Source: Nitrososphaeraceae archaeon (lineage in GTDB: Archaea > Thermoproteota > Nitrososphaeria > Nitrososphaerales > Nitrososphaeraceae). Taken from it: a stretch of DNA of 64,000 nucleotides. The notes under the pieces are model-generated. The model was not told where the DNA came from. It saw only the letters and a program-made list of their open reading frames with translations, and did no database searches. Below, in pieces: positions 1 through 64,000 of this stretch (its first letter is position 1; each line of letters opens with the position of its first letter). The translations under genes were made by a program, and so were the position numbers. The DNA lies in NCBI GenBank assembly GCA_035297365.1, contig DATGZA010000014.1, positions 64,001-128,000 on the forward strand. The letters run 5' to 3'.

Positions 1-416
1 CGAGATGATAAAACACGTAAAGAATTGATATCAAAAGACTTGTCAACTTCATCCAAATCTTTTTTATTAAGAATTTTCATTTTATCTTCTCTTAGTTTTC
101 TTCGTTCATGTCTATAGAGAATATAAGACTTCGCAGTATCTGCAAGACCATCTTCTATTAGAATTGATTCAACTATATCCTGAACATCTTCAACACTGGG
201 AATTAAGCCCTTTTCAAATGAATTCCTAGTGATCTTTTCTAATACCTTATGACTCAACGTTTCAGCTAGTTTAAAATCTGGTTTACCAGTTGCAACCAAT
301 GCCTTGTAAATAGCATGTGATATTTTTGCTTCATCAAAATTAACAACTCTACCATCTCTTTTTTTTATTTGAAAAATAGAATTATTTTTTGGTTTGTCTA
401 CTTCAGATACTCCCAT
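1..416 (-). CDS. nrdJ: Ribonucleotide reductase, probably class II (B12-dependent); 5' part only, runs off the window
   Basis: Manual translation from ATG at 416: MGVSEVDKPKNNSIFQIKKRDGRVVNFDEAKISHAIYKALVATG...PSVEDVQDIVESILIEDGLADTAKSYILYRHERRKLR, an N-terminal ATP cone of RNR type. Class II is inferred from lineage; the catalytic core is not visible. Confidence 0.75.
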   Translation of the reverse strand, partial: MGVSEVDKPKNNSIFQIKKRDGRVVNFDEAKISHAIYKALVATGKPDFKLAETLSHKVLEKITRNSFEKGLIPSVEDVQDIVESILIEDGLADTAKSYILYRHERRKLREDKMKILNKKDLDEVDKSFDINSLRVLSS

Positions 417-450
417 ACAGCTCGCCTTCCAATTTTTTAACAATCATCAT

Positions 451-460
451 TATTTATAAG
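451..460 (-). promoter_or_regulatory. Putative TATA box of nrdJ
   Basis: Minus strand CTTATAAATA about 35-45 nt upstream of the ATG at 416. Confidence 0.45.
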
Positions 461-519
461 AATTGTGAATTGAAAATACCAATAAAAATATTATATCAGG
501 GAGGTTAGATACAATTTTA

Positions 520-537
520 AACCCTAGATTTTGGGTT
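520..537. promoter_or_regulatory. Palindromic operator candidate (NrdR-box-like)
   Basis: AACCCTAGATTTTGGGTT is an inverted repeat; its 16-bp core resembles the NrdR box acaCwAtATaTwGtgt; it lies upstream of nrdJ. Confidence 0.45.
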
Positions 538-591
538 ATTGATCCATCTAAATCATATATGTCAATAGATAGATTCTACAGTTATTTGTTA

Positions 592-2754
592 TTATATAGA
601 TATTAATGAAATCTTATGAGAACCACAATATTCACAAATTCTATTATTAGTACATTGGGATCGTTTTCCACAAATATTGCATATTGCCAACCCAAAGGTC
701 ATCCGAACAAAAGGGAGATCCAGTGATGATTCAATTAATGTTCTAACCTCTTCATCGGTAGAAATATTTTCAATATCAAGATCAATAGAAAGATTTCCTT
801 TCAGAATTTTTTCTACAGCACAGTAATGATCACATACTGATTTCAAAGAAAGATTATTTGAAAGGACATCTGTGCCTTTAATTTGAAAACCTTGTGAATA
901 GAGCTCTTGTTTATCGTTAGATGAATTGTCAGAAATTGCAATAGATTTACCGTATTTCTCATTGTCTAAACTCTTGAATCGATTTGAACTTTCATCTTTT
1001 AATATGGCTATCCCTATACTTGAATTTGATGATTCTTTAGTTTGTTCACCTATTATATCTACAGCCGTCTGTAAAACTTTACAAACAATATTTTCAGATT
1101 CGTTTCCAAATTTGTAACCTAAAATATTATAAATTGATTCATTAATTCCAACTAAATTTATCATAGCATCTATCTTACCAAGTTGTAGATTAGAAGTAAT
1201 TTTTGTTAGGAGTGGTGTAGTTCCCTTTTGTATATGCTCGGATATATTACTCACACGCTGGTAGATGACAGATATTAACGGTTTAAGCAATAACGCAAGT
1301 CTTGCTCTAAAATATGTCTCATCCCTATTTGATTGATATGCTATTCGTGGAAGATTTATTGACAAAGATTGAAGTGTTACTACCGTAGTTTTTACGGAAG
1401 GATGAACTGGTTTGCAAAGCCCGTACCTTCCCCGTATTTTTTGTTGAGAAAATGACATAATTCCACCAAGTCTAGAAATCTTTACAATTTTATCAGTGTA
1501 TTTGTAAATGGTGTTTCGGTCTTCATAGACGAGAGACAAACCAATATTAGGAATAGGTGTATTTACTATGTACCTGTAGTATCCATCAATTACGATATCT
1601 ATCAGGGACGAATTAGAGTCATCCAGATTGATAGGCAATGTGATGTAAGGGGAAAATGAGGAAACAGATGATATTGAAGATGAAAGAAAAAGGATTTTAG
1701 AAACTTTATTAACAAGATTTTCGCCTGTCTGAGCATATTTCCCAAGAAACTCGATGAGTCCTTCTAAAACCACTTCACGAGAAACCTCTCTAGTTAAAAG
1801 AGAAAGTAACAAAGGAATAATTGAATCATAATCATGTGCATTACACAATGACGTTATCCTTGAAATCCCTAGATACTTCCCTTTAATATGAGAAAGACTA
1901 TCTACTACAGAATTTAGATTGATAAAAATTGTATCAGGAAGTAAATTCCAGAAACCGCTCTTTCCAATATTAATTTCACCCATCAAATGCATGTCTACAA
2001 TATCTTTTGGGAGAGAATTATTAAGCAGATATTCAGTAAAAATTGAAGATGACGTTTTTATGAAAAGATCAGGAATTTCTACATTCGAACTTGTATCATT
2101 AATAATATTTATCAAATCTATGGGGGGTATTCCTAATCTTGCAAGTTTATTTCTATATTCATCATATCCATGATCTACTAGCACTGAATTGGTAGTTTCC
2201 CTTATTAGTGATGATGTAAGATAAGATGTTTGAATTTTGTAGATCTTATTCTCCACTTCCTCCGTAATCTTATTTGCAAGTTCCAAAGGCATATTCGCTT
2301 CACGTACTAAAGACTGAATGATTTTATTAGAATCAAATTCTTCTATCGAAGGTTTGGTAGTCCTAACATACAACTTACCGCTTTCTATTATCGATCTTTC
2401 CTCTATTTGACGAGCGAGACTTAAAACTAATTTACCTAGATTAGTTATAGTATATCTCCTTTCTGCCTTGTTAAGAGACACTAAAGATTGTCTGAGTAAT
2501 TTTCTTAGATGATAAGCAAATTTCCCAGATTCTTTCTTTGATTTAAATCCTGCTAATGATTTTAATTCGGAATAAGTTAATGGTCCCTTAGAATTTAAAA
2601 TTCTGAGAATATCAATACGATTAGGACTAGCCATGACTGAAAAAATCATTCTTACACGTCTTGAAGCTGATTCTAAAATTCCACCACGTTTCAAACTAGT
2701 CCTATTTGTGGTTTGGTATTGCACTCGCTCCATTGCACCCGTTATAATTAACAA
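592..2754 (-). CDS. ArsR-type HTH + ATP cone + degenerate class III RNR (NrdD-like) fusion
   Basis: N-terminal wHTH (NRIDILRIL..GPLTYSELKS..FAYHLRKL); ATP cone (YVRT..IEEFDSNKIIQSL); NrdD motifs (SINLPRIA, INLVGINE); C-terminal CxxC..CxxC ribbon; no glycyl-radical RxxGY loop. Confidence 0.8.
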   Translation of the reverse strand: MLIITGAMERVQYQTTNRTSLKRGGILESASRRVRMIFSVMASPNRIDILRILNSKGPLTYSELKSLAGFKSKKESGKFAYHLRKLLRQSLVSLNKAERRYTITNLGKLVLSLARQIEERSIIESGKLYVRTTKPSIEEFDSNKIIQSLVREANMPLELANKITEEVENKIYKIQTSYLTSSLIRETTNSVLVDHGYDEYRNKLARLGIPPIDLINIINDTSSNVEIPDLFIKTSSSIFTEYLLNNSLPKDIVDMHLMGEINIGKSGFWNLLPDTIFINLNSVVDSLSHIKGKYLGISRITSLCNAHDYDSIIPLLLSLLTREVSREVVLEGLIEFLGKYAQTGENLVNKVSKILFLSSSISSVSSFSPYITLPINLDDSNSSLIDIVIDGYYRYIVNTPIPNIGLSLVYEDRNTIYKYTDKIVKISRLGGIMSFSQQKIRGRYGLCKPVHPSVKTTVVTLQSLSINLPRIAYQSNRDETYFRARLALLLKPLISVIYQRVSNISEHIQKGTTPLLTKITSNLQLGKIDAMINLVGINESIYNILGYKFGNESENIVCKVLQTAVDIIGEQTKESSNSSIGIAILKDESSNRFKSLDNEKYGKSIAISDNSSNDKQELYSQGFQIKGTDVLSNNLSLKSVCDHYCAVEKILKGNLSIDLDIENISTDEEVRTLIESSLDLPFVRMTFGLAICNICGKRSQCTNNRICEYCGSHKISLISI

Positions 2755-2840
2755 GTAATTAAAACTACTTTGTAAAGTTTTTTTTACAAATAATATAATG
2801 TATTGTAATTAACCAATTGAACAAATAAAATTAATAACTG

Positions 2841-3449
2841 TTATATCAAAACTGGTTGACCTTCATGAAACTCGTTATCTTGTTCCTTGTAAATTCGTTT
2901 TTTATGTATACGAGTCGGTACTTCCGGAAGCTTGTTTTTAGTATCCTCTTCCATTGCAGATTGTACTTCATTAAGAATCTCCAATGCCTCAGCGTTTACA
3001 GGATATTGAATAGTGTCTGACTGTAAGTTTAGGTTAGTATTAATCAAAACATCTTCAGTTAAAGATGACATTTCTGAGAAAAGTAGTTTTGCTTGTGGAA
3101 CTGTATCAACTATATCTATCTGAACTTCTTTTATTGTATTAATCATTGGATTTATTGTATCTAAAATTCCAGCAAATTCGGAAATCGTAGAAAATCTAAT
3201 AACTATTACCTCCAGTGCCATTGACAATTTTTGTGTTATATTCTTTATTTTCCTAATATTTACCAATTCGCGAGCAATGACTTTAGCGTTACTAGTATCA
3301 CCGTTCTTTACGTTAATTGCAACTTTAACACATAAATCCCTATCAAGTGAGGCGAATCTTTTGTCAAGTATCCTCAGTTTAGCAAGTTGTGTATTAACAA
3401 CGACGGTTGCATGAGCAAGTCTGTTTTGAAGCTGGGGATACTTTTCCAC
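2841..3449 (-). CDS. cdvB: ESCRT-III/Snf7-like CdvB paralog
   Basis: Helical Snf7 pattern (AKVIARELVNIRK..LSMALEVIVIR..EALEILNE..KLPEVP); start uncertain. Confidence 0.7.
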   Translation of the reverse strand: MEKYPQLQNRLAHATVVVNTQLAKLRILDKRFASLDRDLCVKVAINVKNGDTSNAKVIARELVNIRKIKNITQKLSMALEVIVIRFSTISEFAGILDTINPMINTIKEVQIDIVDTVPQAKLLFSEMSSLTEDVLINTNLNLQSDTIQYPVNAEALEILNEVQSAMEEDTKNKLPEVPTRIHKKRIYKEQDNEFHEGQPVLI

Positions 3450-3546
3450 AATATCGTATTAATTTTCAGGATGTTAACTTTGATGTTAACCAATGTAGAC
3501 AATTTGATAAAGCATTATAAATTAACAAAACAGAAAATAGTTAAAT

Positions 3547-3933
3547 TCAGATTTTTTTAATTACTAGACCGTGTTTTTCATCGAATCCAGCTACCTTTAC
3601 TTTTGAACCTATAGGTAAATCTGATGGTGATTTAATCCCAGGAAGAAAACCAGACACTCTAATAAGAGCGCCTTCAAGGGAAAATACTACCCAAGCATAA
3701 CTTTCGACGTCATCAAATCCTTCGGGAGGGACGGCATGGATCGTGAAAGTAATTACTTTACCAATACCATCCAACTCTATTACATCAAACTTATTATTTT
3801 GACATTTAGTACAATAGACCATCGTTTCTAAAATAATTGTTTTACAATTTGTACATCTCCTAACTAAAATCTTCGAATTCTTTGCAGAAGATATGAATTT
3901 CTCTCTTAATCCAGAATTCAGTACGTCTTTCAC
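3547..3933 (-). CDS. DUF35 Zn-ribbon/OB-fold protein (thiolase partner)
   Basis: CxxC-x10-CxxC plus OB fold (GKVITFTIH..PPEGF); directly downstream of the thiolase. Confidence 0.85.
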   Translation of the reverse strand: MKDVLNSGLREKFISSAKNSKILVRRCTNCKTIILETMVYCTKCQNNKFDVIELDGIGKVITFTIHAVPPEGFDDVESYAWVVFSLEGALIRVSGFLPGIKSPSDLPIGSKVKVAGFDEKHGLVIKKI

Positions 3934-3942
3934 TTTACGCGG

Positions 3943-5097
3943 TTACACCTTTTTGAAAATATGAACTGCCGCACTAGCACCTGTAGCTCCAAAATTATGA
4001 GTAAGAGCTATTTTGGCATTCCTAATCGTTCTCTCTCCTGCTTTACCACTAAATTGTTCATATACCTCAACTATTTGTCCTATACCCGTTGCTCCAATTG
4101 GATGACCTTTGGACTTCAAACCCCCAGATGGGTTAATGGGAATTCTTCCTTGTCTTGATGTAGCACCATCCCTGATTTCTTTTACAGCTTTTCCCTTTTG
4201 AAAGAATCCTAAATCTTCAACATCAATTATTTCCGCTATAGTAAAACAGTCATGAACTTCTGCAAAATCTACATCCTTGGGCGAAATATTTGCCATCTTG
4301 TATGCCTGATTTGCAGCAGCAACGGTACTTGGAATAGTGTCTATTTCTTCTCGCCCTTGAACTGCTGCTGGTGAACCTCCGCGACCAGATCCTATCACTT
4401 CTATATATTCTCTGCCACTTCTTTTTGCGAATTCTTCACTACAAACAATAACTGCAGATGCACCGTCAGAAAAAGGACAGCAATCATAAAGTTTCAAGGG
4501 AGAAGCTACAACTGGAGAATTTAATACATCATCTACTGTTATTCGCTTACGCATATGTGCCTTTGGATTCAATAATCCATTTTCATGATTTTTAACCGCC
4601 ACAAGTGCTAGATCCTCTTCATTTGCTTTAAATTTAGTCATATAGGCTCTAGCAATGGACGCAAAAAGGCCAGGAAAGGAAGCACCATTACCACCTTCAT
4701 AAAAGAAATCAGAACAGTAAGAAAAGAGTGTCGTACTCTCTGTCGTTCCGGTGTGAGTAACTTTTTCCACTCCCAGAGCTAAAACACAATCATAAAAGCC
4801 AGCGGCAACATTGGCATACGCTTCTCTAAACATCACAGACCCAGAACCACATGCAGATTCTATTGTAAGACCAGGAACATGAGATATACCAAGATTACTC
4901 ATTATGACAGGAGCCATATGTACTTGTTTATCAACAACACCAAAAACGTTGGAGATATACCCAGCCTCGATATCTTTTGGTGTAATTCCTGCGGACTCTA
5001 TTGCATCTACTGAAGCATTTAATGCTATTTCAATAATACTTTCATTTAATTTACCATATTTTGTACTACCTGCTCCTAAAATGCAGACCTTATTCAC
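3943..5097 (-). CDS. Archaeal thiolase (acetoacetyl-CoA beta-ketothiolase)
   Basis: ESACGSG, EVHDCF, NPSGGLKSKGHPIGATG, HNFG motifs. Confidence 0.92.
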   Translation of the reverse strand: MNKVCILGAGSTKYGKLNESIIEIALNASVDAIESAGITPKDIEAGYISNVFGVVDKQVHMAPVIMSNLGISHVPGLTIESACGSGSVMFREAYANVAAGFYDCVLALGVEKVTHTGTTESTTLFSYCSDFFYEGGNGASFPGLFASIARAYMTKFKANEEDLALVAVKNHENGLLNPKAHMRKRITVDDVLNSPVVASPLKLYDCCPFSDGASAVIVCSEEFAKRSGREYIEVIGSGRGGSPAAVQGREEIDTIPSTVAAANQAYKMANISPKDVDFAEVHDCFTIAEIIDVEDLGFFQKGKAVKEIRDGATSRQGRIPINPSGGLKSKGHPIGATGIGQIVEVYEQFSGKAGERTIRNAKIALTHNFGATGASAAVHIFKKV

Positions 5098-5250
5098 TTC
5101 AGTGATTTATTGTGTGTATTATAAAAATGTTAGACACTATGTATATTGAAAAATAATATTTGTATATAATTTTATCAATCAATGATAAAAGCAAAAAAAT
5201 AACTTTTTTTATTTTCTACATTTTTATGGATCTATTATTCTACTAAAAGT

Positions 5251-5355
5251 ATGTCAAAAGATAACCGTAAAACACATGCATACAGTGAGAAGAGATCTAG
5301 AAGTAAAAAGATTGGAAAATTAGAACGCAGAATCAGAAAAAAACCAAAAGCATGA
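5251..5355 (+). CDS. 34-aa highly basic microprotein
   Basis: Manual translation MSKDNRKTHAYSEKRSRSKKIGKLERRIRKKPKA*; below the ORF-track cutoff. Confidence 0.5.
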   Translation: MSKDNRKTHAYSEKRSRSKKIGKLERRIRKKPKA

Positions 5356-5416
5356 TTTCTGATAAAAATATATTTCCAACCTAAAATTTATAACTATTTT
5401 TTTCTATTGAAAATTA

Positions 5417-5530
5417 TTGAAAAATAGTAATTCAAATACAAAGAAAACCACGAAAAAGGGGATAGTAATAACAGCAATAATAGTTGTTACGATAATAGCT
5501 GCTAGTTTTTTAGTTTATTTCATTCCTTAA
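5417..5530 (+). CDS. 37-aa signal-anchor peptide, possibly the truncated N-terminus of a longer membrane protein
   Basis: TTG start; MKNSNSNTKKTTKKGIVITAIIVVTIIAASFLVYFIP* has a basic N-region and one hydrophobic helix. Confidence 0.4.
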   Translation: MKNSNSNTKKTTKKGIVITAIIVVTIIAASFLVYFIP

Positions 5531-5750
5531 ATCAAAATGACAGGATAGGTAGTGATATAATCGCAGATCAATCCAGCATTCTCAGGGTTGCCTCCCGCAA
5601 GTTTGGTAAGGGTTTTTCTGATATAGGATCTATGGAGTGTGGTCAAGAATCAATTCTTTATTTCATTATCTATATCATGTTCTTGTTTTATTGCAACTAC
5701 TCTTGAAAAATCCCTTTATCTTATTAAACTTGCGTTTGGACCCCGAAGAA

Positions 5751-5849
5751 TGGCGCCGGGAGAGGGATTTGAACCCTCGGGACCATGCGGTCACAGGCTT
5801 TCTTGATGACTTTCCAGGCTTGCGCCCTTCCAGGCTAGGCGACCCCGGC
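5751..5849 (-). tRNA. tRNA-Ser(GGA) with 12-nt intron at 37/38 and encoded CCA
   Basis: GCCGGGG...TCCCGGC acceptor stem + GCCA; long variable arm GACC/GGTC; TTCAAATCC T-loop; anticodon GGA at 5813-5815; intron about 5800-5811. Confidence 0.92.
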
Positions 5850-6030
5850 ACTAAAATATGCAATAACCTTGAACCAATTTATTTAACCTTCGAAAATATA
5901 ATCTATTGGATGATTCCCTGATTTTATTTTTTCGAAAAGCAAAATTTTGGACTAAAGTCAATAAAGTATTTGTATAGATTTTCTCGAGAGATAAAATAAA
6001 AATATGGCATAAGATGAAAAATAACGGAGA

Positions 6031-6189
6031 ATGACAGGTTTAGAAATATCAGAAAACTGTAAGAAGAATAAACATGTTGATTGTAATGAATGTATGTGTA
6101 ATTGTCACATACCAGGAACAATGGAAAATTTAGCAAAAAAAATTGCTAAATTAGATAAAACTATCCCTGGTATAGGCGAGACCATATAA
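6031..6189 (+). CDS. 52-aa Cys/His-rich microprotein
   Basis: MTGLEISENCKKNKHVDCNECMCNCHIPGTMENLAKKIAKLDKTIPGIGETI*; GGAG just upstream. Confidence 0.5.
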   Translation: MTGLEISENCKKNKHVDCNECMCNCHIPGTMENLAKKIAKLDKTIPGIGETI

Positions 6190-6266
6190 AATCAACTTGT
6201 TTTTACTGGATAGAAAATCGGTATCTTATAGATCACTATTAATGGCAATGATTCAAATAACAACGA

Positions 6267-7265
6267 TTACGAATTCCAACCTTTAGGATATGTATTGGGT
6301 TTCATTATTATCCTTTTCATCTTAAATGCAATTCCATTTTTACTTACGGCTATCTGGGGGACCGACATCAGAGATTCAGCCAAACCTACTATTTCCCCTT
6401 TCAAAGTGTACACACCCACCAACTCTCCAGTATCAAGTTTTTTTGATATTTGTGATATTCCCGGAATTGCCAGTTGTGCACCATGACATAATGCATCTAC
6501 TGCGGTATCTCTAATAACCACACAAGGAATTTCAGTTAGACATACCTCTATAGGACTTATCATAATTCGTAATTTTTCTTCGTCATTCTTCTCCTTGTAA
6601 GACAAATACGCGGAATTCAAATCATGTAGTTTGACCAATCCATTTTTCTCAAAAAAATTACTTACTCTGGTGCGTCGAAGCTCCACCATTGTGGCTCCTG
6701 AACCTAATACCTCACCGATATCATAAATCAGTTTTCTTATATAAGTACCAGCTTGACACAAGATTCTCAAGAGGATAATTCTGTCACCAGATTCCACAAA
6801 TTCCAGTTCATATATTTTTCTTATTCTAGTCATTCTCTTAACGGAGGAACGTTGTGGAGGTCGTTGGTAAATATCGTCATGAAATTCTTTTAGAACAGAC
6901 TCTATCCTTTCTTTTTGTAAGTCAGAATGAATTCTTGCTATTGAATAATATTCTTTCGGACCCAGTAATAACACAGATAATGCTTTTGTACCTTCTCCTA
7001 GCCCCATTGGTAACAATCCAGTTGCAGCTGGATCTAGCGTCCCGCTATGTCCAGTTTTTTGAATATTTAACATTCTTTTTACCCATGAAGCTACCTCATG
7101 ACTGGTTGGTCCAGAAGGTTTATCAATTAATATAATACCATAATCTAGTAATTTATCAAGTGGTCTTTCGAAAGGACTATTACCATATCTGTCATCGGTA
7201 ACGTTATCACTTAACGTAATCAAATCTTGAAATTGATATAGATTTCTAAATTTCTTTTCAGTCAT
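6267..7265 (-). CDS. cbf5: H/ACA RNA-guided pseudouridine synthase Cbf5
   Basis: DKPSGPTSH, GHSGTLDP, CQAGTYIR motifs; C-terminal PUA domain. Confidence 0.95.
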   Translation of the reverse strand: MTEKKFRNLYQFQDLITLSDNVTDDRYGNSPFERPLDKLLDYGIILIDKPSGPTSHEVASWVKRMLNIQKTGHSGTLDPAATGLLPMGLGEGTKALSVLLLGPKEYYSIARIHSDLQKERIESVLKEFHDDIYQRPPQRSSVKRMTRIRKIYELEFVESGDRIILLRILCQAGTYIRKLIYDIGEVLGSGATMVELRRTRVSNFFEKNGLVKLHDLNSAYLSYKEKNDEEKLRIMISPIEVCLTEIPCVVIRDTAVDALCHGAQLAIPGISQISKKLDTGELVGVYTLKGEIVGLAESLMSVPQIAVSKNGIAFKMKRIIMKPNTYPKGWNS

Positions 7266-7340
7266 TTTCAGTAGTATTTTAAACCTCCCATAATTAATTA
7301 TTTATTGAGTATTCAGATTATTCAAAATAATAAATGAAAA

Positions 7341-7934
7341 TTAAATTTTCAGATTTTTGACGATATGTTTTGATATAGAAATTAGAGAATTGAGATCTAA
7401 AAGGTCCGTATCCAATACAAAATCAAAAACTGTCAAATCTTTCCCGAATTCATAACCATAGAGATTATGATATATTCTTACATTATTTTCATCACGCTGT
7501 AATATTATTTCTTTTGCTTGTTTAACATTGAGATTATCTCTTTTAGCCATTCTTTTAATTCTATTACTTCGAGATCCCTTTAACCATATTTTTATCGATT
7601 CCGGCACAAGCCATGGAAGTGTATAACTTGTAACTATTACATCTCCATGTCTAACTATTTCAACGAGTTTTCTATCAACCTCTATATCAAAATATGAATT
7701 TGACTCTCTTTCTTCCATGAAGTTTTTTGCTTCATCAGTATCCCACCAATCATTACCAGATACGCAATATCCTTTTTCTGATGCAAGCAACTTGAGAACA
7801 TCTCCTCCATTATATTGTCTATATCCCAGTTCTTTTGCCAAAGCAGTAGCAAGGGTTGTTTTCCCTACAGCGGGCCAACCCGAAATTACTATACTATTTA
7901 GTTTTTTGTTTTCATAGGAGATATAATCATGCAT
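7341..7934 (-). CDS. cmk: Cytidylate kinase (archaeal)
   Basis: P-loop ISGWPAVGKTT; conserved position after secY-adk-DUF106. Confidence 0.88.
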   Translation of the reverse strand: MHDYISYENKKLNSIVISGWPAVGKTTLATALAKELGYRQYNGGDVLKLLASEKGYCVSGNDWWDTDEAKNFMEERESNSYFDIEVDRKLVEIVRHGDVIVTSYTLPWLVPESIKIWLKGSRSNRIKRMAKRDNLNVKQAKEIILQRDENNVRIYHNLYGYEFGKDLTVFDFVLDTDLLDLNSLISISKHIVKNLKI

Positions 7935-7935
7935 T

Positions 7936-8547
7936 TCACGTCATACTTGGAAGAGAAGTTTTAGTAAGTTTGGCCACAATACCACTAGTTCCCAGGGAAG
8001 TAATCAGAAACCATCCCCATAAAAAAACTTCTCCTGGAATAGTACAAGCACCTTTTGGTTGTCCTTTATCATCTAGGACAGTATCTTTAGCAACATTGTC
8101 AGATGTGCACATTATCCATGGAACATGAAGTGGCGAAAGAGCAACAGTAGAGCCAAAAACTGTAGGAAATACCAAGATCCATAACATGAATGAAGGAATC
8201 ATGTATAATAGCATAGGACGCATCTGTTGTTGTTGCATTTCCATTCCCATTTTTGTCATATATGCTTGCTTTTTCTTCAGTTCACTGATCCTTTGTTTAT
8301 CTTGTTTTTTAATTGCATCTCTATACTCCTTATTGAAGTTTTTTTGTTCCTGCATGACTTTTGTCAATCTATCAATATCTGTTGTTTTTTTTCGCAATAG
8401 AGCAAATGCAAAATTCAAACCTATAGAAATAACAGTAGCAACAATCATAGAAGATACCAAATCTGGAAAAATTGGATGCTTTGTATAGGTTGGTGCCAAC
8501 CCAGGCATTTGTAAAATTAGATCGCTAATATCCATATCAACAATCAC
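7936..8547 (-). CDS. EMC3/TMCO1 (DUF106, Oxa1-superfamily) membrane protein
   Basis: TM, coiled coil, MRPML, TMs, WFLITS; adjacent to adk/secY. Confidence 0.88.
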   Translation of the reverse strand: MIVDMDISDLILQMPGLAPTYTKHPIFPDLVSSMIVATVISIGLNFAFALLRKKTTDIDRLTKVMQEQKNFNKEYRDAIKKQDKQRISELKKKQAYMTKMGMEMQQQQMRPMLLYMIPSFMLWILVFPTVFGSTVALSPLHVPWIMCTSDNVAKDTVLDDKGQPKGACTIPGEVFLWGWFLITSLGTSGIVAKLTKTSLPSMT

Positions 8548-9137
8548 TCTGACGAATTACTAATTATTAAATTAACTAATTTCTTAGTACAATGTTCCAA
8601 GTGATTCTCATTATTTTGAACAATTTTAAAAGGAGCACCAGATATTACTGAACAACTTGAAATAAGCATCTTTGACACATCTATTTCGTTTTGAATTGAC
8701 TCGATTGATATTATATCCCTATCTCTTGAAGAATCATTTTGCCGCCTGTGATATATTTCTTCAGGCTTAGCGATAATCAAAACCAAGTTTGAAGGTTTAA
8801 GTAGATTTAGAAGATCCAATGGTAAACCAGGGTAATATCCTTCAAATGTGGTGATAAACAAATGCGTATCGATTATTACAATCTCAGATATTATTTCAGA
8901 GATTCTAGTTGCAGCTAACCTTTGAAGATTTTTTTGATCCTCAATCTGAAGTCTTCGAATTTCGTCTCTATTTTTTATATTAACTCTTTTGGCTTCCTCA
9001 AGCATTATCTTTCCGAATTCTGCCAAAGATGTTTTTATCCCGAGTTGTTCTAAAGACTTTTTTACTTCAGATACAATAGTAGTTTTTCCCACACCGGGGA
9101 TTCCAACTACAATAATTCGTTTATTCTTTTCTACCAA
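8544..9137 (-). CDS. adkA: Archaeal adenylate kinase
   Basis: GIPGVGKTT, IDTH, GYYPGLP motifs. Confidence 0.93.
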   Translation of the reverse strand: MVEKNKRIIVVGIPGVGKTTIVSEVKKSLEQLGIKTSLAEFGKIMLEEAKRVNIKNRDEIRRLQIEDQKNLQRLAATRISEIISEIVIIDTHLFITTFEGYYPGLPLDLLNLLKPSNLVLIIAKPEEIYHRRQNDSSRDRDIISIESIQNEIDVSKMLISSCSVISGAPFKIVQNNENHLEHCTKKLVNLIISNSSE

Positions 9138-10554
9138 TTAAAGCCGCCAGTTTGGGCATATTAGTATCTACTTTTTCTCTTATGAGGAGATTATAGTAAT
9201 TCACAAGAATATCTACCATCAACAGCAATCCAATACCCCCACCAAATAAACCCAAAACGTCTGACACGGATGCTAATAAACCTATAGCTACTCCACCGAT
9301 AATAGTTACTGAGGGGATATACTTATCTAAAACATTCTGAACAGAATTTTGAGATCTTCTAAACCCTGGTATTTGTACATCAGCATCAAGGAGGTTTTTT
9401 GCAGCAGATTTAGCAGAGAGTCCCCCTAATTCAACCCATAATCTACCAAAAACAGTAACGATGGCCGTAATAAATATGATATTAACTACAGCTCTAATTG
9501 GGTCCTGAGCAGCGACATCGAGGCCTCTAGGGGTGGTGATATAATACAATAAACCACCAATAGGAGATTGTTGCTGTGCAGGATCAAACTGCGCTATCCA
9601 ATTAAAAAAAGGATTATCGTTTTCTGGATTGTAATTTGCCCAAAGCATTTGGCCCATAAATATTGCATTAGCTACCAAGGCAGTGGACAAAATTACAGGT
9701 ATATTAGATACGTATAGCATTTTTATTGGATAAACCGCAGTAAATCCCCTATACTTAGTTGACACTATAGGAATATCAATGTGAATGCCCTGAGTATACA
9801 CCAGAAGAGCAAGTACCCCCCCAGTTAGGATGAATGTGAACACACTTGGTAATTGACCACTCCTAAAGAAAACATCAGAAAGATCACCATGTGCTGCAGA
9901 GTCAATAATGAATGGGATTATGCCAACAGGTCCATCTGGACCCGCAACAGGGGTAAATACACTCCATAAGATGGTTTGCGCGACTCCAGCCGCGATAAAA
10001 AGACTAATACCAGAACCCAATCCCCAGCCTTTTTGTATTAATTCATCCAACAACATTACAATTAGACTAGTAAATATCAACTGAGCAATGAGAACATAGG
10101 TATATGCAGGAGAAGCTACCAGGGGACCGTAAACACTAGCGCCATATAGACCTCCCTCAGCGCAAATAACCATAATAGTAACTAACTTAGTTGCAGAAGT
10201 GAAAAGTGCTCTATCATCAGGATTTTTGAAATTTAATTTTAGAATATCTGAGCCTTTAAGTAATTGCATTAGAAGCCCTGCAGTAACAATTGGTCCAATA
10301 CCAAGTTCCAGAATAGTTCCTTGTTGTGCAGCAAATATAACACGAGCAAATGCTAGGAAGTCAAATTGAGGTTCATCAGTAACACCATAAAGGGGTACTT
10401 GACCCATAACAAGATATGCAAATACTGCTATACCACACCAAACAAATTTCTCTGTAAGAGTTATTTTCTTCTTTGGCTTTTCTACCTGAGGAATATAACG
10501 GGATATAGTTTTAATAGACTTACGTATAAATCCCTCATTCTGAACTGTACTCAT
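9121..10554 (-). CDS. secY: Preprotein translocase SecY/Sec61alpha
   Basis: LELGIGPIVTAGL, KGWGLGSGISLFI, YVSNIPVIL, IPGFRR motifs. Confidence 0.97.
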   Translation of the reverse strand: MSTVQNEGFIRKSIKTISRYIPQVEKPKKKITLTEKFVWCGIAVFAYLVMGQVPLYGVTDEPQFDFLAFARVIFAAQQGTILELGIGPIVTAGLLMQLLKGSDILKLNFKNPDDRALFTSATKLVTIMVICAEGGLYGASVYGPLVASPAYTYVLIAQLIFTSLIVMLLDELIQKGWGLGSGISLFIAAGVAQTILWSVFTPVAGPDGPVGIIPFIIDSAAHGDLSDVFFRSGQLPSVFTFILTGGVLALLVYTQGIHIDIPIVSTKYRGFTAVYPIKMLYVSNIPVILSTALVANAIFMGQMLWANYNPENDNPFFNWIAQFDPAQQQSPIGGLLYYITTPRGLDVAAQDPIRAVVNIIFITAIVTVFGRLWVELGGLSAKSAAKNLLDADVQIPGFRRSQNSVQNVLDKYIPSVTIIGGVAIGLLASVSDVLGLFGGGIGLLLMVDILVNYYNLLIREKVDTNMPKLAALIGRKE

Positions 10555-10969
10555 TGTAAATTACGTTCCCCCCAACTGCCTGAATTTTTTCCAAGGCTTT
10601 TTTTGAAATTCTGCCGATTTTGATAGTTAATTTTGATTTTATTTTACCTGAGCCTAATAACTTGTCATAACCAAGTGAAGTTAAATCAAAAAAATTCTGA
10701 TGCTTGGCATTATCTTTATATTTATTATATAAAGAATCAAGATCCCTTAAATTTATCCATTTTTTCACATAATTTTTATGATGAGAATTACTTTGACTGT
10801 GACCAAAGTGATCTGGTTCCTCGATAACAGTTCTTATCCAGAAATGTTTATGCTTTCCAGCTTGTCCAACACCACCTCTAGATCCCGATTGACGGTGTTG
10901 TCCTATCTGACCCCACCCGCAATACCTAGTTCCTCTTTGTCTCCTACTTTTTCTTAATCTAGTGGCCAT
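10535..10969 (-). CDS. rpl15: 50S ribosomal protein uL15
   Basis: RKSRRQRGTRYCGWG..GSRGGVGQAG, KLLGSG. Confidence 0.95.
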   Translation of the reverse strand: MATRLRKSRRQRGTRYCGWGQIGQHRQSGSRGGVGQAGKHKHFWIRTVIEEPDHFGHSQSNSHHKNYVKKWINLRDLDSLYNKYKDNAKHQNFFDLTSLGYDKLLGSGKIKSKLTIKIGRISKKALEKIQAVGGNVIYNEYSSE

Positions 10970-11053
10970 AACCTATATCCTCAAACATATTGAATTATTA
11001 AAAACAGTTAGCATAATCATTCTTATTCTTTGATAAATAAAATTTTGCAGTAT

Positions 11054-11524
11054 TTATATCATTCTCCTAATAAGATCAATAAGTTCATCATTTTCGCCAA
11101 GTATGCCCTTTTGTGAGTACTGAGTTTTTGTTTTTCTTTTAAAACCACCTTTTGGAGAATTTAGGGAGAACCAAGGTTTAATTTCTTTAATATCGGATAA
11201 ACTAAGATTATTTTCGTATATAGATTTTGCCAATTCATCTAATGACTTGAATGTTGAAGGAAGATTACCAATATTGTGGTTTCTTAATCCACTAACTTTC
11301 CCTCTTCGCTCTAATAATTCTTGGATTATAGAACCATCTACAGATTTCCAAGCCACCATGTCTTTAACCTTCCTTAACATCCCCAAGGTCTGAGAATCCT
11401 CTTTAATAATAGTAGCGTTGAATCTTCTCCTTAGATTAAGATTCTCTAATGTTTTTTCAGCCCAAATTGGAGCATTTACCAATCCACGTATTCTTATTAC
11501 TAAATAAACCATCTTACCCATCAC
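11054..11524 (-). CDS. rpl30p: 50S ribosomal protein uL30
   Basis: VIRIRG..GMLRKVKD..LNSPKGGF. Confidence 0.95.
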   Translation of the reverse strand: MMGKMVYLVIRIRGLVNAPIWAEKTLENLNLRRRFNATIIKEDSQTLGMLRKVKDMVAWKSVDGSIIQELLERRGKVSGLRNHNIGNLPSTFKSLDELAKSIYENNLSLSDIKEIKPWFSLNSPKGGFKRKTKTQYSQKGILGENDELIDLIRRMI

Positions 11525-12165
11525 CCCGCTGCATACGTGCTTCTTAAAGCATCAAAAATAGCCTTTGTAGTAGACGCCATTGTATTTGTAGCTCCGAAGG
11601 ATTTTGTCCATGCATCATTTAACCCAGCTAACTTGAGTAATGATCTAATGTTTTCACCAGCAACCAGACCCAGACCTCGAGGCCCGGGTAATATTTCAAT
11701 TGTGACACTGCCACCTCTGCCTGATACCTTAAAAGGTATTGAATGAAGTTGATTACATCTACACTCCCAACTTCCACATCCAAGTTTAATTGGAATAACA
11801 TTTAGATATGCAGAATTAATTGCCTTATCAATCGCATTTCGCATTTGTGCTGCTTTCCCCTTCCCTATTCCAAACCATCCATTTTCATTACCCACAGCCA
11901 CTAATGCATTGAACCTTGTCATTTCACCTGCGTCAGTTTGTTTTTGTACTATTCCTACATGCACTACCTGGCTTTTAATATCGGGAAGAAGATGTTTAAC
12001 TATTTCTGATTCTTGAATCCTCATTCCATTTTCAAACACTTGTTCCATTGAACTGATCTTCCCTCCAGCAACCATTATCCCTAAGGTTGTCCTTGGTTTC
12101 CATTCTACTTGTTTTTCGTCCCTACCTCTTGTATATTGTGAATTTTTTGTAAATTGGTGACTCAT
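11521..12165 (-). CDS. rps5: 30S ribosomal protein uS5
   Basis: WKPRTTLG, VQKQTDAG, GCGSWEC, PRGLGLVA. Confidence 0.96.
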   Translation of the reverse strand: MSHQFTKNSQYTRGRDEKQVEWKPRTTLGIMVAGGKISSMEQVFENGMRIQESEIVKHLLPDIKSQVVHVGIVQKQTDAGEMTRFNALVAVGNENGWFGIGKGKAAQMRNAIDKAINSAYLNVIPIKLGCGSWECRCNQLHSIPFKVSGRGGSVTIEILPGPRGLGLVAGENIRSLLKLAGLNDAWTKSFGATNTMASTTKAIFDALRSTYAAG

Positions 12166-12210
12166 TTAATAAATATCTCCTTTATTAATACAAGTTTCAT
12201 CTTCTTTTCA

Positions 12211-12834
12211 TTACGAATTGTTATCTGCTATTTTATCTTTATTGTTAGAGGTCATTTCAAAATCTGTCGTACTTAAATTAGATATTTTCTTTTTAATTTC
12301 TTCAAAATGTGTTTTATAATGTTCAGGTTCTAATCCTTTTTTTATTATATTGGAAAACCTCATCATGTACTGATCATTATTTCCCTTCAATGAAAAAGCG
12401 TAAGTTGATATATGTTCCCCGCTAAGTCTATCTTCTGCCGGAATTGACTTTTCGGATGAAGGTACCTTGATACCACCATCTATAATTCCTTTGAGACAGG
12501 CAGCAGTTCTTTGAGTAAATGTATCTCTTCCAGTATACAGTACTGCATTTTTAACTCCTTTAAAGGAGCCTTTTTTCCCTAATAACAAGCCAGTAAGATA
12601 GCAAGCTGGAAGAGAATTATTGGAACCCTTCCATCCAAAACCTTCCAAGTTTGTAGAATGAGCAAAGGCAATTACCTTATCCCCGACGATATTAGGTTCA
12701 AGCAACTGCGTTAGAATATTTTGATTACTTAATTTTACTGTTATAAATTGTTGGTTACTTTGCAATAACGAAGAACGCTTATGATAATTAGTTTTTTTCT
12801 CTCTTATTCGCTTTAAAGTGTGAACATACGTCAA
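12211..12834 (-). CDS. rpl18: 50S ribosomal protein uL18
   Basis: KTNYHKR, GWKGS.NSLPACYLTG. Confidence 0.94.
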   Translation of the reverse strand: MTYVHTLKRIREKKTNYHKRSSLLQSNQQFITVKLSNQNILTQLLEPNIVGDKVIAFAHSTNLEGFGWKGSNNSLPACYLTGLLLGKKGSFKGVKNAVLYTGRDTFTQRTAACLKGIIDGGIKVPSSEKSIPAEDRLSGEHISTYAFSLKGNNDQYMMRFSNIIKKGLEPEHYKTHFEEIKKKISNLSTTDFEMTSNNKDKIADNNS

Positions 12835-12912
12835 TACATATCATCTCCAATTTGTTGAATATTTGATGCAGAGTATCAAAATCACTTATAAACGTTTTAT
12901 TAAAACAATTAA

Positions 12913-13698
12913 CTAAACAGTCTTAGAACTTATTCTATTGGCGATTAAAGATGCAAATGCTCCTGCACCAATTCCATTATCTATATTTACCACAGTGAGT
13001 CCCAATGCACAACTTTGAAGCATCGTGGAAAGGGCTGCAATACCATTGGAGCCAAAACCATATCCTATAGAAGTAGGTACTCCTATAACGGGTATGTCTA
13101 CACATGATGATACTATTGAAGCTAAAGCTCCTTCCATTCCTGCGACTACAACAATTGCATGCACGTTATCAGATATCATTTTTTTGAGAGACGGAAAAAT
13201 TCGATGAATACCCGCTATACCTACATCATATGAAACAATTGCATCACATCCCATTGCTTTAGATACTAATCGAGCTTCTTCTGCAATGCCCACATCTGAT
13301 GTACCAGCAGAAAAAATACCGATTTTGGAATTCGGATTAGTTTTCATTGCTCGATCTTTTGATATCAGAATAGTAGAACTATTTTTACCAATCTCAAAAA
13401 ATAGATTATTTTTTCTAGAAAATTCTTGTATCTTCTTGATGTATGCCTTTGGTGTTCTACTGATAATTACCTTTTCATTTTTTTTTATGATCCGCTTAAG
13501 AATAACAAGAATGTCTAAATATGATTTTCTTTCTCCATAAATAATCTCTGGAATACCTCTTCTTATTTCTCTATGTATATCCAAGTTTGCGATGTTATTT
13601 CCAATATTTTCTACATAGTTATATGAAATTATTTTTTTGAAGTCCTCCAGGGAAATCTTTCCAGTATTGTATTCTTTTAGAAGAATATCTAAATCCAT
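12913..13698 (-). CDS. larB: Nickel-pincer cofactor biosynthesis protein LarB
   Basis: DIHREIRRGIPEIIYGE, AGTSD, DVGIAG, AGMEGAL, PTSIGYG, VVNIDNG. Confidence 0.93.
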   Translation of the reverse strand: MDLDILLKEYNTGKISLEDFKKIISYNYVENIGNNIANLDIHREIRRGIPEIIYGERKSYLDILVILKRIIKKNEKVIISRTPKAYIKKIQEFSRKNNLFFEIGKNSSTILISKDRAMKTNPNSKIGIFSAGTSDVGIAEEARLVSKAMGCDAIVSYDVGIAGIHRIFPSLKKMISDNVHAIVVVAGMEGALASIVSSCVDIPVIGVPTSIGYGFGSNGIAALSTMLQSCALGLTVVNIDNGIGAGAFASLIANRISSKTV

Positions 13699-13706
13699 TG
13701 TTATAT

Positions 13707-14621
13707 TTACAATCCTAATGATTTTATCGCTTCTTTAACACTTTTTACTCCTAGGTCAAATATGGACCTTTCAGATTTGTCTAGATCAAGTTCGATTATT
13801 TTTTCTATTCCTTGAGATCCTAATACCACTGGAACTCCAATACACAATTCTGATATACCATATTCTCCTTCCACATATGCCGAGACTGGAATAACCATCT
13901 TTTTGTCCTTTACAATACTTTCAATCATGGTTGCAACAGCATTCCCGGGAGCATATACAGTTGCACCCTTTAGAGAAATTACTTCAGCTGCCACACTCTT
14001 AGTTTTTTCAAATATTTTGCTTGATTCTTCACCAGATAATAGGTCTTTTAGCGGTATTCCACCGATAGAAGAAAATCTTATCAAAGGTAACATATTTTCT
14101 CCGTGCTCCCCTATTACCATAGCCTGAATCGATTCCCTGGAATAGCCTTTAACGTCATGAATAAAACTTTTGAATCTCGATAAATCAAGCATACCGCCCA
14201 TCCCCATTACTTTGCTTTTCGGAAAATTGGTAGTTTTTAAAGCTAAATAGGTCATGGGATCCAATGGATTTGTTACTACGATCAAATTACTATTTTTCGC
14301 ATATAATGAAATTTTATTAGAAACATCTTTCACAACAGTAGCATTTCTATTCAAAAGATCCATTCGAGTCATTCCTGGTTTTCTTCCTATGCCAGCAACC
14401 AAGACGACAAAATTTGAATTCCGCATATCTTCATAATCATTCGAACCTTTGATTCTTGGATCAAATCCTCTTTCAGATAATTGATGATTAATATCCATAG
14501 CTTCTCCTTGGGGAAGTCCTTCGATTACATCTAACAATAAAACATCATCTAATTCTCTTAATGCACAATTTAATGCCACAGAAGCACCAACTCTTCCGGA
14601 TCCTATTATTGTAATTGTCAT
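13707..14621 (-). CDS. mdh: Malate dehydrogenase (LDH-like)
   Basis: [32 protein letters not shown]. Confidence 0.95.
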
Positions 14622-14777
14622 TTTGATCGATTGTTCATTTAGACAAATTATAATCTTACTAAAATAGTTTCTAATTAAAATGGTCCGTTTGAGATAATAA
14701 CTTCTTTATAGTATCTTAATAACTATATATAAGTAGGATAGTGTACTTCCCAAAAATAATATTAAAAGGAGTACAGA

Positions 14778-16019
14778 ATGTCAAATATTACAATAATTGA
14801 CCCTCAGATCTCAGGGATTTCAGGCGACATGTTAATGTCTGCACTAGTGGATGCAGGCGCTGATAAAAAGAAAATTATTGATTCTATATATAAATGTGAA
14901 AAATATATTACTGGAAGTAAAATAGTTGACGCTAAATTTGAAAAGATAACTGTTCATGGTTTTAAGGCAACGAGATTTTTTTTTAAATATCAGGATAAAA
15001 CTTTGAAAAGAAAAGCAATTGAGATGTACAAGATTCTATCGAAGTGCGCTGAAAATTTAAATCTAGACCCACGAGCGAATAGTTTTTTACTGAACTCGTT
15101 AAAAACTTTAATAAATGCTGAAAGTAGAATTCATGGCAAACCTGTTGAAAAGATTCATTTGCATGAAGCTTCTAGTATAGACACATTTGTGGATTTAATT
15201 GGATGTTCTATTGCACTGGAAAACTTGAAAATTTTTGACTCAAGAATAGTTACGACTCATATTTCAGTTGGTAGCGGACTAACAGATTTTTCTCATGGAA
15301 CGGTTGCTAATCCTACTAACGCAATTTTAGAAATATTCCGAGGGAGATCATTTGTTTTATCTGGCAACAATCTTGGAGAGATTACCACACCAACTGGGGC
15401 ATCCATGCTAGTAAATCTTACATCAGAATGTGTAGATTATTACCCTAAATTTGTTCCGATTAAGATTGGACTAGGTAATGGTCAGAAGGAATTTCTTACC
15501 TGTCCGAACATTCTCAGAGTAATAATAGCAAAGGATCCTATTAATTCTAAAACAAATTACGAGGATGTAGTACTATTAGAAACCAATATTGATGATTTAT
15601 CTGGAGAAATATTAGGCAATTTGATTGAGGTAATTATGAAGGAAGGAGCAAAAGATGTCACAGTAATTCCTGGGATAACAAAGAAAAATAGACCTGTTCA
15701 CATATTAAGAATAATTACTGATAGATTGAAAATAAATGACATTGCTGAGAAAATATATATTGAATCTGGCACTTCAGGCATTAGAATTCAAGACTTGAAT
15801 AGAATAGCATTGTTTAGAAATATTATAACTATGCCGATATCCGTAAAAAACAAAACTTACAATGTGAGAGTAAAAATTGTAAAAGATCCACGTAATAAAA
15901 TAATAAACGTAAAACCCGAATATGACGATCTGAAAAAGATAGCGGAGGCTAGTGGTATGTCATTAAGAAAAGTTATGAATTACGCTATATGTCAAACAAT
16001 GTCAAAATTTGATGAGTGA
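14778..16019 (+). CDS. larC: Nickel insertase LarC
   Basis: GISGDM, IHLHE, EITTPTGA, ETNIDD, KKNRP, KPEYDD. Confidence 0.93.
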   Translation: MSNITIIDPQISGISGDMLMSALVDAGADKKKIIDSIYKCEKYITGSKIVDAKFEKITVHGFKATRFFFKYQDKTLKRKAIEMYKILSKCAENLNLDPRANSFLLNSLKTLINAESRIHGKPVEKIHLHEASSIDTFVDLIGCSIALENLKIFDSRIVTTHISVGSGLTDFSHGTVANPTNAILEIFRGRSFVLSGNNLGEITTPTGASMLVNLTSECVDYYPKFVPIKIGLGNGQKEFLTCPNILRVIIAKDPINSKTNYEDVVLLETNIDDLSGEILGNLIEVIMKEGAKDVTVIPGITKKNRPVHILRIITDRLKINDIAEKIYIESGTSGIRIQDLNRIALFRNIITMPISVKNKTYNVRVKIVKDPRNKIINVKPEYDDLKKIAEASGMSLRKVMNYAICQTMSKFDE

Positions 16020-16840
16020 TTGTTGACATGCACGATTATGAAATGAGTTTCATTAGATTAAAAGAATGGTTTAGTGAAAATACAGATGGCAGGGTTGTGG
16101 TAGCGTTATCTGGAGGGGTAGATAGTGCAGTCGTTGCTCTGGCTGCAAAACATACACTACAAGATAATGCATTAGCTATCACAGCAAATTATAAGACCTT
16201 AGCTGAATCAGAAATGAATACTGCAATAAATATAGCTAAGGAAATAGGTATTAGACACATAATAATAGAATATAGTGAACTAGATGATCCGAAATTCACA
16301 AGAAACGATAATTTGAGATGTTACTATTGTAGAAAATCTCTTTCAGAATATCTTTTATCTTATTCAAAATTATTCAATATTTCGTGTATTGTTGACGGTA
16401 CTAATGTGGATGACCTGGTGGATTATAGACCAGGAATAAAAGCCCTAAGAGAATACGGAATAAAAAGTCCGCTATTAGACATCAAAATAGAGAAGCATAT
16501 GATAAGAAAAATTGCTAAAAATTTTGGTCTATCCATTTCCAATAAGCCATCAAATTCATGTCTTGCATCAAGGATACCATATGGCAAAAAGATCACACAA
16601 GAAAAGTTAACAAAAATAGAGAACGCAGAGAAGATAGTAAAAGAATTATTCAAAGTTGAACAAGTACGGGTAAGAGATCATGAGAAGATTGCACGAATTG
16701 AGATAGGAACTGATGAATTTGGAAAAATGTTTGATTCCAATAAATTAAAAATATTGAATTCCAAATTAAGAGAGATTGGATTCCAATATGTTACTTTAGA
16801 TTTAGCAGGGTATAAATCTGGCAATTTGGTTGTGATATAA
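16016..16840 (+). CDS. larE: ATP-dependent sulfur insertase LarE
   Basis: PP-loop SGGVDS, RCYYC, DGTN.DD..DYRPG, SNSCLASRIPYG. Confidence 0.93.
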   Translation: MIVDMHDYEMSFIRLKEWFSENTDGRVVVALSGGVDSAVVALAAKHTLQDNALAITANYKTLAESEMNTAINIAKEIGIRHIIIEYSELDDPKFTRNDNLRCYYCRKSLSEYLLSYSKLFNISCIVDGTNVDDLVDYRPGIKALREYGIKSPLLDIKIEKHMIRKIAKNFGLSISNKPSNSCLASRIPYGKKITQEKLTKIENAEKIVKELFKVEQVRVRDHEKIARIEIGTDEFGKMFDSNKLKILNSKLREIGFQYVTLDLAGYKSGNLVVI

Positions 16841-16858
16841 TAATTTTTGAACGAGGGA

Positions 16859-18052
16859 ATGACCGATAAGCAAATTATTTATTTGGATAATGCAGCTTCT
16901 ACACCTGTTATCGAAGAAGTAATTGACGAAATGATTCCATACCTGGGTAATTTATTTGGAAATCCTTCTTCAGTTCATCAATTTGGTAGGAAATCAAAAC
17001 TGGCTATCCAAAGGTCTAGAAAAAAAGTTGCCGATTTAATAGGAGCAAAACCCAATGAGATTTTTTTTACATCTGGAGGAACGGAATCTGACAATCTTGC
17101 GCTTAAGGGTTTGAGCAAATTTTACAGAGATAAAGATAAAGATAAAAATCATATCATCACCAGCGTCATGGAACACGATGCAATTTTAGAAACATGCAGA
17201 GAGCTAGAAAATGATGGTTTTGATGTTACGTATTTAGAAGTTGGTAGAGAGGGTATAGTCAATCCCAAAACTATTAAAAAATTCCTGAGTAAAAGAACAA
17301 TTTTAGTGAGCATAATGTTGGTAAATAATGAAGTTGGAACTATCCAACCAGTTGGAAAATTAGCTGAAATAACTCATGAATATAACAAAAACATTATTTT
17401 TCATACTGACGCGGTTCAGGGTGTAGGTAAAATTCCAATAGATATTAACAATCTAAATGTTGATTCTTTGTCAATATCTTCACACAAGATAAATGGACCT
17501 AAAGGAGTAGGTGCACTTTATGTCAGAAATGAAATAGGGTTTAAACCTTTGATACACGGAGGTGGACAAGAATATGGATTACGATCTGGAACCGAAAATG
17601 TACATGGAATAATAGGGTTTGGAAAAGCCTGTGAAATTAGTTTAAAAAATTTAAAGAAAAATTGTGATTTTCTAACAAATTTGAGAAACTATCTGATTGA
17701 GAAGACCCTCAGTGAGGTGTCAGGTTCCCGTTTAAATGGATCCGTTGACAAGAGAATCCCAACCAATACGAATTTTACATTTTTTGGGATAAACGGAGAA
17801 GATCTAATAATAAAGTTAGATGAATATGGAATTTTAGCTTCAACTGGTTCTGCGTGTTCTATAAATAAAAAGAAAGCATCTCATGTTCTGAAAGCAATGG
17901 GGCTAGATCATGAGGAGATTTCAGGTTCTGTAAGATTTTCAATTGGAATACAGAATACGAAAGAAGAATTAGATAAAACGATCGACATTTTAGTAAAAAG
18001 AATAGAAGAATTGAGGGAGATATCTCCGTTTAAATTAAAATATTCTTTATAG
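16859..18052 (+). CDS. iscS: Cysteine desulfurase (IscS/NifS group)
   Basis: YLDNAAST, FTSGGTE, HTDAVQ, SSHK.GPKG, STGSAC; ATG at 16859 preferred over TTG at 16847. Confidence 0.93.
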   Translation: MTDKQIIYLDNAASTPVIEEVIDEMIPYLGNLFGNPSSVHQFGRKSKLAIQRSRKKVADLIGAKPNEIFFTSGGTESDNLALKGLSKFYRDKDKDKNHIITSVMEHDAILETCRELENDGFDVTYLEVGREGIVNPKTIKKFLSKRTILVSIMLVNNEVGTIQPVGKLAEITHEYNKNIIFHTDAVQGVGKIPIDINNLNVDSLSISSHKINGPKGVGALYVRNEIGFKPLIHGGGQEYGLRSGTENVHGIIGFGKACEISLKNLKKNCDFLTNLRNYLIEKTLSEVSGSRLNGSVDKRIPTNTNFTFFGINGEDLIIKLDEYGILASTGSACSINKKKASHVLKAMGLDHEEISGSVRFSIGIQNTKEELDKTIDILVKRIEELREISPFKLKYSL

Positions 18053-18093
18053 AAAAAATTTATTATTGGGATTGTTAAAATATTTATAACAAT

Positions 18094-18567
18094 ATGGAAC
18101 ATCAGATAAGTTTGAAATTAGGGGATATCGCTCCAGATTTTGAGATACCAGATATAAATTTGAAAAATATGAGATTGAGTGATATTAAAGACAAGAAAGT
18201 AATACTTGCATTCTTTCCAGCCGCTGAATCCCCAGTGTGTACTGCAGAGATGTGTAATTTCAGAGACTCTCTGAGTGAATTCAATAATAAAAATGTTCAA
18301 GTAATTGGAATCTCTGTAGATGGACCATTTGCAAATAAATCCTTTACTGAAAATCGTCATTTGAATTTTCCTGTATTAAGTGACTATAAAAGAGAAGTAA
18401 TAAAGAATTATGGCATAGTTATGAAGGATTTGGCTGTATTAAAAGACTACAATGCTGCAAAAAGGGCAATCTTTATTTTAGATAAAGATAAAAAAATATC
18501 ATATAAATGGATTTCTGATAATCCTTTGATAGAACCAAACTATGATGAGATAATGCAAAATTTATAA
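18094..18567 (+). CDS. Peroxiredoxin (BCP/PrxQ-like)
   Basis: FFPAAESPVCTAEMC active site. Confidence 0.9.
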   Translation: MEHQISLKLGDIAPDFEIPDINLKNMRLSDIKDKKVILAFFPAAESPVCTAEMCNFRDSLSEFNNKNVQVIGISVDGPFANKSFTENRHLNFPVLSDYKREVIKNYGIVMKDLAVLKDYNAAKRAIFILDKDKKISYKWISDNPLIEPNYDEIMQNL

Positions 18568-18992
18568 AAATTTTTATATTATTTTTGCTGATTCTTTGAG
18601 GTTCTGAGAAATTTTTAATAGTCGAACATAAAATCGATAACTATTTTGTTTAGATAATATCAAGGTTTTTAAAATTTCATTGAAATTACAAAAATTTTGT
18701 ATTATGCTGAGTTTTGAATGTTGTTGTAAATATATAGTATAAGAAAACCAAATAAGTTAAAAATGCACTAGATTTTTGGACACATGTTATATACTTGTTA
18801 ACGAACTTTTAATATTGAAAAGTTATAATTTTCCACTACATGAATTTTTTCTTTTATAATTGTATTTGATCAAATGCAAATACTATGTAATTTCTTTCTG
18901 CAAATATTCTATTTTTATTGATTGTTTTGAATTAGTCATAGTTGTAAATAGAGGTTTTAAAAATAATATGATGATAATATCATATTTGTCTA

Positions 18993-19508
18993 TTATTCTA
19001 TTATTGCAACAACTTCATACCTTGATACTGTTGATCCTTCACTAACTTTGATTTCCTTTAAAACACCGTCTTTATGGGCTTTTATAGCAACTTGCATTTT
19101 CATTGATTCTAGAATCACTATTGGATCTCCCTCCTTTATTGGTTCTCCCTTAGTACCGGAAATTTTGACCACACGACCAGGAATCTGACTTTTAACAATA
19201 TTTGCTTGACTTATGGAACCTTTTGATTTAAGAGATTTTTCAATGATTTCTGTTAATAATTTTGAATGTTTCTTGATTTCTATGTTGACCCCATCCACAT
19301 AAACCTTATATTTTGGTCCATCAGAATGTAAAATTTTTACATCATGAAAGGTATTGCCTAAAATAAATTCAAAACCAGATGTACTTGATTTCAAGAGTTT
19401 TAGTTCATAATCTTTATCATTTATTCTAAATACCATCTCTCCAGAACCTTTATTACGTATTACTTCTGCCTTAATAAGATCAGACTCACCCTCAAGTTGG
19501 AATTCCAC
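18993..19508 (-). CDS. accB: Biotin carboxyl carrier protein of acetyl/propionyl-CoA carboxylase
   Basis: ESMKM biotinylation motif. Confidence 0.93.
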   Translation of the reverse strand: MEFQLEGESDLIKAEVIRNKGSGEMVFRINDKDYELKLLKSSTSGFEFILGNTFHDVKILHSDGPKYKVYVDGVNIEIKKHSKLLTEIIEKSLKSKGSISQANIVKSQIPGRVVKISGTKGEPIKEGDPIVILESMKMQVAIKAHKDGVLKEIKVSEGSTVSRYEVVAIIE

Positions 19509-21007
19509 TAGACATTACCTCTACTAGAATTATGTATGATTTTGTCTTGATTTTGATCTGAATAATACTTTTTAACGTATTCTGATTGTAGTAATAAAGC
19601 TGACACAGCTGCGTGCGATTTACTTTCGTATTCTCGACTCCTTCTCTGTAGCATTTTTTGCATTATGTCATATTTTTCAATATAATTTGTAGACATATTT
19701 CCATTAATGAAATTTTGTTCTTCAATAATTGTCTTATGTATTGGAATAGTGGTATTAATTCCTTCAATATTAAATTCTGATAATGCATTTCTCATACAAA
19801 GTCGGGCTTCTTCAAAATCACTTCCGTATGTTATCAATTTCGCTACTAGCGAATCATAATATCCAGACACGTTACATCCTGGGTATAGATAAGTATCAAC
19901 TCGTACTCCTGGACCATTTGGAATATTACAAGTTGGTACATATCCTACGGAGGGGCTAAAATCATCAAATGGGTCTTCTGAATTTATACGGCATTCAATG
20001 GCACATCCTCTTAGTTCAAGATCTTCCTGCTTGAATTCTATATCTTCTCCTTCAGCAACTCGAATTTGTAATTTGACAAGATCTTTGCCTGTTACTAGTT
20101 CCGTTACAGGATGTTCTACCTGCAACCTAGCATTAATTTCAATAAAATAGAAATTTCCTGATGAATCGGATAAGAATTCTGCTGTCCCTGCATTTAAATA
20201 ATCCAATGCGGATGCTGCACGTACTGCAATCTCTCCAACTTTAGCACGGGTGTGTTTATCGACAACAGGAGATGGAGACATTTCTATTAATTTTTGGTGA
20301 CGGCGTTGTATAGAACACTCTCTTTCAAACAAATGTCGACCGTTTCCACTAGAATCTCTTATTAGCTGATATTCGATGTGTCGAATGTTTTCAAGGTATT
20401 TCTCAACAAACAAAGCAGATTTCCCAAAAGCAGATTTAGATTCATTTGATGCCAATTCAAATTCTTGTCTTAACTCTTTTTCATTTGTAACTAATCGAAT
20501 ACCTCTCCCTCCGCCTCCAAAAGCAGATTTTAACATTACAGGATAACCAGCATCTTTTGCAATTTCCGCAGCTTTATCAACATCCTCTACTACTCCTTCA
20601 CTTCCAGGGATCGTAGGTACTTCAGCTTTCTTCATTAGTTCTTTACATTTCATTTTATCCCCAGCCAATTGCATCGCTTTTGCAGTAGGTCCAATGAAAA
20701 TGATTCCATGCTTTTTACATTCTTCTGAAAAACCATCGTTTTCAGAAAGAAAGCCGTATCCAGGGTGAATAGCGTCAGCACCAGCAGCATTTGCAATTTC
20801 TATTATTTTATCAATACGAAGATAACTTTCTGAAGCGGGGGCTGGACCCAAGCGATATGATTCATCTGCCCTCTTAACATGAATTGAACGATTATCTTCA
20901 TCAGAATAAACAGAAATCGATTTTATTCCCAATTGTTTACACGCTCTAATCACTCTTAGAGCAATCTCTCCCCTGTTTGCGATTAGTATAGAAGATATCT
21001 TTGACAT
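19508..21007 (-). CDS. accC: Biotin carboxylase subunit
   Basis: ANRGEIA, HPGYGFLSEN, GGGGRGIR, RLQVEH; start placed at MSKISS (21007). Confidence 0.95.
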   Translation of the reverse strand: MSKISSILIANRGEIALRVIRACKQLGIKSISVYSDEDNRSIHVKRADESYRLGPAPASESYLRIDKIIEIANAAGADAIHPGYGFLSENDGFSEECKKHGIIFIGPTAKAMQLAGDKMKCKELMKKAEVPTIPGSEGVVEDVDKAAEIAKDAGYPVMLKSAFGGGGRGIRLVTNEKELRQEFELASNESKSAFGKSALFVEKYLENIRHIEYQLIRDSSGNGRHLFERECSIQRRHQKLIEMSPSPVVDKHTRAKVGEIAVRAASALDYLNAGTAEFLSDSSGNFYFIEINARLQVEHPVTELVTGKDLVKLQIRVAEGEDIEFKQEDLELRGCAIECRINSEDPFDDFSPSVGYVPTCNIPNGPGVRVDTYLYPGCNVSGYYDSLVAKLITYGSDFEEARLCMRNALSEFNIEGINTTIPIHKTIIEEQNFINGNMSTNYIEKYDIMQKMLQRRSREYESKSHAAVSALLLQSEYVKKYYSDQNQDKIIHNSSRGNV

Positions 21008-21018
21008 AATCCAATCTC

Positions 21019-22581
21019 CTACAAATTTATGTTCCCATGTTTTTTCCATGGCCCGGTTTCTTTCTTACCGGAAAGGCATTCGAGTGCCTGTATAATCATT
21101 GCCCTTGTTTCCATTGGATCAATAACAAGATCTATTATACCTTTTTCAGCGGCTATATATGGATTGGCAAATTTTTTTCTATATTCATCGGCTAATTTCT
21201 TTTTTGTTATTTTGAGATCTTTTGAGCTCTTCAAATCTCTCCGGTGAATGATTGTTATTGCCGCTTCCGGTCCCAATACCGCTATCTCGGCTGTTGGCCA
21301 AGCATAATTGATGTCTGCCTTCAAATTTTTACTTCCCATGGCAATGTAGGCACCGCCATAAGCTTTACCTATAATACAAGTAATTTTTGGAATTGTTGCT
21401 TCACAATACGCATATAATAATTTGCTTCCATGTCGTATTATGCCATTATGTTCTTGATCAGCACCAGGCAAATATCCGGGAGTATCCACAAGAGTAACAA
21501 TTGGAATATTAAAAGAGTCGCAAAATCGAATAAATCTAGCAGATTTATTTGATGAATCAATGTCCATGGCCCCTGCTAGAATCATTGGTTGGTTTGCTAT
21601 TATACCTATAGATCTTCCACCCAACCTAGCAAAACCCACAACTATGTTACTGGCAAATGTTTCGTGTATTTCAAAGAAATCATGATTATCAACGATGTTA
21701 AGAATGATTTCCTTAATATCATAAGGATGATATGGATTCTCCGGGAGAATGTTAATAAGATTTGAATCAAGTCTATTAGGATCATCGTTTGATTCTAATG
21801 TTGGTGGATCCTGACGATTATTTTGGGGAAGATAAGTCAATAATTTTTTGATTTTTTCCATACAATCATATTCGTTACTTGCAACAAGATGGGCAACCCC
21901 AGATTTCGTAGAATGAGTTATTGCTCCTCCAAGTTCCTCGAATGAGACATCTTGACTCAATACCTCTTTTACCACCTCAGGACCGGTTACAAACATTTGG
22001 CCAACATTTTCCACCATAATTACAAAGTCTGTCATTGCTGGAGAATATACTGCACCACCAGCACATGGCCCTATACTTGCAGTTATTTGAGGAATAATAC
22101 CAGAAGCAGTAGTATTTCTATAAAATATATCACCATAGCCATCAAGGCTCATAACCCCCTCTTGAATTCTCGCACCACCAGAATCCAATATACCTATCAA
22201 GGGGGCACCTACCTTAATTGCCTTATCCATTATTTTTACAATCTTTTTGGATGCCATTTCGCCAAGTGATCCACCTAAAATCGTAAAGTCATATGCGTAC
22301 ACAAAGGTCTTTCTTCCATTAATTTTGCCAAATCCAGTAATTACTCCATCTCCATAGAATTTTTTTGTTTCCGATTCATCATTTCTATGAGTTACATATT
22401 TATCCAGTTCAACAAAACTTCCCTCGTCGAGCAGAAGATCTATTCTTTCCCTAGCTGTTAGCTTGCCTTTTGAATGTTGTACGTCAACCTTTTCTTGGCC
22501 TCCTCCAGCCTCTGCTAGTTTTTTCATTTCATACAACTTCTCAGATTTATCTTCGTGCATTAGTTTATCATTATGGCACAA
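21019..22581 (-). CDS. pccB: Acetyl/propionyl-CoA carboxylase carboxyltransferase (3HP/4HB cycle)
   Basis: DSGGARIQEG, GPCAGGAVY, KAYGGAY, KKHGNINL; start may be ATG 22560. Confidence 0.95.
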   Translation of the reverse strand: MCHNDKLMHEDKSEKLYEMKKLAEAGGGQEKVDVQHSKGKLTARERIDLLLDEGSFVELDKYVTHRNDESETKKFYGDGVITGFGKINGRKTFVYAYDFTILGGSLGEMASKKIVKIMDKAIKVGAPLIGILDSGGARIQEGVMSLDGYGDIFYRNTTASGIIPQITASIGPCAGGAVYSPAMTDFVIMVENVGQMFVTGPEVVKEVLSQDVSFEELGGAITHSTKSGVAHLVASNEYDCMEKIKKLLTYLPQNNRQDPPTLESNDDPNRLDSNLINILPENPYHPYDIKEIILNIVDNHDFFEIHETFASNIVVGFARLGGRSIGIIANQPMILAGAMDIDSSNKSARFIRFCDSFNIPIVTLVDTPGYLPGADQEHNGIIRHGSKLLYAYCEATIPKITCIIGKAYGGAYIAMGSKNLKADINYAWPTAEIAVLGPEAAITIIHRRDLKSSKDLKITKKKLADEYRKKFANPYIAAEKGIIDLVIDPMETRAMIIQALECLSGKKETGPWKKHGNINL

Positions 22582-22690
22582 TCCATATATATATAATTAT
22601 AACAAGAATTTCAAAGTACAAATTTACATAATAAAAAATTAAATATAAAATGAGCTAAAATCTATAAAGTATTGTATTAGATTAAAAATA

Positions 22691-22903
22691 TTATTCACGA
22701 AGACTAGATCTTCCGCCCTTGGCACGTCTAAACACGTTCATTCCAAGATTGTAATTTTCAAACAACGATTCTAAAGCCTCGATTTCAGAGACTAATGATT
22801 GTATTTCATATTTGTTTTGGTCTTCATTTTTCTTTAGGGTATCGAGGCGAGCTCTTTTTTCTGAAAGCAATTTACCAACATTATGTTCATATTCACTTGA
22901 CAT
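22691..22903 (-). CDS. Small coiled-coil hypothetical protein
   Basis: 70-aa ORF co-oriented between the rfcL region and acc. Confidence 0.7.
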   Translation of the reverse strand: MSSEYEHNVGKLLSEKRARLDTLKKNEDQNKYEIQSLVSEIEALESLFENYNLGMNVFRRAKGGRSSLRE

Positions 22904-22923
22904 TCACATACTATTGATAAACC

Positions 22924-23298
22924 TCACGATTTTAATTTTACGATCTTATTCATTTTTTCAAGAAGTAGATATTGATATCTACCATAGCAACCAGGATCAT
23001 CAACACAATCATTACAGATAAAAAATAATTTTGGGTCAGTCTTTTCTCCTATGTTCTGATTATCATTTATGAATAAAGAACTTAACGCTTTACAAAATAA
23101 ACATTCAGCTTGGGGAGATGACTTTTTTACTTCATGCTCTTCTATTGGACGATTATTCTGGGAGTAACAATTGAGATGTTTAATAGATTTCGAGATCTTT
23201 GACCAAAAAGCATAGTCGCCAGATTTAAGTAATTTCCCACATACAGAACACTTACCATTAAATTTTACTACCAATTTAATCCAGTCAGATTGACTCAA
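22924..23298 (-). CDS. Hypothetical Zn-binding protein
   Basis: KF.GKCSVCG..HLNC plus CLFC and CNDC; overlaps the rfcL stop. Confidence 0.7.
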   Translation of the reverse strand: MSQSDWIKLVVKFNGKCSVCGKLLKSGDYAFWSKISKSIKHLNCYSQNNRPIEEHEVKKSSPQAECLFCKALSSLFINDNQNIGEKTDPKLFFICNDCVDDPGCYGRYQYLLLEKMNKIVKLKS

Positions 23299-24532
23299 CT
23301 TTTTTCATCCTCTCTATTTCTTTTGAAAAAATTTCAAGATATTTAGAATCTAAAGAATAAGTAAAAATAAACTCGTTGATATCAATTTTATTATTGGACA
23401 TAATTTTCAATAAAAAGGGAAAATATAGGCTTCCAAATGTACTTGATGACACATGGAAATACTTGGAAAGAATAAGAATAATATTTCTTATCGATTGTCC
23501 TCTAGAAAAAATCGTTCCGATATGATACCAATTCAAAGCATATTGATTGTATGCAATGCCTTTGTTTTGGCATTCGTCAGAGAGTTGTTTTGTGATCAAG
23601 CTATTCATATATCTTAACAAATTCCATAACCTTTTTCCATGGATACGAGAAACAAAAATATCTATACTAGATAATCTATCCAGCAAAGTTGATAGATCTC
23701 CTATGTTCAATTTGGAGGTAACAAAACTTGTAAATAACGAGTTAATTATGTCTTTTCTCCGCTCTTCACTGGATAACCCATACCTAGGATCAGAAAAATT
23801 CCCATCGAGATTAGACAGTATCTTCATAAATTCATTCTTATTCTCAGAAGAGAACAACCCATTGATACCGACCGATATTTCGATTTGAAATCCAGTGTTT
23901 GATAATTGATTATCATAACCAGAACATCTAGATTGTAAAAGATTTATCATTGTTCTAACATCACCCTTACTGAGCTTCACAATCGCTAACTTCTCCCCTA
24001 AAGAAATACGCTGTTGATGATAACCTAGTATATAATTTAAAAACATCAACAACAAATAAGGAGAGATCAATTGAAATTTTATAATTTTACATAATTTAGA
24101 CAAATTTTTCATTTTTTGATTTGTAGAATTAGCGGCTAGTATTATAGGAAAGTGTGAGGATGATTTAATAACTTCTATAATAAAATCTAATCCTCCCGTG
24201 TCTTCTCTTCCAGAAATACCATCTACTTCATCTAAGAATAACAATATTTTTTTCCCAAGTAAACTATAATTATTAAGGAGAGGGTTTACCATTTTTTCTA
24301 ATTGGATTTTGTTCCTTGTATCGCTAGCATTAAGTTCAATTAGATCATAATTCAATAAAGTAGATAATATTTTTACTAGAGTAGTCTTCCCTACGCCAGG
24401 TGGACCTAAAAGTAATAATGGTTTTGTTCCAGGAAACCATTTTAAGAGCCATTTTAAAACAGATAACCTAACCTCCTCGTTTCCAATCATCTGCTCGAAT
24501 TTAGTAGGTCTGTGAATTTCTGTCCAATACAT
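23285..24532 (-). CDS. rfcL: Replication factor C large subunit
   Basis: WTEIHRP, GPPGVGKT, IELNASD, LDEVDG, GDVR. Confidence 0.9.
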   Translation of the reverse strand: MYWTEIHRPTKFEQMIGNEEVRLSVLKWLLKWFPGTKPLLLLGPPGVGKTTLVKILSTLLNYDLIELNASDTRNKIQLEKMVNPLLNNYSLLGKKILLFLDEVDGISGREDTGGLDFIIEVIKSSSHFPIILAANSTNQKMKNLSKLCKIIKFQLISPYLLLMFLNYILGYHQQRISLGEKLAIVKLSKGDVRTMINLLQSRCSGYDNQLSNTGFQIEISVGINGLFSSENKNEFMKILSNLDGNFSDPRYGLSSEERRKDIINSLFTSFVTSKLNIGDLSTLLDRLSSIDIFVSRIHGKRLWNLLRYMNSLITKQLSDECQNKGIAYNQYALNWYHIGTIFSRGQSIRNIILILSKYFHVSSSTFGSLYFPFLLKIMSNNKIDINEFIFTYSLDSKYLEIFSKEIERMKKVESI

Positions 24533-24542
24533 GGAATATCTA

Positions 24543-25679
24543 CTATGATAATTTTCTGGTTAATGGACTGATCGTCCTTTCAAAATATTTGAACAGATCC
24601 CTTTTAATTATATCATTATACCAAAACTGATTATAATGATTAACAGTAAGAAAGAGAAATTCTAAAAATGGTTTTAATTCAAATTCATTGGGAAGGAATT
24701 CCAATGCTAATTTGGCTTCATCAAGATATATTTCGCTTTTCTTTAAAGTTAGTTCAAAACCTTTCTTGACATTATTTGCAATCAGAGAATAATATAATGG
24801 CCATGAAGGGATCTTGATTGCACCCTCGTTAATAGAATCTTGCATTTCATTACCACATCCTACTGCTTCACTGGCCTTTGCCATCCCAATATGATATATT
24901 TCATTCAATGGTGTTTGATTTAATGCCATATTTCGGCCAGCTGTACCCATAATGGAGCGATATTTTTTATAACATCCAATCATATGTTCGTCTGTGATAG
25001 ATTCTGGCTTGATCTTTAATTTATGGTCTATAAATTGACCTATACGTGCATCTTTAAAACCATCTTCGAAAGCTTTGAGAACATGATCACCACCTTGAGT
25101 GATTTTTTCTCTAGCAATATCCAAAATATAAGGGTTCATAAGTCGATAATCATCAAGATATTCTATATCTTCATCTTTATCGAGAATTCTGTCCATAGGT
25201 TCACTAAGGTCGATGGCTATTATATGACCATCAATTACAGATGTCCTCAGTTCATTAGATAAATCCTCTTTAAAATAAGATACAGAACCATCAAATAAAG
25301 CATTTAAAACTGGAAATGTCATTTTCACAAAATTAGAATTTAAAAGTCTCTGTACACGATCTGCTAAAATTTCTGGCCTGGATAATCTTGTTTTCACATT
25401 CTCGATCATAGATGAATCTAATCCCATCTCTTGTGAACCGACTTCTTCCACAAATTGAGAGACAGTGTTGCTAGGAGTTGAATCTGAAATTATCTTTCGA
25501 TGTAAGGAGAGAAGAAAGCGTTTAGTAAAATCTTCAAATTCTATTTCATATTTTAATTTGTATTTGTTATATTGTTTGTATCCACGTTCCCTAAGTAATA
25601 CTTGTTTAAGAATATCCTTACCTGCCTTAGTGCTCATGAGGGCACTTTTTGAGAAAACAAAATCATCCTTGCTGCTCAT
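24543..25679 (-). CDS. Hypothetical protein, probably divergent isoprenoid-synthase (trans-prenyltransferase) fold
   Basis: Long intact ORF; DRILDKD, GQFID, GNEMQDS, SWPLYYSL map in order onto IPPS motifs (see findings); the ORF is secure, the function is inferred. Confidence 0.7.
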   Translation of the reverse strand: MSSKDDFVFSKSALMSTKAGKDILKQVLLRERGYKQYNKYKLKYEIEFEDFTKRFLLSLHRKIISDSTPSNTVSQFVEEVGSQEMGLDSSMIENVKTRLSRPEILADRVQRLLNSNFVKMTFPVLNALFDGSVSYFKEDLSNELRTSVIDGHIIAIDLSEPMDRILDKDEDIEYLDDYRLMNPYILDIAREKITQGGDHVLKAFEDGFKDARIGQFIDHKLKIKPESITDEHMIGCYKKYRSIMGTAGRNMALNQTPLNEIYHIGMAKASEAVGCGNEMQDSINEGAIKIPSWPLYYSLIANNVKKGFELTLKKSEIYLDEAKLALEFLPNEFELKPFLEFLFLTVNHYNQFWYNDIIKRDLFKYFERTISPLTRKLS

Positions 25680-25789
25680 GTATGGTTAGTTCAATAGTAA
25701 TTATCAGTATTTATTAACTTTCACATAATAATAAAAAAAATTAATTGTAATTATATTAGAAATTAACAAAAAATAATGATTTTAAATTT

Positions 25790-26398
25790 CTATCTAGAAG
25801 ACATAGCAATTCTTTCTTGTTCATTCTTTTTCTTTATTGCATGACTAGTCATATCGTTATTTGAGGCTAGGATAATTTCCTTCGCAAGTGCTTCCTCAAT
25901 CATTTGAGGATTTGAATAAGTTGATTCTCTAACTCCTTCTGCAATAAACCTCAGTGCTAAATCAAGTCTTCTGAGGGGAGATACATCTACTGAAACATGA
26001 TAAACTACACCACCGTATACAATTCTAGTTGTATCTTCATTAGGTGATGAATTTTCCACTGCGCGTACAAGCAATTCTACAGGATTTTTCCCAGTTTCGA
26101 GAAATATTATGTCGAAGGCAGTTTTTACTATATTAAGTGATTTTACTTTCTTTCCACCCATCCTTCCTGTATTTTTTGCATATTTTTTACCAAAATGCAT
26201 CAATTTATTAGCTAATCTTTCGATAACATGTACCTCAGCCTTCTTCAATCTTTGATGCTCGTGTCTACCAAAGGACACAGGAACAACCATGGATGGATTA
26301 AGAGAAATTACCCTTTTTAGACCAAGATCATTTACTTCTATATCAGACACATCCCATTTATTAAATAACATTATTTTTGAATATTCTTTTCCACTCAT
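25790..26398 (-). CDS. rps7: 30S ribosomal protein uS7
   Basis: LFNKWD, NSSPNEDTTRI, VDVSPLRR, ERIAMSSR. Confidence 0.96.
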   Translation of the reverse strand: MSGKEYSKIMLFNKWDVSDIEVNDLGLKRVISLNPSMVVPVSFGRHEHQRLKKAEVHVIERLANKLMHFGKKYAKNTGRMGGKKVKSLNIVKTAFDIIFLETGKNPVELLVRAVENSSPNEDTTRIVYGGVVYHVSVDVSPLRRLDLALRFIAEGVRESTYSNPQMIEEALAKEIILASNNDMTSHAIKKKNEQERIAMSSR

Positions 26399-26400
26399 CT

Positions 26401-26847
26401 TTATCGCCTTGGTTTTTCTTTCCTTCCATAAACTAACTCTTTTAATGACACACCGTTAACTTTGAAAACCTGCCACCTTACACCGGGAATATCACCCATT
26501 GCTCCCCCCATAGAGCCACCAATTCCCTCAACCTCGACTTCATCATGTTCATCAACAAAATTTAAAGCCCCATCCCGTGGAAGAAAAGCAGTTATTGATT
26601 TTCCATTTTTTATTAATTGTATACGCACACATTTTCTGACCGCAGAGTTAGGTTGTTTTGATTCAATCCCAACTTTTTCCAATACTATTCCTCTCGCTTG
26701 AGGTGCCCCTTCCATTGGATTAGTTTTTTTATCCAACATAAGTACCCTTCTTTTATAATATTTATTAGCCCATCTGGAGCGTTTCCTTTTTGATTTTAAA
26801 ACACGTCCAGCAAACAAGCCTAAAGGAGATTTTGCCATTTTATACAA
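26401..26847 (-). CDS. rps12: 30S ribosomal protein uS12
   Basis: [17 protein letters not shown]. Confidence 0.97.
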
Positions 26848-27322
26848 TCACACCGGTATTATTATTATTTGTTGTTTGTTCTGGGCTTAATATTAGAACA
26901 TTAGAAATTTGAAAGTAACGCCTTGCAAGCAACCTAGCTTTTTCCGCATTTCTACCTTCTTTTCCAACTACTACACCTTTTTTTTTGGAATCAACAACAA
27001 CAATAGCTTGTTTAGTACCGTCTATCCTCTTATTAATCTTTATTTCATTTATCATGTCAGAATTAAGTATATTCTTTAAAAATTCATCAACATTATCAGA
27101 ATATTCTACTAGTTCAATTCTTTTTGGAACCACATTTTGGAGCTGTTTGATAGTAGAGCCGCCCTTGCCTATAGCTAAACCCATTTGTCCTTTATTTACT
27201 ACAAAAATAACACGATCCATTTTTTCATCCAATATGCAATCTCTAGCTGTTGCACTTGTGATGCTTTGAAAAAGAGAAATAAGACGGAGTTCATCTGAGG
27301 TTAATTTTATTTTTTCAGTCAA
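26840..27322 (-). CDS. nusA: Archaeal NusA (KH domains)
   Basis: [18 protein letters not shown]. Confidence 0.93.
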
Positions 27323-27598
27323 TCTTATACATACCTCTATTTGTAATTTTTCCTAATAGATTATTCGTCAAATGATTAACATGCTGTGTAATAAAGTATA
27401 ATTTAAATTTTAATGAAATAATCTTCATTTGGATAAATTTTTATGATTTCAAGAATTAGGTGATACACTTTCTTATTAATTACTGTAGTTTCAGAAATGA
27501 GAGGTGAAGTTTAAAAACTGTTAAAAATCTTCTTATGGAATTTTACCACATATAGAATTGTAGCAGACAAGACCAAATAAAATAAAAAAATAAAAAAA

Positions 27599-27907
27599 TT
27601 ATTGATTTTGCATTAGTTCTTTTATATCTTCGTCCTGAATATTTTTTAAAGAGACAGAAGAAATTCTATAGGATTTATTAAAGAGTCTTCCTAATTTAAC
27701 CGAATTTTCTTGCAGATAATAAATCGGGACATTGTATTCGGAAGCCTGTGTCTCTATAAACCTTTTATCTTTACTATTTACAGTATTTGACAATATTAAC
27801 AATTTTGATCCCTTTATATTCGATTTTACTTCTTTAATTCCCCTTTTGTATTTGTTATTGGATATTGATTCTTTAATTATTTTCTCCAAAATCTTCATTT
27901 TGTTCAT
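27599..27907 (-). CDS. rpl30e: Ribosomal protein eL30 (L7Ae family)
   Basis: G.KEV..KLLILS..SVKLG; position between rpoA and nusA. Confidence 0.85.
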   Translation of the reverse strand: MNKMKILEKIIKESISNNKYKRGIKEVKSNIKGSKLLILSNTVNSKDKRFIETQASEYNVPIYYLQENSVKLGRLFNKSYRISSVSLKNIQDEDIKELMQNQ

Positions 27908-30900
27908 TCACCTTCATATACAATTCAACCATTCCAGTTCCAACAGGAACAGTTGCGCCTACAATTACATTTTCTGTAACTCCTTTTAATGCTTCCGTTT
28001 GACCTTCCATTGCTGCTCTGGCAATAGTAGGAACAGTGATTTCAAATGCTGCTCTAGCTAAAACGGATGTTTTAGTTCCTGCAATGCCATGTCTACCTAT
28101 CTGTTGAAGATAGCCTTTAGACGTCATTAGATCTGCAACAAGCATAATATGCCTAATATCTACCTCTAGACCTTGTTCCTCCAGTGTATTTGTGATCTCT
28201 TTGACTAGAGCAGTCCTTGCAGCCTCAATTCCTAAAGTTTGCCATATTTCGTATACATTGTTAGTAGTTATTCTTGAAAGATCAATACCATCTACATAAA
28301 TAATTTTAGCCAAATTGGAGCCGGCAGTTTGTATAACCCATTCGTCAATTTGTTTAACTATAGTTACTCTTTCTATATCTGGTACTCCTTTTATCCTTGT
28401 GTTTAAAAGTTTATTCTTTAACAACAGAAGACTTTGTGCATCTAAATCTTCGTTCATTTTCATAACAATACTCAATTCGTTTTCATCAAGAATACTATCA
28501 TATTTCTTTTTAGAACCTTTTAGAATCTCGAATATATCTTTGATATTACAGCCTCTTTCAGTCAATTTGTCAGAAGATAAACTGAATTTGATTATACCTC
28601 CATAATCGATGTCAGTTTTTTCTACAACATCTATAACCTTTGTATGGATAATCTCTTTTGCAACATTTAATGCTTGTTCTCTGGAGAACCGATGTTGTTC
28701 GTCTAGATAAATATCCATTGTAGGAGTTATAGGTTTCTTTCGTGCGTCTACAAGTTCTATTAATCGTGGTAGTCCAAGAGTAACATTTCTTTCCTTTACT
28801 CCCGCATAATGGAATGTTCTGAGAGTCATCTGAGTCCCAGGTTCACCTATAGATTGTGCAGTGACAACCCCGACTGCTTCACCTGGTTCTACTAGTGCTC
28901 TTTCCACAAGATCAATAATCTTTTTAACTACCTTTTCGATACCTTGTTTACTAAGTTTATTATCCAGTAAGATAGTTTCAATATTTGATCTTAATTTGGG
29001 ATTAAAATGTGATATATATTGATTTAATATATGTCTAATTTCAGATTCGTCTGCTTTCGTACCTTCATCTACTACAGACTCACTTTCGATAATTCTTGAA
29101 ATATTAACCGCTTCACCATGATCACTTTTAGCTGGGTCAATCCCATCTTCTCCATAAAGATATTGAATAATGTTACCGTGGGGGTCCCTAACTGTTCCAT
29201 CATATTCCATTTTCAAGTGTTCGAGAGCATTAATCAATCTTCTTTGCATATAGCCAGATTGTTGTGTTCTTACGGCGGTATCAACCAGACCTTCTCTTCC
29301 GCCCATAGCATGAAAAAAGAACTCTAAAGGAGTTAGTCCATCACGGTAATTTGATTTTACAAATCCCTTAGCATCAGGATTGGTATCATTTATCCTAAAA
29401 TGTGGCAAAGAACGATTCCGATAGCCCTTGTGAATTCTTTTACCTCGTATTGATTGCTGACCTAAAACGGCAGTCATTTGACCTATATTAAGGGTTGACC
29501 CACGAGCACCGGTAGATGCCATTATTACACCCGCATTATCATTCGGAAAAGATCTGTCTGCAAGTCTACCTGCGCGATCTCTTGCGCGAGATAACTCATT
29601 TACTAGGTACAATTCTAGTGCCTCCTCAGGGGCGAGACCCCTAGTTAGTGGCAAAGTTCCATCCTTATATTGAAGAATTAGCTCACCAATTTTATCATAG
29701 GCTTTTTTAATTACTCCAGTAATTTCTTTTTCTGTCTCTTCTGTCAGCCATAAATCAGAATACCCGTACGTAAAACCACGATGAGTAATGAATGTTTTTA
29801 ACATAATAAGTATTGAATTCAGGAACTTTTGAGCAACATCGTTTCCATAATCCTTAGCGATTCTGTGCAAAACACTGTCAGGTTCTTCTGCTCCAATTGA
29901 TGCTTTGTCTATAACTCCACTTATTAGTTCCCCATTTTTGATTACTACATCTTTTCCCTCTCCTTTAATTGATTTGTTCCATTTTGATGTGATAATAAAA
30001 TTAAAGTCATTTGGAAGAAATAAGGAAAATAGTTGTTTTCCTGTATAAAACTTCTTCCCATCCTTTTCACCTTTATGCTCGGGGATAGGTCCTGAATATC
30101 CACCTAGTAATGCTAAATTAAAGAATTCCTCTTGTGATAATATAGTTTCATCTCTTGTTAAAAGATATGCGCCTGTAATAAAGTCACGTATTCCACCAAT
30201 AATTGGACCGCCGTATCTTGGAGAAATTAGTTGATCTTGAACACTCATAAGCAACGTTGCCTCAGACCGTGCTTCTTCACTCTGAGGTACATGAAGGTTC
30301 ATTTCATCACCATCAAAATCTGCATTATATGGAGGACAAACAGCAGGATGTAATCGAAATGTTCTATATGGCAAAACTTTAACATAATGAGCCATAATTG
30401 ACATCCTGTGTAAAGAAGGTTGTCTGTTGAAAATAACGATATCTCCTTCAGATAAATGTCTCTCTATAATGTAACCAGGAACTATCGAATCCGCAACCAT
30501 TTGTCTATCGTTTACATAATCGAGTCTTATTTTTACCCCATCGGATCTTATGATATAGTTAGCTCCAGGGTATGAGTAAGGGCCGTTAAAAACTAGTTTC
30601 TTTAATTTTTCTAGATTCCATGATGAGACGGTTTCTGGGATGGTAAGTTTCTTTGCAACTTCATATGGAATACCAACCTCTGAAATAGCAATATTTGGAT
30701 CCGGAGAGATTACTGTTCTACTTGAAAAATCCACACGTTTTCCTGATAATGAACCTCTAAATCTACCTTCCTTTCCCTTTAATCTTTGGGTAAGTGTCTT
30801 CAATGGCCTTCCTGATCTATGATGAGCCTGTGGAATTCCAGAAACTTCATTATCAAAATACGTCGTAACATGATATTGTAACAAGTCTACTAAATCTTGA

Positions 30901-31700
30901 ACAATTAGTGGAGGAGTTCCTGCTTCTTTACTTTCTTTGAGTCTTTGATTGACTCTTATTATATCAACGAGTTTATGAGTAAGATCATCCTCAGAGCGAA
31001 TGCCTGTTTCCAGTATTATAGATGGTCTTACAGTGACTGGAGGAACGGGAAGCACCTGTAAAACAAACCATTCTGGTCTGGCGGTAGTTGGGTCATATCC
31101 TAATAATCTTAAATCATCATCTTTGATATTAGAAAGACGTTCACGAATTGTAATGGGTAATAATCTATTTTCTCCCGCATCAGTTTTTTCAACGAAAATC
31201 GTAGGTTTAGTAAAGATAAGATCATATTGTTCCTTCTGACAATGGGGACAGATTTTTATTTTTTTGGATTTTTCTATAATCTCATCTTTTATGTTTTCTA
31301 AAGTAATTACAGCATATGAAGCTTTTCCAGTCCTTATATTTCTATAATGTTCTAACTCTTCAGTTTCTAGTTTTATTCTGTTACAAGATCTACATGTAGT
31401 TAGTAACAATTTATGCACATCGTCTACAAATGCGATATGTAATACAGGTTCGGCCAGCTCGATATGACCAAAATGACCTGGACATTTTGCAGAAGTATTA
31501 CCACAAGAAATACATTTTTGACCCGGTTCAAGAGTACCTAGACGGTTATCCATCAATCCACCTTGAACCGGCATTCCATCTTCATCATATGTTTCAGGCG
31601 CGGTGATTTCAGCTACACTAAATTTACGTACTTCAACTGGCGACCAAACACTGAATTTTATACTACCAAGATTTTTAATAGACTCTTCCATAATTATCAC
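27873..31700 (-). CDS. rpoA: RNA polymerase largest subunit, unsplit A'A''
   Basis: CPGHFGH, NADFDGD, GEPGTQMTL all in one 1275-aa ORF. Confidence 0.98.
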   Translation of the reverse strand: MIIMEESIKNLGSIKFSVWSPVEVRKFSVAEITAPETYDEDGMPVQGGLMDNRLGTLEPGQKCISCGNTSAKCPGHFGHIELAEPVLHIAFVDDVHKLLLTTCRSCNRIKLETEELEHYRNIRTGKASYAVITLENIKDEIIEKSKKIKICPHCQKEQYDLIFTKPTIFVEKTDAGENRLLPITIRERLSNIKDDDLRLLGYDPTTARPEWFVLQVLPVPPVTVRPSIILETGIRSEDDLTHKLVDIIRVNQRLKESKEAGTPPLIVQDLVDLLQYHVTTYFDNEVSGIPQAHHRSGRPLKTLTQRLKGKEGRFRGSLSGKRVDFSSRTVISPDPNIAISEVGIPYEVAKKLTIPETVSSWNLEKLKKLVFNGPYSYPGANYIIRSDGVKIRLDYVNDRQMVADSIVPGYIIERHLSEGDIVIFNRQPSLHRMSIMAHYVKVLPYRTFRLHPAVCPPYNADFDGDEMNLHVPQSEEARSEATLLMSVQDQLISPRYGGPIIGGIRDFITGAYLLTRDETILSQEEFFNLALLGGYSGPIPEHKGEKDGKKFYTGKQLFSLFLPNDFNFIITSKWNKSIKGEGKDVVIKNGELISGVIDKASIGAEEPDSVLHRIAKDYGNDVAQKFLNSILIMLKTFITHRGFTYGYSDLWLTEETEKEITGVIKKAYDKIGELILQYKDGTLPLTRGLAPEEALELYLVNELSRARDRAGRLADRSFPNDNAGVIMASTGARGSTLNIGQMTAVLGQQSIRGKRIHKGYRNRSLPHFRINDTNPDAKGFVKSNYRDGLTPLEFFFHAMGGREGLVDTAVRTQQSGYMQRRLINALEHLKMEYDGTVRDPHGNIIQYLYGEDGIDPAKSDHGEAVNISRIIESESVVDEGTKADESEIRHILNQYISHFNPKLRSNIETILLDNKLSKQGIEKVVKKIIDLVERALVEPGEAVGVVTAQSIGEPGTQMTLRTFHYAGVKERNVTLGLPRLIELVDARKKPITPTMDIYLDEQHRFSREQALNVAKEIIHTKVIDVVEKTDIDYGGIIKFSLSSDKLTERGCNIKDIFEILKGSKKKYDSILDENELSIVMKMNEDLDAQSLLLLKNKLLNTRIKGVPDIERVTIVKQIDEWVIQTAGSNLAKIIYVDGIDLSRITTNNVYEIWQTLGIEAARTALVKEITNTLEEQGLEVDIRHIMLVADLMTSKGYLQQIGRHGIAGTKTSVLARAAFEITVPTIARAAMEGQTEALKGVTENVIVGATVPVGTGMVELYMKVNEQNEDFGENN

Positions 31701-31705
31701 CTAAT

Positions 31706-34700
31706 TTATAATTTATCCTTAGGAATAAGTCGCGGAGCAATATTAAGACTCATCATTTCTTGCAATAGTAATTTAAATGCATATGCTATTACAATAGTTG
31801 AGATTTTAGCCTTATCACCACAAACTCTACAAACATGCCTTCTTTGTTTGATGTCGTAATAAGATAACAGACCACAACGTTCGCATACATTAACCTCTGC
31901 TTTGTCAGATTCTTCAAGTAATCTATCCTTTAACATCATTGAAGCTCCATAAGCAATCAGACAATCTCTTTCCATCTCTCCAAATCTTAAACCTCCTCCT
32001 CTCGCTCTTCCTTCTGTAGGTTGTTTTGTTAACATCTGAACTTGACCTCTAGCCCTACTATGGATTTTATCTGCTACCATATGATGAAGTTTTTGATAAT
32101 AAACTACACCGATGTAGACATCTACTGGAAACTTTAATCCAGTTCTTCCGTCGTACATCTCTTCTTTGCCGCTATATTTTAGCCCGTATTGTTCCATAAC
32201 GTCTTTAATATCATTTAATTTTTCTCCTAAGAATGCTGAACCGTCAACAACTTTACCACGCAGTGAAGCGGCTTTACCCGCCAATGATTCCATGAATTGT
32301 CCAACTGTCATTCTTGACGGAAAAGCATGCGGATTAATCATAATATCTGGAACTATTCCATCGTTAGTATATGGGAGATCTTCTTGACTTACCAACATGC
32401 CAAGAACTCCTTTTTGTCCGTGTCGTGATGCAAATTTGTCTCCGATTTCGGGTATTCGCATATCTCTCACTCTAATCTTATACATTTTTCCACCCTCAAC
32501 AGATTGTGTCATTATTACACTATCAACAACACCATTCTCAGAAGGTCTTACACCTATCGAGGTATCGCGCCTGTAAGGTCCTTTTACTTCAAATTCCTTA
32601 TACTCTTCAATGAACCTTGGCGGAGATGTTCTTCCAATCAATATATCCCCACCTGAGACAATTGATTCGTGCATGATGGCACCATCTTGTTCCAATAATC
32701 TATAGGCTTTTTCCCCCCTAAATCCACGGATATTTTCATCTGGAGAAGGTAATTCAAAAGTATCTTTCATTCCACCAGGATATTGTTTTGCTTCAGCTTC
32801 ATACACACGATAAAAGAATGTTCTACATAATCCCCTCTCAACTGATGATTTATTGAAGACGACTGCATCTTCTATATTATATCCTTCAAAAGGTAGAACA
32901 GCAACAACACAATTTTGCCCTGTAGGACGTTCATCGAGTCCAAGAAGATTTATTGCCTTGGTACTCACTACGGGCACTTGTGGATACAACATGAAATGTT
33001 GACGCACATACGTACTAGCATTCATTAAAGGTGTGGAAAATCCTAGACTCTGTTTTGCCATAGCACTTTCATAGGTGTTTCTAGGAGATTGATTATGTTC
33101 TGGATATGGAATAACTGAAGCACCTATTCCTAAAATAGATGGAGGATATATTTCCATATGTGTCGTATTATTGTCTATAGAATCAGAATCAATCGAAATT
33201 TGACAGTTTTCCTCCTCGTTGGCATCTACAAGTTCAATGATTCCTATAGAAATTAGGTCAGCCCATGAAAGAAATTTTTTATTGATCTTTTCTACAACTT
33301 CCGATGTCATTAAAGATTTTCCATCTTTAACTATGGCAAGTGGTCTCAAAACTCTCCCCGAATTACAAGAAATATACAATCTTTTCATAGCATTTGAGTT
33401 CAGAGAAGAATAAAAATAAATCCCAATGTGTGGATGTATTTTTCCGCTTCTTCTAAGAGTTCGAAGAGTTATTGCCAAATGCAAACCATCTTCTATATAG
33501 CCTATCAATTTTCCATCTACAAAAATTCTACAACCATTTTCTCTTAAATTTTCATCCGCATCATCTATATGTTGTGCTCTTAATTCATATAATTTTTCTA
33601 TTATTTCAGAAGAAGAAACACTGACTGAAATTATTGCGGAGAGAGCAAGATTCTTCACTAAACCACAATTTGATCCTTCAGGAGTTTCTGCAGGACAAAT
33701 CCTTCCAAAGTGAGTAGTGTGTAAGTCTCGAGCTTCGAAGTTTGGTTGACTTCTGCTTAATGGAGATTGTATACGACGTAAATGACTGATTGTAGACATA
33801 TAATTAGTTCTATCCAGAAGTTGAGTTACACCTACTCTTCCTCTTCCCCAATTACCAGTGGCAATAGCGTTATTTAGCTTATCTGAGATTATTCCAGGTC
33901 TTATAGCAGCGGCAACAGCATTTATTCCTCTTTTTTGACCCGATCTTTCAAGCTGATATTTCATATCTCGTATAAGGTTACGAAATGCGGTTCGAAAAAG
34001 ATCAGCAAGCATTTGACCAGCAAATTTTATAACCTTGTTTCCATAATGGTCCTTATCATCATTATCAATCCAACCTAGTTTTAATTCTATTAATTTAGAA
34101 GCCGCTTCGCCTAAAAATAGAGCTTTTTCCCCACGGTTTTCTGGATTTTTACCTAAATGTGGAAGTAGCCCCCAATCCAATAATGTTTCTGCACGTTTTA
34201 TCTGAAATTCCTCCAGCATTCCCGGAGCTATTCTCTTACTAATATATATTATAGATTCTCTACTTGAAGGAATCTCTCCGACTTTTTCAAACGACGGTTC
34301 CAATTCGTCCTGAACACGTTCGTTAAAGGAGACAGAATTAGCTATGTCCCGATCAGACTCAAGACCTAATGCCCTTATCAAGGTAATTAATGGAATATCC
34401 ACAGGAGACCCGGGTATTTTAGCAACTATGGAACCGTCTGGTTTCATTATAAGTTCCAGTTTTGCACGATAACCTACAATTGAGGAATATACCTTTGCCT
34501 TATAGTTAAGAGTACCTGCGGTTTCTTCTGCATCTACAATTATTTTGTTGTAAGATAAATCCTCAAGACCGACAATTACTCTTTCAGAACCATTAATCAC
34601 AAAATAACCTCCTGGATCTCGCGGATCTTCCCCTAATTCAATCAATTTGGATTCTGGCAAATTATGGAGGATACAGACATTGGATTTTACCATTACAGGC

Positions 34701-35065
34701 ATATCTCCGATGTGAATAAATCTGGATTCAATTATTCTTCCATCCTCCACTATACTACATTCAAGCATAATTGGAGAGGCATAAGTCAAATTTCTTAGTC
34801 TTGCCTCGACGGGGGCAACATGAGTGATCGAACCATCCAGTTCCATAATTCTAGGACGTTGTAATTTTATTTTACCAAGTTTCAGTTTATAAGGAAATTC
34901 AGCTGTTTCTATCTCTACTTCATTTACTTCATCAATAATACTTTGAAGTCCAGATTCCATAAATTCATTATAGGAATTAAGGTGTTGTCTAGCTATACCT
35001 TCACGTCTTAATATATCGTTTATTATTGGCCACATATCAACAGACGTATTCATTATATTGACCAT
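31706..35065 (-). CDS. rpoB: RNA polymerase subunit B (unsplit)
   Basis: GDKFASRHGQKG, GGLRFGEMERD. Confidence 0.98.
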   Translation of the reverse strand: MVNIMNTSVDMWPIINDILRREGIARQHLNSYNEFMESGLQSIIDEVNEVEIETAEFPYKLKLGKIKLQRPRIMELDGSITHVAPVEARLRNLTYASPIMLECSIVEDGRIIESRFIHIGDMPVMVKSNVCILHNLPESKLIELGEDPRDPGGYFVINGSERVIVGLEDLSYNKIIVDAEETAGTLNYKAKVYSSIVGYRAKLELIMKPDGSIVAKIPGSPVDIPLITLIRALGLESDRDIANSVSFNERVQDELEPSFEKVGEIPSSRESIIYISKRIAPGMLEEFQIKRAETLLDWGLLPHLGKNPENRGEKALFLGEAASKLIELKLGWIDNDDKDHYGNKVIKFAGQMLADLFRTAFRNLIRDMKYQLERSGQKRGINAVAAAIRPGIISDKLNNAIATGNWGRGRVGVTQLLDRTNYMSTISHLRRIQSPLSRSQPNFEARDLHTTHFGRICPAETPEGSNCGLVKNLALSAIISVSVSSSEIIEKLYELRAQHIDDADENLRENGCRIFVDGKLIGYIEDGLHLAITLRTLRRSGKIHPHIGIYFYSSLNSNAMKRLYISCNSGRVLRPLAIVKDGKSLMTSEVVEKINKKFLSWADLISIGIIELVDANEEENCQISIDSDSIDNNTTHMEIYPPSILGIGASVIPYPEHNQSPRNTYESAMAKQSLGFSTPLMNASTYVRQHFMLYPQVPVVSTKAINLLGLDERPTGQNCVVAVLPFEGYNIEDAVVFNKSSVERGLCRTFFYRVYEAEAKQYPGGMKDTFELPSPDENIRGFRGEKAYRLLEQDGAIMHESIVSGGDILIGRTSPPRFIEEYKEFEVKGPYRRDTSIGVRPSENGVVDSVIMTQSVEGGKMYKIRVRDMRIPEIGDKFASRHGQKGVLGMLVSQEDLPYTNDGIVPDIMINPHAFPSRMTVGQFMESLAGKAASLRGKVVDGSAFLGEKLNDIKDVMEQYGLKYSGKEEMYDGRTGLKFPVDVYIGVVYYQKLHHMVADKIHSRARGQVQMLTKQPTEGRARGGGLRFGEMERDCLIAYGASMMLKDRLLEESDKAEVNVCERCGLLSYYDIKQRRHVCRVCGDKAKISTIVIAYAFKLLLQEMMSLNIAPRLIPKDKL

Positions 35066-35067
35066 CT

Positions 35068-35319
35068 CTAACCTTCCACCACATACCTGTAATATACACT
35101 TTCACCTGCAGTAGGACTTTTCCTAGTTATTCGTAATATATCACCTGGGCGTACGTCCAGGTCTTCTAAGCCCTTATCATTTGACATAATATACGGAAGC
35201 TGATTTGTTCTGACATTAAACTTTTTCAGTACTTGTTCAGCCTCTTCTTTAGAAAGAATTTCATGTTTAGGCTGATAAATGTGGTTGGTTACTTTCACAA
35301 CTTTCTTTTCTACTGACAA
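35068..35319 (-). CDS. rpoH: RNA polymerase subunit H/Rpo5
   Basis: PKHEIL, QLPYI, RKSPTAG..YYRYV. Confidence 0.95.
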   Translation of the reverse strand: MSVEKKVVKVTNHIYQPKHEILSKEEAEQVLKKFNVRTNQLPYIMSNDKGLEDLDVRPGDILRITRKSPTAGESVYYRYVVEG

Positions 35320-35509
35320 ATCATAGTCCCTCTACAAAATTTGGTAAAATACTCCAATTTTTGGATAAAATATCTTTTGCGCAATATTAAATACACAAAC
35401 TTCTGGCAGAAGGAGATATATGTAGTTTCTTACAATATTTAAAATTTATTTTGGTTATTAATAATAAATAATACGTAGGTATATTTGATTGCAAATAATG
35501 AAAGAAAAA

Positions 35510-35605
35510 GGCCTTCGGAGGGATTTGAACCCTCCTCAAGCGGTTTCTATCTTTTGTAGAAAAGACCACAGCCGCCTATACTAACCAGGCTATACTACGA
35601 AGGCC
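35510..35605 (-). tRNA. tRNA-His(GTG) with 21-nt intron at 37/38 and encoded G-1
   Basis: (G)GCCTTCG...CGAAGGC-C; anticodon GTG at 35567-35569; intron about 35545-35565 forming a TCTTTT/AAAAGA hairpin; no encoded CCA. Confidence 0.92.
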
Positions 35606-35695
35606 ACGCATTCATTGATATTAGGTTGTATTAATTAATCTTCAGTTTAGTTAAATATACTTAGATTATAATATCATCGGAATTGTCAAGTTAAT

Positions 35696-36487
35696 TCACG
35701 AATCTATTATTCCACGTTTAATTACAGATAGTCCTAGTTTTTCTAACTCATTGCAAATAGCATTCATTCCGATAGAATCACCAGCTAGATGACCAAGAAC
35801 AACTAAATTCCAATTCCCGTTTGCTTGTCGTAATTTAGTCAACTCATTATAATCAATATGTAAGTAAATGACTGTAGATATTCCCTTTTCGAAATATGAT
35901 TTAGCAATATCAAAACCTCCGTTTGAACCAGCTGCAACAACTAAAACCCATTTTCCCAAATTATTTGCAGGTTTTCCATTACATACGGTTATACGCGTTA
36001 ATGAATTCTTGAATTCTGGGATTGCTCCAATTACATTCACTAAATCAGAAACCGATACCAATTTTGATATTTCAATTTCCCTTAGAATAACTTTTCGCAT
36101 ATTTTCATCAAGAGGCTGATGAATATTCAATAATGGCATTTTAAGAAGTTTTGACGTACTCACAATATCGTCATAAATAGCCGAATGTGATCGTAATTCT
36201 ACTTTTTCTTTTAGTTTTTTGACTAATGAAATGGCATTTTTTCTCTTTATTGCATTATCAACCATATATTTCACATGTCTATCAAATATATGATGAAATT
36301 GAAGTAGAGATAGTCCTATTGGATGATGTGTTAAAACACAATCACATTTAAGATTCTTTGCTAAATAGATCTCATATTGATTTATTTCTACAGAAAGAAA
36401 TATCTTTTTTATATCTGTTCCATTTATATGAATTGCACTATCAGGCGGGACTTTTTCCCAACTAGCGAGTTTTAGACCTATCCGCAT
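35696..36487 (-). CDS. NIF3/DUF34-like metal-binding protein
   Basis: VLTHHP, NIHQPLD, GHLAGDSIG. Confidence 0.8.
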   Translation of the reverse strand: MRIGLKLASWEKVPPDSAIHINGTDIKKIFLSVEINQYEIYLAKNLKCDCVLTHHPIGLSLLQFHHIFDRHVKYMVDNAIKRKNAISLVKKLKEKVELRSHSAIYDDIVSTSKLLKMPLLNIHQPLDENMRKVILREIEISKLVSVSDLVNVIGAIPEFKNSLTRITVCNGKPANNLGKWVLVVAAGSNGGFDIAKSYFEKGISTVIYLHIDYNELTKLRQANGNWNLVVLGHLAGDSIGMNAICNELEKLGLSVIKRGIIDS

Positions 36488-37194
36488 AACGTCTTCTGTA
36501 CTAATTCATTTCAACCGATATAGTATCACAAATGATCGAATTTTAATATTTTTTGTTTTGCAGATATTCTCATTTATCTGTCTATTTTTTATGATATTGA
36601 AAAAAAGTAGACGAGAGTAACGAAAATTACCCTTAGAAAATGCGTTCCAAGTTGATGAATTTACGATTAAACTACCAAAGTCAGGTAAAGAATGTCCTTT
36701 AGACGTTGAGCTCTAATTAGGTCATTTAGTCTGGTTGACTGCAGACAGGTTATCGTTTATAGTTAATGAAAGATATAATTTGACGAATTTCGAGATATAA
36801 TGTAATTTTTTAAAATTGACTCGTATATTAAGATACTTTCTTATTTCAGCAATTTTATTTGTTTTTGCTCTTATTTTTAAAAGAAATGAAAACGAGAAAA
36901 ATTTAAATTAATTTATTTTATTTTTTCATTATAAATAATATTTTTCGGATAAATCACTATATTATATATTCTAAACTAGTTGCAACTATATTATTTACAT
37001 CTGAAGAATTTCTTTCGTGATTCGAGTATATGTGCTAAATTACTAATAGTTGACAATTAATTAAATCAGAAATTAATAAAAAATTCATAGAAAGAAGATT
37101 GTTATAAAAGAAAAAATAGAATTGAAAAAATAGAATTTATTTATAGTATTTAATAGAAAAAAAAATTTAAGTATCATGAATGTATATTATTATT

Positions 37195-37350
37195 ATGATA
37201 GAACGAAGAAAGAGAAATTTTTATGATGACTTGACTTTAGAAAATATGAAGAGATATTTTCAGGTTGACGATCATTTTGAATTATTGAAATTTATTAAAA
37301 AACATGGATTAAAAAACGATGATTCTGACCTTAACATAAAAGAACATTAA
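37195..37350 (+). CDS. 51-aa hypothetical microprotein
   Basis: MIERRKRNFYDDLTLENMKRYFQVDDHFELLKFIKKHGLKNDDSDLNIKEH*; TTTAAGTA TATA-like box about 25 nt upstream (leaderless geometry). Confidence 0.4.
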   Translation: MIERRKRNFYDDLTLENMKRYFQVDDHFELLKFIKKHGLKNDDSDLNIKEH

Positions 37351-37413
37351 ATTTTTGAACCTTTAGAGTGACTTAAAGATTTAGTTGTTTTATATAAAAA
37401 ATGTATCCAGAAT

Positions 37414-38460
37414 TTACGGGCAGCTTTTATTATCCTGAAAAGATTCTTTGATCCATCGATCACTATACCTAGAATAATTCTGTAAAACAACAATTCTAGA
37501 AATTTCACTTTCATCCATTAATTTATATTCATTAAGTGTTTTTACCAAAATTTCACCAAAATTTCTTATTTCTTTCATCTCAAGCATATGTTTTTGTTCC
37601 AATCTTTGGGTAGACATTCCGATATGCATATAAGATTTTAATTCTATAAAGTTGGGATTACCAATATTAATTAATTCAGCAAAATCAGACACATCTTCCA
37701 AATTATCGTTGTACCCTCTAATAAGTGTCATTCGTAATACTGTTCTTGTACTGATCTCAGAAATAATTTTAAGAGTGTTTAACCATCTATCCCACGCATC
37801 TTTATATTTTGGTCTATTAATTTTATAAAACATTTTCTTATTTGAAGCATTAGTAGAGAGATATAATTGCGTTGGAAGTGCATCTTCTTTTATTAATTTC
37901 TTTATCATTTCAGGTTCTTGGCCATTAGTAACAAGAAAGATGGATTTAGTATTTTCTAACGATTTCAAATATTTGATCAAACCTGGTAGTTTAGGATACA
38001 TTGTAGGCTCTCCGGAAAGAGATATTGCGTAATGCGATGGAAACAAAGATTCATCTAGTTTCTTTTTGTCTGATTTTGAATTTCCGTAGAAACCAACAAT
38101 TAATCGTTCTCTTTCTTTCAATAATTGAGTCACAATAGCATCGGGTTCATCAACTAATTCTTCTGGCATTAATAAAGTATCATAAAATTCAGTGGGTCTC
38201 CAACAATACACGCATCGATTTTCGCAGTTCATTGCAGTTGGAGTCATTTCCATACATTGATGGGTTGAAATTCCGTAAAATTTATGTTTATAACAATTAC
38301 CTTCATTATAGAAAGATTTTTTCGTCCAATGACATAATTCTACAGCCGAATGATTGAAAATGCCATATTTAGCTTTCCTGAGTTTTTTTTCTAAACTCGA
38401 TGTAATGTGGATAAGATTATTTTCATTGTCATGATAAACATGTTCATCAGAACAGCTCAT
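37414..38460 (-). CDS. taw1: 4-demethylwyosine synthase Taw1/TYW1 (radical SAM)
   Basis: CHWTK, CYKHKFYGI, CENRCVYCWR, AISLSGEPT. Confidence 0.95.
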   Translation of the reverse strand: MSCSDEHVYHDNENNLIHITSSLEKKLRKAKYGIFNHSAVELCHWTKKSFYNEGNCYKHKFYGISTHQCMEMTPTAMNCENRCVYCWRPTEFYDTLLMPEELVDEPDAIVTQLLKERERLIVGFYGNSKSDKKKLDESLFPSHYAISLSGEPTMYPKLPGLIKYLKSLENTKSIFLVTNGQEPEMIKKLIKEDALPTQLYLSTNASNKKMFYKINRPKYKDAWDRWLNTLKIISEISTRTVLRMTLIRGYNDNLEDVSDFAELINIGNPNFIELKSYMHIGMSTQRLEQKHMLEMKEIRNFGEILVKTLNEYKLMDESEISRIVVLQNYSRYSDRWIKESFQDNKSCP

Positions 38461-38610
38461 TTATGGCATTGAAGATAGTCAAACTAATTTATACTTTAAA
38501 ACTACGTGGATAAAGTAGAAGTTCTTATATAAATATTTGTTCGAATAGTATAATGAAATCTTTAATACATTGATTACTTTTACATATGGGATCAAAAATA
38601 TTACACATAG

Positions 38611-39147
38611 TTGAAGACAATCGCGATCGATTTAGATTCCGTTTTAGCAGATGTAATGATTATTTGGATTGAGGAATATAATAGAATTCGTGGTTCCACT
38701 ATCATCAAAAACGATATTACTGCCTGGGATATTCACACCATTTTACCGATAAATGATATTGAATGTAATATTCTATTTTCAATGGTATGGAAAAATAGAT
38801 GGAAAGAAATACCACCTACAAATAAAAATATAGAAAAAATTATAAGGGATTTGAATAAGGAAAATAGAATTTCGATAATAACTAAAAGAGAAAAGGATAC
38901 AATTCCGTTTGTATATGAGTGGCTGAAGTATAATAATATAGGATATGACGACTTATTATTTGTTCCTGATGAAATTCCGAAAAGTGTATATCCATTCAAT
39001 TTTTTGATAGATGATTATCCAAATAATTTAGTAGATATTAAATTTCCAAAAAAAGGAATATTGTTTGATCAACCATGGAATAAAAATTTTAATTGGCCTA
39101 GAAGAATTCACTCCCTAGACGAAATAAGAACAGTTATTTGTTTCTAG
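38611..39147 (+). CDS. HAD-family 5'(3')-deoxyribonucleotidase (NT5C-like)
   Basis: IAIDLDSVLAD, LIDD.P.N, LFDQPWN. Confidence 0.85.
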   Translation: MKTIAIDLDSVLADVMIIWIEEYNRIRGSTIIKNDITAWDIHTILPINDIECNILFSMVWKNRWKEIPPTNKNIEKIIRDLNKENRISIITKREKDTIPFVYEWLKYNNIGYDDLLFVPDEIPKSVYPFNFLIDDYPNNLVDIKFPKKGILFDQPWNKNFNWPRRIHSLDEIRTVICF

Positions 39148-39157
39148 TACAAATTAG

Positions 39158-39496
39158 TTAAGAAAATTCCAATTCTATAATTGCTCGGTTTAAAAGTGAG
39201 GAAACGCCGGTATGCTTTTTAATAAATTCTATTGTAGATTCAAACGAATTAACACCTCTATATCCTTCATCATACTTCATCAATACAATCCCTTTATTTG
39301 TCTTAACATATAGTATAAATAAATAGTAATTTCCCAATTTTGTGTCATAATTCTCTACATACTGACTTAATATTATTTCCTCTATATAATACTCATGAAT
39401 GTACTTGATATTAGAAAGAACTTTTTCTGATTTTGTTGGGTTTTTTCCTTCTATTCTGCGAATATCAAAGTCAAGTATTATTTTTTTATTTTTCAT
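39158..39496 (-). CDS. Hypothetical protein coupled to the PurF-like gene
   Basis: 112-aa ORF overlapping the upstream stop. Confidence 0.65.
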   Translation of the reverse strand: MKNKKIILDFDIRRIEGKNPTKSEKVLSNIKYIHEYYIEEIILSQYVENYDTKLGNYYLFILYVKTNKGIVLMKYDEGYRGVNSFESTIEFIKKHTGVSSLLNRAIIELEFS

Positions 39497-40859
39497 ATTC
39501 TAAAAATCTGATCCATTCTGGAAACCACAAGTTACTTTCAGGAATGCCAATTCCTTTAGAGAGTAAGGAAGGAGAATTATAGAATATTTTTTCACAACCA
39601 ATATCCCGAGAAACAAAAAAATTGAGCTGATCTAAATTCGATATTTTACCTACATATTTGTTGGCAAGAAAATCCCTATTATGAGTATACAAACCAACTT
39701 GTCTTCCGTCAATAGTGGGAACATAACATACTATCACATTCACTTGTTTTACTCCATTTTTCTTGAGATAGTAAATAGTTTCTCTAGCTGTACTACCTGT
39801 TTGTATGGTTCCTTGAATTGTGGCAATTTTTCTATTTTTAGTTAAATTTTCTATTATAAATTTTAATGACTTTCCTGTTGTTAAAAGTTTATTTTTACTT
39901 ACTTGTTCAGAAAAATCTATCATATGATCAGAGTCATCATACCTGTCTTTTATTACCCCTTCAGATATTTCAAATTTTGAAAATTTTTTCTGTAAGCTTA
40001 ATCCCATTCCCAATGCCATAGGTCTAGTATAGTCTGGTTCTGCATAAATGCTATCTAGATCCATCTCTACGGGCAAACGATCAGCTTGTACTTTTCCGAT
40101 ATTTTTTCTTATTGAATAAATACTTTTATTGTTAAACATGGAAGTTACATGAGATTCTCGTATAAATTCAAAAGGATCTAGTAACATTTTGTGGTCTTTA
40201 AGCGTAACTAAATCCTGAACATGATTTTTTAAACTTAACTTTATTAATTGTCCGGGTTTTATATTTACATAATTTAAATATGGAAAAGATATCCTTAATG
40301 AATTCTCGGATGAAATAACTACAATGTGATCATCTGTGGCCATAATAAGAGGTTTAAATCCAGTACTATTTCGAAAAATAAATATTTCATTCTTCTTTTT
40401 AATAATAATATTTCCTCTGAGATGTCTATCTATAAACTCAGCTGCTTGTTCGCTATTTTTTTTTTCGGTAATTAATTTCATAAAAATATAGAAGATTTGA
40501 TACAATGGATCGAGTTTTTTTGCGGATCCGATGTGTGGATGAAGATATAACTTTTCTGTATCTACAAGAAAACCATCAATAGAAATATCGAGTAAATTCA
40601 TACTGGGAAAAAGAGGCGATCTTTTTGAAAGATATCCTACTGCACAGAATCCAGATAACTTCTTCTTTTTAATGGAAGCCAATAAAACATCGTCAGTTGG
40701 TATAGAACCTTGGTTTTCGACGACATCGTCACCAATCATCAATTTCCAATAAGCTTTTCCTCTATGTTGAAGCATCCTCATACCACGTATAAGGTAAAAT
40801 ATGGTCGTATCAGAACTTTTATTTTCGTTGTAGTTATAAACTGCGATTAATCCTGCCAA
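39486..40859 (-). CDS. Degenerate amidophosphoribosyltransferase (PurF) paralog
   Basis: LQHRG, GFKPL, SEN, IKPGQ, FEFI, RKNIG motifs retained; catalytic Cys1 and the PRPP loop are altered. Confidence 0.8.
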   Translation of the reverse strand: MAGLIAVYNYNENKSSDTTIFYLIRGMRMLQHRGKAYWKLMIGDDVVENQGSIPTDDVLLASIKKKKLSGFCAVGYLSKRSPLFPSMNLLDISIDGFLVDTEKLYLHPHIGSAKKLDPLYQIFYIFMKLITEKKNSEQAAEFIDRHLRGNIIIKKKNEIFIFRNSTGFKPLIMATDDHIVVISSENSLRISFPYLNYVNIKPGQLIKLSLKNHVQDLVTLKDHKMLLDPFEFIRESHVTSMFNNKSIYSIRKNIGKVQADRLPVEMDLDSIYAEPDYTRPMALGMGLSLQKKFSKFEISEGVIKDRYDDSDHMIDFSEQVSKNKLLTTGKSLKFIIENLTKNRKIATIQGTIQTGSTARETIYYLKKNGVKQVNVIVCYVPTIDGRQVGLYTHNRDFLANKYVGKISNLDQLNFFVSRDIGCEKIFYNSPSLLSKGIGIPESNLWFPEWIRFLEYEK

Positions 40860-41018
40860 AGATCTGTTTTTTGATTGTTAGAAAAGATATAAAAGTTATC
40901 GAGTGCTAAAATGAAACTAATATTCATAAAAAGGAAACTATCAGCTATGTTACGAAATTATAATAGAGAATTTAGCAAAATAAAAAAATGGTTTAATGTT
41001 ATATCAGTAAATTAGAAT

Positions 41019-42221
41019 ATGTTAATTGGAATTATTGGGAAAGCAAATGTTGGCAAATCAACTTTTTTTAATGCTTTAACAGATCAAGCTGTTACGTCAG
41101 CAAATTATCCTTTTACCACGATTCAACCAAATATAGGGATTAGTTATGTAAGAAAAAAATGTGTTTGTAGAGAATTTGGTGTTCAAGATAATCCGATCCA
41201 CTCAATATGTGTTGATGGGAATAGATTTGTTCCAGTGAAATTAATAGATGTAGCTGGTTTAGTTCCCGGAGCTCATTTAGGAAAAGGACTTGGCAATAAG
41301 TTTCTAGATGATGCAAGACAGGCCGATGCATTAGTTCATGTTGTAGATGCTTCTGGATCGACCGACCCCGAAGGACATATAATAGATATATCCAAGGGAG
41401 ACCCCCTGTACGATATAAAATTTGTAGAAGAAGAATTTGATCGCTGGCTATTTTCTATAGTTAGCAGAGAATGGAATAAGATTTCAAAGGATATGATTAG
41501 GCAAAAAATGAAAATTGAACAGATACTTACAAAAAAATTGTCGGGTTTGTCTATAAAAATGGATAATATTGTAGAATCCTTGATGGAGTTGAATTTAAAG
41601 AACAAGAATCCTGATTTGTGGACAGAAGATGAATTACTATCTTTTGTAAGAATAGTTAGAATGAAATCTAAACCTTTACTTATTGTTGCCAACAAAATGG
41701 ACATAAAATCTTCTATGAAAAATATAATGAAGATTAAAAAAGAAATAGACAGAATAGTAATTCCATGTGCTTCGGAAGCAGAATTAGCTTTAAGAAGAGG
41801 GATGAAAAAGGGACTATGGTATTATTTACCAGGCGATAAGGATTTTCAAATAAAGAAAAAAGACCTCAATGAACAACAACAAAAGGCGATATTGATGATT
41901 AAATCAATATTGATGGAGAATGGGTCTACCGGAGTCCAGAATGCCATCAATACTATATGTTTTGATCTCATGAAGATGATTATTGTTTACCCCGTAGAAG
42001 ATGATGTTAAATTATCAGACAAAAATGGAAACGTACTTCCACATGCGTTACTAATGCCTAAAGGTGCCACTGCAAAGGATCTTGCTCAATCGATACATGC
42101 TGATTTGGCAAAAGGGTTTATGTTTGCAATTGATGTTAGAAATAAACAAAGAATAGCAGCAGATTATAAACTGGAGGATAACGATGTAATTAAAATAGTT
42201 TCATCGACGTCAAGGGGGTAA
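41019..42221 (+). CDS. ychF: YchF/OLA1-family ATPase/GTPase
   Basis: GKANVGKST, NYPFTT, DVAGL, NKMD; C-terminal TGS domain. Confidence 0.93.
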   Translation: MLIGIIGKANVGKSTFFNALTDQAVTSANYPFTTIQPNIGISYVRKKCVCREFGVQDNPIHSICVDGNRFVPVKLIDVAGLVPGAHLGKGLGNKFLDDARQADALVHVVDASGSTDPEGHIIDISKGDPLYDIKFVEEEFDRWLFSIVSREWNKISKDMIRQKMKIEQILTKKLSGLSIKMDNIVESLMELNLKNKNPDLWTEDELLSFVRIVRMKSKPLLIVANKMDIKSSMKNIMKIKKEIDRIVIPCASEAELALRRGMKKGLWYYLPGDKDFQIKKKDLNEQQQKAILMIKSILMENGSTGVQNAINTICFDLMKMIIVYPVEDDVKLSDKNGNVLPHALLMPKGATAKDLAQSIHADLAKGFMFAIDVRNKQRIAADYKLEDNDVIKIVSSTSRG

Positions 42222-43258
42222 TGAAAATGATTTTTAATGATTCAGGTGAAAAACTAGGTTTAGGAATAGAAAGTACTGCTCACACTTTCGGTTGTTCGGT
42301 AATAAAATTTAAGGAACCACAAAAAAAAGGCGAGATTCTTTCTGAGGAAAGGGGTATATATAAAGCACCATCCGGCTCGGGCATTCATCCGAGAGAAGCC
42401 TCAAGACATCACATGAACAAGGCACCAGAAATCTTGAGAAATTGTTTGAAAGAAGCAAAAGTTACTCCTAAAGAACTAGATATCATTTCATATTCTGCCG
42501 GTCCGGGATTGGGACCGTGCCTAAGAGTAGGAGCGGTTGTAGCAAGAACTCTTTCATCGTTTTATAATAAACCATTAATTCCAGTCAACCATGCTTTAGG
42601 ACATATTGAATTAGGAATGATGTTAACTGAATGCAAAGATCCTCTAGTGTTATTGGTTTCTGGAGGCCATACAATGATTTTAGCATTCTCAAATAAGCGA
42701 TGGAGAATTTTCGGAGAAACACTAGATATAACAATTGGACAATTATTAGATCAATTTGGCAGACACATGGGGCTTTCTTCTCCATGTGGAAACAAAATAG
42801 AGGAATTAGCATCGCATTCATCAGGAGAATACATTCAATTACCGTATTCAGTTAAAGGAAATGATGTGTCTTTTTCGGGCCTTTTGACTTCTACGAAATG
42901 CCTTATTACTGAAGGTAAAAATGAATTTGATGTATGTTTTTCCTTGCAAGAAACTGCCTTTGCTATGTTAACAGAAGTAGTTGAAAGAGCATTATCTTTT
43001 ACAGGAAAAAAACAAGTGTTAATAGTAGGAGGTGTCTCGGCAAATAAACGTCTACATGATATGTTGGAACAGTCGTCTGAAAGGCAGAAAGCAGAATTAA
43101 GATCATGTCCTTTAATATACTCAGGTGATAACGGATCACAAATTGCATGGATAGGTTTATGCGAGTATCAGACTAGAGGAAAAAAAACAGATATCAAAAA
43201 ATCTTTTGTTAACCAATCGTGGAGATTGGATTCAGTCGATGTTAATTGGAGAACCTAG
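42221..43258 (+). CDS. kae1: KEOPS subunit Kae1 (t6A synthesis)
   Basis: GIESTAH, GPGLGPCL, NHALGH, VSGGHT, GETLD, DNG. Confidence 0.95.
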   Translation: MKMIFNDSGEKLGLGIESTAHTFGCSVIKFKEPQKKGEILSEERGIYKAPSGSGIHPREASRHHMNKAPEILRNCLKEAKVTPKELDIISYSAGPGLGPCLRVGAVVARTLSSFYNKPLIPVNHALGHIELGMMLTECKDPLVLLVSGGHTMILAFSNKRWRIFGETLDITIGQLLDQFGRHMGLSSPCGNKIEELASHSSGEYIQLPYSVKGNDVSFSGLLTSTKCLITEGKNEFDVCFSLQETAFAMLTEVVERALSFTGKKQVLIVGGVSANKRLHDMLEQSSERQKAELRSCPLIYSGDNGSQIAWIGLCEYQTRGKKTDIKKSFVNQSWRLDSVDVNWRT

Positions 43259-43297
43259 AAATATACACAATAAACTAAAAAACAGTTTTATAATTTT

Positions 43298-43651
43298 CTA
43301 ATATAGTTTATTAGATTTAACTTTTTCAATCTCTTTTGTCCATTTAGAATTACTGAAAACTCCGAATTTATATATCTCATTTTTTAAGGTGGTAATTACT
43401 ACCTTTTTTATGATGAATCCTTCAGCGCTGCAATCAGCAATTTGATCAAGAGGTAAATCTAAAAGTAATTCGCCCGTTTGTTTTGAAAGGGTTGCAAGGG
43501 TACCTTCAGTTTTTTCAAAAATAATTCGATGATTTGTAAGCGTAAGTATTCCGTTTTTTAGCCTATCTTCAGCACAGTCTTCTTGAAGAAGTAATTTCTC
43601 TCCTTTTCTAGGTTTTACAGAACTCACGTTTTTATTATATAGAATATGCAT
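43298..43651 (-). CDS. Small PH/GRAM-like protein
   Basis: GILTLTNHRIIF...LPLDQI...KW pattern; true start probably GTG near 43627. Confidence 0.6.
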   Translation of the reverse strand: MHILYNKNVSSVKPRKGEKLLLQEDCAEDRLKNGILTLTNHRIIFEKTEGTLATLSKQTGELLLDLPLDQIADCSAEGFIIKKVVITTLKNEIYKFGVFSNSKWTKEIEKVKSNKLY

Positions 43652-44275
43652 ATATTATCATTGCATCGAAAACTCATTAAGAAAGGAGCAGAAGCCGATA
43701 TTTTTTTAATAGCATGGTACGGAAGAAAGGCGATTTCAAAAATTAGAAATCCAAAGCAATATAGGAACAAATATCTTGACGAAAATATAAGAAAAAAAAG
43801 AACATTACATGAAGCCAATATGATAAGTGCAGTTAAGACCGTAGATATAAAAACTCCATCTTTGTTATTTTTGGATCCATTAAAAGCTGAAATAATAATG
43901 GAATACATAGATGGATATAATGTCAAGGATATAATGTCAAGTCAATTGGCTTTAGATATGGGAAAATATACATCCTTATTACATAATAATAACATTGTAC
44001 ACGGTGATTTAACTACTTCAAATTTTATAAGATCTGGTAACGATCTTGTAATTATAGATTTTGGATTATCTTTTTTTTCTGAGAGGATTGAAGATAGAGC
44101 GGTTGACTTTCGATTAATTAAAGAGATTTTGAGTAGTGCACATATAGAAATATTCGATCAGGCATATCAGAATTTCATAACAGGATATTCCAACAATACA
44201 AATAACAATATGAAAAAAATATTACGAGTAGTCAGTGAAATAGAGAAAAGAGGAAGATACGCAAGAATAAGTTAG
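43646..44275 (+). CDS. bud32: KEOPS kinase Bud32
   Basis: KKGAEA, RTLHEA, HGDLTTSN, IDFGL, RGRY. Confidence 0.93.
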   Translation: MHILSLHRKLIKKGAEADIFLIAWYGRKAISKIRNPKQYRNKYLDENIRKKRTLHEANMISAVKTVDIKTPSLLFLDPLKAEIIMEYIDGYNVKDIMSSQLALDMGKYTSLLHNNNIVHGDLTTSNFIRSGNDLVIIDFGLSFFSERIEDRAVDFRLIKEILSSAHIEIFDQAYQNFITGYSNNTNNNMKKILRVVSEIEKRGRYARIS

Positions 44276-44488
44276 ATAAAATAGTTAAAATTAGAATTAC
44301 TAGAAAATCAGAAATTAATAGTATCATGTTACCTAACATAGGTTGGTTTACAATTTGTTTAATGCAATATGTATTATGTTCTTGGAATCGTTATTTTTTA
44401 CATAATAAAGATTTACGAATTTATGTTAATCTGCATATATTAAATACCATTTGAAAATATTTTTATTTATAATATTTATAGATAGAAT

Positions 44489-45061
44489 ATGATTAATTCA
44501 CTGTTTTTTGTTACAAGTAATTCAAATAAATTTTTGGAAGTTGAATCAATTTTAAAAAAAAGATTAAATTCGACAAAATTGCGATTTTATAAGTATCATA
44601 TTATAGAAATACAATCTGATGATATCGAAATGATTGCTTTAGAAAAAGCTAGACATGCTTATGATATGGTTAAACAGCCAACAATAATAGAAGATGACGG
44701 ATTGTTTATTAAATCTTTAAACGGCTTTCCTGGCCAATATTCGTCATATAGTTTTGCTACAATAGGAAATAGAGGAATCATGAAACTAATGAAGGGAGAA
44801 TCTGATCGATCTGCTTTTTTTAGATCCATTTTTGTGTATAATGATGGAAGTGAAATAGAACTTTTTTCTGGGCAAATTTGTGGAAAAATCTCTACACGAC
44901 TTTGTAGGGGAGGATGGGGATTTGATCCTATTTTTATTCCCGAAAAATCAAATATGTCATTGGGCAGATTATACATTATAAACAAAAAAAACATGTTTTC
45001 GCATAGAAGATTAACTTTAGAGAAATTTATATCATGGTATAACGGAAAATATGGACAATAG
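44489..45061 (+). CDS. rdgB: Non-canonical purine NTP pyrophosphatase (RdgB/HAM1)
   Basis: TSN.NK, EDDGL, GFPG, GFDPIF, SHR. Confidence 0.93.
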   Translation: MINSLFFVTSNSNKFLEVESILKKRLNSTKLRFYKYHIIEIQSDDIEMIALEKARHAYDMVKQPTIIEDDGLFIKSLNGFPGQYSSYSFATIGNRGIMKLMKGESDRSAFFRSIFVYNDGSEIELFSGQICGKISTRLCRGGWGFDPIFIPEKSNMSLGRLYIINKKNMFSHRRLTLEKFISWYNGKYGQ

Positions 45062-45345
45062 AGTATAAAATATTTTGAATTTATCATTTTATCATTACAT
45101 TAAATTATTTGCTTACAGAACATTTTGACTTCAAACTTTATTATCTTGAATTGATTTTACAATGTAATGTAAATTTACAAGGAAATTTTTATAAGAAATC
45201 ATAAAGTCATTTGTATAATTTATTTCTTTTATGCAAAAAGAATAATAGTTATAAAAGTAACTTTATTTTTAATATTTAATGAAGATATTGTTCTATTTAA
45301 TAGTATCACATCTGTTATATTAATTATAAACTTTATAAGTTAAGG

Positions 45346-45639
45346 ATGAAAAACCGCAGCCGATACGAGGTTATTGCAGCTATATTGTCATCATGTATAA
45401 AGATGGAAACTCGAACAAAAATTATGTACAAAGCTATGCTTAGTAACGATCAATGTAAGCTATATATTCAATTTTTATTAAAATGTGGTTTAATTAACGA
45501 GGTTTTAAACGGTGAGAAAAGATATTATACTATTACTGAAAGCGGGAATAAATTTCTGGTTAATTTTGAAAAATTGAAAGAAATGCTCCCAAGCATCATG
45601 GAGGGAGAGATAGAAGAACATTATAATTTAACGATCTAA
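45346..45639 (+). CDS. Winged-helix transcriptional regulator
   Basis: RSRYEVIAAIL..TKIMYKAMLS..YTITESG. Confidence 0.85.
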   Translation: MKNRSRYEVIAAILSSCIKMETRTKIMYKAMLSNDQCKLYIQFLLKCGLINEVLNGEKRYYTITESGNKFLVNFEKLKEMLPSIMEGEIEEHYNLTI

Positions 45640-45709
45640 GATAAATTTTATTATATTTTGAAAATTAAGTATAGAATGTATTCCACATATTTAAAAACAC
45701 TAATTCATA

Positions 45710-46360
45710 TATTTTACCACATATTTTGCAAAATCCAGTTTGAATCTTGTAGTTCTGTGGTAACACAATTAGCGTCTTTCAGATCATCAAACATAGAATG
45801 ATAAAAACAAGGAAGTATTTTGGATTTTACTTGCTTTGAGCATCTTCTGCAACAAATAATTCTTCTTATCCTACTGGAAAATATTCCATTTTTGAGGGAA
45901 TGTTTTTTGTATCAAGAAACTTTCCAGTGGTTTAAGAAAGTGGTTTGTTCTATTTACAAAAGGTACAAATTACAAAATCTTTCTATGGGTACCCATTTCA
46001 GGTACTCGAAAAACTCTTGCTGTTAAATTTATTATATTGTCGAAATAACTGTTTCCTATATATTAATAGACTACTAAAAACAATTGTTCTTGTGGGACAT
46101 CCTGTAACCGCTACAACAGATCTTTGTTTCTTTCTTCTGACTAATAAGTGTGTACAAATATGGATTCGTCCTGTATAACGATATTAATGCAGTCTGATTT
46201 TAAACTAATGATGTAATTTACTCTTTTTTGAACTTCCTTTTGTTCTTTACTTAGAAAGCATTGGTAAATCATTACGTAGTTTTTTTGAAGTAAAACCTTA
46301 CTTATGTAATAATCCAGATATCTATACCTAATCAGGATATTTATAATATTTTTTGTCAAG
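45710..46360 (-). mobile_element. Decayed IS630-family transposase
   Basis: Interrupted frames read IVIQDESIF (first D), VAVTG..RTIVF..KQLFRQYNKFNSKSF, FVPFVNR, MEYFPVG*EELFVAE, YHRTTRFKLD; many stops and frameshifts; ends approximate. Confidence 0.7.
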
Positions 46361-46399
46361 TAATTTAAAGTTAATTTTCGCTTTCTAAGTCATCTTTTT

Positions 46400-46960
46400 T
46401 AATCTTTTTGGTATCATTAGATATTAAAAAGTTCTATTCTAATACGTTTATACAATAGAATACATTCATTCTGAATATAATGATAGGATTCATCAAAATT
46501 CTCGTTTCTATCATTGAGATATTGACTGACTCATTTCATCAAACTTTTATGGAATATGAAATAATAAACAATTATTGAATTCAATCAAATTACATGCTCA
46601 ATAATACAATGTGTCAACGCCAACATCTATAATATCTTGTCGATAGTTTGATAGAAGGGACATGACAAAATTTTCCGCATCAACGATTTTTCCCCTTATA
46701 TTCAAAGGACTTTCTTATTGAATGGCTTCATATTAAACCAAAACACAACCAATAATGATCAACAATAAATATATCTCTTAAGAGATTCTTCTTTTTTCAA
46801 TGGTGTGAGGCGATACAAATCGCTCTCAATTTTCCTACATGATCTCTTTTTCATTTCTAAAGGTTGTTAAAGCTTTGATGGTATTGCTTAAACTTAGGCA
46901 AGGGCAAGTATAATTATACATTTCTTAACTGTGTACGTTGTATTCTAAATTCAATGACTA
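46400..46960 (-). mobile_element. Decayed IS6-family transposase
   Basis: Fragments LSLSNTIKAL, HYWL, AENFVMSL..Y, YY*ACN, QYLNDRNENFDESY resemble archaeal IS6 DDE motifs; ends approximate. Confidence 0.6.
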
Positions 46961-47100
46961 TAGATAAATAGCATGACCACATCTTAAAACGATTTGGTCA
47001 AATTAACAGAACTTTTCTAAGAATACGAATATTGTACAAAACTTGTTTCATCGTAAATAGAGTTCATATTAGGGAACGAGAATCATATGTTTTGTTATTA

Positions 47101-47346
47101 ATGAATTATAGTGGAAGAGGATATGGTAGAGGCGGAGACAACAGAAGGACATTTGGCTCAAGTCCAAAACCAGTCGAAATGGGAAAAGAATACGAAGTGG
47201 AAATATCAGAAATAAGTAATAAGGGAGATGGAATTGCCAGAATACAAGGATTTGTAATCTTTGTTGTTGGAGGAAAAGTTGGGCAGAATGTGAAGATAAG
47301 AATCACCAGTATCGGAGAAAGATTCGCAAAAGCAGAAGTTGTATGA
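47101..47346 (+). CDS. Single-TRAM-domain RNA chaperone
   Basis: Gly/Arg-rich N-terminus, PKPVEMGKEYEVEI..KGDGIARIQGFVIFV; start at ATG 47101. Confidence 0.92.
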   Translation: MNYSGRGYGRGGDNRRTFGSSPKPVEMGKEYEVEISEISNKGDGIARIQGFVIFVVGGKVGQNVKIRITSIGERFAKAEVV

Positions 47347-47407
47347 ACGCAAATCATTTTATATAAAACTTACTGTCGCTACAACAAGTTTTTAGAAAAT
47401 AAACAGA

Positions 47408-47569
47408 TCATTTTTTACTTGACCTGTAATATTTTTTATCTGGTTTAAATGCCTTACAAGTACAATTGCCAATAAGACACTTCATTTTGTCCTTTGAAGT
47501 CCTATCATGATCAACTTTTTGGTGTTCACATCTCAAACACTTAACATATAAGTCCAACTCATTGTCCAA
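47408..47569 (-). CDS. 53-aa Cys/His Zn-binding microprotein
   Basis: TTG start; ...KCLRCEHQKVDH...KCLIGNCTCKAF...RSSKK*. Confidence 0.55.
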   Translation of the reverse strand: MDNELDLYVKCLRCEHQKVDHDRTSKDKMKCLIGNCTCKAFKPDKKYYRSSKK

Positions 47570-48117
47570 ACGGATTTACCATATTATTTAGCAGAATTAA
47601 CGCATATAAATTCTATATTATGAAGAGATAATAAACGTTCAGGCGCGACACTATAATCGAATAAACAGAAAATTTAACAATAAATACGATAAAAATTTGA
47701 TAATAATTCGACTGGTGGGTATTAAAAAACTATATTAAGAAACAAAATATTTAATTCAGTAAGATATTAAAAAAATGCTGATCTTATACCTTATGGCTAG
47801 CAAAATCGCCGATAAATTGTTAGAATATACTCTTGTAGTTGGTATTTTAAATCTGTAATTTATGGAAAATACTAGTGCTTTTGACACGAAGAAATTCAAA
47901 AATTTAAGCATTAATTATAGTATGGAGCATTATTATCTTGTAAAGGCATAATTTTTACAATGTCTAGGAGAAACTGGTCGGTGTATAATGATTGCATAGA
48001 ACGTAGACACGACTTGATCCATGCTTCTGTGCTAAACATGATGAGTTTATCTTTACTAGGTTTGTTCAAACTAATTTAAATAATTCTCTAAAATGGCGGA
48101 TATCAAATCATCTACAT

Positions 48118-48762
48118 TCAGTGGTTATTATTATTGAATTTAAATTCATCTACTATCTGAATAAGATTATTAATTGATTCAAATCTACCTATTTCATTAA
48201 GAGAATGAGCATCGCTCCCCAAATGAAATTTCACGCCCTTTTTTAAAAATATTCTTATCCATTTCTCAGGAGGTCTACGATATTTTGCATTTAACTCTAC
48301 AATTTTGTTGTTTTCGTTTATGAGCTTGCCTATCTCTTCTATTTCATGATCGTATATTTCAAAATAATTTTCTGGAGCCAAATGTCCTATTACATCAACA
48401 TGCTCATTTTTAATAGTTTTTTTGAGGAGATCTAACCATTTATTTTTATCTTGAAATGTTGTATGAAAACTTGCAATAATAAAAAATTTTCTTGCAATAT
48501 TTTCATTGCAGTCTATATTTCCATCAGATAAAATTTTTGCCTCAAATCCGATTATTATTTCAATTTTATTTTTTTTTTTATATTGTTCTATGTCTTTAAT
48601 GTAATCATTAATCCATTCAGAGGACCTTCTTACATGTTCTGTAAATGCAATACATTCTAATCCTATTTTCTCCGCCTCTTCAATAGCATTTTTTATTGTT
48701 AAATTAAGATCTGAGTGATCATTATAATTTGCATGGATATGAAAATCTTGTCTAATGTTCAT
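48118..48762 (-). CDS. PHP-domain phosphoesterase
   Basis: DFHIH, FTEH, GFEA, ASFH, IGH, GSDAH. Confidence 0.9.
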   Translation of the reverse strand: MNIRQDFHIHANYNDHSDLNLTIKNAIEEAEKIGLECIAFTEHVRRSSEWINDYIKDIEQYKKKNKIEIIIGFEAKILSDGNIDCNENIARKFFIIASFHTTFQDKNKWLDLLKKTIKNEHVDVIGHLAPENYFEIYDHEIEEIGKLINENNKIVELNAKYRRPPEKWIRIFLKKGVKFHLGSDAHSLNEIGRFESINNLIQIVDEFKFNNNNH

Positions 48763-48907
48763 ACAAACAATTAAATAATTATTTTATAAAAATCTATAAT
48801 ATAACAAAAATCCTAAAATTTTTTATGTAAATATTCGATTGATTACAAATATGCAACATATATAATTAAACGAACATGTAATTTAATTATTACGTATCAA
48901 TTTAAAT

Positions 48908-49846
48908 TTGGTGATGATAAATTTTAATGTGCTGGTTCCAGGTGCTGGTGGGCCTGCAGCAATAAATACAATAAAATCTTTAAGATTATCTAAATTTGAT
49001 GGACAGATAGTCTCAACAGACTCCGATCCACTTTCAGCTGGTTTTTTCCTTAGTGATTCATATTATGTTGTTCCTATTGTAAGCGACAAATCATTTATAG
49101 ATGTATTGATAAAAATTATTAAAAAAAATAATATTAAAGTTTTGATGCCTTCATCAGGATATGATATCTATCAATATAGTATTCATAATCAGTTATTATC
49201 TGAAATGGGTGTGAAAGCAGTAGTAAGCAGGAAAGAAGTTTTAGATGTCTGCCAAGATAAATTATTATCATTTAAAAAACTCTCAAATAGATTCCCATTT
49301 GCTTTTTCAACACTTTACTTTGAGCAAATTGATAAATTTCCTGTTATAGCTAAACCTCGCTTTGGAAAGGGTAGTAAAGATATTATCAAAATCGAAGATC
49401 TCACTGATTTAAAATATGTAACTACAAAATATAACAATATGATATTTCAAGAATATCTTCCGGGAGTTGAATATTCAGTTGACGTTCTTTCGGATCTAAA
49501 TGAAAATCCTCTTATTGCCATTCCAAGAATACGGATTCAAACAAAAGCAGGAATCTCTGTCAAAGGTAAAATCAACAGAAATCAATCTATTGAGAATTTG
49601 TGTATGGATTTGGCAAAACATCTTGGAATTAAAGGTCCGTGTGTTATACAATTAAAACAATCTGAATCCGGAGAATTGAAAATAATTGAAATTAATCCCA
49701 GATTTGGTGGAGGTACTTTTTTTTCTACACTTGCTGGAATTAATTTTCCTGCTTTAATTTTAGATATGGTTTGTAATAAAGAAATAGTACTTCCAGAGGT
49801 CTCAGAAATTACGATTCTGAGATACTATGAAGAAGTAGTAATCTAG
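48908..49846 (+). CDS. ATP-grasp protein (CarB-like, polysaccharide-locus type)
   Basis: GAGG, CQDK, KPRFGKGSK, QEYLPG.EYSVD, IEINPRFGGG. Confidence 0.88.
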   Translation: MVMINFNVLVPGAGGPAAINTIKSLRLSKFDGQIVSTDSDPLSAGFFLSDSYYVVPIVSDKSFIDVLIKIIKKNNIKVLMPSSGYDIYQYSIHNQLLSEMGVKAVVSRKEVLDVCQDKLLSFKKLSNRFPFAFSTLYFEQIDKFPVIAKPRFGKGSKDIIKIEDLTDLKYVTTKYNNMIFQEYLPGVEYSVDVLSDLNENPLIAIPRIRIQTKAGISVKGKINRNQSIENLCMDLAKHLGIKGPCVIQLKQSESGELKIIEINPRFGGGTFFSTLAGINFPALILDMVCNKEIVLPEVSEITILRYYEEVVI

Positions 49847-49859
49847 ATAACATAATTTC

Positions 49860-50690
49860 GCTAATCTATTAATCTCGTTACATATCTTGCAGTATTTCCA
49901 TGATATCATATATCTCTGTAATTACTATGAATGAATATTCAAATCATCAAACGAAATATGACGACAACAAAGTATTTGGTGCTTGCCTTGACTCCAGCAA
50001 TTCTCTAGGTTATTAAAACCTGGTGAACTAACAAGAAAGTATTCTATTCTGATATTATATTTAATTATTTTATCTCAAAATGGTTTCCAGTGATTTTGGA
50101 ACAATGACGAATTGCCCTATCAACAAACATGGTAAATTTACCTGATCTTTTTTTTACATGGTTTAGACAATCAACAATTGTAATAATGGTGAACTTATTA
50201 TATTGTCCAATTAGATGAATATCCCTTAAGAAGTAGACACCCAAACAAAGTTGTTCTTTTGCATGAATCTGCAACTGTTACAGAAGGTATTTAATTGTTA
50301 GAAATACACTTCTTCATTCTTGTCAAATAGTGCTATACAAAGATAGATGACATCGTACTGCCGTTTTCTTGTAAATCAGATTGATTACTTGTTTGAATCG
50401 GATCCTCTCTTATTGTCTTCTAATTCCCGTCATATTTTTAACATTGTAGCCTTTACATCCTTATATCTACCAATTCATGTTTTATCTTTTACTCCATCTA
50501 GTCCTCTTTATGAAATTTATATAATGATTTATCCGTCCACGAACTCGATTTGTTTAATCGATTTTCTGTAACTGAGATGCTTCTAGCTTGTCTACTTCAA
50601 AACTTGTTACATACAGCTTACTTTCTTCTATACTTGTATCTTCTCTATAATTATTATCTAGTATAACTCTAATTGAGACAATAAAACACA
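49860..50690 (-). mobile_element. Decayed IS630-family transposase (HTH + DDE remnants)
   Basis: Fragments EGLDGVKDK, QVINLIYKKT.VR, QYNKF..GKFTMFVDRAIRH.SK, IEYF..SPGFNNLENCWSQGK; ends approximate. Confidence 0.72.
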
Positions 50691-50972
50691 CCGTAAATTA
50701 GGAAACTAAATTAGTTACGCTAAAAACTAGATACTAGTATGATTCTTTATGTTAACTATTGCTTTATTCCGGGACTCAGAAATCGATAAGATGAACTAAA
50801 TTTTTGACACGAACAAATTAACAAAAATTTTTTCTTATATAAAAATGGATTTATCTTTTCAAAATTAATGAAAAACATAGTTGCGAAACAAAACAATAAT
50901 TATTATAGTTTATTGATCTCAGAATATCAATAAATCAAACAGATTTTTATAGAGTTTGTAAGAATATGTATT

Positions 50973-52349
50973 CTACCTCCAGGTTTTATTTTTTATTGTG
51001 ATTGCAGCATAAATTAACAGCCAAGTAAATAGGAAAGTCGATAATAAATTCATAAATGGTCTGTAAAACCATCTTGAATAACCCGGCCTTCTCAATCTAA
51101 CGTCAATACCATACATTAAACCTGCAAATGCTGCACCGGAAAGATAAAGTAAACCACTAAAATAATCTCCTGATAATGGTAACAAAATAAGTGATTTTAT
51201 AATTATATATGGTCTGAATAATCTCAACACAATAGTGACATAATAAAAAATGGCGGCAGGTAATGGTCTCTGCCAATATATTGAACCGGTAGCAAATATA
51301 CTTCTAATAAAACTCTTCCTCCATCGTATTTGTTGTTTGATTAGGGAACCTAAGGTATCTGGAACCCCGATCTCTACATTAACCTTTAAACTATATTTTA
51401 ATTTCCATAACTTTATTTTATTATCATTGAATTCAATAATTGTCTTATTTCTCTTCATATCCCTATCCAAATCTTTCACCTTTTCAAGGACAAATGCAGT
51501 AAGTCTTCTGTCTGTAGCAAATCTAAAATCGATCCCTAAAAAACGATCGTTAGTCCATTTATCCATATATTGTTTAACTGCTTCTCTTCTGAAAGCCGAT
51601 AATGCACCAGAACAACAAGTAAGAGATGAAAAGGAACTTTCCATTCCTTTTAGGATTCTGTATTGACCATCAAACCAAACATCTTGGATTTTTTCTAGTA
51701 AATTGCCTTTTTCCGCATTCCGAACTCTTCCATGCGCTGTAATAGCTCCAATTTCCTTATCTGATAGAAATATTTTAACTGCATTTGTAATAGCATCTGT
51801 TGCCATATTGCAATCACTGTCCATAAAAAAATAAAACTCGCCTTGGGCTATTTTTATTGCTTCTTTTATAGCGTGTTTTTTGCCTAAATTTACTGGCAAG
51901 TGTATTATAACTAAATTTGGATTACTTTTTTTTATCTGCTCTAGAATAATTGGTGTTTTGTCTGTACTTGCATCATTAACTACGATGATTTCTTTATATC
52001 CATATGACGAATTTATACAAGATTTTATACATCTTTCTATATTTCCTTCTTCATTTTTAACTGGAATAACAATTGATACTAACGGGTTCTCCATTGGGGG
52101 ATTGTCTTTCTTAATTTCATTAAAGGGATCTCTATATCTCAAGTATGACAAAGAAAATAGGGTAAATAAAATAAATGTTGTAATAACACTATAAAATCCA
52201 ACTGTAAAATCTATAATAAAAATCATGAAGTATATTTTTATTATCAAAATAATCGCTATAGCAGCAAGTATAAAATATCTCCATACCCATCTCCTGTTAC
52301 TCATTTCATGAGATTTGATTGACCCTTGTTCGATAATCATTTTTATCAC
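50973..52349 (-). CDS. Processive GT2 glycosyltransferase (hyaluronan synthase/NodC-like)
   Basis: DAS.D, GK, DSD, CCSGALSAFR, TDRRLT, QQIRW; N- and C-terminal TM helices. Confidence 0.9.
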   Translation of the reverse strand: MIKMIIEQGSIKSHEMSNRRWVWRYFILAAIAIILIIKIYFMIFIIDFTVGFYSVITTFILFTLFSLSYLRYRDPFNEIKKDNPPMENPLVSIVIPVKNEEGNIERCIKSCINSSYGYKEIIVVNDASTDKTPIILEQIKKSNPNLVIIHLPVNLGKKHAIKEAIKIAQGEFYFFMDSDCNMATDAITNAVKIFLSDKEIGAITAHGRVRNAEKGNLLEKIQDVWFDGQYRILKGMESSFSSLTCCSGALSAFRREAVKQYMDKWTNDRFLGIDFRFATDRRLTAFVLEKVKDLDRDMKRNKTIIEFNDNKIKLWKLKYSLKVNVEIGVPDTLGSLIKQQIRWRKSFIRSIFATGSIYWQRPLPAAIFYYVTIVLRLFRPYIIIKSLILLPLSGDYFSGLLYLSGAAFAGLMYGIDVRLRRPGYSRWFYRPFMNLLSTFLFTWLLIYAAITIKNKTWR

Positions 52350-52629
52350 AATTTCTCCTTTTATGTTAGTTTACATTTTTTATACTATTTTTATTTCAAA
52401 TATGAAATTCGATATTAAATATAATAGTAGATTATATTTAATCTGATTATCATAAAAATTTATTGATGTTAATTTTATTAAAATAAATAATGTGAATTTA
52501 TAATGATTATTAAAGAAAGCATATATACTTAATATTATTTATTTATATTAATATGAATTTATTGTTCATAAACCGTTATCATCATAACATAGAAATTTTT
52601 ACATATTATAATCAATCGATGGAATCAGG

Positions 52630-53361
52630 GTGCGAAAAATGCAAATAGTAAAGGTTAGTTCTGTATCATTCGAATATGGTTCGGAGAAAATTCTAGACGA
52701 TATTTCTTTTAGTGTGAATGAAGGTGATTTTCTGGGGATTATCGGACCAAATGGTGCGGGTAAGACCACTTTATTTTTTTGTATGCTCGGTTTAATAGAT
52801 GGATATACTGGTGAAATAAAAATATTTGGGGAAGATATTAGAAGAAATAAGAAAATTTTAAAGCAAATTGGATATATCCCACAAAGAAAATCAATTGACA
52901 CAAGGTTCCCACTTACTATAAAAGAATTGGTTTCTCTTTCAATTACAAACAAATCATATGTTAACAATGTGGATAAAGTCTTAAGATATGTTGACCTTTA
53001 TGATAATCGAAATAAAATAATCGGTCAATTATCTGGCGGACAGCAACAACGTGTTTTAATTGCAAAGGCACTCGTTAATAATCCTAAAATGTTGATGTTA
53101 GACGAACCAACAAACGGACTTGATCAAACAAGTCAAGATAATTTCTACCTCTTTTTAAAGCAACTGAATGATGAAGAAAAAATTACCATTATATGGACAT
53201 CACACGATCTGGACGCAGTAAATCGACTCTCTAATAAAATATCCTGTATTAATAAAAAAATGTTTTACCATGGAACAAAAGACGACTTCTTCTCTAATGA
53301 TAATAATTTAAAAAAATACTCTGAATCACAGATGCAAATTCATATGCATAGTCATTATTAA
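52630..53361 (+). CDS. znuC: Zn/Mn ABC transporter ATPase
   Basis: GPNGAGKT, IGYIPQ, LSGGQQQR, LDEP, SHD; His-rich tail. Confidence 0.88.
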   Translation: MRKMQIVKVSSVSFEYGSEKILDDISFSVNEGDFLGIIGPNGAGKTTLFFCMLGLIDGYTGEIKIFGEDIRRNKKILKQIGYIPQRKSIDTRFPLTIKELVSLSITNKSYVNNVDKVLRYVDLYDNRNKIIGQLSGGQQQRVLIAKALVNNPKMLMLDEPTNGLDQTSQDNFYLFLKQLNDEEKITIIWTSHDLDAVNRLSNKISCINKKMFYHGTKDDFFSNDNNLKKYSESQMQIHMHSHY

Positions 53362-53394
53362 TAAAATTGGATTTGAAGTTGAATGTTGATTTAA

Positions 53395-54216
53395 ATGCAA
53401 GAATTTTTTGATTTTTTTTCGTTCGGATATATTCAACGAGCCTTAATCTCTGGGATTTCGATCGCAATAATGTGTTCATTAATTGGATTATTTCTTGTTT
53501 TACGAAAACAATCACTTTTTGGGGACGCGATTTCTCATATGGCTTTTGGGGGCATAGCTATAGGAACATATTTGAATATTTACCCCTTCTGGACTGCAAT
53601 AATTTTTTCTGCTTCTTCTGCCCTGGCCATAAATAAAATACGATATTACACTAAGCTTAACGCGGATTCAATGGTTGCTGTCTTGTTATCTTTTGGTCTT
53701 GGAATAGGAGTAACTTTGATAAGCATATCCGATGGTTTTTCTGTTGATTTATTCAGTTTTCTTTTTGGAAGCATCCTGTTGGTAAGCTATGAAGATGTAT
53801 TAATCACTGTTGGAATGGTTATTATTGTTACGTCAATAATTGGTTTATTTTTCAAAAAATTCATTTATGTTACTTTTGATGAAGATCAAGCAAAAATTAG
53901 TGGTTTGCATGTTGAACAACTTGATAATTTATTTATAGTTTTGGTTGCAGTAACTGTAATAGTTTCTATGAAGCTAGTTGGAATTCTTCTTATATCTTCC
54001 TTGATAGTCATTCCAAATATTGCATCGCTGATGTTAAATCAAGGCTTCAAAAGAACTCTTTTTATTTCTATAATAATATCTGCATGTTCTGTTTTCTTTG
54101 GGATAATTCTTTCATATTATTTTAATACTGCTCCAAGTGGTATGATCGTATTGTTATCAGTTGGGATTTTCATTGCAGTTATAATATCCAAATATCTTTA
54201 TCAAAATATTGCTTAA
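53395..54216 (+). CDS. znuB: Zn/Mn ABC transporter permease
   Basis: GDAISH, FLFGSIL, TFDE, VGILL. Confidence 0.88.
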   Translation: MQEFFDFFSFGYIQRALISGISIAIMCSLIGLFLVLRKQSLFGDAISHMAFGGIAIGTYLNIYPFWTAIIFSASSALAINKIRYYTKLNADSMVAVLLSFGLGIGVTLISISDGFSVDLFSFLFGSILLVSYEDVLITVGMVIIVTSIIGLFFKKFIYVTFDEDQAKISGLHVEQLDNLFIVLVAVTVIVSMKLVGILLISSLIVIPNIASLMLNQGFKRTLFISIIISACSVFFGIILSYYFNTAPSGMIVLLSVGIFIAVIISKYLYQNIA

Positions 54217-54325
54217 TTTTTTCAGTCATATTTCAACAGTCAAATAAATATGTTTATTATGCTTATCCTTGAATGAAATATCCTTCAATGAAAATAAGAT
54301 GAATTCTATCCATAAAAAGATGTTT

Positions 54326-55021
54326 TTAAGTCATCTCATTTATAACCTGATCAAATACTGAATATGGATATGCTCCCTGTATTGCAACTGGCGTAGTACC
54401 ATTGTATAGAATAAATGACGGAGTACTTGTTAAACCAATACTTCTTGCTAGCTTATCATTTTCACTTACTAAGGAATTGTATTTATGTGATTCAACACAG
54501 TCAGAAAACTTCATTAAATCAGGCACTCTGACGTTATTAGCAAATTGTTTCAAGTTGTCTTTAGTTACCCATCCTGTATTCTCTCCATTTGAATTTCTAT
54601 ACAATTCATCATGATAATTCCAGTATTTGCCTTGTTCTGCTGCACAATAAGATGCCTCAGCTGCTAATGTAGACGCCTTATCACTAGGAAGATCGTTTAC
54701 TATAAAATCTTTGAAAATAAATCTAACTTTTCCAGTTTCCACAAAATTTGTGACCAAAGAATCCTTTGTTTCCTTATTAAAACGTGCGCAAAAAGGACAT
54801 TGATAATCTCCAAATTCAACTATAGTTAATTTTGATTTGTCTTCTCCTATAGCGGATGCATTAGCAGTTATTGGTTGAAGCAAATTACGAATGATATCCT
54901 GGGTTTGTTCAGAATCTGGAACAGATTTATTTTTGGGAGCAAAATTGAGAAAACCTAGTAAGGTTCCAAGTAGCATTATTGCCATGAGTGTAATACTAGC
55001 AATTACAATTTTTTTCCTCAT
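54326..55021 (-). CDS. DsbA-family thiol-disulfide oxidoreductase
   Basis: N-terminal TM, EFGDYQCPFC, STPSF, GAYPY. Confidence 0.9.
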   Translation of the reverse strand: MRKKIVIASITLMAIMLLGTLLGFLNFAPKNKSVPDSEQTQDIIRNLLQPITANASAIGEDKSKLTIVEFGDYQCPFCARFNKETKDSLVTNFVETGKVRFIFKDFIVNDLPSDKASTLAAEASYCAAEQGKYWNYHDELYRNSNGENTGWVTKDNLKQFANNVRVPDLMKFSDCVESHKYNSLVSENDKLARSIGLTSTPSFILYNGTTPVAIQGAYPYSVFDQVINEMT

Positions 55022-55121
55022 ATTTTATCATTACAATAAAACTTCTTATTAATCATGTGGCTCATAAATAGGTCGACTATGTTCAGAACAATTAAATCTT
55101 GGTCTGATTGCTTTTATATAT

Positions 55122-55286
55122 ATGAGCACTGGTGGACTAGGGAGTGTTACATATGACTGCATGAGATGTGGGACTGGTGTCACCATTGAGGAATTATCAA
55201 CATTACCCGAAATAAAATGTATTTGTGGTTTCAGAGTATTTAGGAAAGCTAGACAACCTGTAGTAAAACAAATAAAGGCAATCTAA
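55122..55286 (+). CDS. rpoP: RNA polymerase subunit P/Rpo12
   Basis: Manual translation MSTGGLGSVTYDCMRCG...IKCICGFRVFRKARQPVVKQIKAI*; missing from the ORF track. Confidence 0.92.
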   Translation: MSTGGLGSVTYDCMRCGTGVTIEELSTLPEIKCICGFRVFRKARQPVVKQIKAI

Positions 55287-55378
55287 TCAATATTGGGTCC
55301 TTTAGTATTGAAAGAAAATTTAAATTAAATTGCTGGGGTATAGTTTATTGCCTTCTTAATATTATAATATATTATTAC

Positions 55379-55552
55379 ATGAAAATAATATGTCCAGATT
55401 GTAAAAAAACTGCTCATTTAGCCGATGATTTTACTCTAGTAAAATGCATGTATTGTTCTCTTGAACTAAGTTATGGGGAATACGTCAAATATATCGCATA
55501 CAAAGATCCTAGGTATAGTGATATTTTGAGTGATTACAAGAGAAACGCCTGA
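55379..55552 (+). CDS. 57-aa zinc-ribbon protein
   Basis: MKIICPDCKK...VKCMYCSLELSYGEYV...*; two CxxC motifs. Confidence 0.75.
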   Translation: MKIICPDCKKTAHLADDFTLVKCMYCSLELSYGEYVKYIAYKDPRYSDILSDYKRNA

Positions 55553-55889
55553 AAGTGCTATAAAAATAAAATACTAGCTACAAACACTAGAATTCTAGAA
55601 GAATTACAAATTTAATTATTTTTGTACCAATAAAGAAATAAATATCCATAATAATGAAAGCAGTATTTACAAAAGGATAAACTATAGTTATTCTATATAA
55701 TAGTGTCTATTAATTTCTACTTAAATTTCTAGAAAACAAAAAAGAATTATATATAATCGTTAACAAAATAATAAAATAATTATTAGTAATTTTTTGGCGA
55801 TAAAATACGATACCTTTGTCAAATAATATATAAAAATAGTGGTGATCTTAAGCTAACCGTCTATTACATCTAGAAAATACATTAAGAAT

Positions 55890-56460
55890 AGAAACTTGAG
55901 AACTCCTCATACCATTATGCACGAATTCAAATAATTGAATGCAATTGGAAAAATGCCAGAAATCCAATAAATTTTCCTACATATAGAATAATAATGAAAT
56001 TGTTCCTTTCCATTTCTCGCATATTGAATGGTCATTTTCATTATCTTCTTTTTATTCATTATCTTCTTTTTAATAAGGCGCATCTAACCGATGTTCCAAT
56101 CTCAAAGAAGTGCAGACATGTGAATATCAACTACTACAATCTTGATATCTTACCTCTACCATATTTTCAACTCGCGAATAGAGAAAGTGTTCAGTAACAA
56201 CTATGTTTCTGTGCCTTGAAATTTAAGCACAAATTACAATCTATGCACTACTTGAACTGCGACTCATAGACATCATTTTGAGTTTGCGATTTTTACCAAT
56301 GCAGATATTCTTTATAGATAGATTTGTTTTGGATGAACTTTGTAACCGTTCCTATATCATATTAATCTCTTTCTACCTACAAATGGTTTTATACTGTTGT
56401 TACATCAAGAAAACTGAATCCCAGAAAATACAAATATAGTTCATACATGATTATCTGGCT
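55890..56460 (-). mobile_element. Decayed IS6-family transposase
   Basis: Fragments IIMYELYLYFLGFSF, RNIVVTEHFL, CTSLRLEHRL, TIQYARNGKEQFH, IQLFEFVHN; ends approximate. Confidence 0.68.
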
Positions 56461-56580
56461 GAATGCGCTTTCAGGTACCGATAAACCCAATAACAGCACC
56501 ATTAATTGTCGGAATATCCCAATTTGGTAGAAGTAGCTACTTATTCATTTTTATTATTCTTATTTCTATATTTCTATAAA

Positions 56581-56883
56581 ATGAGTATTAGTGAAAAAAA
56601 GATTAATGAATTAAGACCAGGAATGAGAGGAATAAATGTTAAAGTAAAAGTAGATAGCATATCTGAACCAAGAAATGTTAATTTAAGAACTGGTGGCCAA
56701 GCCAAGGTAGCAGATGCTCAAGTGTCTGATGAAACAGGTGTTATCAAATTATCGTTATGGGATGATCAAATCAATATGATTGAAGAAGGTGATATGATAT
56801 TGATTGAAAATGGGTATACTCACGCATTCAGGGGAGAAAATAACCTAAATATAGGAAAATACGGCAAAATTGTAAAACTATAA
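56581..56883 (+). CDS. ssb: Single-OB-fold ssDNA-binding protein
   Basis: INELRPGM..V..KV, DETG.IKLSLW, IENGY, LNIGKYG; start at ATG 56581. Confidence 0.88.
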   Translation: MSISEKKINELRPGMRGINVKVKVDSISEPRNVNLRTGGQAKVADAQVSDETGVIKLSLWDDQINMIEEGDMILIENGYTHAFRGENNLNIGKYGKIVKL

Positions 56884-56982
56884 CGAAAATAGCAAAGACG
56901 AAATTTTATATACTCCTAAATTATATCAACGAACAGTCCAGTTCTGAGATAAGTTATAAATGGGAAATATAGAATCGCAATT

Positions 56983-57522
56983 GTGAACGATAAGATATTA
57001 TCTATAAATAAAATTTCAAGCGGAACGATAGACAATATTAATGTAGTAATTGAGATCCCTAAGGGCAGTAATATCAAATATGAGATTGATAAGGAAACTG
57101 GTGCACTATTTGTCGACAGGATATTATTTACGGCAATGTTCTATCCAACCAATTATGGTTTCATTCCATCTACACTTGAAGGTGACGGTGATCCTGTAGA
57201 TGTATTAGTACTGGGAGAATTCACAGTAATTCCACTTTCTGTTATTCGGGCAGTTCCGATTGGTATCCTATATACTGAGGATGAAGAAGGTCAAGATTCC
57301 AAAATTATTGCGATCCCCATAAAAAAAATAGATTCAAGTTTTTCACCAATAAATGACGTTAGTGATATACCAAATATTACCAAAAAACAGATCGAACATT
57401 TCTTTGAACATTATAAGGAATTAGAAGTAGGAAAATATGTGAAAATTTCCGGATGGGGAAACAAAGAGGCAGCTCAAAAAAAGATTTCAGAAGCTATTGA
57501 CAGATTTTCTAATTCAAATTAA
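56983..57522 (+). CDS. ppa: Inorganic pyrophosphatase (family I)
   Basis: [25 protein letters not shown]. Confidence 0.96.
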
Positions 57523-57556
57523 ATTCATATTTGAAGTAGAAAAACAATGTCATATG

Positions 57557-58762
57557 TTATAATGCCTTGAATTGTTCACTCCATCTCATGTAAGCTCTGA
57601 TCATGTCTATGCTAACACTAGGCTTCCTTATCTTTATTAATTCCTTAAAATCGTTCATCGATACTGGACGAGGATTAGAATCTTCTTCCAACGCCTTACC
57701 GCTATCGAATAATTCATTCACAACACGTAGCTGTGCAGCTTGGCAAATATCTTTAATATCGCTTGCACTATATCCTTGAACAAGTTTAGCAAGATCTTCA
57801 ATTTTAAGACCTTTTTCCTTCTTCAAGGGTGCTGTATATTGTTTAAACAAATAATTTCTTGAATCATTATCTGGTAAAGTAACATAAATTCTCTTTTGAA
57901 ATCTTCTCAGAAAACCTGCTTCCAAGCTCCATGGTTTATTTGTTGCACCTATCACGTACAATTTAGAATCTTTGGCCTTGTTATTTATCCCATCCATCTC
58001 TGTTAGGAATTGATTTTTAACTCTTATCTCTCCTCCGACCTCTCCATTTCTTGTACCTAATAGCGAATCTATTTCATCGATGAAAAGTAATATTGGGATA
58101 TTTTCTGTTTCTAGTAATTTATTGGCCATCTTAAATAACTTAGAAACGTTTTTCTCAGCCTCTCCTAACCATTTACTCATCATTGCTGCAGCGTCCACAT
58201 TTATAAAATATCCATCTATTTCAGCAGCAGCAGCTGCAGCCAATAAAGTCTTTCCACATCCTGGAGGGCCATAAAGTAATATTCCACGTGGCCATCCGAG
58301 AGGAAAAAGATCAGATCTTTTCATTGGATAAACAATAGATTCACGTATGGCTCTTTTAGCGTCATCTAACCCAATAACTTCCTGCCATGAGACATTGGGT
58401 TTTTCTCTCATAACCAGATTATCAAATTCGTCACCAAGTTGATCTTTAGGCTTTTTCCCGTCCATTGCCATTTTTTTTCCATGACTTTCTTGTTCATTTA
58501 AAATCAGGTCATCACTTTTATCATCCTCGAGAATGTTGGACATCTGTAATGATTTTATTCTATTCATATAAGCATTAGCTCTTTCCATGTAAATTTTATT
58601 TAGTTTATATTCTGGATAAATCTGAATTAACTTATTAAGGGCCTCTATCGCATGTTGATATAATTGAATAGCTTTTATCCTAGAACCTTGAGAGTCTAAC
58701 CTTATTGCTTCTGCAGCAAATTTACTAGCACTATTTTCTAATTCTTGTGGGGCTAAAATCAT
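57557..58762 (-). CDS. cdvC: Vps4-like AAA+ ATPase CdvC
   Basis: N-terminal MIT domain; GPPGCGKT, SKWLGEAEK, FIDEID, RRFQKRIY. Confidence 0.9.
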   Translation of the reverse strand: MILAPQELENSASKFAAEAIRLDSQGSRIKAIQLYQHAIEALNKLIQIYPEYKLNKIYMERANAYMNRIKSLQMSNILEDDKSDDLILNEQESHGKKMAMDGKKPKDQLGDEFDNLVMREKPNVSWQEVIGLDDAKRAIRESIVYPMKRSDLFPLGWPRGILLYGPPGCGKTLLAAAAAAEIDGYFINVDAAAMMSKWLGEAEKNVSKLFKMANKLLETENIPILLFIDEIDSLLGTRNGEVGGEIRVKNQFLTEMDGINNKAKDSKLYVIGATNKPWSLEAGFLRRFQKRIYVTLPDNDSRNYLFKQYTAPLKKEKGLKIEDLAKLVQGYSASDIKDICQAAQLRVVNELFDSGKALEEDSNPRPVSMNDFKELIKIRKPSVSIDMIRAYMRWSEQFKAL

Positions 58763-58961
58763 AATTTTTATCGACTATCCTAGAATTCATTTGGATTTTT
58801 ATTACTATTATGTGAATCTTAATTGTTCAACAAACCAAAAAATTTGTACCAAATATTTTGTGGATCATTAGACATCACTATTTACTATTAGATCAAAAGT
58901 ATTATAAATGAACAATATTTATTTAATCTTCTTGTATACGTTATAATACTTTCAAATATTT

Positions 58962-60236
58962 CTAGAAAAACGCAGAAATTGTTTTTTGTATATTATTATC
59001 TTTATTTCTTTTTTGATATTCTAATGATTCTTCTAACATTTTTAAAATTTTCTTATCCTTAGTTTCTTCTACGTAAATTACATAAATCAAAGCACTATTT
59101 TTATTATTAGATTTCCTAATTACTCTTCCAATTCTCTGAATCAATTGATTCATGTTTTGTGTGTTTGAGACTATTATTGCTATACCTACAGAAGGAAGAT
59201 CAAATCCTATTTCCAAAGTATGAACTGATAATAACACAAAAAATGATTTGCCCCAATCGTCTAAAATTGTCATTCTCTGTCGAGATTTAATTTTGTTGTG
59301 AATTACTTCTGCCCTTATACTGTATTTGCCAAGCATCTCTCTGATCTTATTAATGGATTCAATGGTTTCACTAAAGATCATTATTTTCTCAGTTGGATGG
59401 TTTTTAACAATTTTAATAGTTTCATCCAATTTCGATAAAGTCTCATTCAGTAATTTCTTTCTTTTCTGAACGTATGAAAACCACTGTTTTGCTAATCTCG
59501 AATTTATGCCCCCATATTTTAATAATCTAGAAATTTCGATCGGATTAGAAGATTTCAATTTTAATGATATTTCTCTTATTGATTTGGACATATCTTCATA
59601 TTCTTTTCTCTCCTTAAAATTTAGTTTTACAGGCCTGATTATTACTTTCGGTTCAGTTAATCTTCCATCATCCACAGCTTCCTTAATCATATATTTTCTG
59701 ACAGGCGGTATCAGCGCAATTATTTTGGAATATTTGGGATCTCTTTCGTCTATTGTAGCTGTTAGACCCAAGATAGCTTTACTGAAATCTTCTTCTAAAA
59801 TTGAAAAAATATTGCTTAATTTCTTGGCAGTGGAAGAAACAAGATGAACCTCGTCTAATATAACCATTTTAGAGTTTCGGATTAGATCAAAATTCCTTAT
59901 AATGCTTTGATATGTACTAAACGTTATTTCCTTGATATCTTTTTTCTCGCCATAGAAAACACCGATACATTCTTTTTTTATACCATATTGATTCAATCTT
60001 GTGATATTTTGTGCGATCAATACAATACGTGGGACGAGAAAAAGAATATTAAAAGGCGCGTCAGAATTTTCTTTTTTTGCTAATCGTCTAGCACATTCAA
60101 ATGCTATCTCTGTTTTTCCAGTCCCTGTACTGTAGATGATGGATCCTCTATTTTGATTTCTTAACCAAGAATTTACGGCTTCTATCTGATCCTTTTCTAA
60201 GTTAAATGGAAATTTTAAAGATGTAATTTCTGACAA
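58962..60236 (-). CDS. SF2 DExH helicase (XPB/ResIII-like)
   Basis: TGTGKT, DEVH, LTAT, GFDLP, QRIGR. Confidence 0.85.
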   Translation of the reverse strand: MSEITSLKFPFNLEKDQIEAVNSWLRNQNRGSIIYSTGTGKTEIAFECARRLAKKENSDAPFNILFLVPRIVLIAQNITRLNQYGIKKECIGVFYGEKKDIKEITFSTYQSIIRNFDLIRNSKMVILDEVHLVSSTAKKLSNIFSILEEDFSKAILGLTATIDERDPKYSKIIALIPPVRKYMIKEAVDDGRLTEPKVIIRPVKLNFKERKEYEDMSKSIREISLKLKSSNPIEISRLLKYGGINSRLAKQWFSYVQKRKKLLNETLSKLDETIKIVKNHPTEKIMIFSETIESINKIREMLGKYSIRAEVIHNKIKSRQRMTILDDWGKSFFVLLSVHTLEIGFDLPSVGIAIIVSNTQNMNQLIQRIGRVIRKSNNKNSALIYVIYVEETKDKKILKMLEESLEYQKRNKDNNIQKTISAFF

Positions 60237-60375
60237 ATACTATCGAAATATACCTAATGTGATTAATAATTCTAATCAAATGAACTTGTTTTAGATGGTT
60301 ATTGTAGACTTTCAATTCATGGTTTACAATATTAAAGATTATTTATTCGAGTATTTTAATACATAACATCTTTCA

Positions 60376-60882
60376 ATGAATGTATTTGTTTTAATGTTGA
60401 AGCAAGACGATCCGACTAAATGTACTGCTGCAAAGTTAAAAAAGTTTCATCTAATTAATTCAACAACATTCATACCTAAAAACACAATTGTTTTAAATGC
60501 ATTTTCTAAAATTGTGCTGTGCAGAGACGATCTAAATAATGGAAAATCATTATGTGCTATCGATTGTTCGTGGAATTATATCCAAGAAACACTAAATAAA
60601 TTTAAAATCATAAAAAAAAGAATCAACAGACGTCTTCCTCTCCTCCTTGCTGGAAATCCAGTAAATTACGCTAAGTTGGGAAAATTAACAACAGCGGAGG
60701 CCTTGGCAGGGTCTCTTTATATTCTGGGATATCAATCCAGAGCAGAAGAATTATTGAATAAATTCAAATGGGGACACACGTTTTTAGAACTGAATTTGGA
60801 AATCCTAAAATCATATAGTGAAAGACAGAATCCTGAAGAAATTAAAAAGAGTGAAAAGGAATATTTTCCAAATGTATATTAG
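60376..60882 (+). CDS. tsr3: rRNA aminocarboxypropyltransferase Tsr3
   Basis: DDPTKCT, DCSW, RRLPLLLAGNPVNY, FKWG.TF. Confidence 0.95.
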   Translation: MNVFVLMLKQDDPTKCTAAKLKKFHLINSTTFIPKNTIVLNAFSKIVLCRDDLNNGKSLCAIDCSWNYIQETLNKFKIIKKRINRRLPLLLAGNPVNYAKLGKLTTAEALAGSLYILGYQSRAEELLNKFKWGHTFLELNLEILKSYSERQNPEEIKKSEKEYFPNVY

Positions 60883-60904
60883 ATAATATATATTTTGTAA
60901 CAAC

Positions 60905-61189
60905 GTGAGCTAGAGCGCGAGTTACTCATAATGAGAGGAAACTCCTCCCTCATAGCAGGCACCCAAATTAGCGATAATTAGCTGGAGACAGCTGGCAACG
61001 TAACAGAAAAGCTATCTAGAAGAGTCTATATATCTGTGATGGTTAATCGCCTGAGATCCCCTTACCTAGAATGAAACTGACGACCTGGGTGGAGCAAGGC
61101 CAAAACGAGTTATAATGTTCCTGCACTTACTCAGGTTGGCCGCTTAGCGAAATCTCGCATAAACAGAAGGAGGGTTATTCCTAGCACAC
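60905..61189 (+). ncRNA. rnpB: Archaeal RNase P RNA
   Basis: P1 GTGAGCTAG/CTAGCACAC; GAGGAAACTCCTCC pairs with AACAGAAGGAGGGTTA (P4); ACAGAAA, TGAAAC and GAGCAAG conserved regions; GC-rich island. Confidence 0.92.
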
Positions 61190-61247
61190 TATACCTTCAA
61201 ATGAGTGTTCTGGGCATATTTTTTTATCATACCTCGATAAAACAAGA

Positions 61248-61772
61248 TTGTCTTACCAATTGGCAACAATATTAGAACAAGAAGAAAAGCAAGAACTAGA
61301 AAAAAGGATAGATTCAATCACCAAATCTTGTAAGCCCTTTATCAATAAAATGTTAAAAAATTTGACAGATAAGAACCCAGAAAACGCCAATAATATCTGT
61401 GACTATATAATTGCTGAACAAACAGAATTCAATATCAAAGATTCTACCAAGATTGGAAAGATAAAAGCACTTGTATATTTATCACGTTTCTGTAATGATA
61501 AAAATTTTAAAGAGATGACAAAACAGGATATTTTGGATCATCTTAATACTTTTAGACCTCACGATCATAATAATAGCAATAATAATCAAACTTCTGCTAA
61601 TAACAACAAGTGGATCGGCACCTACAATTTCAGACAGATGATCTTTGGCAAATTCTTTAGATGGTTATACAATCCTGATGAAGCAGATCCAACCAAGAGA
61701 GAAAAACCAGATTGTATGAAAGGAGTCAGAAAGTTACCAAAAAAAAGAAAAATCATCATACAATTCTGGTGA
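61248..61772 (+). pseudogene. Tyrosine integrase N-terminal fragment (catalytic domain absent)
   Basis: ENANNICDYIIAEQTE.NIK.ST, FKEMTKQDIL..L, KWIGTYN..KFFRWLYNP resemble nitrososphaeral integrase N-termini; frame breaks at an A8 run; no R-H-R-Y domain follows. Confidence 0.75.
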
Positions 61773-61794
61773 TATCTGGGAAATCATCAGAGAT

Positions 61795-62553
61795 TTGTAT
61801 TCTGAAAGTGGTAGAATGCTAAGGAATCAAACTAGAACTTATCCACGATATAAAACAACAGATGAATTAATCTACGAAGACTTTTACTCAAAAGTCTGTG
61901 ACGTTTCTACAGGCACATTTTGGGCAAGAAAAGATTCACATGGAAATATTATTCCTAAAAAAGATGGACGTCCTAACTGCGACTATTATGTCAGTACAAT
62001 AATTAGGCTTAGAACTATGTCAGGTGACGAATTCTTGTATAGCCAAGGCAACATCATTGGTTACGATGCAGCAGGTCAAGAATGTAGATTGTTTATATCA
62101 AAGCCTGAAGCATATCTAATGACTTTATTTGATATGCATAGAGTATATGATAATGAAACAAAAATCTTTTACGAAACGTGCCGTGGTCCAATGGAGACTT
62201 ATGACGAGTATGAATTACCTTTCTCACCAAAAAATGTCCAACTATTGTATGAAAAGAGGAATAGATCAAGAAATGCAAAACCAATCCAATTTATCGTAAA
62301 AGATGAACAAACAGGTATGGATGTCGTTGTTAGATGGTCCAGTGTTGAAGATACTTTGAAACTATTCAAAGAGAAAGACTTTTTGTATCTTTACAACGGA
62401 AATTATATTCCTCAACCAGTAAAGGAAGAAATGAGAATTAGGGCTCAGGCATTGACAGGAGGAGAACAACAGAATATGGGACCAGCAACCAATCCAGCAA
62501 CTAACGTTAACTATCATAGCAATAGCAATAAAGAGATTAACGCATATTGCTAA
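61795..62553 (+). CDS. Hypothetical protein of the integrated element
   Basis: 252-aa ORF; its frame stays open upstream into the integrase tail. Confidence 0.6.
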   Translation: MYSESGRMLRNQTRTYPRYKTTDELIYEDFYSKVCDVSTGTFWARKDSHGNIIPKKDGRPNCDYYVSTIIRLRTMSGDEFLYSQGNIIGYDAAGQECRLFISKPEAYLMTLFDMHRVYDNETKIFYETCRGPMETYDEYELPFSPKNVQLLYEKRNRSRNAKPIQFIVKDEQTGMDVVVRWSSVEDTLKLFKEKDFLYLYNGNYIPQPVKEEMRIRAQALTGGEQQNMGPATNPATNVNYHSNSNKEINAYC

Positions 62554-62687
62554 TCTATTTTTCAATTAATCAAAGATAAAAAGATGTGATTTCCTCTGGA
62601 ATTTGTATTAACCTGAGAGGAGGATATTTCACAATCCAGTTATTAATATTGAGCGTGAGAGAGGTCTCAATCAATGAATGGCTTAGG

Positions 62688-63576
62688 TTACTGAGACAAT
62701 TTATCTAACACTAAAATTACAATAGGAACAATAATTGATATAATAATTTCCAAAGAGATTCTGGTGTTTCTTGAAGTTGTTTCAGTTACGCATTCATTCT
62801 CTCTTTTCAACACTTTAATAATTTCTTGATATGGTAATAATTTATTACTGGTATCTCCAAAGGATTTAGTTAAACTTAATAATAAATTACTATCGCTTGA
62901 ACTTAATATTTTATCATATAAACAGTTCATTGATCTAATTTTTATAGTAAGGTTTTGTTGAAGGAATTTTTGGTAATATACTAAACCTTGAACCAAATAT
63001 TTTAATTTTGTATAAAAATCTTGTTTTCTATTAATAGAAAGAATATAGACTCTAGCGATGTTATAGTAAACAAACTCATTCCTTGGGACTAACATTACCA
63101 AAAAAGCGTTGTAAAACCAGAAGAGAATATGATGATAATCTGAAGTACAAATGAGGCAACATTCTTCAAATCCATTCCGTTTAGGAGAGAAAATGAAAAT
63201 GAGAACGGGTCAAATAAGGAATTATTTAATATAAAATAAAGAGTAATTGAAAATAGAAAAATACCTAGAGATGTATAGAATGCATGTCGTGCATAATTGA
63301 TCGCTAAAATTGTAAAGGACTTTTCTAAATAAAAATTACTTAATTCATCATCTGTAATAGGATCTGTAAATAATTTGCTAATTTTAGAACTCAGATAAAC
63401 ATGGGGAAAAATAACTACGTCCAAGATAATAAGAAATAAAATCGCGAAATCTACATCTTTTGAAACATGAGGATAACCTGAATAAAAATAAAAATTTACA
63501 GATATATATATATGATCATAATATTGGTTAAAATAATACCAGTTAAAAGGAAGATAAACGTTTTATCTCTCTTCAT
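62688..63576 (-). pseudogene. Multi-TM membrane protein split by two frameshifts
   Basis: ATG at 63576; removing one TA from the (TA)n at about 63502-63513 and adding one T at the homopolymer at 63100-63105 joins ORFs 63095-63424 and 62688-63101. Confidence 0.6.
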
Positions 63577-63664
63577 GTTAAGATAAAATTTGAGAATCCA
63601 TTAATAAACTAAATTATTGCAATAACTTCAAGATTTTTTAGTTGATTTTTTTATTTAGTTTTTG

Positions 63665-63835
63665 TTAATGTGGTATCTCTTGTTGCTTTTCGAGATAAGC
63701 GCATTTATGCTTCTTCTGCTTGTGCAATTCCCAATATTCTCCCTTAACAGGATTCCAGTAAATGACAGTATCGCACCTTTGATATTGTGAAGATACAACT
63801 GATAATACATAGATATTGTTGGCAAATACGATCAA
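63665..63835 (-). pseudogene. Small Zn-finger-like ORF or remnant
   Basis: ...YQRCDTVIYWNPVKGEYWELHKQKKHKC...; the first Cys of an expected CxxC appears replaced by Tyr. Confidence 0.3.
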
Positions 63836-64000
63836 AATTAATAGGGCAAAACATGATGAATTATTTTAGTAGTAAATGACTAGGAAATTAAATTTATCTT
63901 ATTATAGAACTTTTTTAATATTACTCGTTGATAATTTCACTTAACATTGAAGATAAAAATTACTTCAATCTTTGTAATCATACTCGCTTCGAGTATAACT

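Follow-up and report, generated by a model that had tools for sequence, protein, structure and literature searches.

The gene upstream of nrdJ in the window (the whole analysed stretch of 64,000 nucleotides from contig DATGZA010000014.1 of a Nitrososphaeraceae archaeon) encodes what is, on balance, probably a transcription regulator that senses nucleotides and governs the supply of deoxyribonucleotides. As judged from its sequence, the protein combines a catalytically dead archaeal paralogue of the class III ribonucleotide reductase (RNR) NrdD with an acquired ArsR-type winged helix-turn-helix domain (wHTH). That this dead reductase carries a wHTH and stands just upstream of the working RNR gene makes such a role probable. 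This reading is well motivated; what we infer is that the protein binds DNA and senses nucleotides, which genes it controls and in which direction. In bacteria, the transcription of RNR genes is controlled, as far as is known, mainly through NrdR. To our knowledge, no control of RNR gene expression has been described in archaea, and our search of the freely accessible literature found none. The protein is one member of a large archaeal family, a concrete and widely conserved candidate for the control of archaeal RNR genes.

The features of the locus are collected in the table below. In the list of open reading frames, the gene appears as a TTG-started frame of 720 amino acids (592..2754, minus strand), and the residue numbering used throughout is that of this frame, beginning at 2754. 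The original prediction had taken this size for the protein; its frame stands, whereas its start probably does not. The ATG at 2733, seven codons inside the frame, is most likely the true start, as indicated by the size of the database homologues (711–719 amino acids), by the start context GGGTGCAATGGA, which is conserved in 31 loci of the family, and by a conserved promoter/SD block found shortly before this ATG in all 31 of them. The left edge of the gene, previously placed at 416, has to be moved as well, since this position marks the ATG of nrdJ and lies outside the gene. Metatranscriptome contigs from four runs of three studies span most of the gene at 95–100% identity, which is weak evidence for expression; DNA carry-over is possible, and the contigs attest the gene in RNA libraries but not where its transcripts end, on which strand they lie or how abundant they are.

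Features of the wHTH-NrdD-like gene and its surroundings (window positions; residues numbered on the 720-aa frame)
Feature	Position	Strand	Details
nrdJ, 5' part (class II B12-dependent RNR with N-terminal ATP-cone)	3..416	-	remainder beyond the window
Spacer between the gene and nrdJ	417..591	-	TATA-like CTTATAAATA at 451-460; leader at ~417-436
Stop codon TAA	592..594	-	second TAA at 589-591
Gene for the wHTH + ATP-cone + dead NrdD-like protein	592..2733	-	713 aa; ATG at 2733
C-terminal Cys4 Zn ribbon	595..690	-	C692, C695, C707, C710
NrdD-like alpha/beta barrel	691..2124	-	residues 211-688; family profile against PDB, Foldseek
ATP-cone, "VRTS" type	2125..2373	-	residues 128-210; Pfam ATP-cone
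ArsR/SmtB-type winged HTH	2395..2646	-	residues 37-120; Pfam HTH_20, DUF7347
Promoter block TACAAAGTAGTTTTAAT (BRE/TATA-like)	2758..2774	-	24 nt upstream of the ATG

The fusion of a wHTH, an ATP-cone and an NrdD-like barrel, which had been proposed from the sequence alone, was borne out by Pfam matches, by the AF2 model (mean pLDDT 86.6, pTM 0.77) and by Foldseek. The N-terminal domain was matched by Pfam HTH_20 (residues 41–92, 32.0 bits against a cut-off of 27) and DUF7347 (residues 37–111, 40.1 bits against 27.6); HTH_5 (arsR) reached merely 10.9 bits, and the NCBIfam model HTH_metalloreg, with 23.6 bits, stayed under its cut-off. In the AF2 model, helices at residues 26–40, 44–56, 61–67 and 73–88 are followed by strands at 92–95 and 100–103 and a helix at 105–125. 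This predicted topology (alpha1-alpha2-alpha3-alphaR-beta-beta-alpha5) is that of ArsR/SmtB regulators such as HlyU (3JTH), and the above-threshold HTH_20 match agrees with it; the family profile also matches HlyU-type chains weakly (E 0.007–0.009). Unlike these regulators, the protein continues after its HTH with the ATP-cone and the barrel, which together make up about 600 residues. The near-invariant GKFAYHLRKL forms the recognition-helix stretch, and in the family alignment G77, F79, Y81, H82, L83 and L86 are invariant or near-invariant.

The ATP-cone was recognized by its Pfam model at residues 129–200 (36.2 bits against a cut-off of 25.8). Little or no variation is seen at its R131, E138, Y200, R201 and R206, and K144 is the majority residue. 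According to a residue mapping read off the Pfam coordinates, a Val occupies the place of the first basic residue in the KR pair of canonical cones, which counts against the regulator reading, and the same variant is found in genuine archaeal NrdDs. The motifs VRTS, YLT.PLIRE and TRLG.P are likewise common to genuine archaeal NrdDs, as seen in an alignment with five NrdD neighbours. Since this unusual VRTS type occurs in genuine NrdDs next door in other Thermoproteota, the ATP-cone is, by sequence comparison, derived from working enzymes.

For the remainder of the protein, Pfam NRDD was matched at residues 458–716 (profile positions 276–534 of 562, 58.8 bits). A search of the PDB with the single sequence gave no significant NrdD match (best E 0.84), and the family profile alone succeeded, retrieving NrdD chains with E values of 2e-39 to 8e-30. 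The best Foldseek matches in the PDB were all NrdD, with TM scores of 0.53–0.67 normalised by target. In the Zn ribbon, all members have C692, C695 and C707, and at least 90% of them have C710. The protein thus shares the ATP-cone, the 10-stranded barrel and the Cys4 Zn ribbon with the NrdDs of T. maritima (4COI), P. copri (8P23), S. thermophilus (9D3X) and phage T4 (1H78). The family profile aligns along the entire NrdD barrel, and in its cone and linker the protein has the motifs of genuine archaeal NrdD. It differs from NrdD in that it has an additional N-terminal wHTH and has lost the glycyl-radical loop as well as two Cys residues, that of the thiyl radical and that of the first strand, and in that no activase was found in the genome.

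In PMC11226230, the catalytic residues of PcNrdD are given as Cys416 (the thiyl radical, at the tip of the finger loop), Cys171 (on the first barrel strand) and Gly711. Five genuine NrdDs from related loci, which carry QCC, RPFCQ and R[IV]TGY, served as a reference for these columns, and the alignment with them confirmed the suspicion that both the catalytic Cys motifs and the RxxGY loop are missing. At the finger loop, no aligned family member out of 50 has the first Cys of QCC, and two have the second. The protein of the window reads RYGLCKP here; its Cys lies three columns past the second reference Cys column and lacks conservation even among the protein's nearest relatives. The first-strand Cys (the RPFCQ column) is found in 0 of 50 members, and the window protein has a Thr instead, in LLPDTIF. 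A C-terminal tail is kept in longer relatives: the glycyl-radical Gly is present in 10 of the 30 tailed members, and a gap stands at its column in 16 of the 20 tail-less ones. No member of the 50 has all three catalytic residues together. As originally described, the protein ends directly past the Zn ribbon, ten residues after its last Cys; the frame closes with ...CEYCGSHKISLISI and then TAA TAA, so that no continuation of it can provide a glycyl-radical loop. The NCBIfam equivalog for NrdD, TIGR02487, scored 54.5 bits against a cut-off of 326.35. The protein lacks both radical Cys residues and the glycyl-radical loop, and the genome yielded no activase, which excludes a class III RNR.

The lack of nrdG, first noticed in the window, extends to the whole 2.52-Mb genome, which is 97.1% complete, so that such negative results mean that a gene was not found and do not prove its absence. 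The models for NrdG, NrdG2 and NrdG3 all remained far under their cut-offs, with best genome-wide scores of 32 bits for TIGR02491 (cut-off 126), 46 for TIGR02495 (131) and 29 for TIGR02826 (152). The top match of all three was a QueE-like radical-SAM gene located between QueC-like and FolE genes. A second NrdD-like gene or a separate Gly-radical fragment was not detected in this genome either, and the search for nrdR, suggested together with that for nrdG, found none. Among 151 genomes of the order, NrdR exceeded its cut-off in one and genuine NrdD in two. NrdR is described as rare in archaea in PMC9110341.

Of the Nitrososphaeraceae genomes, 112 of 121 contain the family, as do 80 of the 81 that are of high quality. 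The predicted position of the gene directly upstream of, and co-oriented with, an ATP-cone RNR gene holds: nrdJ begins 175 bp downstream on the same strand (an alternative extent of its part in the window is 3..443). Its product of 908 amino acids matches TIGR02504 (NrdJ_Z) with 750 bits against a cut-off of 400, along with Pfam ATP-cone, Ribonuc_red_lgN and lgC, and class II RNR is complete in the organism. Synteny with nrdJ, which had been proposed as a check, is present across ammonia-oxidising archaea. In 29 of 30 loci of the order, the gene is followed at once by a co-oriented nrdJ, and the 30th locus offers only 289 nt of downstream sequence. For Nitrososphaeraceae, the same arrangement was found in 22 of 28 testable loci; RNR adjacency is missing in the other six (L091–L096), and also in L075. 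Outside the order, an RNR gene follows directly on the same strand in 7 of 35 loci (five genuine nrdD, from five sampled lineages and with Pfam NRDD scores of 481–527 bits, and two class II) and is absent from this place in 28. All the evidence is comparative, and the genomes compared are mutually related and so not independent.

Taken together in a mechanism, the wHTH would bind DNA, and the ATP-cone, inherited from the parental enzyme, would report the state of the adenine nucleotides (ATP/dATP). These two domains also show the highest conservation in the family, which counts in favour of the regulator reading. The dead barrel and the Zn ribbon would serve as a scaffold, probably dimeric as in NrdD, which may retain a nucleotide pocket; a homodimer prediction with two copies of residues 26–215 scored 0.33, against a mark of 0.42 and controls at 0.00, which counts neither for nor against a dimer. 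Nucleotide binding would then change how strongly the promoter of the following RNR gene is occupied (nrdJ here, or nrdD in anaerobic relatives), and probably also the occupancy of the regulator's own promoter.

The gene's own promoter offers a possible site for the latter. The block TACAAAGTAGTTTTAAT is near-identical in 31 Nitrososphaeraceae loci whose proteins share only 50–100% identity, and it is possibly an autoregulatory site. A scan of the 2.52-Mb genome returned one exact copy of the block, four with up to two mismatches and 50 with up to three, none of them at nrdJ, and therefore no evidence of a regulon. In the spacer before nrdJ, a comparison of 22 family spacers showed that the leader at about 417–436 is conserved within the genus. 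The sole inverted repeat of this spacer, AACCC-N8-GGGTT (about 508–526), was considered as an operator and rejected, as it reads GCATT or TGGTT in L079 and L080, where the protein is 95–96% identical. When k-mers of the two promoters were compared in 11 Nitrososphaeraceae sequence clusters, only A/T-rich words were shared and none that contained GC; within this family, no cis-element common to both promoters and no paired sites resembling NrdR boxes were identified. Upstream regions from outside the order (L039–L073) yielded merely generic TATA-like boxes. GATC clusters occur in the sister family Nitrosopumilaceae, where repeats centred on GATC and flanked by A/T flank the gene on either side. 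A strict GATC triplet pattern gave nine matches in one complete Nitrosopumilaceae genome, with none at the locus; the pattern was too strict and was replaced by a density comparison. Since no shared cis-element was found and the inverted repeat of the spacer is lost in close relatives, the description of the protein as an analogue of NrdR stays something that we infer from its domains, the pattern of selection and the gene neighbourhood.

The same neighbourhood bears on another explanation, according to which the protein is a nucleotide-responsive transcription factor whose regulon is not, or not mainly, nrdJ. Candidate targets would be pyrimidine synthesis (pyrB), replication or cell-cycle genes, with the RNR adjacency as a relic of a tandem duplication of nrdD. 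In 10 of the 35 loci from outside the order, pyrB directly adjoins the gene, so that the protein could act on more than RNR or on something else. Loci L043 and L053 have pyrB just past the RNR gene, and the organism's own genome, L074 and L076 have it past nrdJ; no motif connects the gene's own promoter with that of nrdJ; and the six Nitrososphaeraceae loci without RNR adjacency still have an intact gene. However, pyrB is mostly convergent with the gene and not downstream of it. The co-oriented upstream position has also been kept where the RNR changed from class III to class II, which a relic alone can hardly explain, and we regard this explanation as unlikely.

A role at the protein level, as a pseudo-subunit attached to the active RNR or to a partner of it (for instance, cone to cone), with an HTH that is vestigial or makes protein contacts, appears quite improbable. 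In its favour, both this protein and NrdJ carry ATP-cones, which in RNRs and in NrdR mediate nucleotide-dependent oligomerisation, and the barrel and the Zn ribbon are retained. However, the RNR class of the partner varies between lineages, and the wHTH, with its complete ArsR-like topology, is the best-conserved domain in the ammonia-oxidiser group (group A), where its mean pairwise identity is 0.67. By comparison, the ATP-cone reaches an identity of 0.61 in group A and 0.63 in group B, and with 0.53 it is the best-conserved part when the two groups are set against each other, while the barrel segments have values of 0.14–0.38; the family tree was a quick IQ-TREE. That the protein is still an enzyme, either an RNR with a Gly-radical domain supplied in trans or a barrel recruited for non-radical nucleotide chemistry, is highly improbable: the motifs NLPR, GL.E and R..LD, shared with NrdD, are invariant or nearly so, and part of the former nucleotide pocket may therefore survive, but both radical Cys residues are gone and not just the Gly loop, neither an activase nor a second NrdD-like gene nor a separate Gly-radical fragment was detected in the genome, and the organism already has a complete class II RNR.

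As a regulator of deoxyribonucleotide supply, the protein would resemble NrdR, the RNR-specific repressor of bacteria built of a Zn ribbon and an ATP-cone, in joining an ATP-cone to a putative DNA-binding module and in its linkage to RNR genes, and the family is present in lineages that yielded no NrdR. Unlike NrdR, it has a wHTH in place of the N-terminal Zn ribbon, is about five times larger and carries the body of a dead enzyme; the NrdR model TIGR00244 was absent among its NCBIfam matches listed at E values up to 1. Regulators consisting of an inactive enzyme fold and a wHTH are known in PurR of B. subtilis (PRTase-like) and in NrtR (Nudix-like). The principle would be the same here, in that a DNA-binding regulator, with its gene close to those of a pathway, would use a ligand-binding domain derived from an enzyme of that pathway as its sensor. 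The family differs from both in its enzyme fold, in being archaeal and in having two potential nucleotide sites, the cone and the barrel. No description of the combination of wHTH, ATP-cone and NrdD was found in the main texts of the freely accessible literature, nor by a search for terms in PMC9669993.

More tentatively, the inactivated NrdD-wHTH protein could well be the main transcription switch of dNTP supply across much of the Thermoproteota, including the ammonia-oxidising archaea, which are abundant worldwide. It would read ATP/dATP through the cone, and possibly dNTPs through a fossil active or specificity site, and would control RNR of any class, as an archaeal counterpart of NrdR that evolved independently from the very enzyme it regulates. 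The family shows an enzyme recast as a probable regulator of its own pathway, which remains beside the RNR gene even where class II replaces class III. The expected mis-annotation was readily seen in the databases: among the top 120 matches, 25 of the 32 named entries are called (anaerobic) ribonucleoside-triphosphate reductase, a label that would wrongly suggest anaerobic dNTP synthesis in aerobic ammonia oxidisers.

Judged by its sequence, the HTH-fused NrdD-like protein is not a reductase, and the observation of a dead, HTH-fused NrdD paralogue is confirmed and generalised. Its fold is that of NrdD, because both a family profile and an AF2 model match NrdD chains. The profile, derived from an alignment of 50 family members (A1) and compared with the PDB, matched solved NrdDs across the entire barrel (8P23, E 2.3e-39; 9D3X, 2.4e-39; 4COI and 4U3E, about 4e-34; 1H78, 8.5e-30), and the best PDB matches of the model (pLDDT 86.6, pTM 0.77) were all NrdD chains (TM 0.53–0.67, normalised by target). 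A study on P. copri NrdD names the finger-loop Cys416, the first-strand Cys171 and the C-terminal Gly711 as catalytic residues (PMC11226230). Five genuine NrdDs that adjoin family members in other genomes (Pfam NRDD 481–527 bits) were used as catalytic references, and all of them carry QCC, RPFCQ and R[IV]TGY. In the aligned columns of the family, the first finger-loop Cys and the first-strand Cys were each found in 0/50 members and the second finger-loop Cys in 2/50; the radical Gly was present in 10/30 tailed members (just one as RxxGY), and its column was a gap in 16/20 tail-less ones. No member (0/50) had all three catalytic residues. The original observation that the active-site Cys motifs and the RxxGY glycyl-radical loop are missing was thus borne out by alignment to the five genuine NrdDs, the frame of the window protein stopping after the Zn ribbon (CNIC..CEYCGSHKISLISI, then two TAA codons).

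The frame is open over the 720 aa originally proposed, but translation most likely begins at position 2733, with an ATG, which would give a protein of 713 aa. The database homologues are 711–719 aa long, the context GGGTGCA before this ATG is common to 31 Nitrososphaeraceae loci, and in these loci a near-invariant block, TACAAAGTAGTTTTAAT, lies 24 nt upstream of it. Position 416, previously taken as the left end of the gene, is the ATG of nrdJ. On the NCBIfam NrdD equivalog model, the window protein scored 54.5 bits against a cut-off of 326.

Coordinates of the dead NrdD gene, its domains and associated features (residues numbered on the 720-aa frame; L numbers denote loci or genomic regions)
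Feature	Location	Strand	Remarks
Dead NrdD ORF	window 592..2754	-	720 codons, begins at TTG
HTH_20, ArsR-like winged HTH	residues 41-92		Pfam 32.0 bits
DUF7347	residues 37-111		Pfam 40.1 bits
ATP-cone	residues 129-200		Pfam 36.2 bits
NRDD	residues 458-716		Pfam 58.8 bits; spans profile positions 276-534 of 562 only
nrdJ	L006 5718..8444; window 3..416	-	canonical N-terminal ATP-cone
nrdJ leader	window about 417-436	-	about 20 nt, immediately before the ATG of nrdJ; AAATTGGA(A/C)GGCGAG(C/T)TGT
Own-genome pyrB	L006 3466..4437	+	just past nrdJ, beyond the window
Upstream neighbour	window 2841..3449	-	202 aa
Third ATP-cone protein	L007 2035..2871	+	278 aa; C14, about 257.5 kb, beyond the window
Glutaredoxin-like ORF	L053 7333..7659	-	about 100 aa
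Glutaredoxin-like ORF	L059 9452..9757	+	about 100 aa

Among 1.84 billion representative proteins searched, 881 matched with E ≤ 1e-3 and 149 with E ≤ 1e-30. The nearest forms (group A, about 650–720 aa, with Nitrososphaerota/Thaumarchaeota as source names) end at the Zn ribbon like the window protein, and the remoter ones (group B, about 740–800 aa, one cluster from Bathyarchaeota) have a tail homologous to the glycyl-radical domain with a degraded motif. A third form of about 560–660 aa (P0218, P0222, P0229, P0231, P0233 and others) matches the wHTH and cone and is devoid of the C-terminal Zn ribbon. One group B protein, P0296, from a 3.6-kb contig, is labelled “Candidatus Dormibacteraeota bacterium,” probably through a binning error; the other members of its cluster are archaeal or unnamed. 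In a sample of 401 genomes of the phylum, 285 matched with E ≤ 1e-5, the weakest perhaps through the HTH or the cone only, and all 59 genomes flagged as belonging to the same order had a strong match (E 1e-82 or better, mostly full-length). Within Nitrososphaeraceae the family was detected in 112/121 genomes (110/119 without the unpublished G475 and G433, both with a match) and in 80/81 of the high-quality ones. In an unrooted tree, built quickly from the cone and barrel together, a single branch split off the five genuine NrdDs (SH-aLRT 100) and group A formed one clade (SH-aLRT 100), which is compatible with the dead form having arisen once and shed its tail afterwards. The anticipated mis-annotation as an enzyme is widespread, an RNR-type name being carried by 25/32 named entries among the top 120 matches. 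No description of an HTH-fused dead NrdD was found in the openly accessible main texts searched. The present analysis adds the derivation of the cone from the parental enzyme, a comparison of selection between domains, counts of genuine NrdD, NrdR and NrdG across genomes, a revised start together with its promoter block, a search for operators in Nitrososphaeraceae that found none, and the GATC clusters of the sister family.

Mean pairwise identity within group A, within group B and between the two was 0.67, 0.43 and 0.35 for the wHTH, 0.61, 0.63 and 0.53 for the ATP-cone, and 0.21–0.36, 0.26–0.38 and 0.14–0.28 for the barrel segments. Family-invariant residues are concentrated in the recognition helix (G77, F79, Y81, H82 and L83) and in the cone (V130, R131, E138, F140, I145, R185, R206 and G208). 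The cone of the window protein is of an unusual VRTS type and shares VRTS, YL(T/S).PLIRE and TRLG.P with the cones of genuine archaeal NrdDs, whereas that of the window NrdJ is of the canonical KKRDG type; these common motifs show that the sensor module was inherited from working enzymes of the lineage. In the barrel, NLPR, GL.E and R592..D597, common to NrdD, are invariant or nearly so, and R592..D597 adjoins the place where PcNrdD has its substrate-bridging Glu581, so the nucleotide pocket may in part survive.

As originally noted, an ATP-cone RNR gene lies directly downstream and co-oriented: across a 175-bp spacer, nrdJ encodes a 908-aa class II RNR with its own ATP-cone (750 bits on TIGR02504, cut-off 400). 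Fewer than 10% of class II enzymes are reported to have an N-terminal ATP-cone (PMC11226230). The C-terminal tail of NrdJ is Cys-rich (CPSCKSK..CNVCIECG). The synteny held in 29/30 loci of the order, the 30th having just 289 nt of downstream sequence; these loci come from the own genome, one other member of the Nitrososphaeraceae and 28 members of the sister family (taken here to be Nitrosopumilaceae). In 17-kb regions around five further loci of the order, nrdJ was directly downstream on the same strand in L074, L076 and L077, but near and divergent, with one ORF between, in L078, and absent within about 8 kb in L075. Among the 31 Nitrososphaeraceae loci, 22 had nrdJ as the downstream gene, 3 break off before this can be judged, and six from two genera (L091–L096) had at least 1.4 kb of other sequence in its place. 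Outside the order, an RNR gene was directly downstream on the same strand in 7/35 loci (five genuine nrdD and two class II); in two of those five, a glutaredoxin-like ORF, which may encode the reductant of the adjoining class III enzyme, stands between. The pyrB gene (aspartate carbamoyltransferase) was a direct, mostly convergent neighbour in 10/35 loci outside the order (L039, L042, L046, L047, L050, L052, L054, L064, L067 and L072); it also occurs just past the RNR gene in L043 and L053, and past nrdJ in the own genome, L074 and L076. The simplest history would be a tandem duplication of nrdD beside pyrB, after which one copy would have become HTH-fused and catalytically dead; the gene for the enzyme would later have been swapped for nrdJ or lost, the dead copy being retained. 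The upstream neighbour of the dead gene matches Snf7/ESCRT-III weakly (E 0.0015; 18.7 bits, short of the cut-off) and may be a cell-division protein of the CdvB type.

The dead NrdD is the sole NRDD match in its own genome (97.1% complete). The absence of nrdG, originally noted for the window, extends to this genome, in which three NrdG models all scored far below their cut-offs; their top match was a QueE-like gene flanked on one side by FolE and on the other by a QueC-like gene that itself scores below cut-off. Across a sample of 151 genomes of the order (including the unpublished G603), genuine NrdD was above cut-off in 2 and a sub-threshold NrdD-like match was present in 130. NrdR was not found in the own genome and exceeded its cut-off in 1/151 genomes of the order (88% complete, 4% contamination); it is reported to be rare in archaea (PMC9110341). 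The NrdR niche is thus open in this order. The third ATP-cone protein of the own genome is neither RNR nor NrdR; its cone is joined to a restriction-endonuclease domain (Mrr_cat) and, C-terminally, to an AF1548-like domain.

Contigs from four soil/outdoor metatranscriptome runs (three studies) span most of the gene at 95–100% identity, and one runs from the coding region past the stop codon to position 458. This is weak evidence of expression, as the contigs show no transcript ends and could reflect DNA carry-over.

The most probable function, in which we have moderate confidence, is that of a transcription regulator that senses nucleotides and is tied to RNR genes; the chief rival reading is a regulator whose regulon in nucleotide metabolism is broader or of another kind. 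In Nitrososphaeraceae the link between dead NrdD and nrdJ is one of position alone, since no shared cis-element was found: the promoters of the two genes had no GC-containing word in common, and the nrdJ upstream regions shared only TATA-like boxes between genera. The promoter block of the dead NrdD gene is conserved across genera whose proteins are about 50% identical and is unique in its own genome; it may be a plain BRE/TATA element, with or without an autoregulatory site. An inverted repeat in the spacer was ruled out as an operator, as it is not conserved among relatives. The nrdJ leader is kept throughout the genus, even in relatives whose NrdJ is 78% identical, and is unreadable as protein in some; an SD region, an RNA element or a protein site are candidate roles.

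In the sister family, the spacers flanking the gene are rich in GATC. In ten 20-kb regions (L108–L117), the 20 flanking spacers held 95 GATC in 5,830 nt (16.3 per kb), against 30 in 11,994 nt (2.5 per kb) for 60 other intergenic spacers, and 19 of the 23 GATC-densest spacers were those flanking the homologue; some upstream sites fall inside a short Zn-ribbon gene that lacks annotation, and the genomes are interrelated. In 28 loci (L011–L038), GATC occurred 20.7 times per kb upstream and 12.6 times per kb between the gene and nrdJ; the coding sequence had 3.5 per kb, and base composition predicts about 3 per kb. Nitrososphaeraceae have no such clusters despite a very similar wHTH, and we therefore regard them as an unexplained lead and not as an operator. 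The sites are GATC-centred and A/T-flanked and resemble AAAA(C/T)TGATC(T/C/A)AAA; in some loci, L017 for example, about nine copies are packed into 200 nt, among them perfect palindromes such as TTGATCCA..TGGATCAA.
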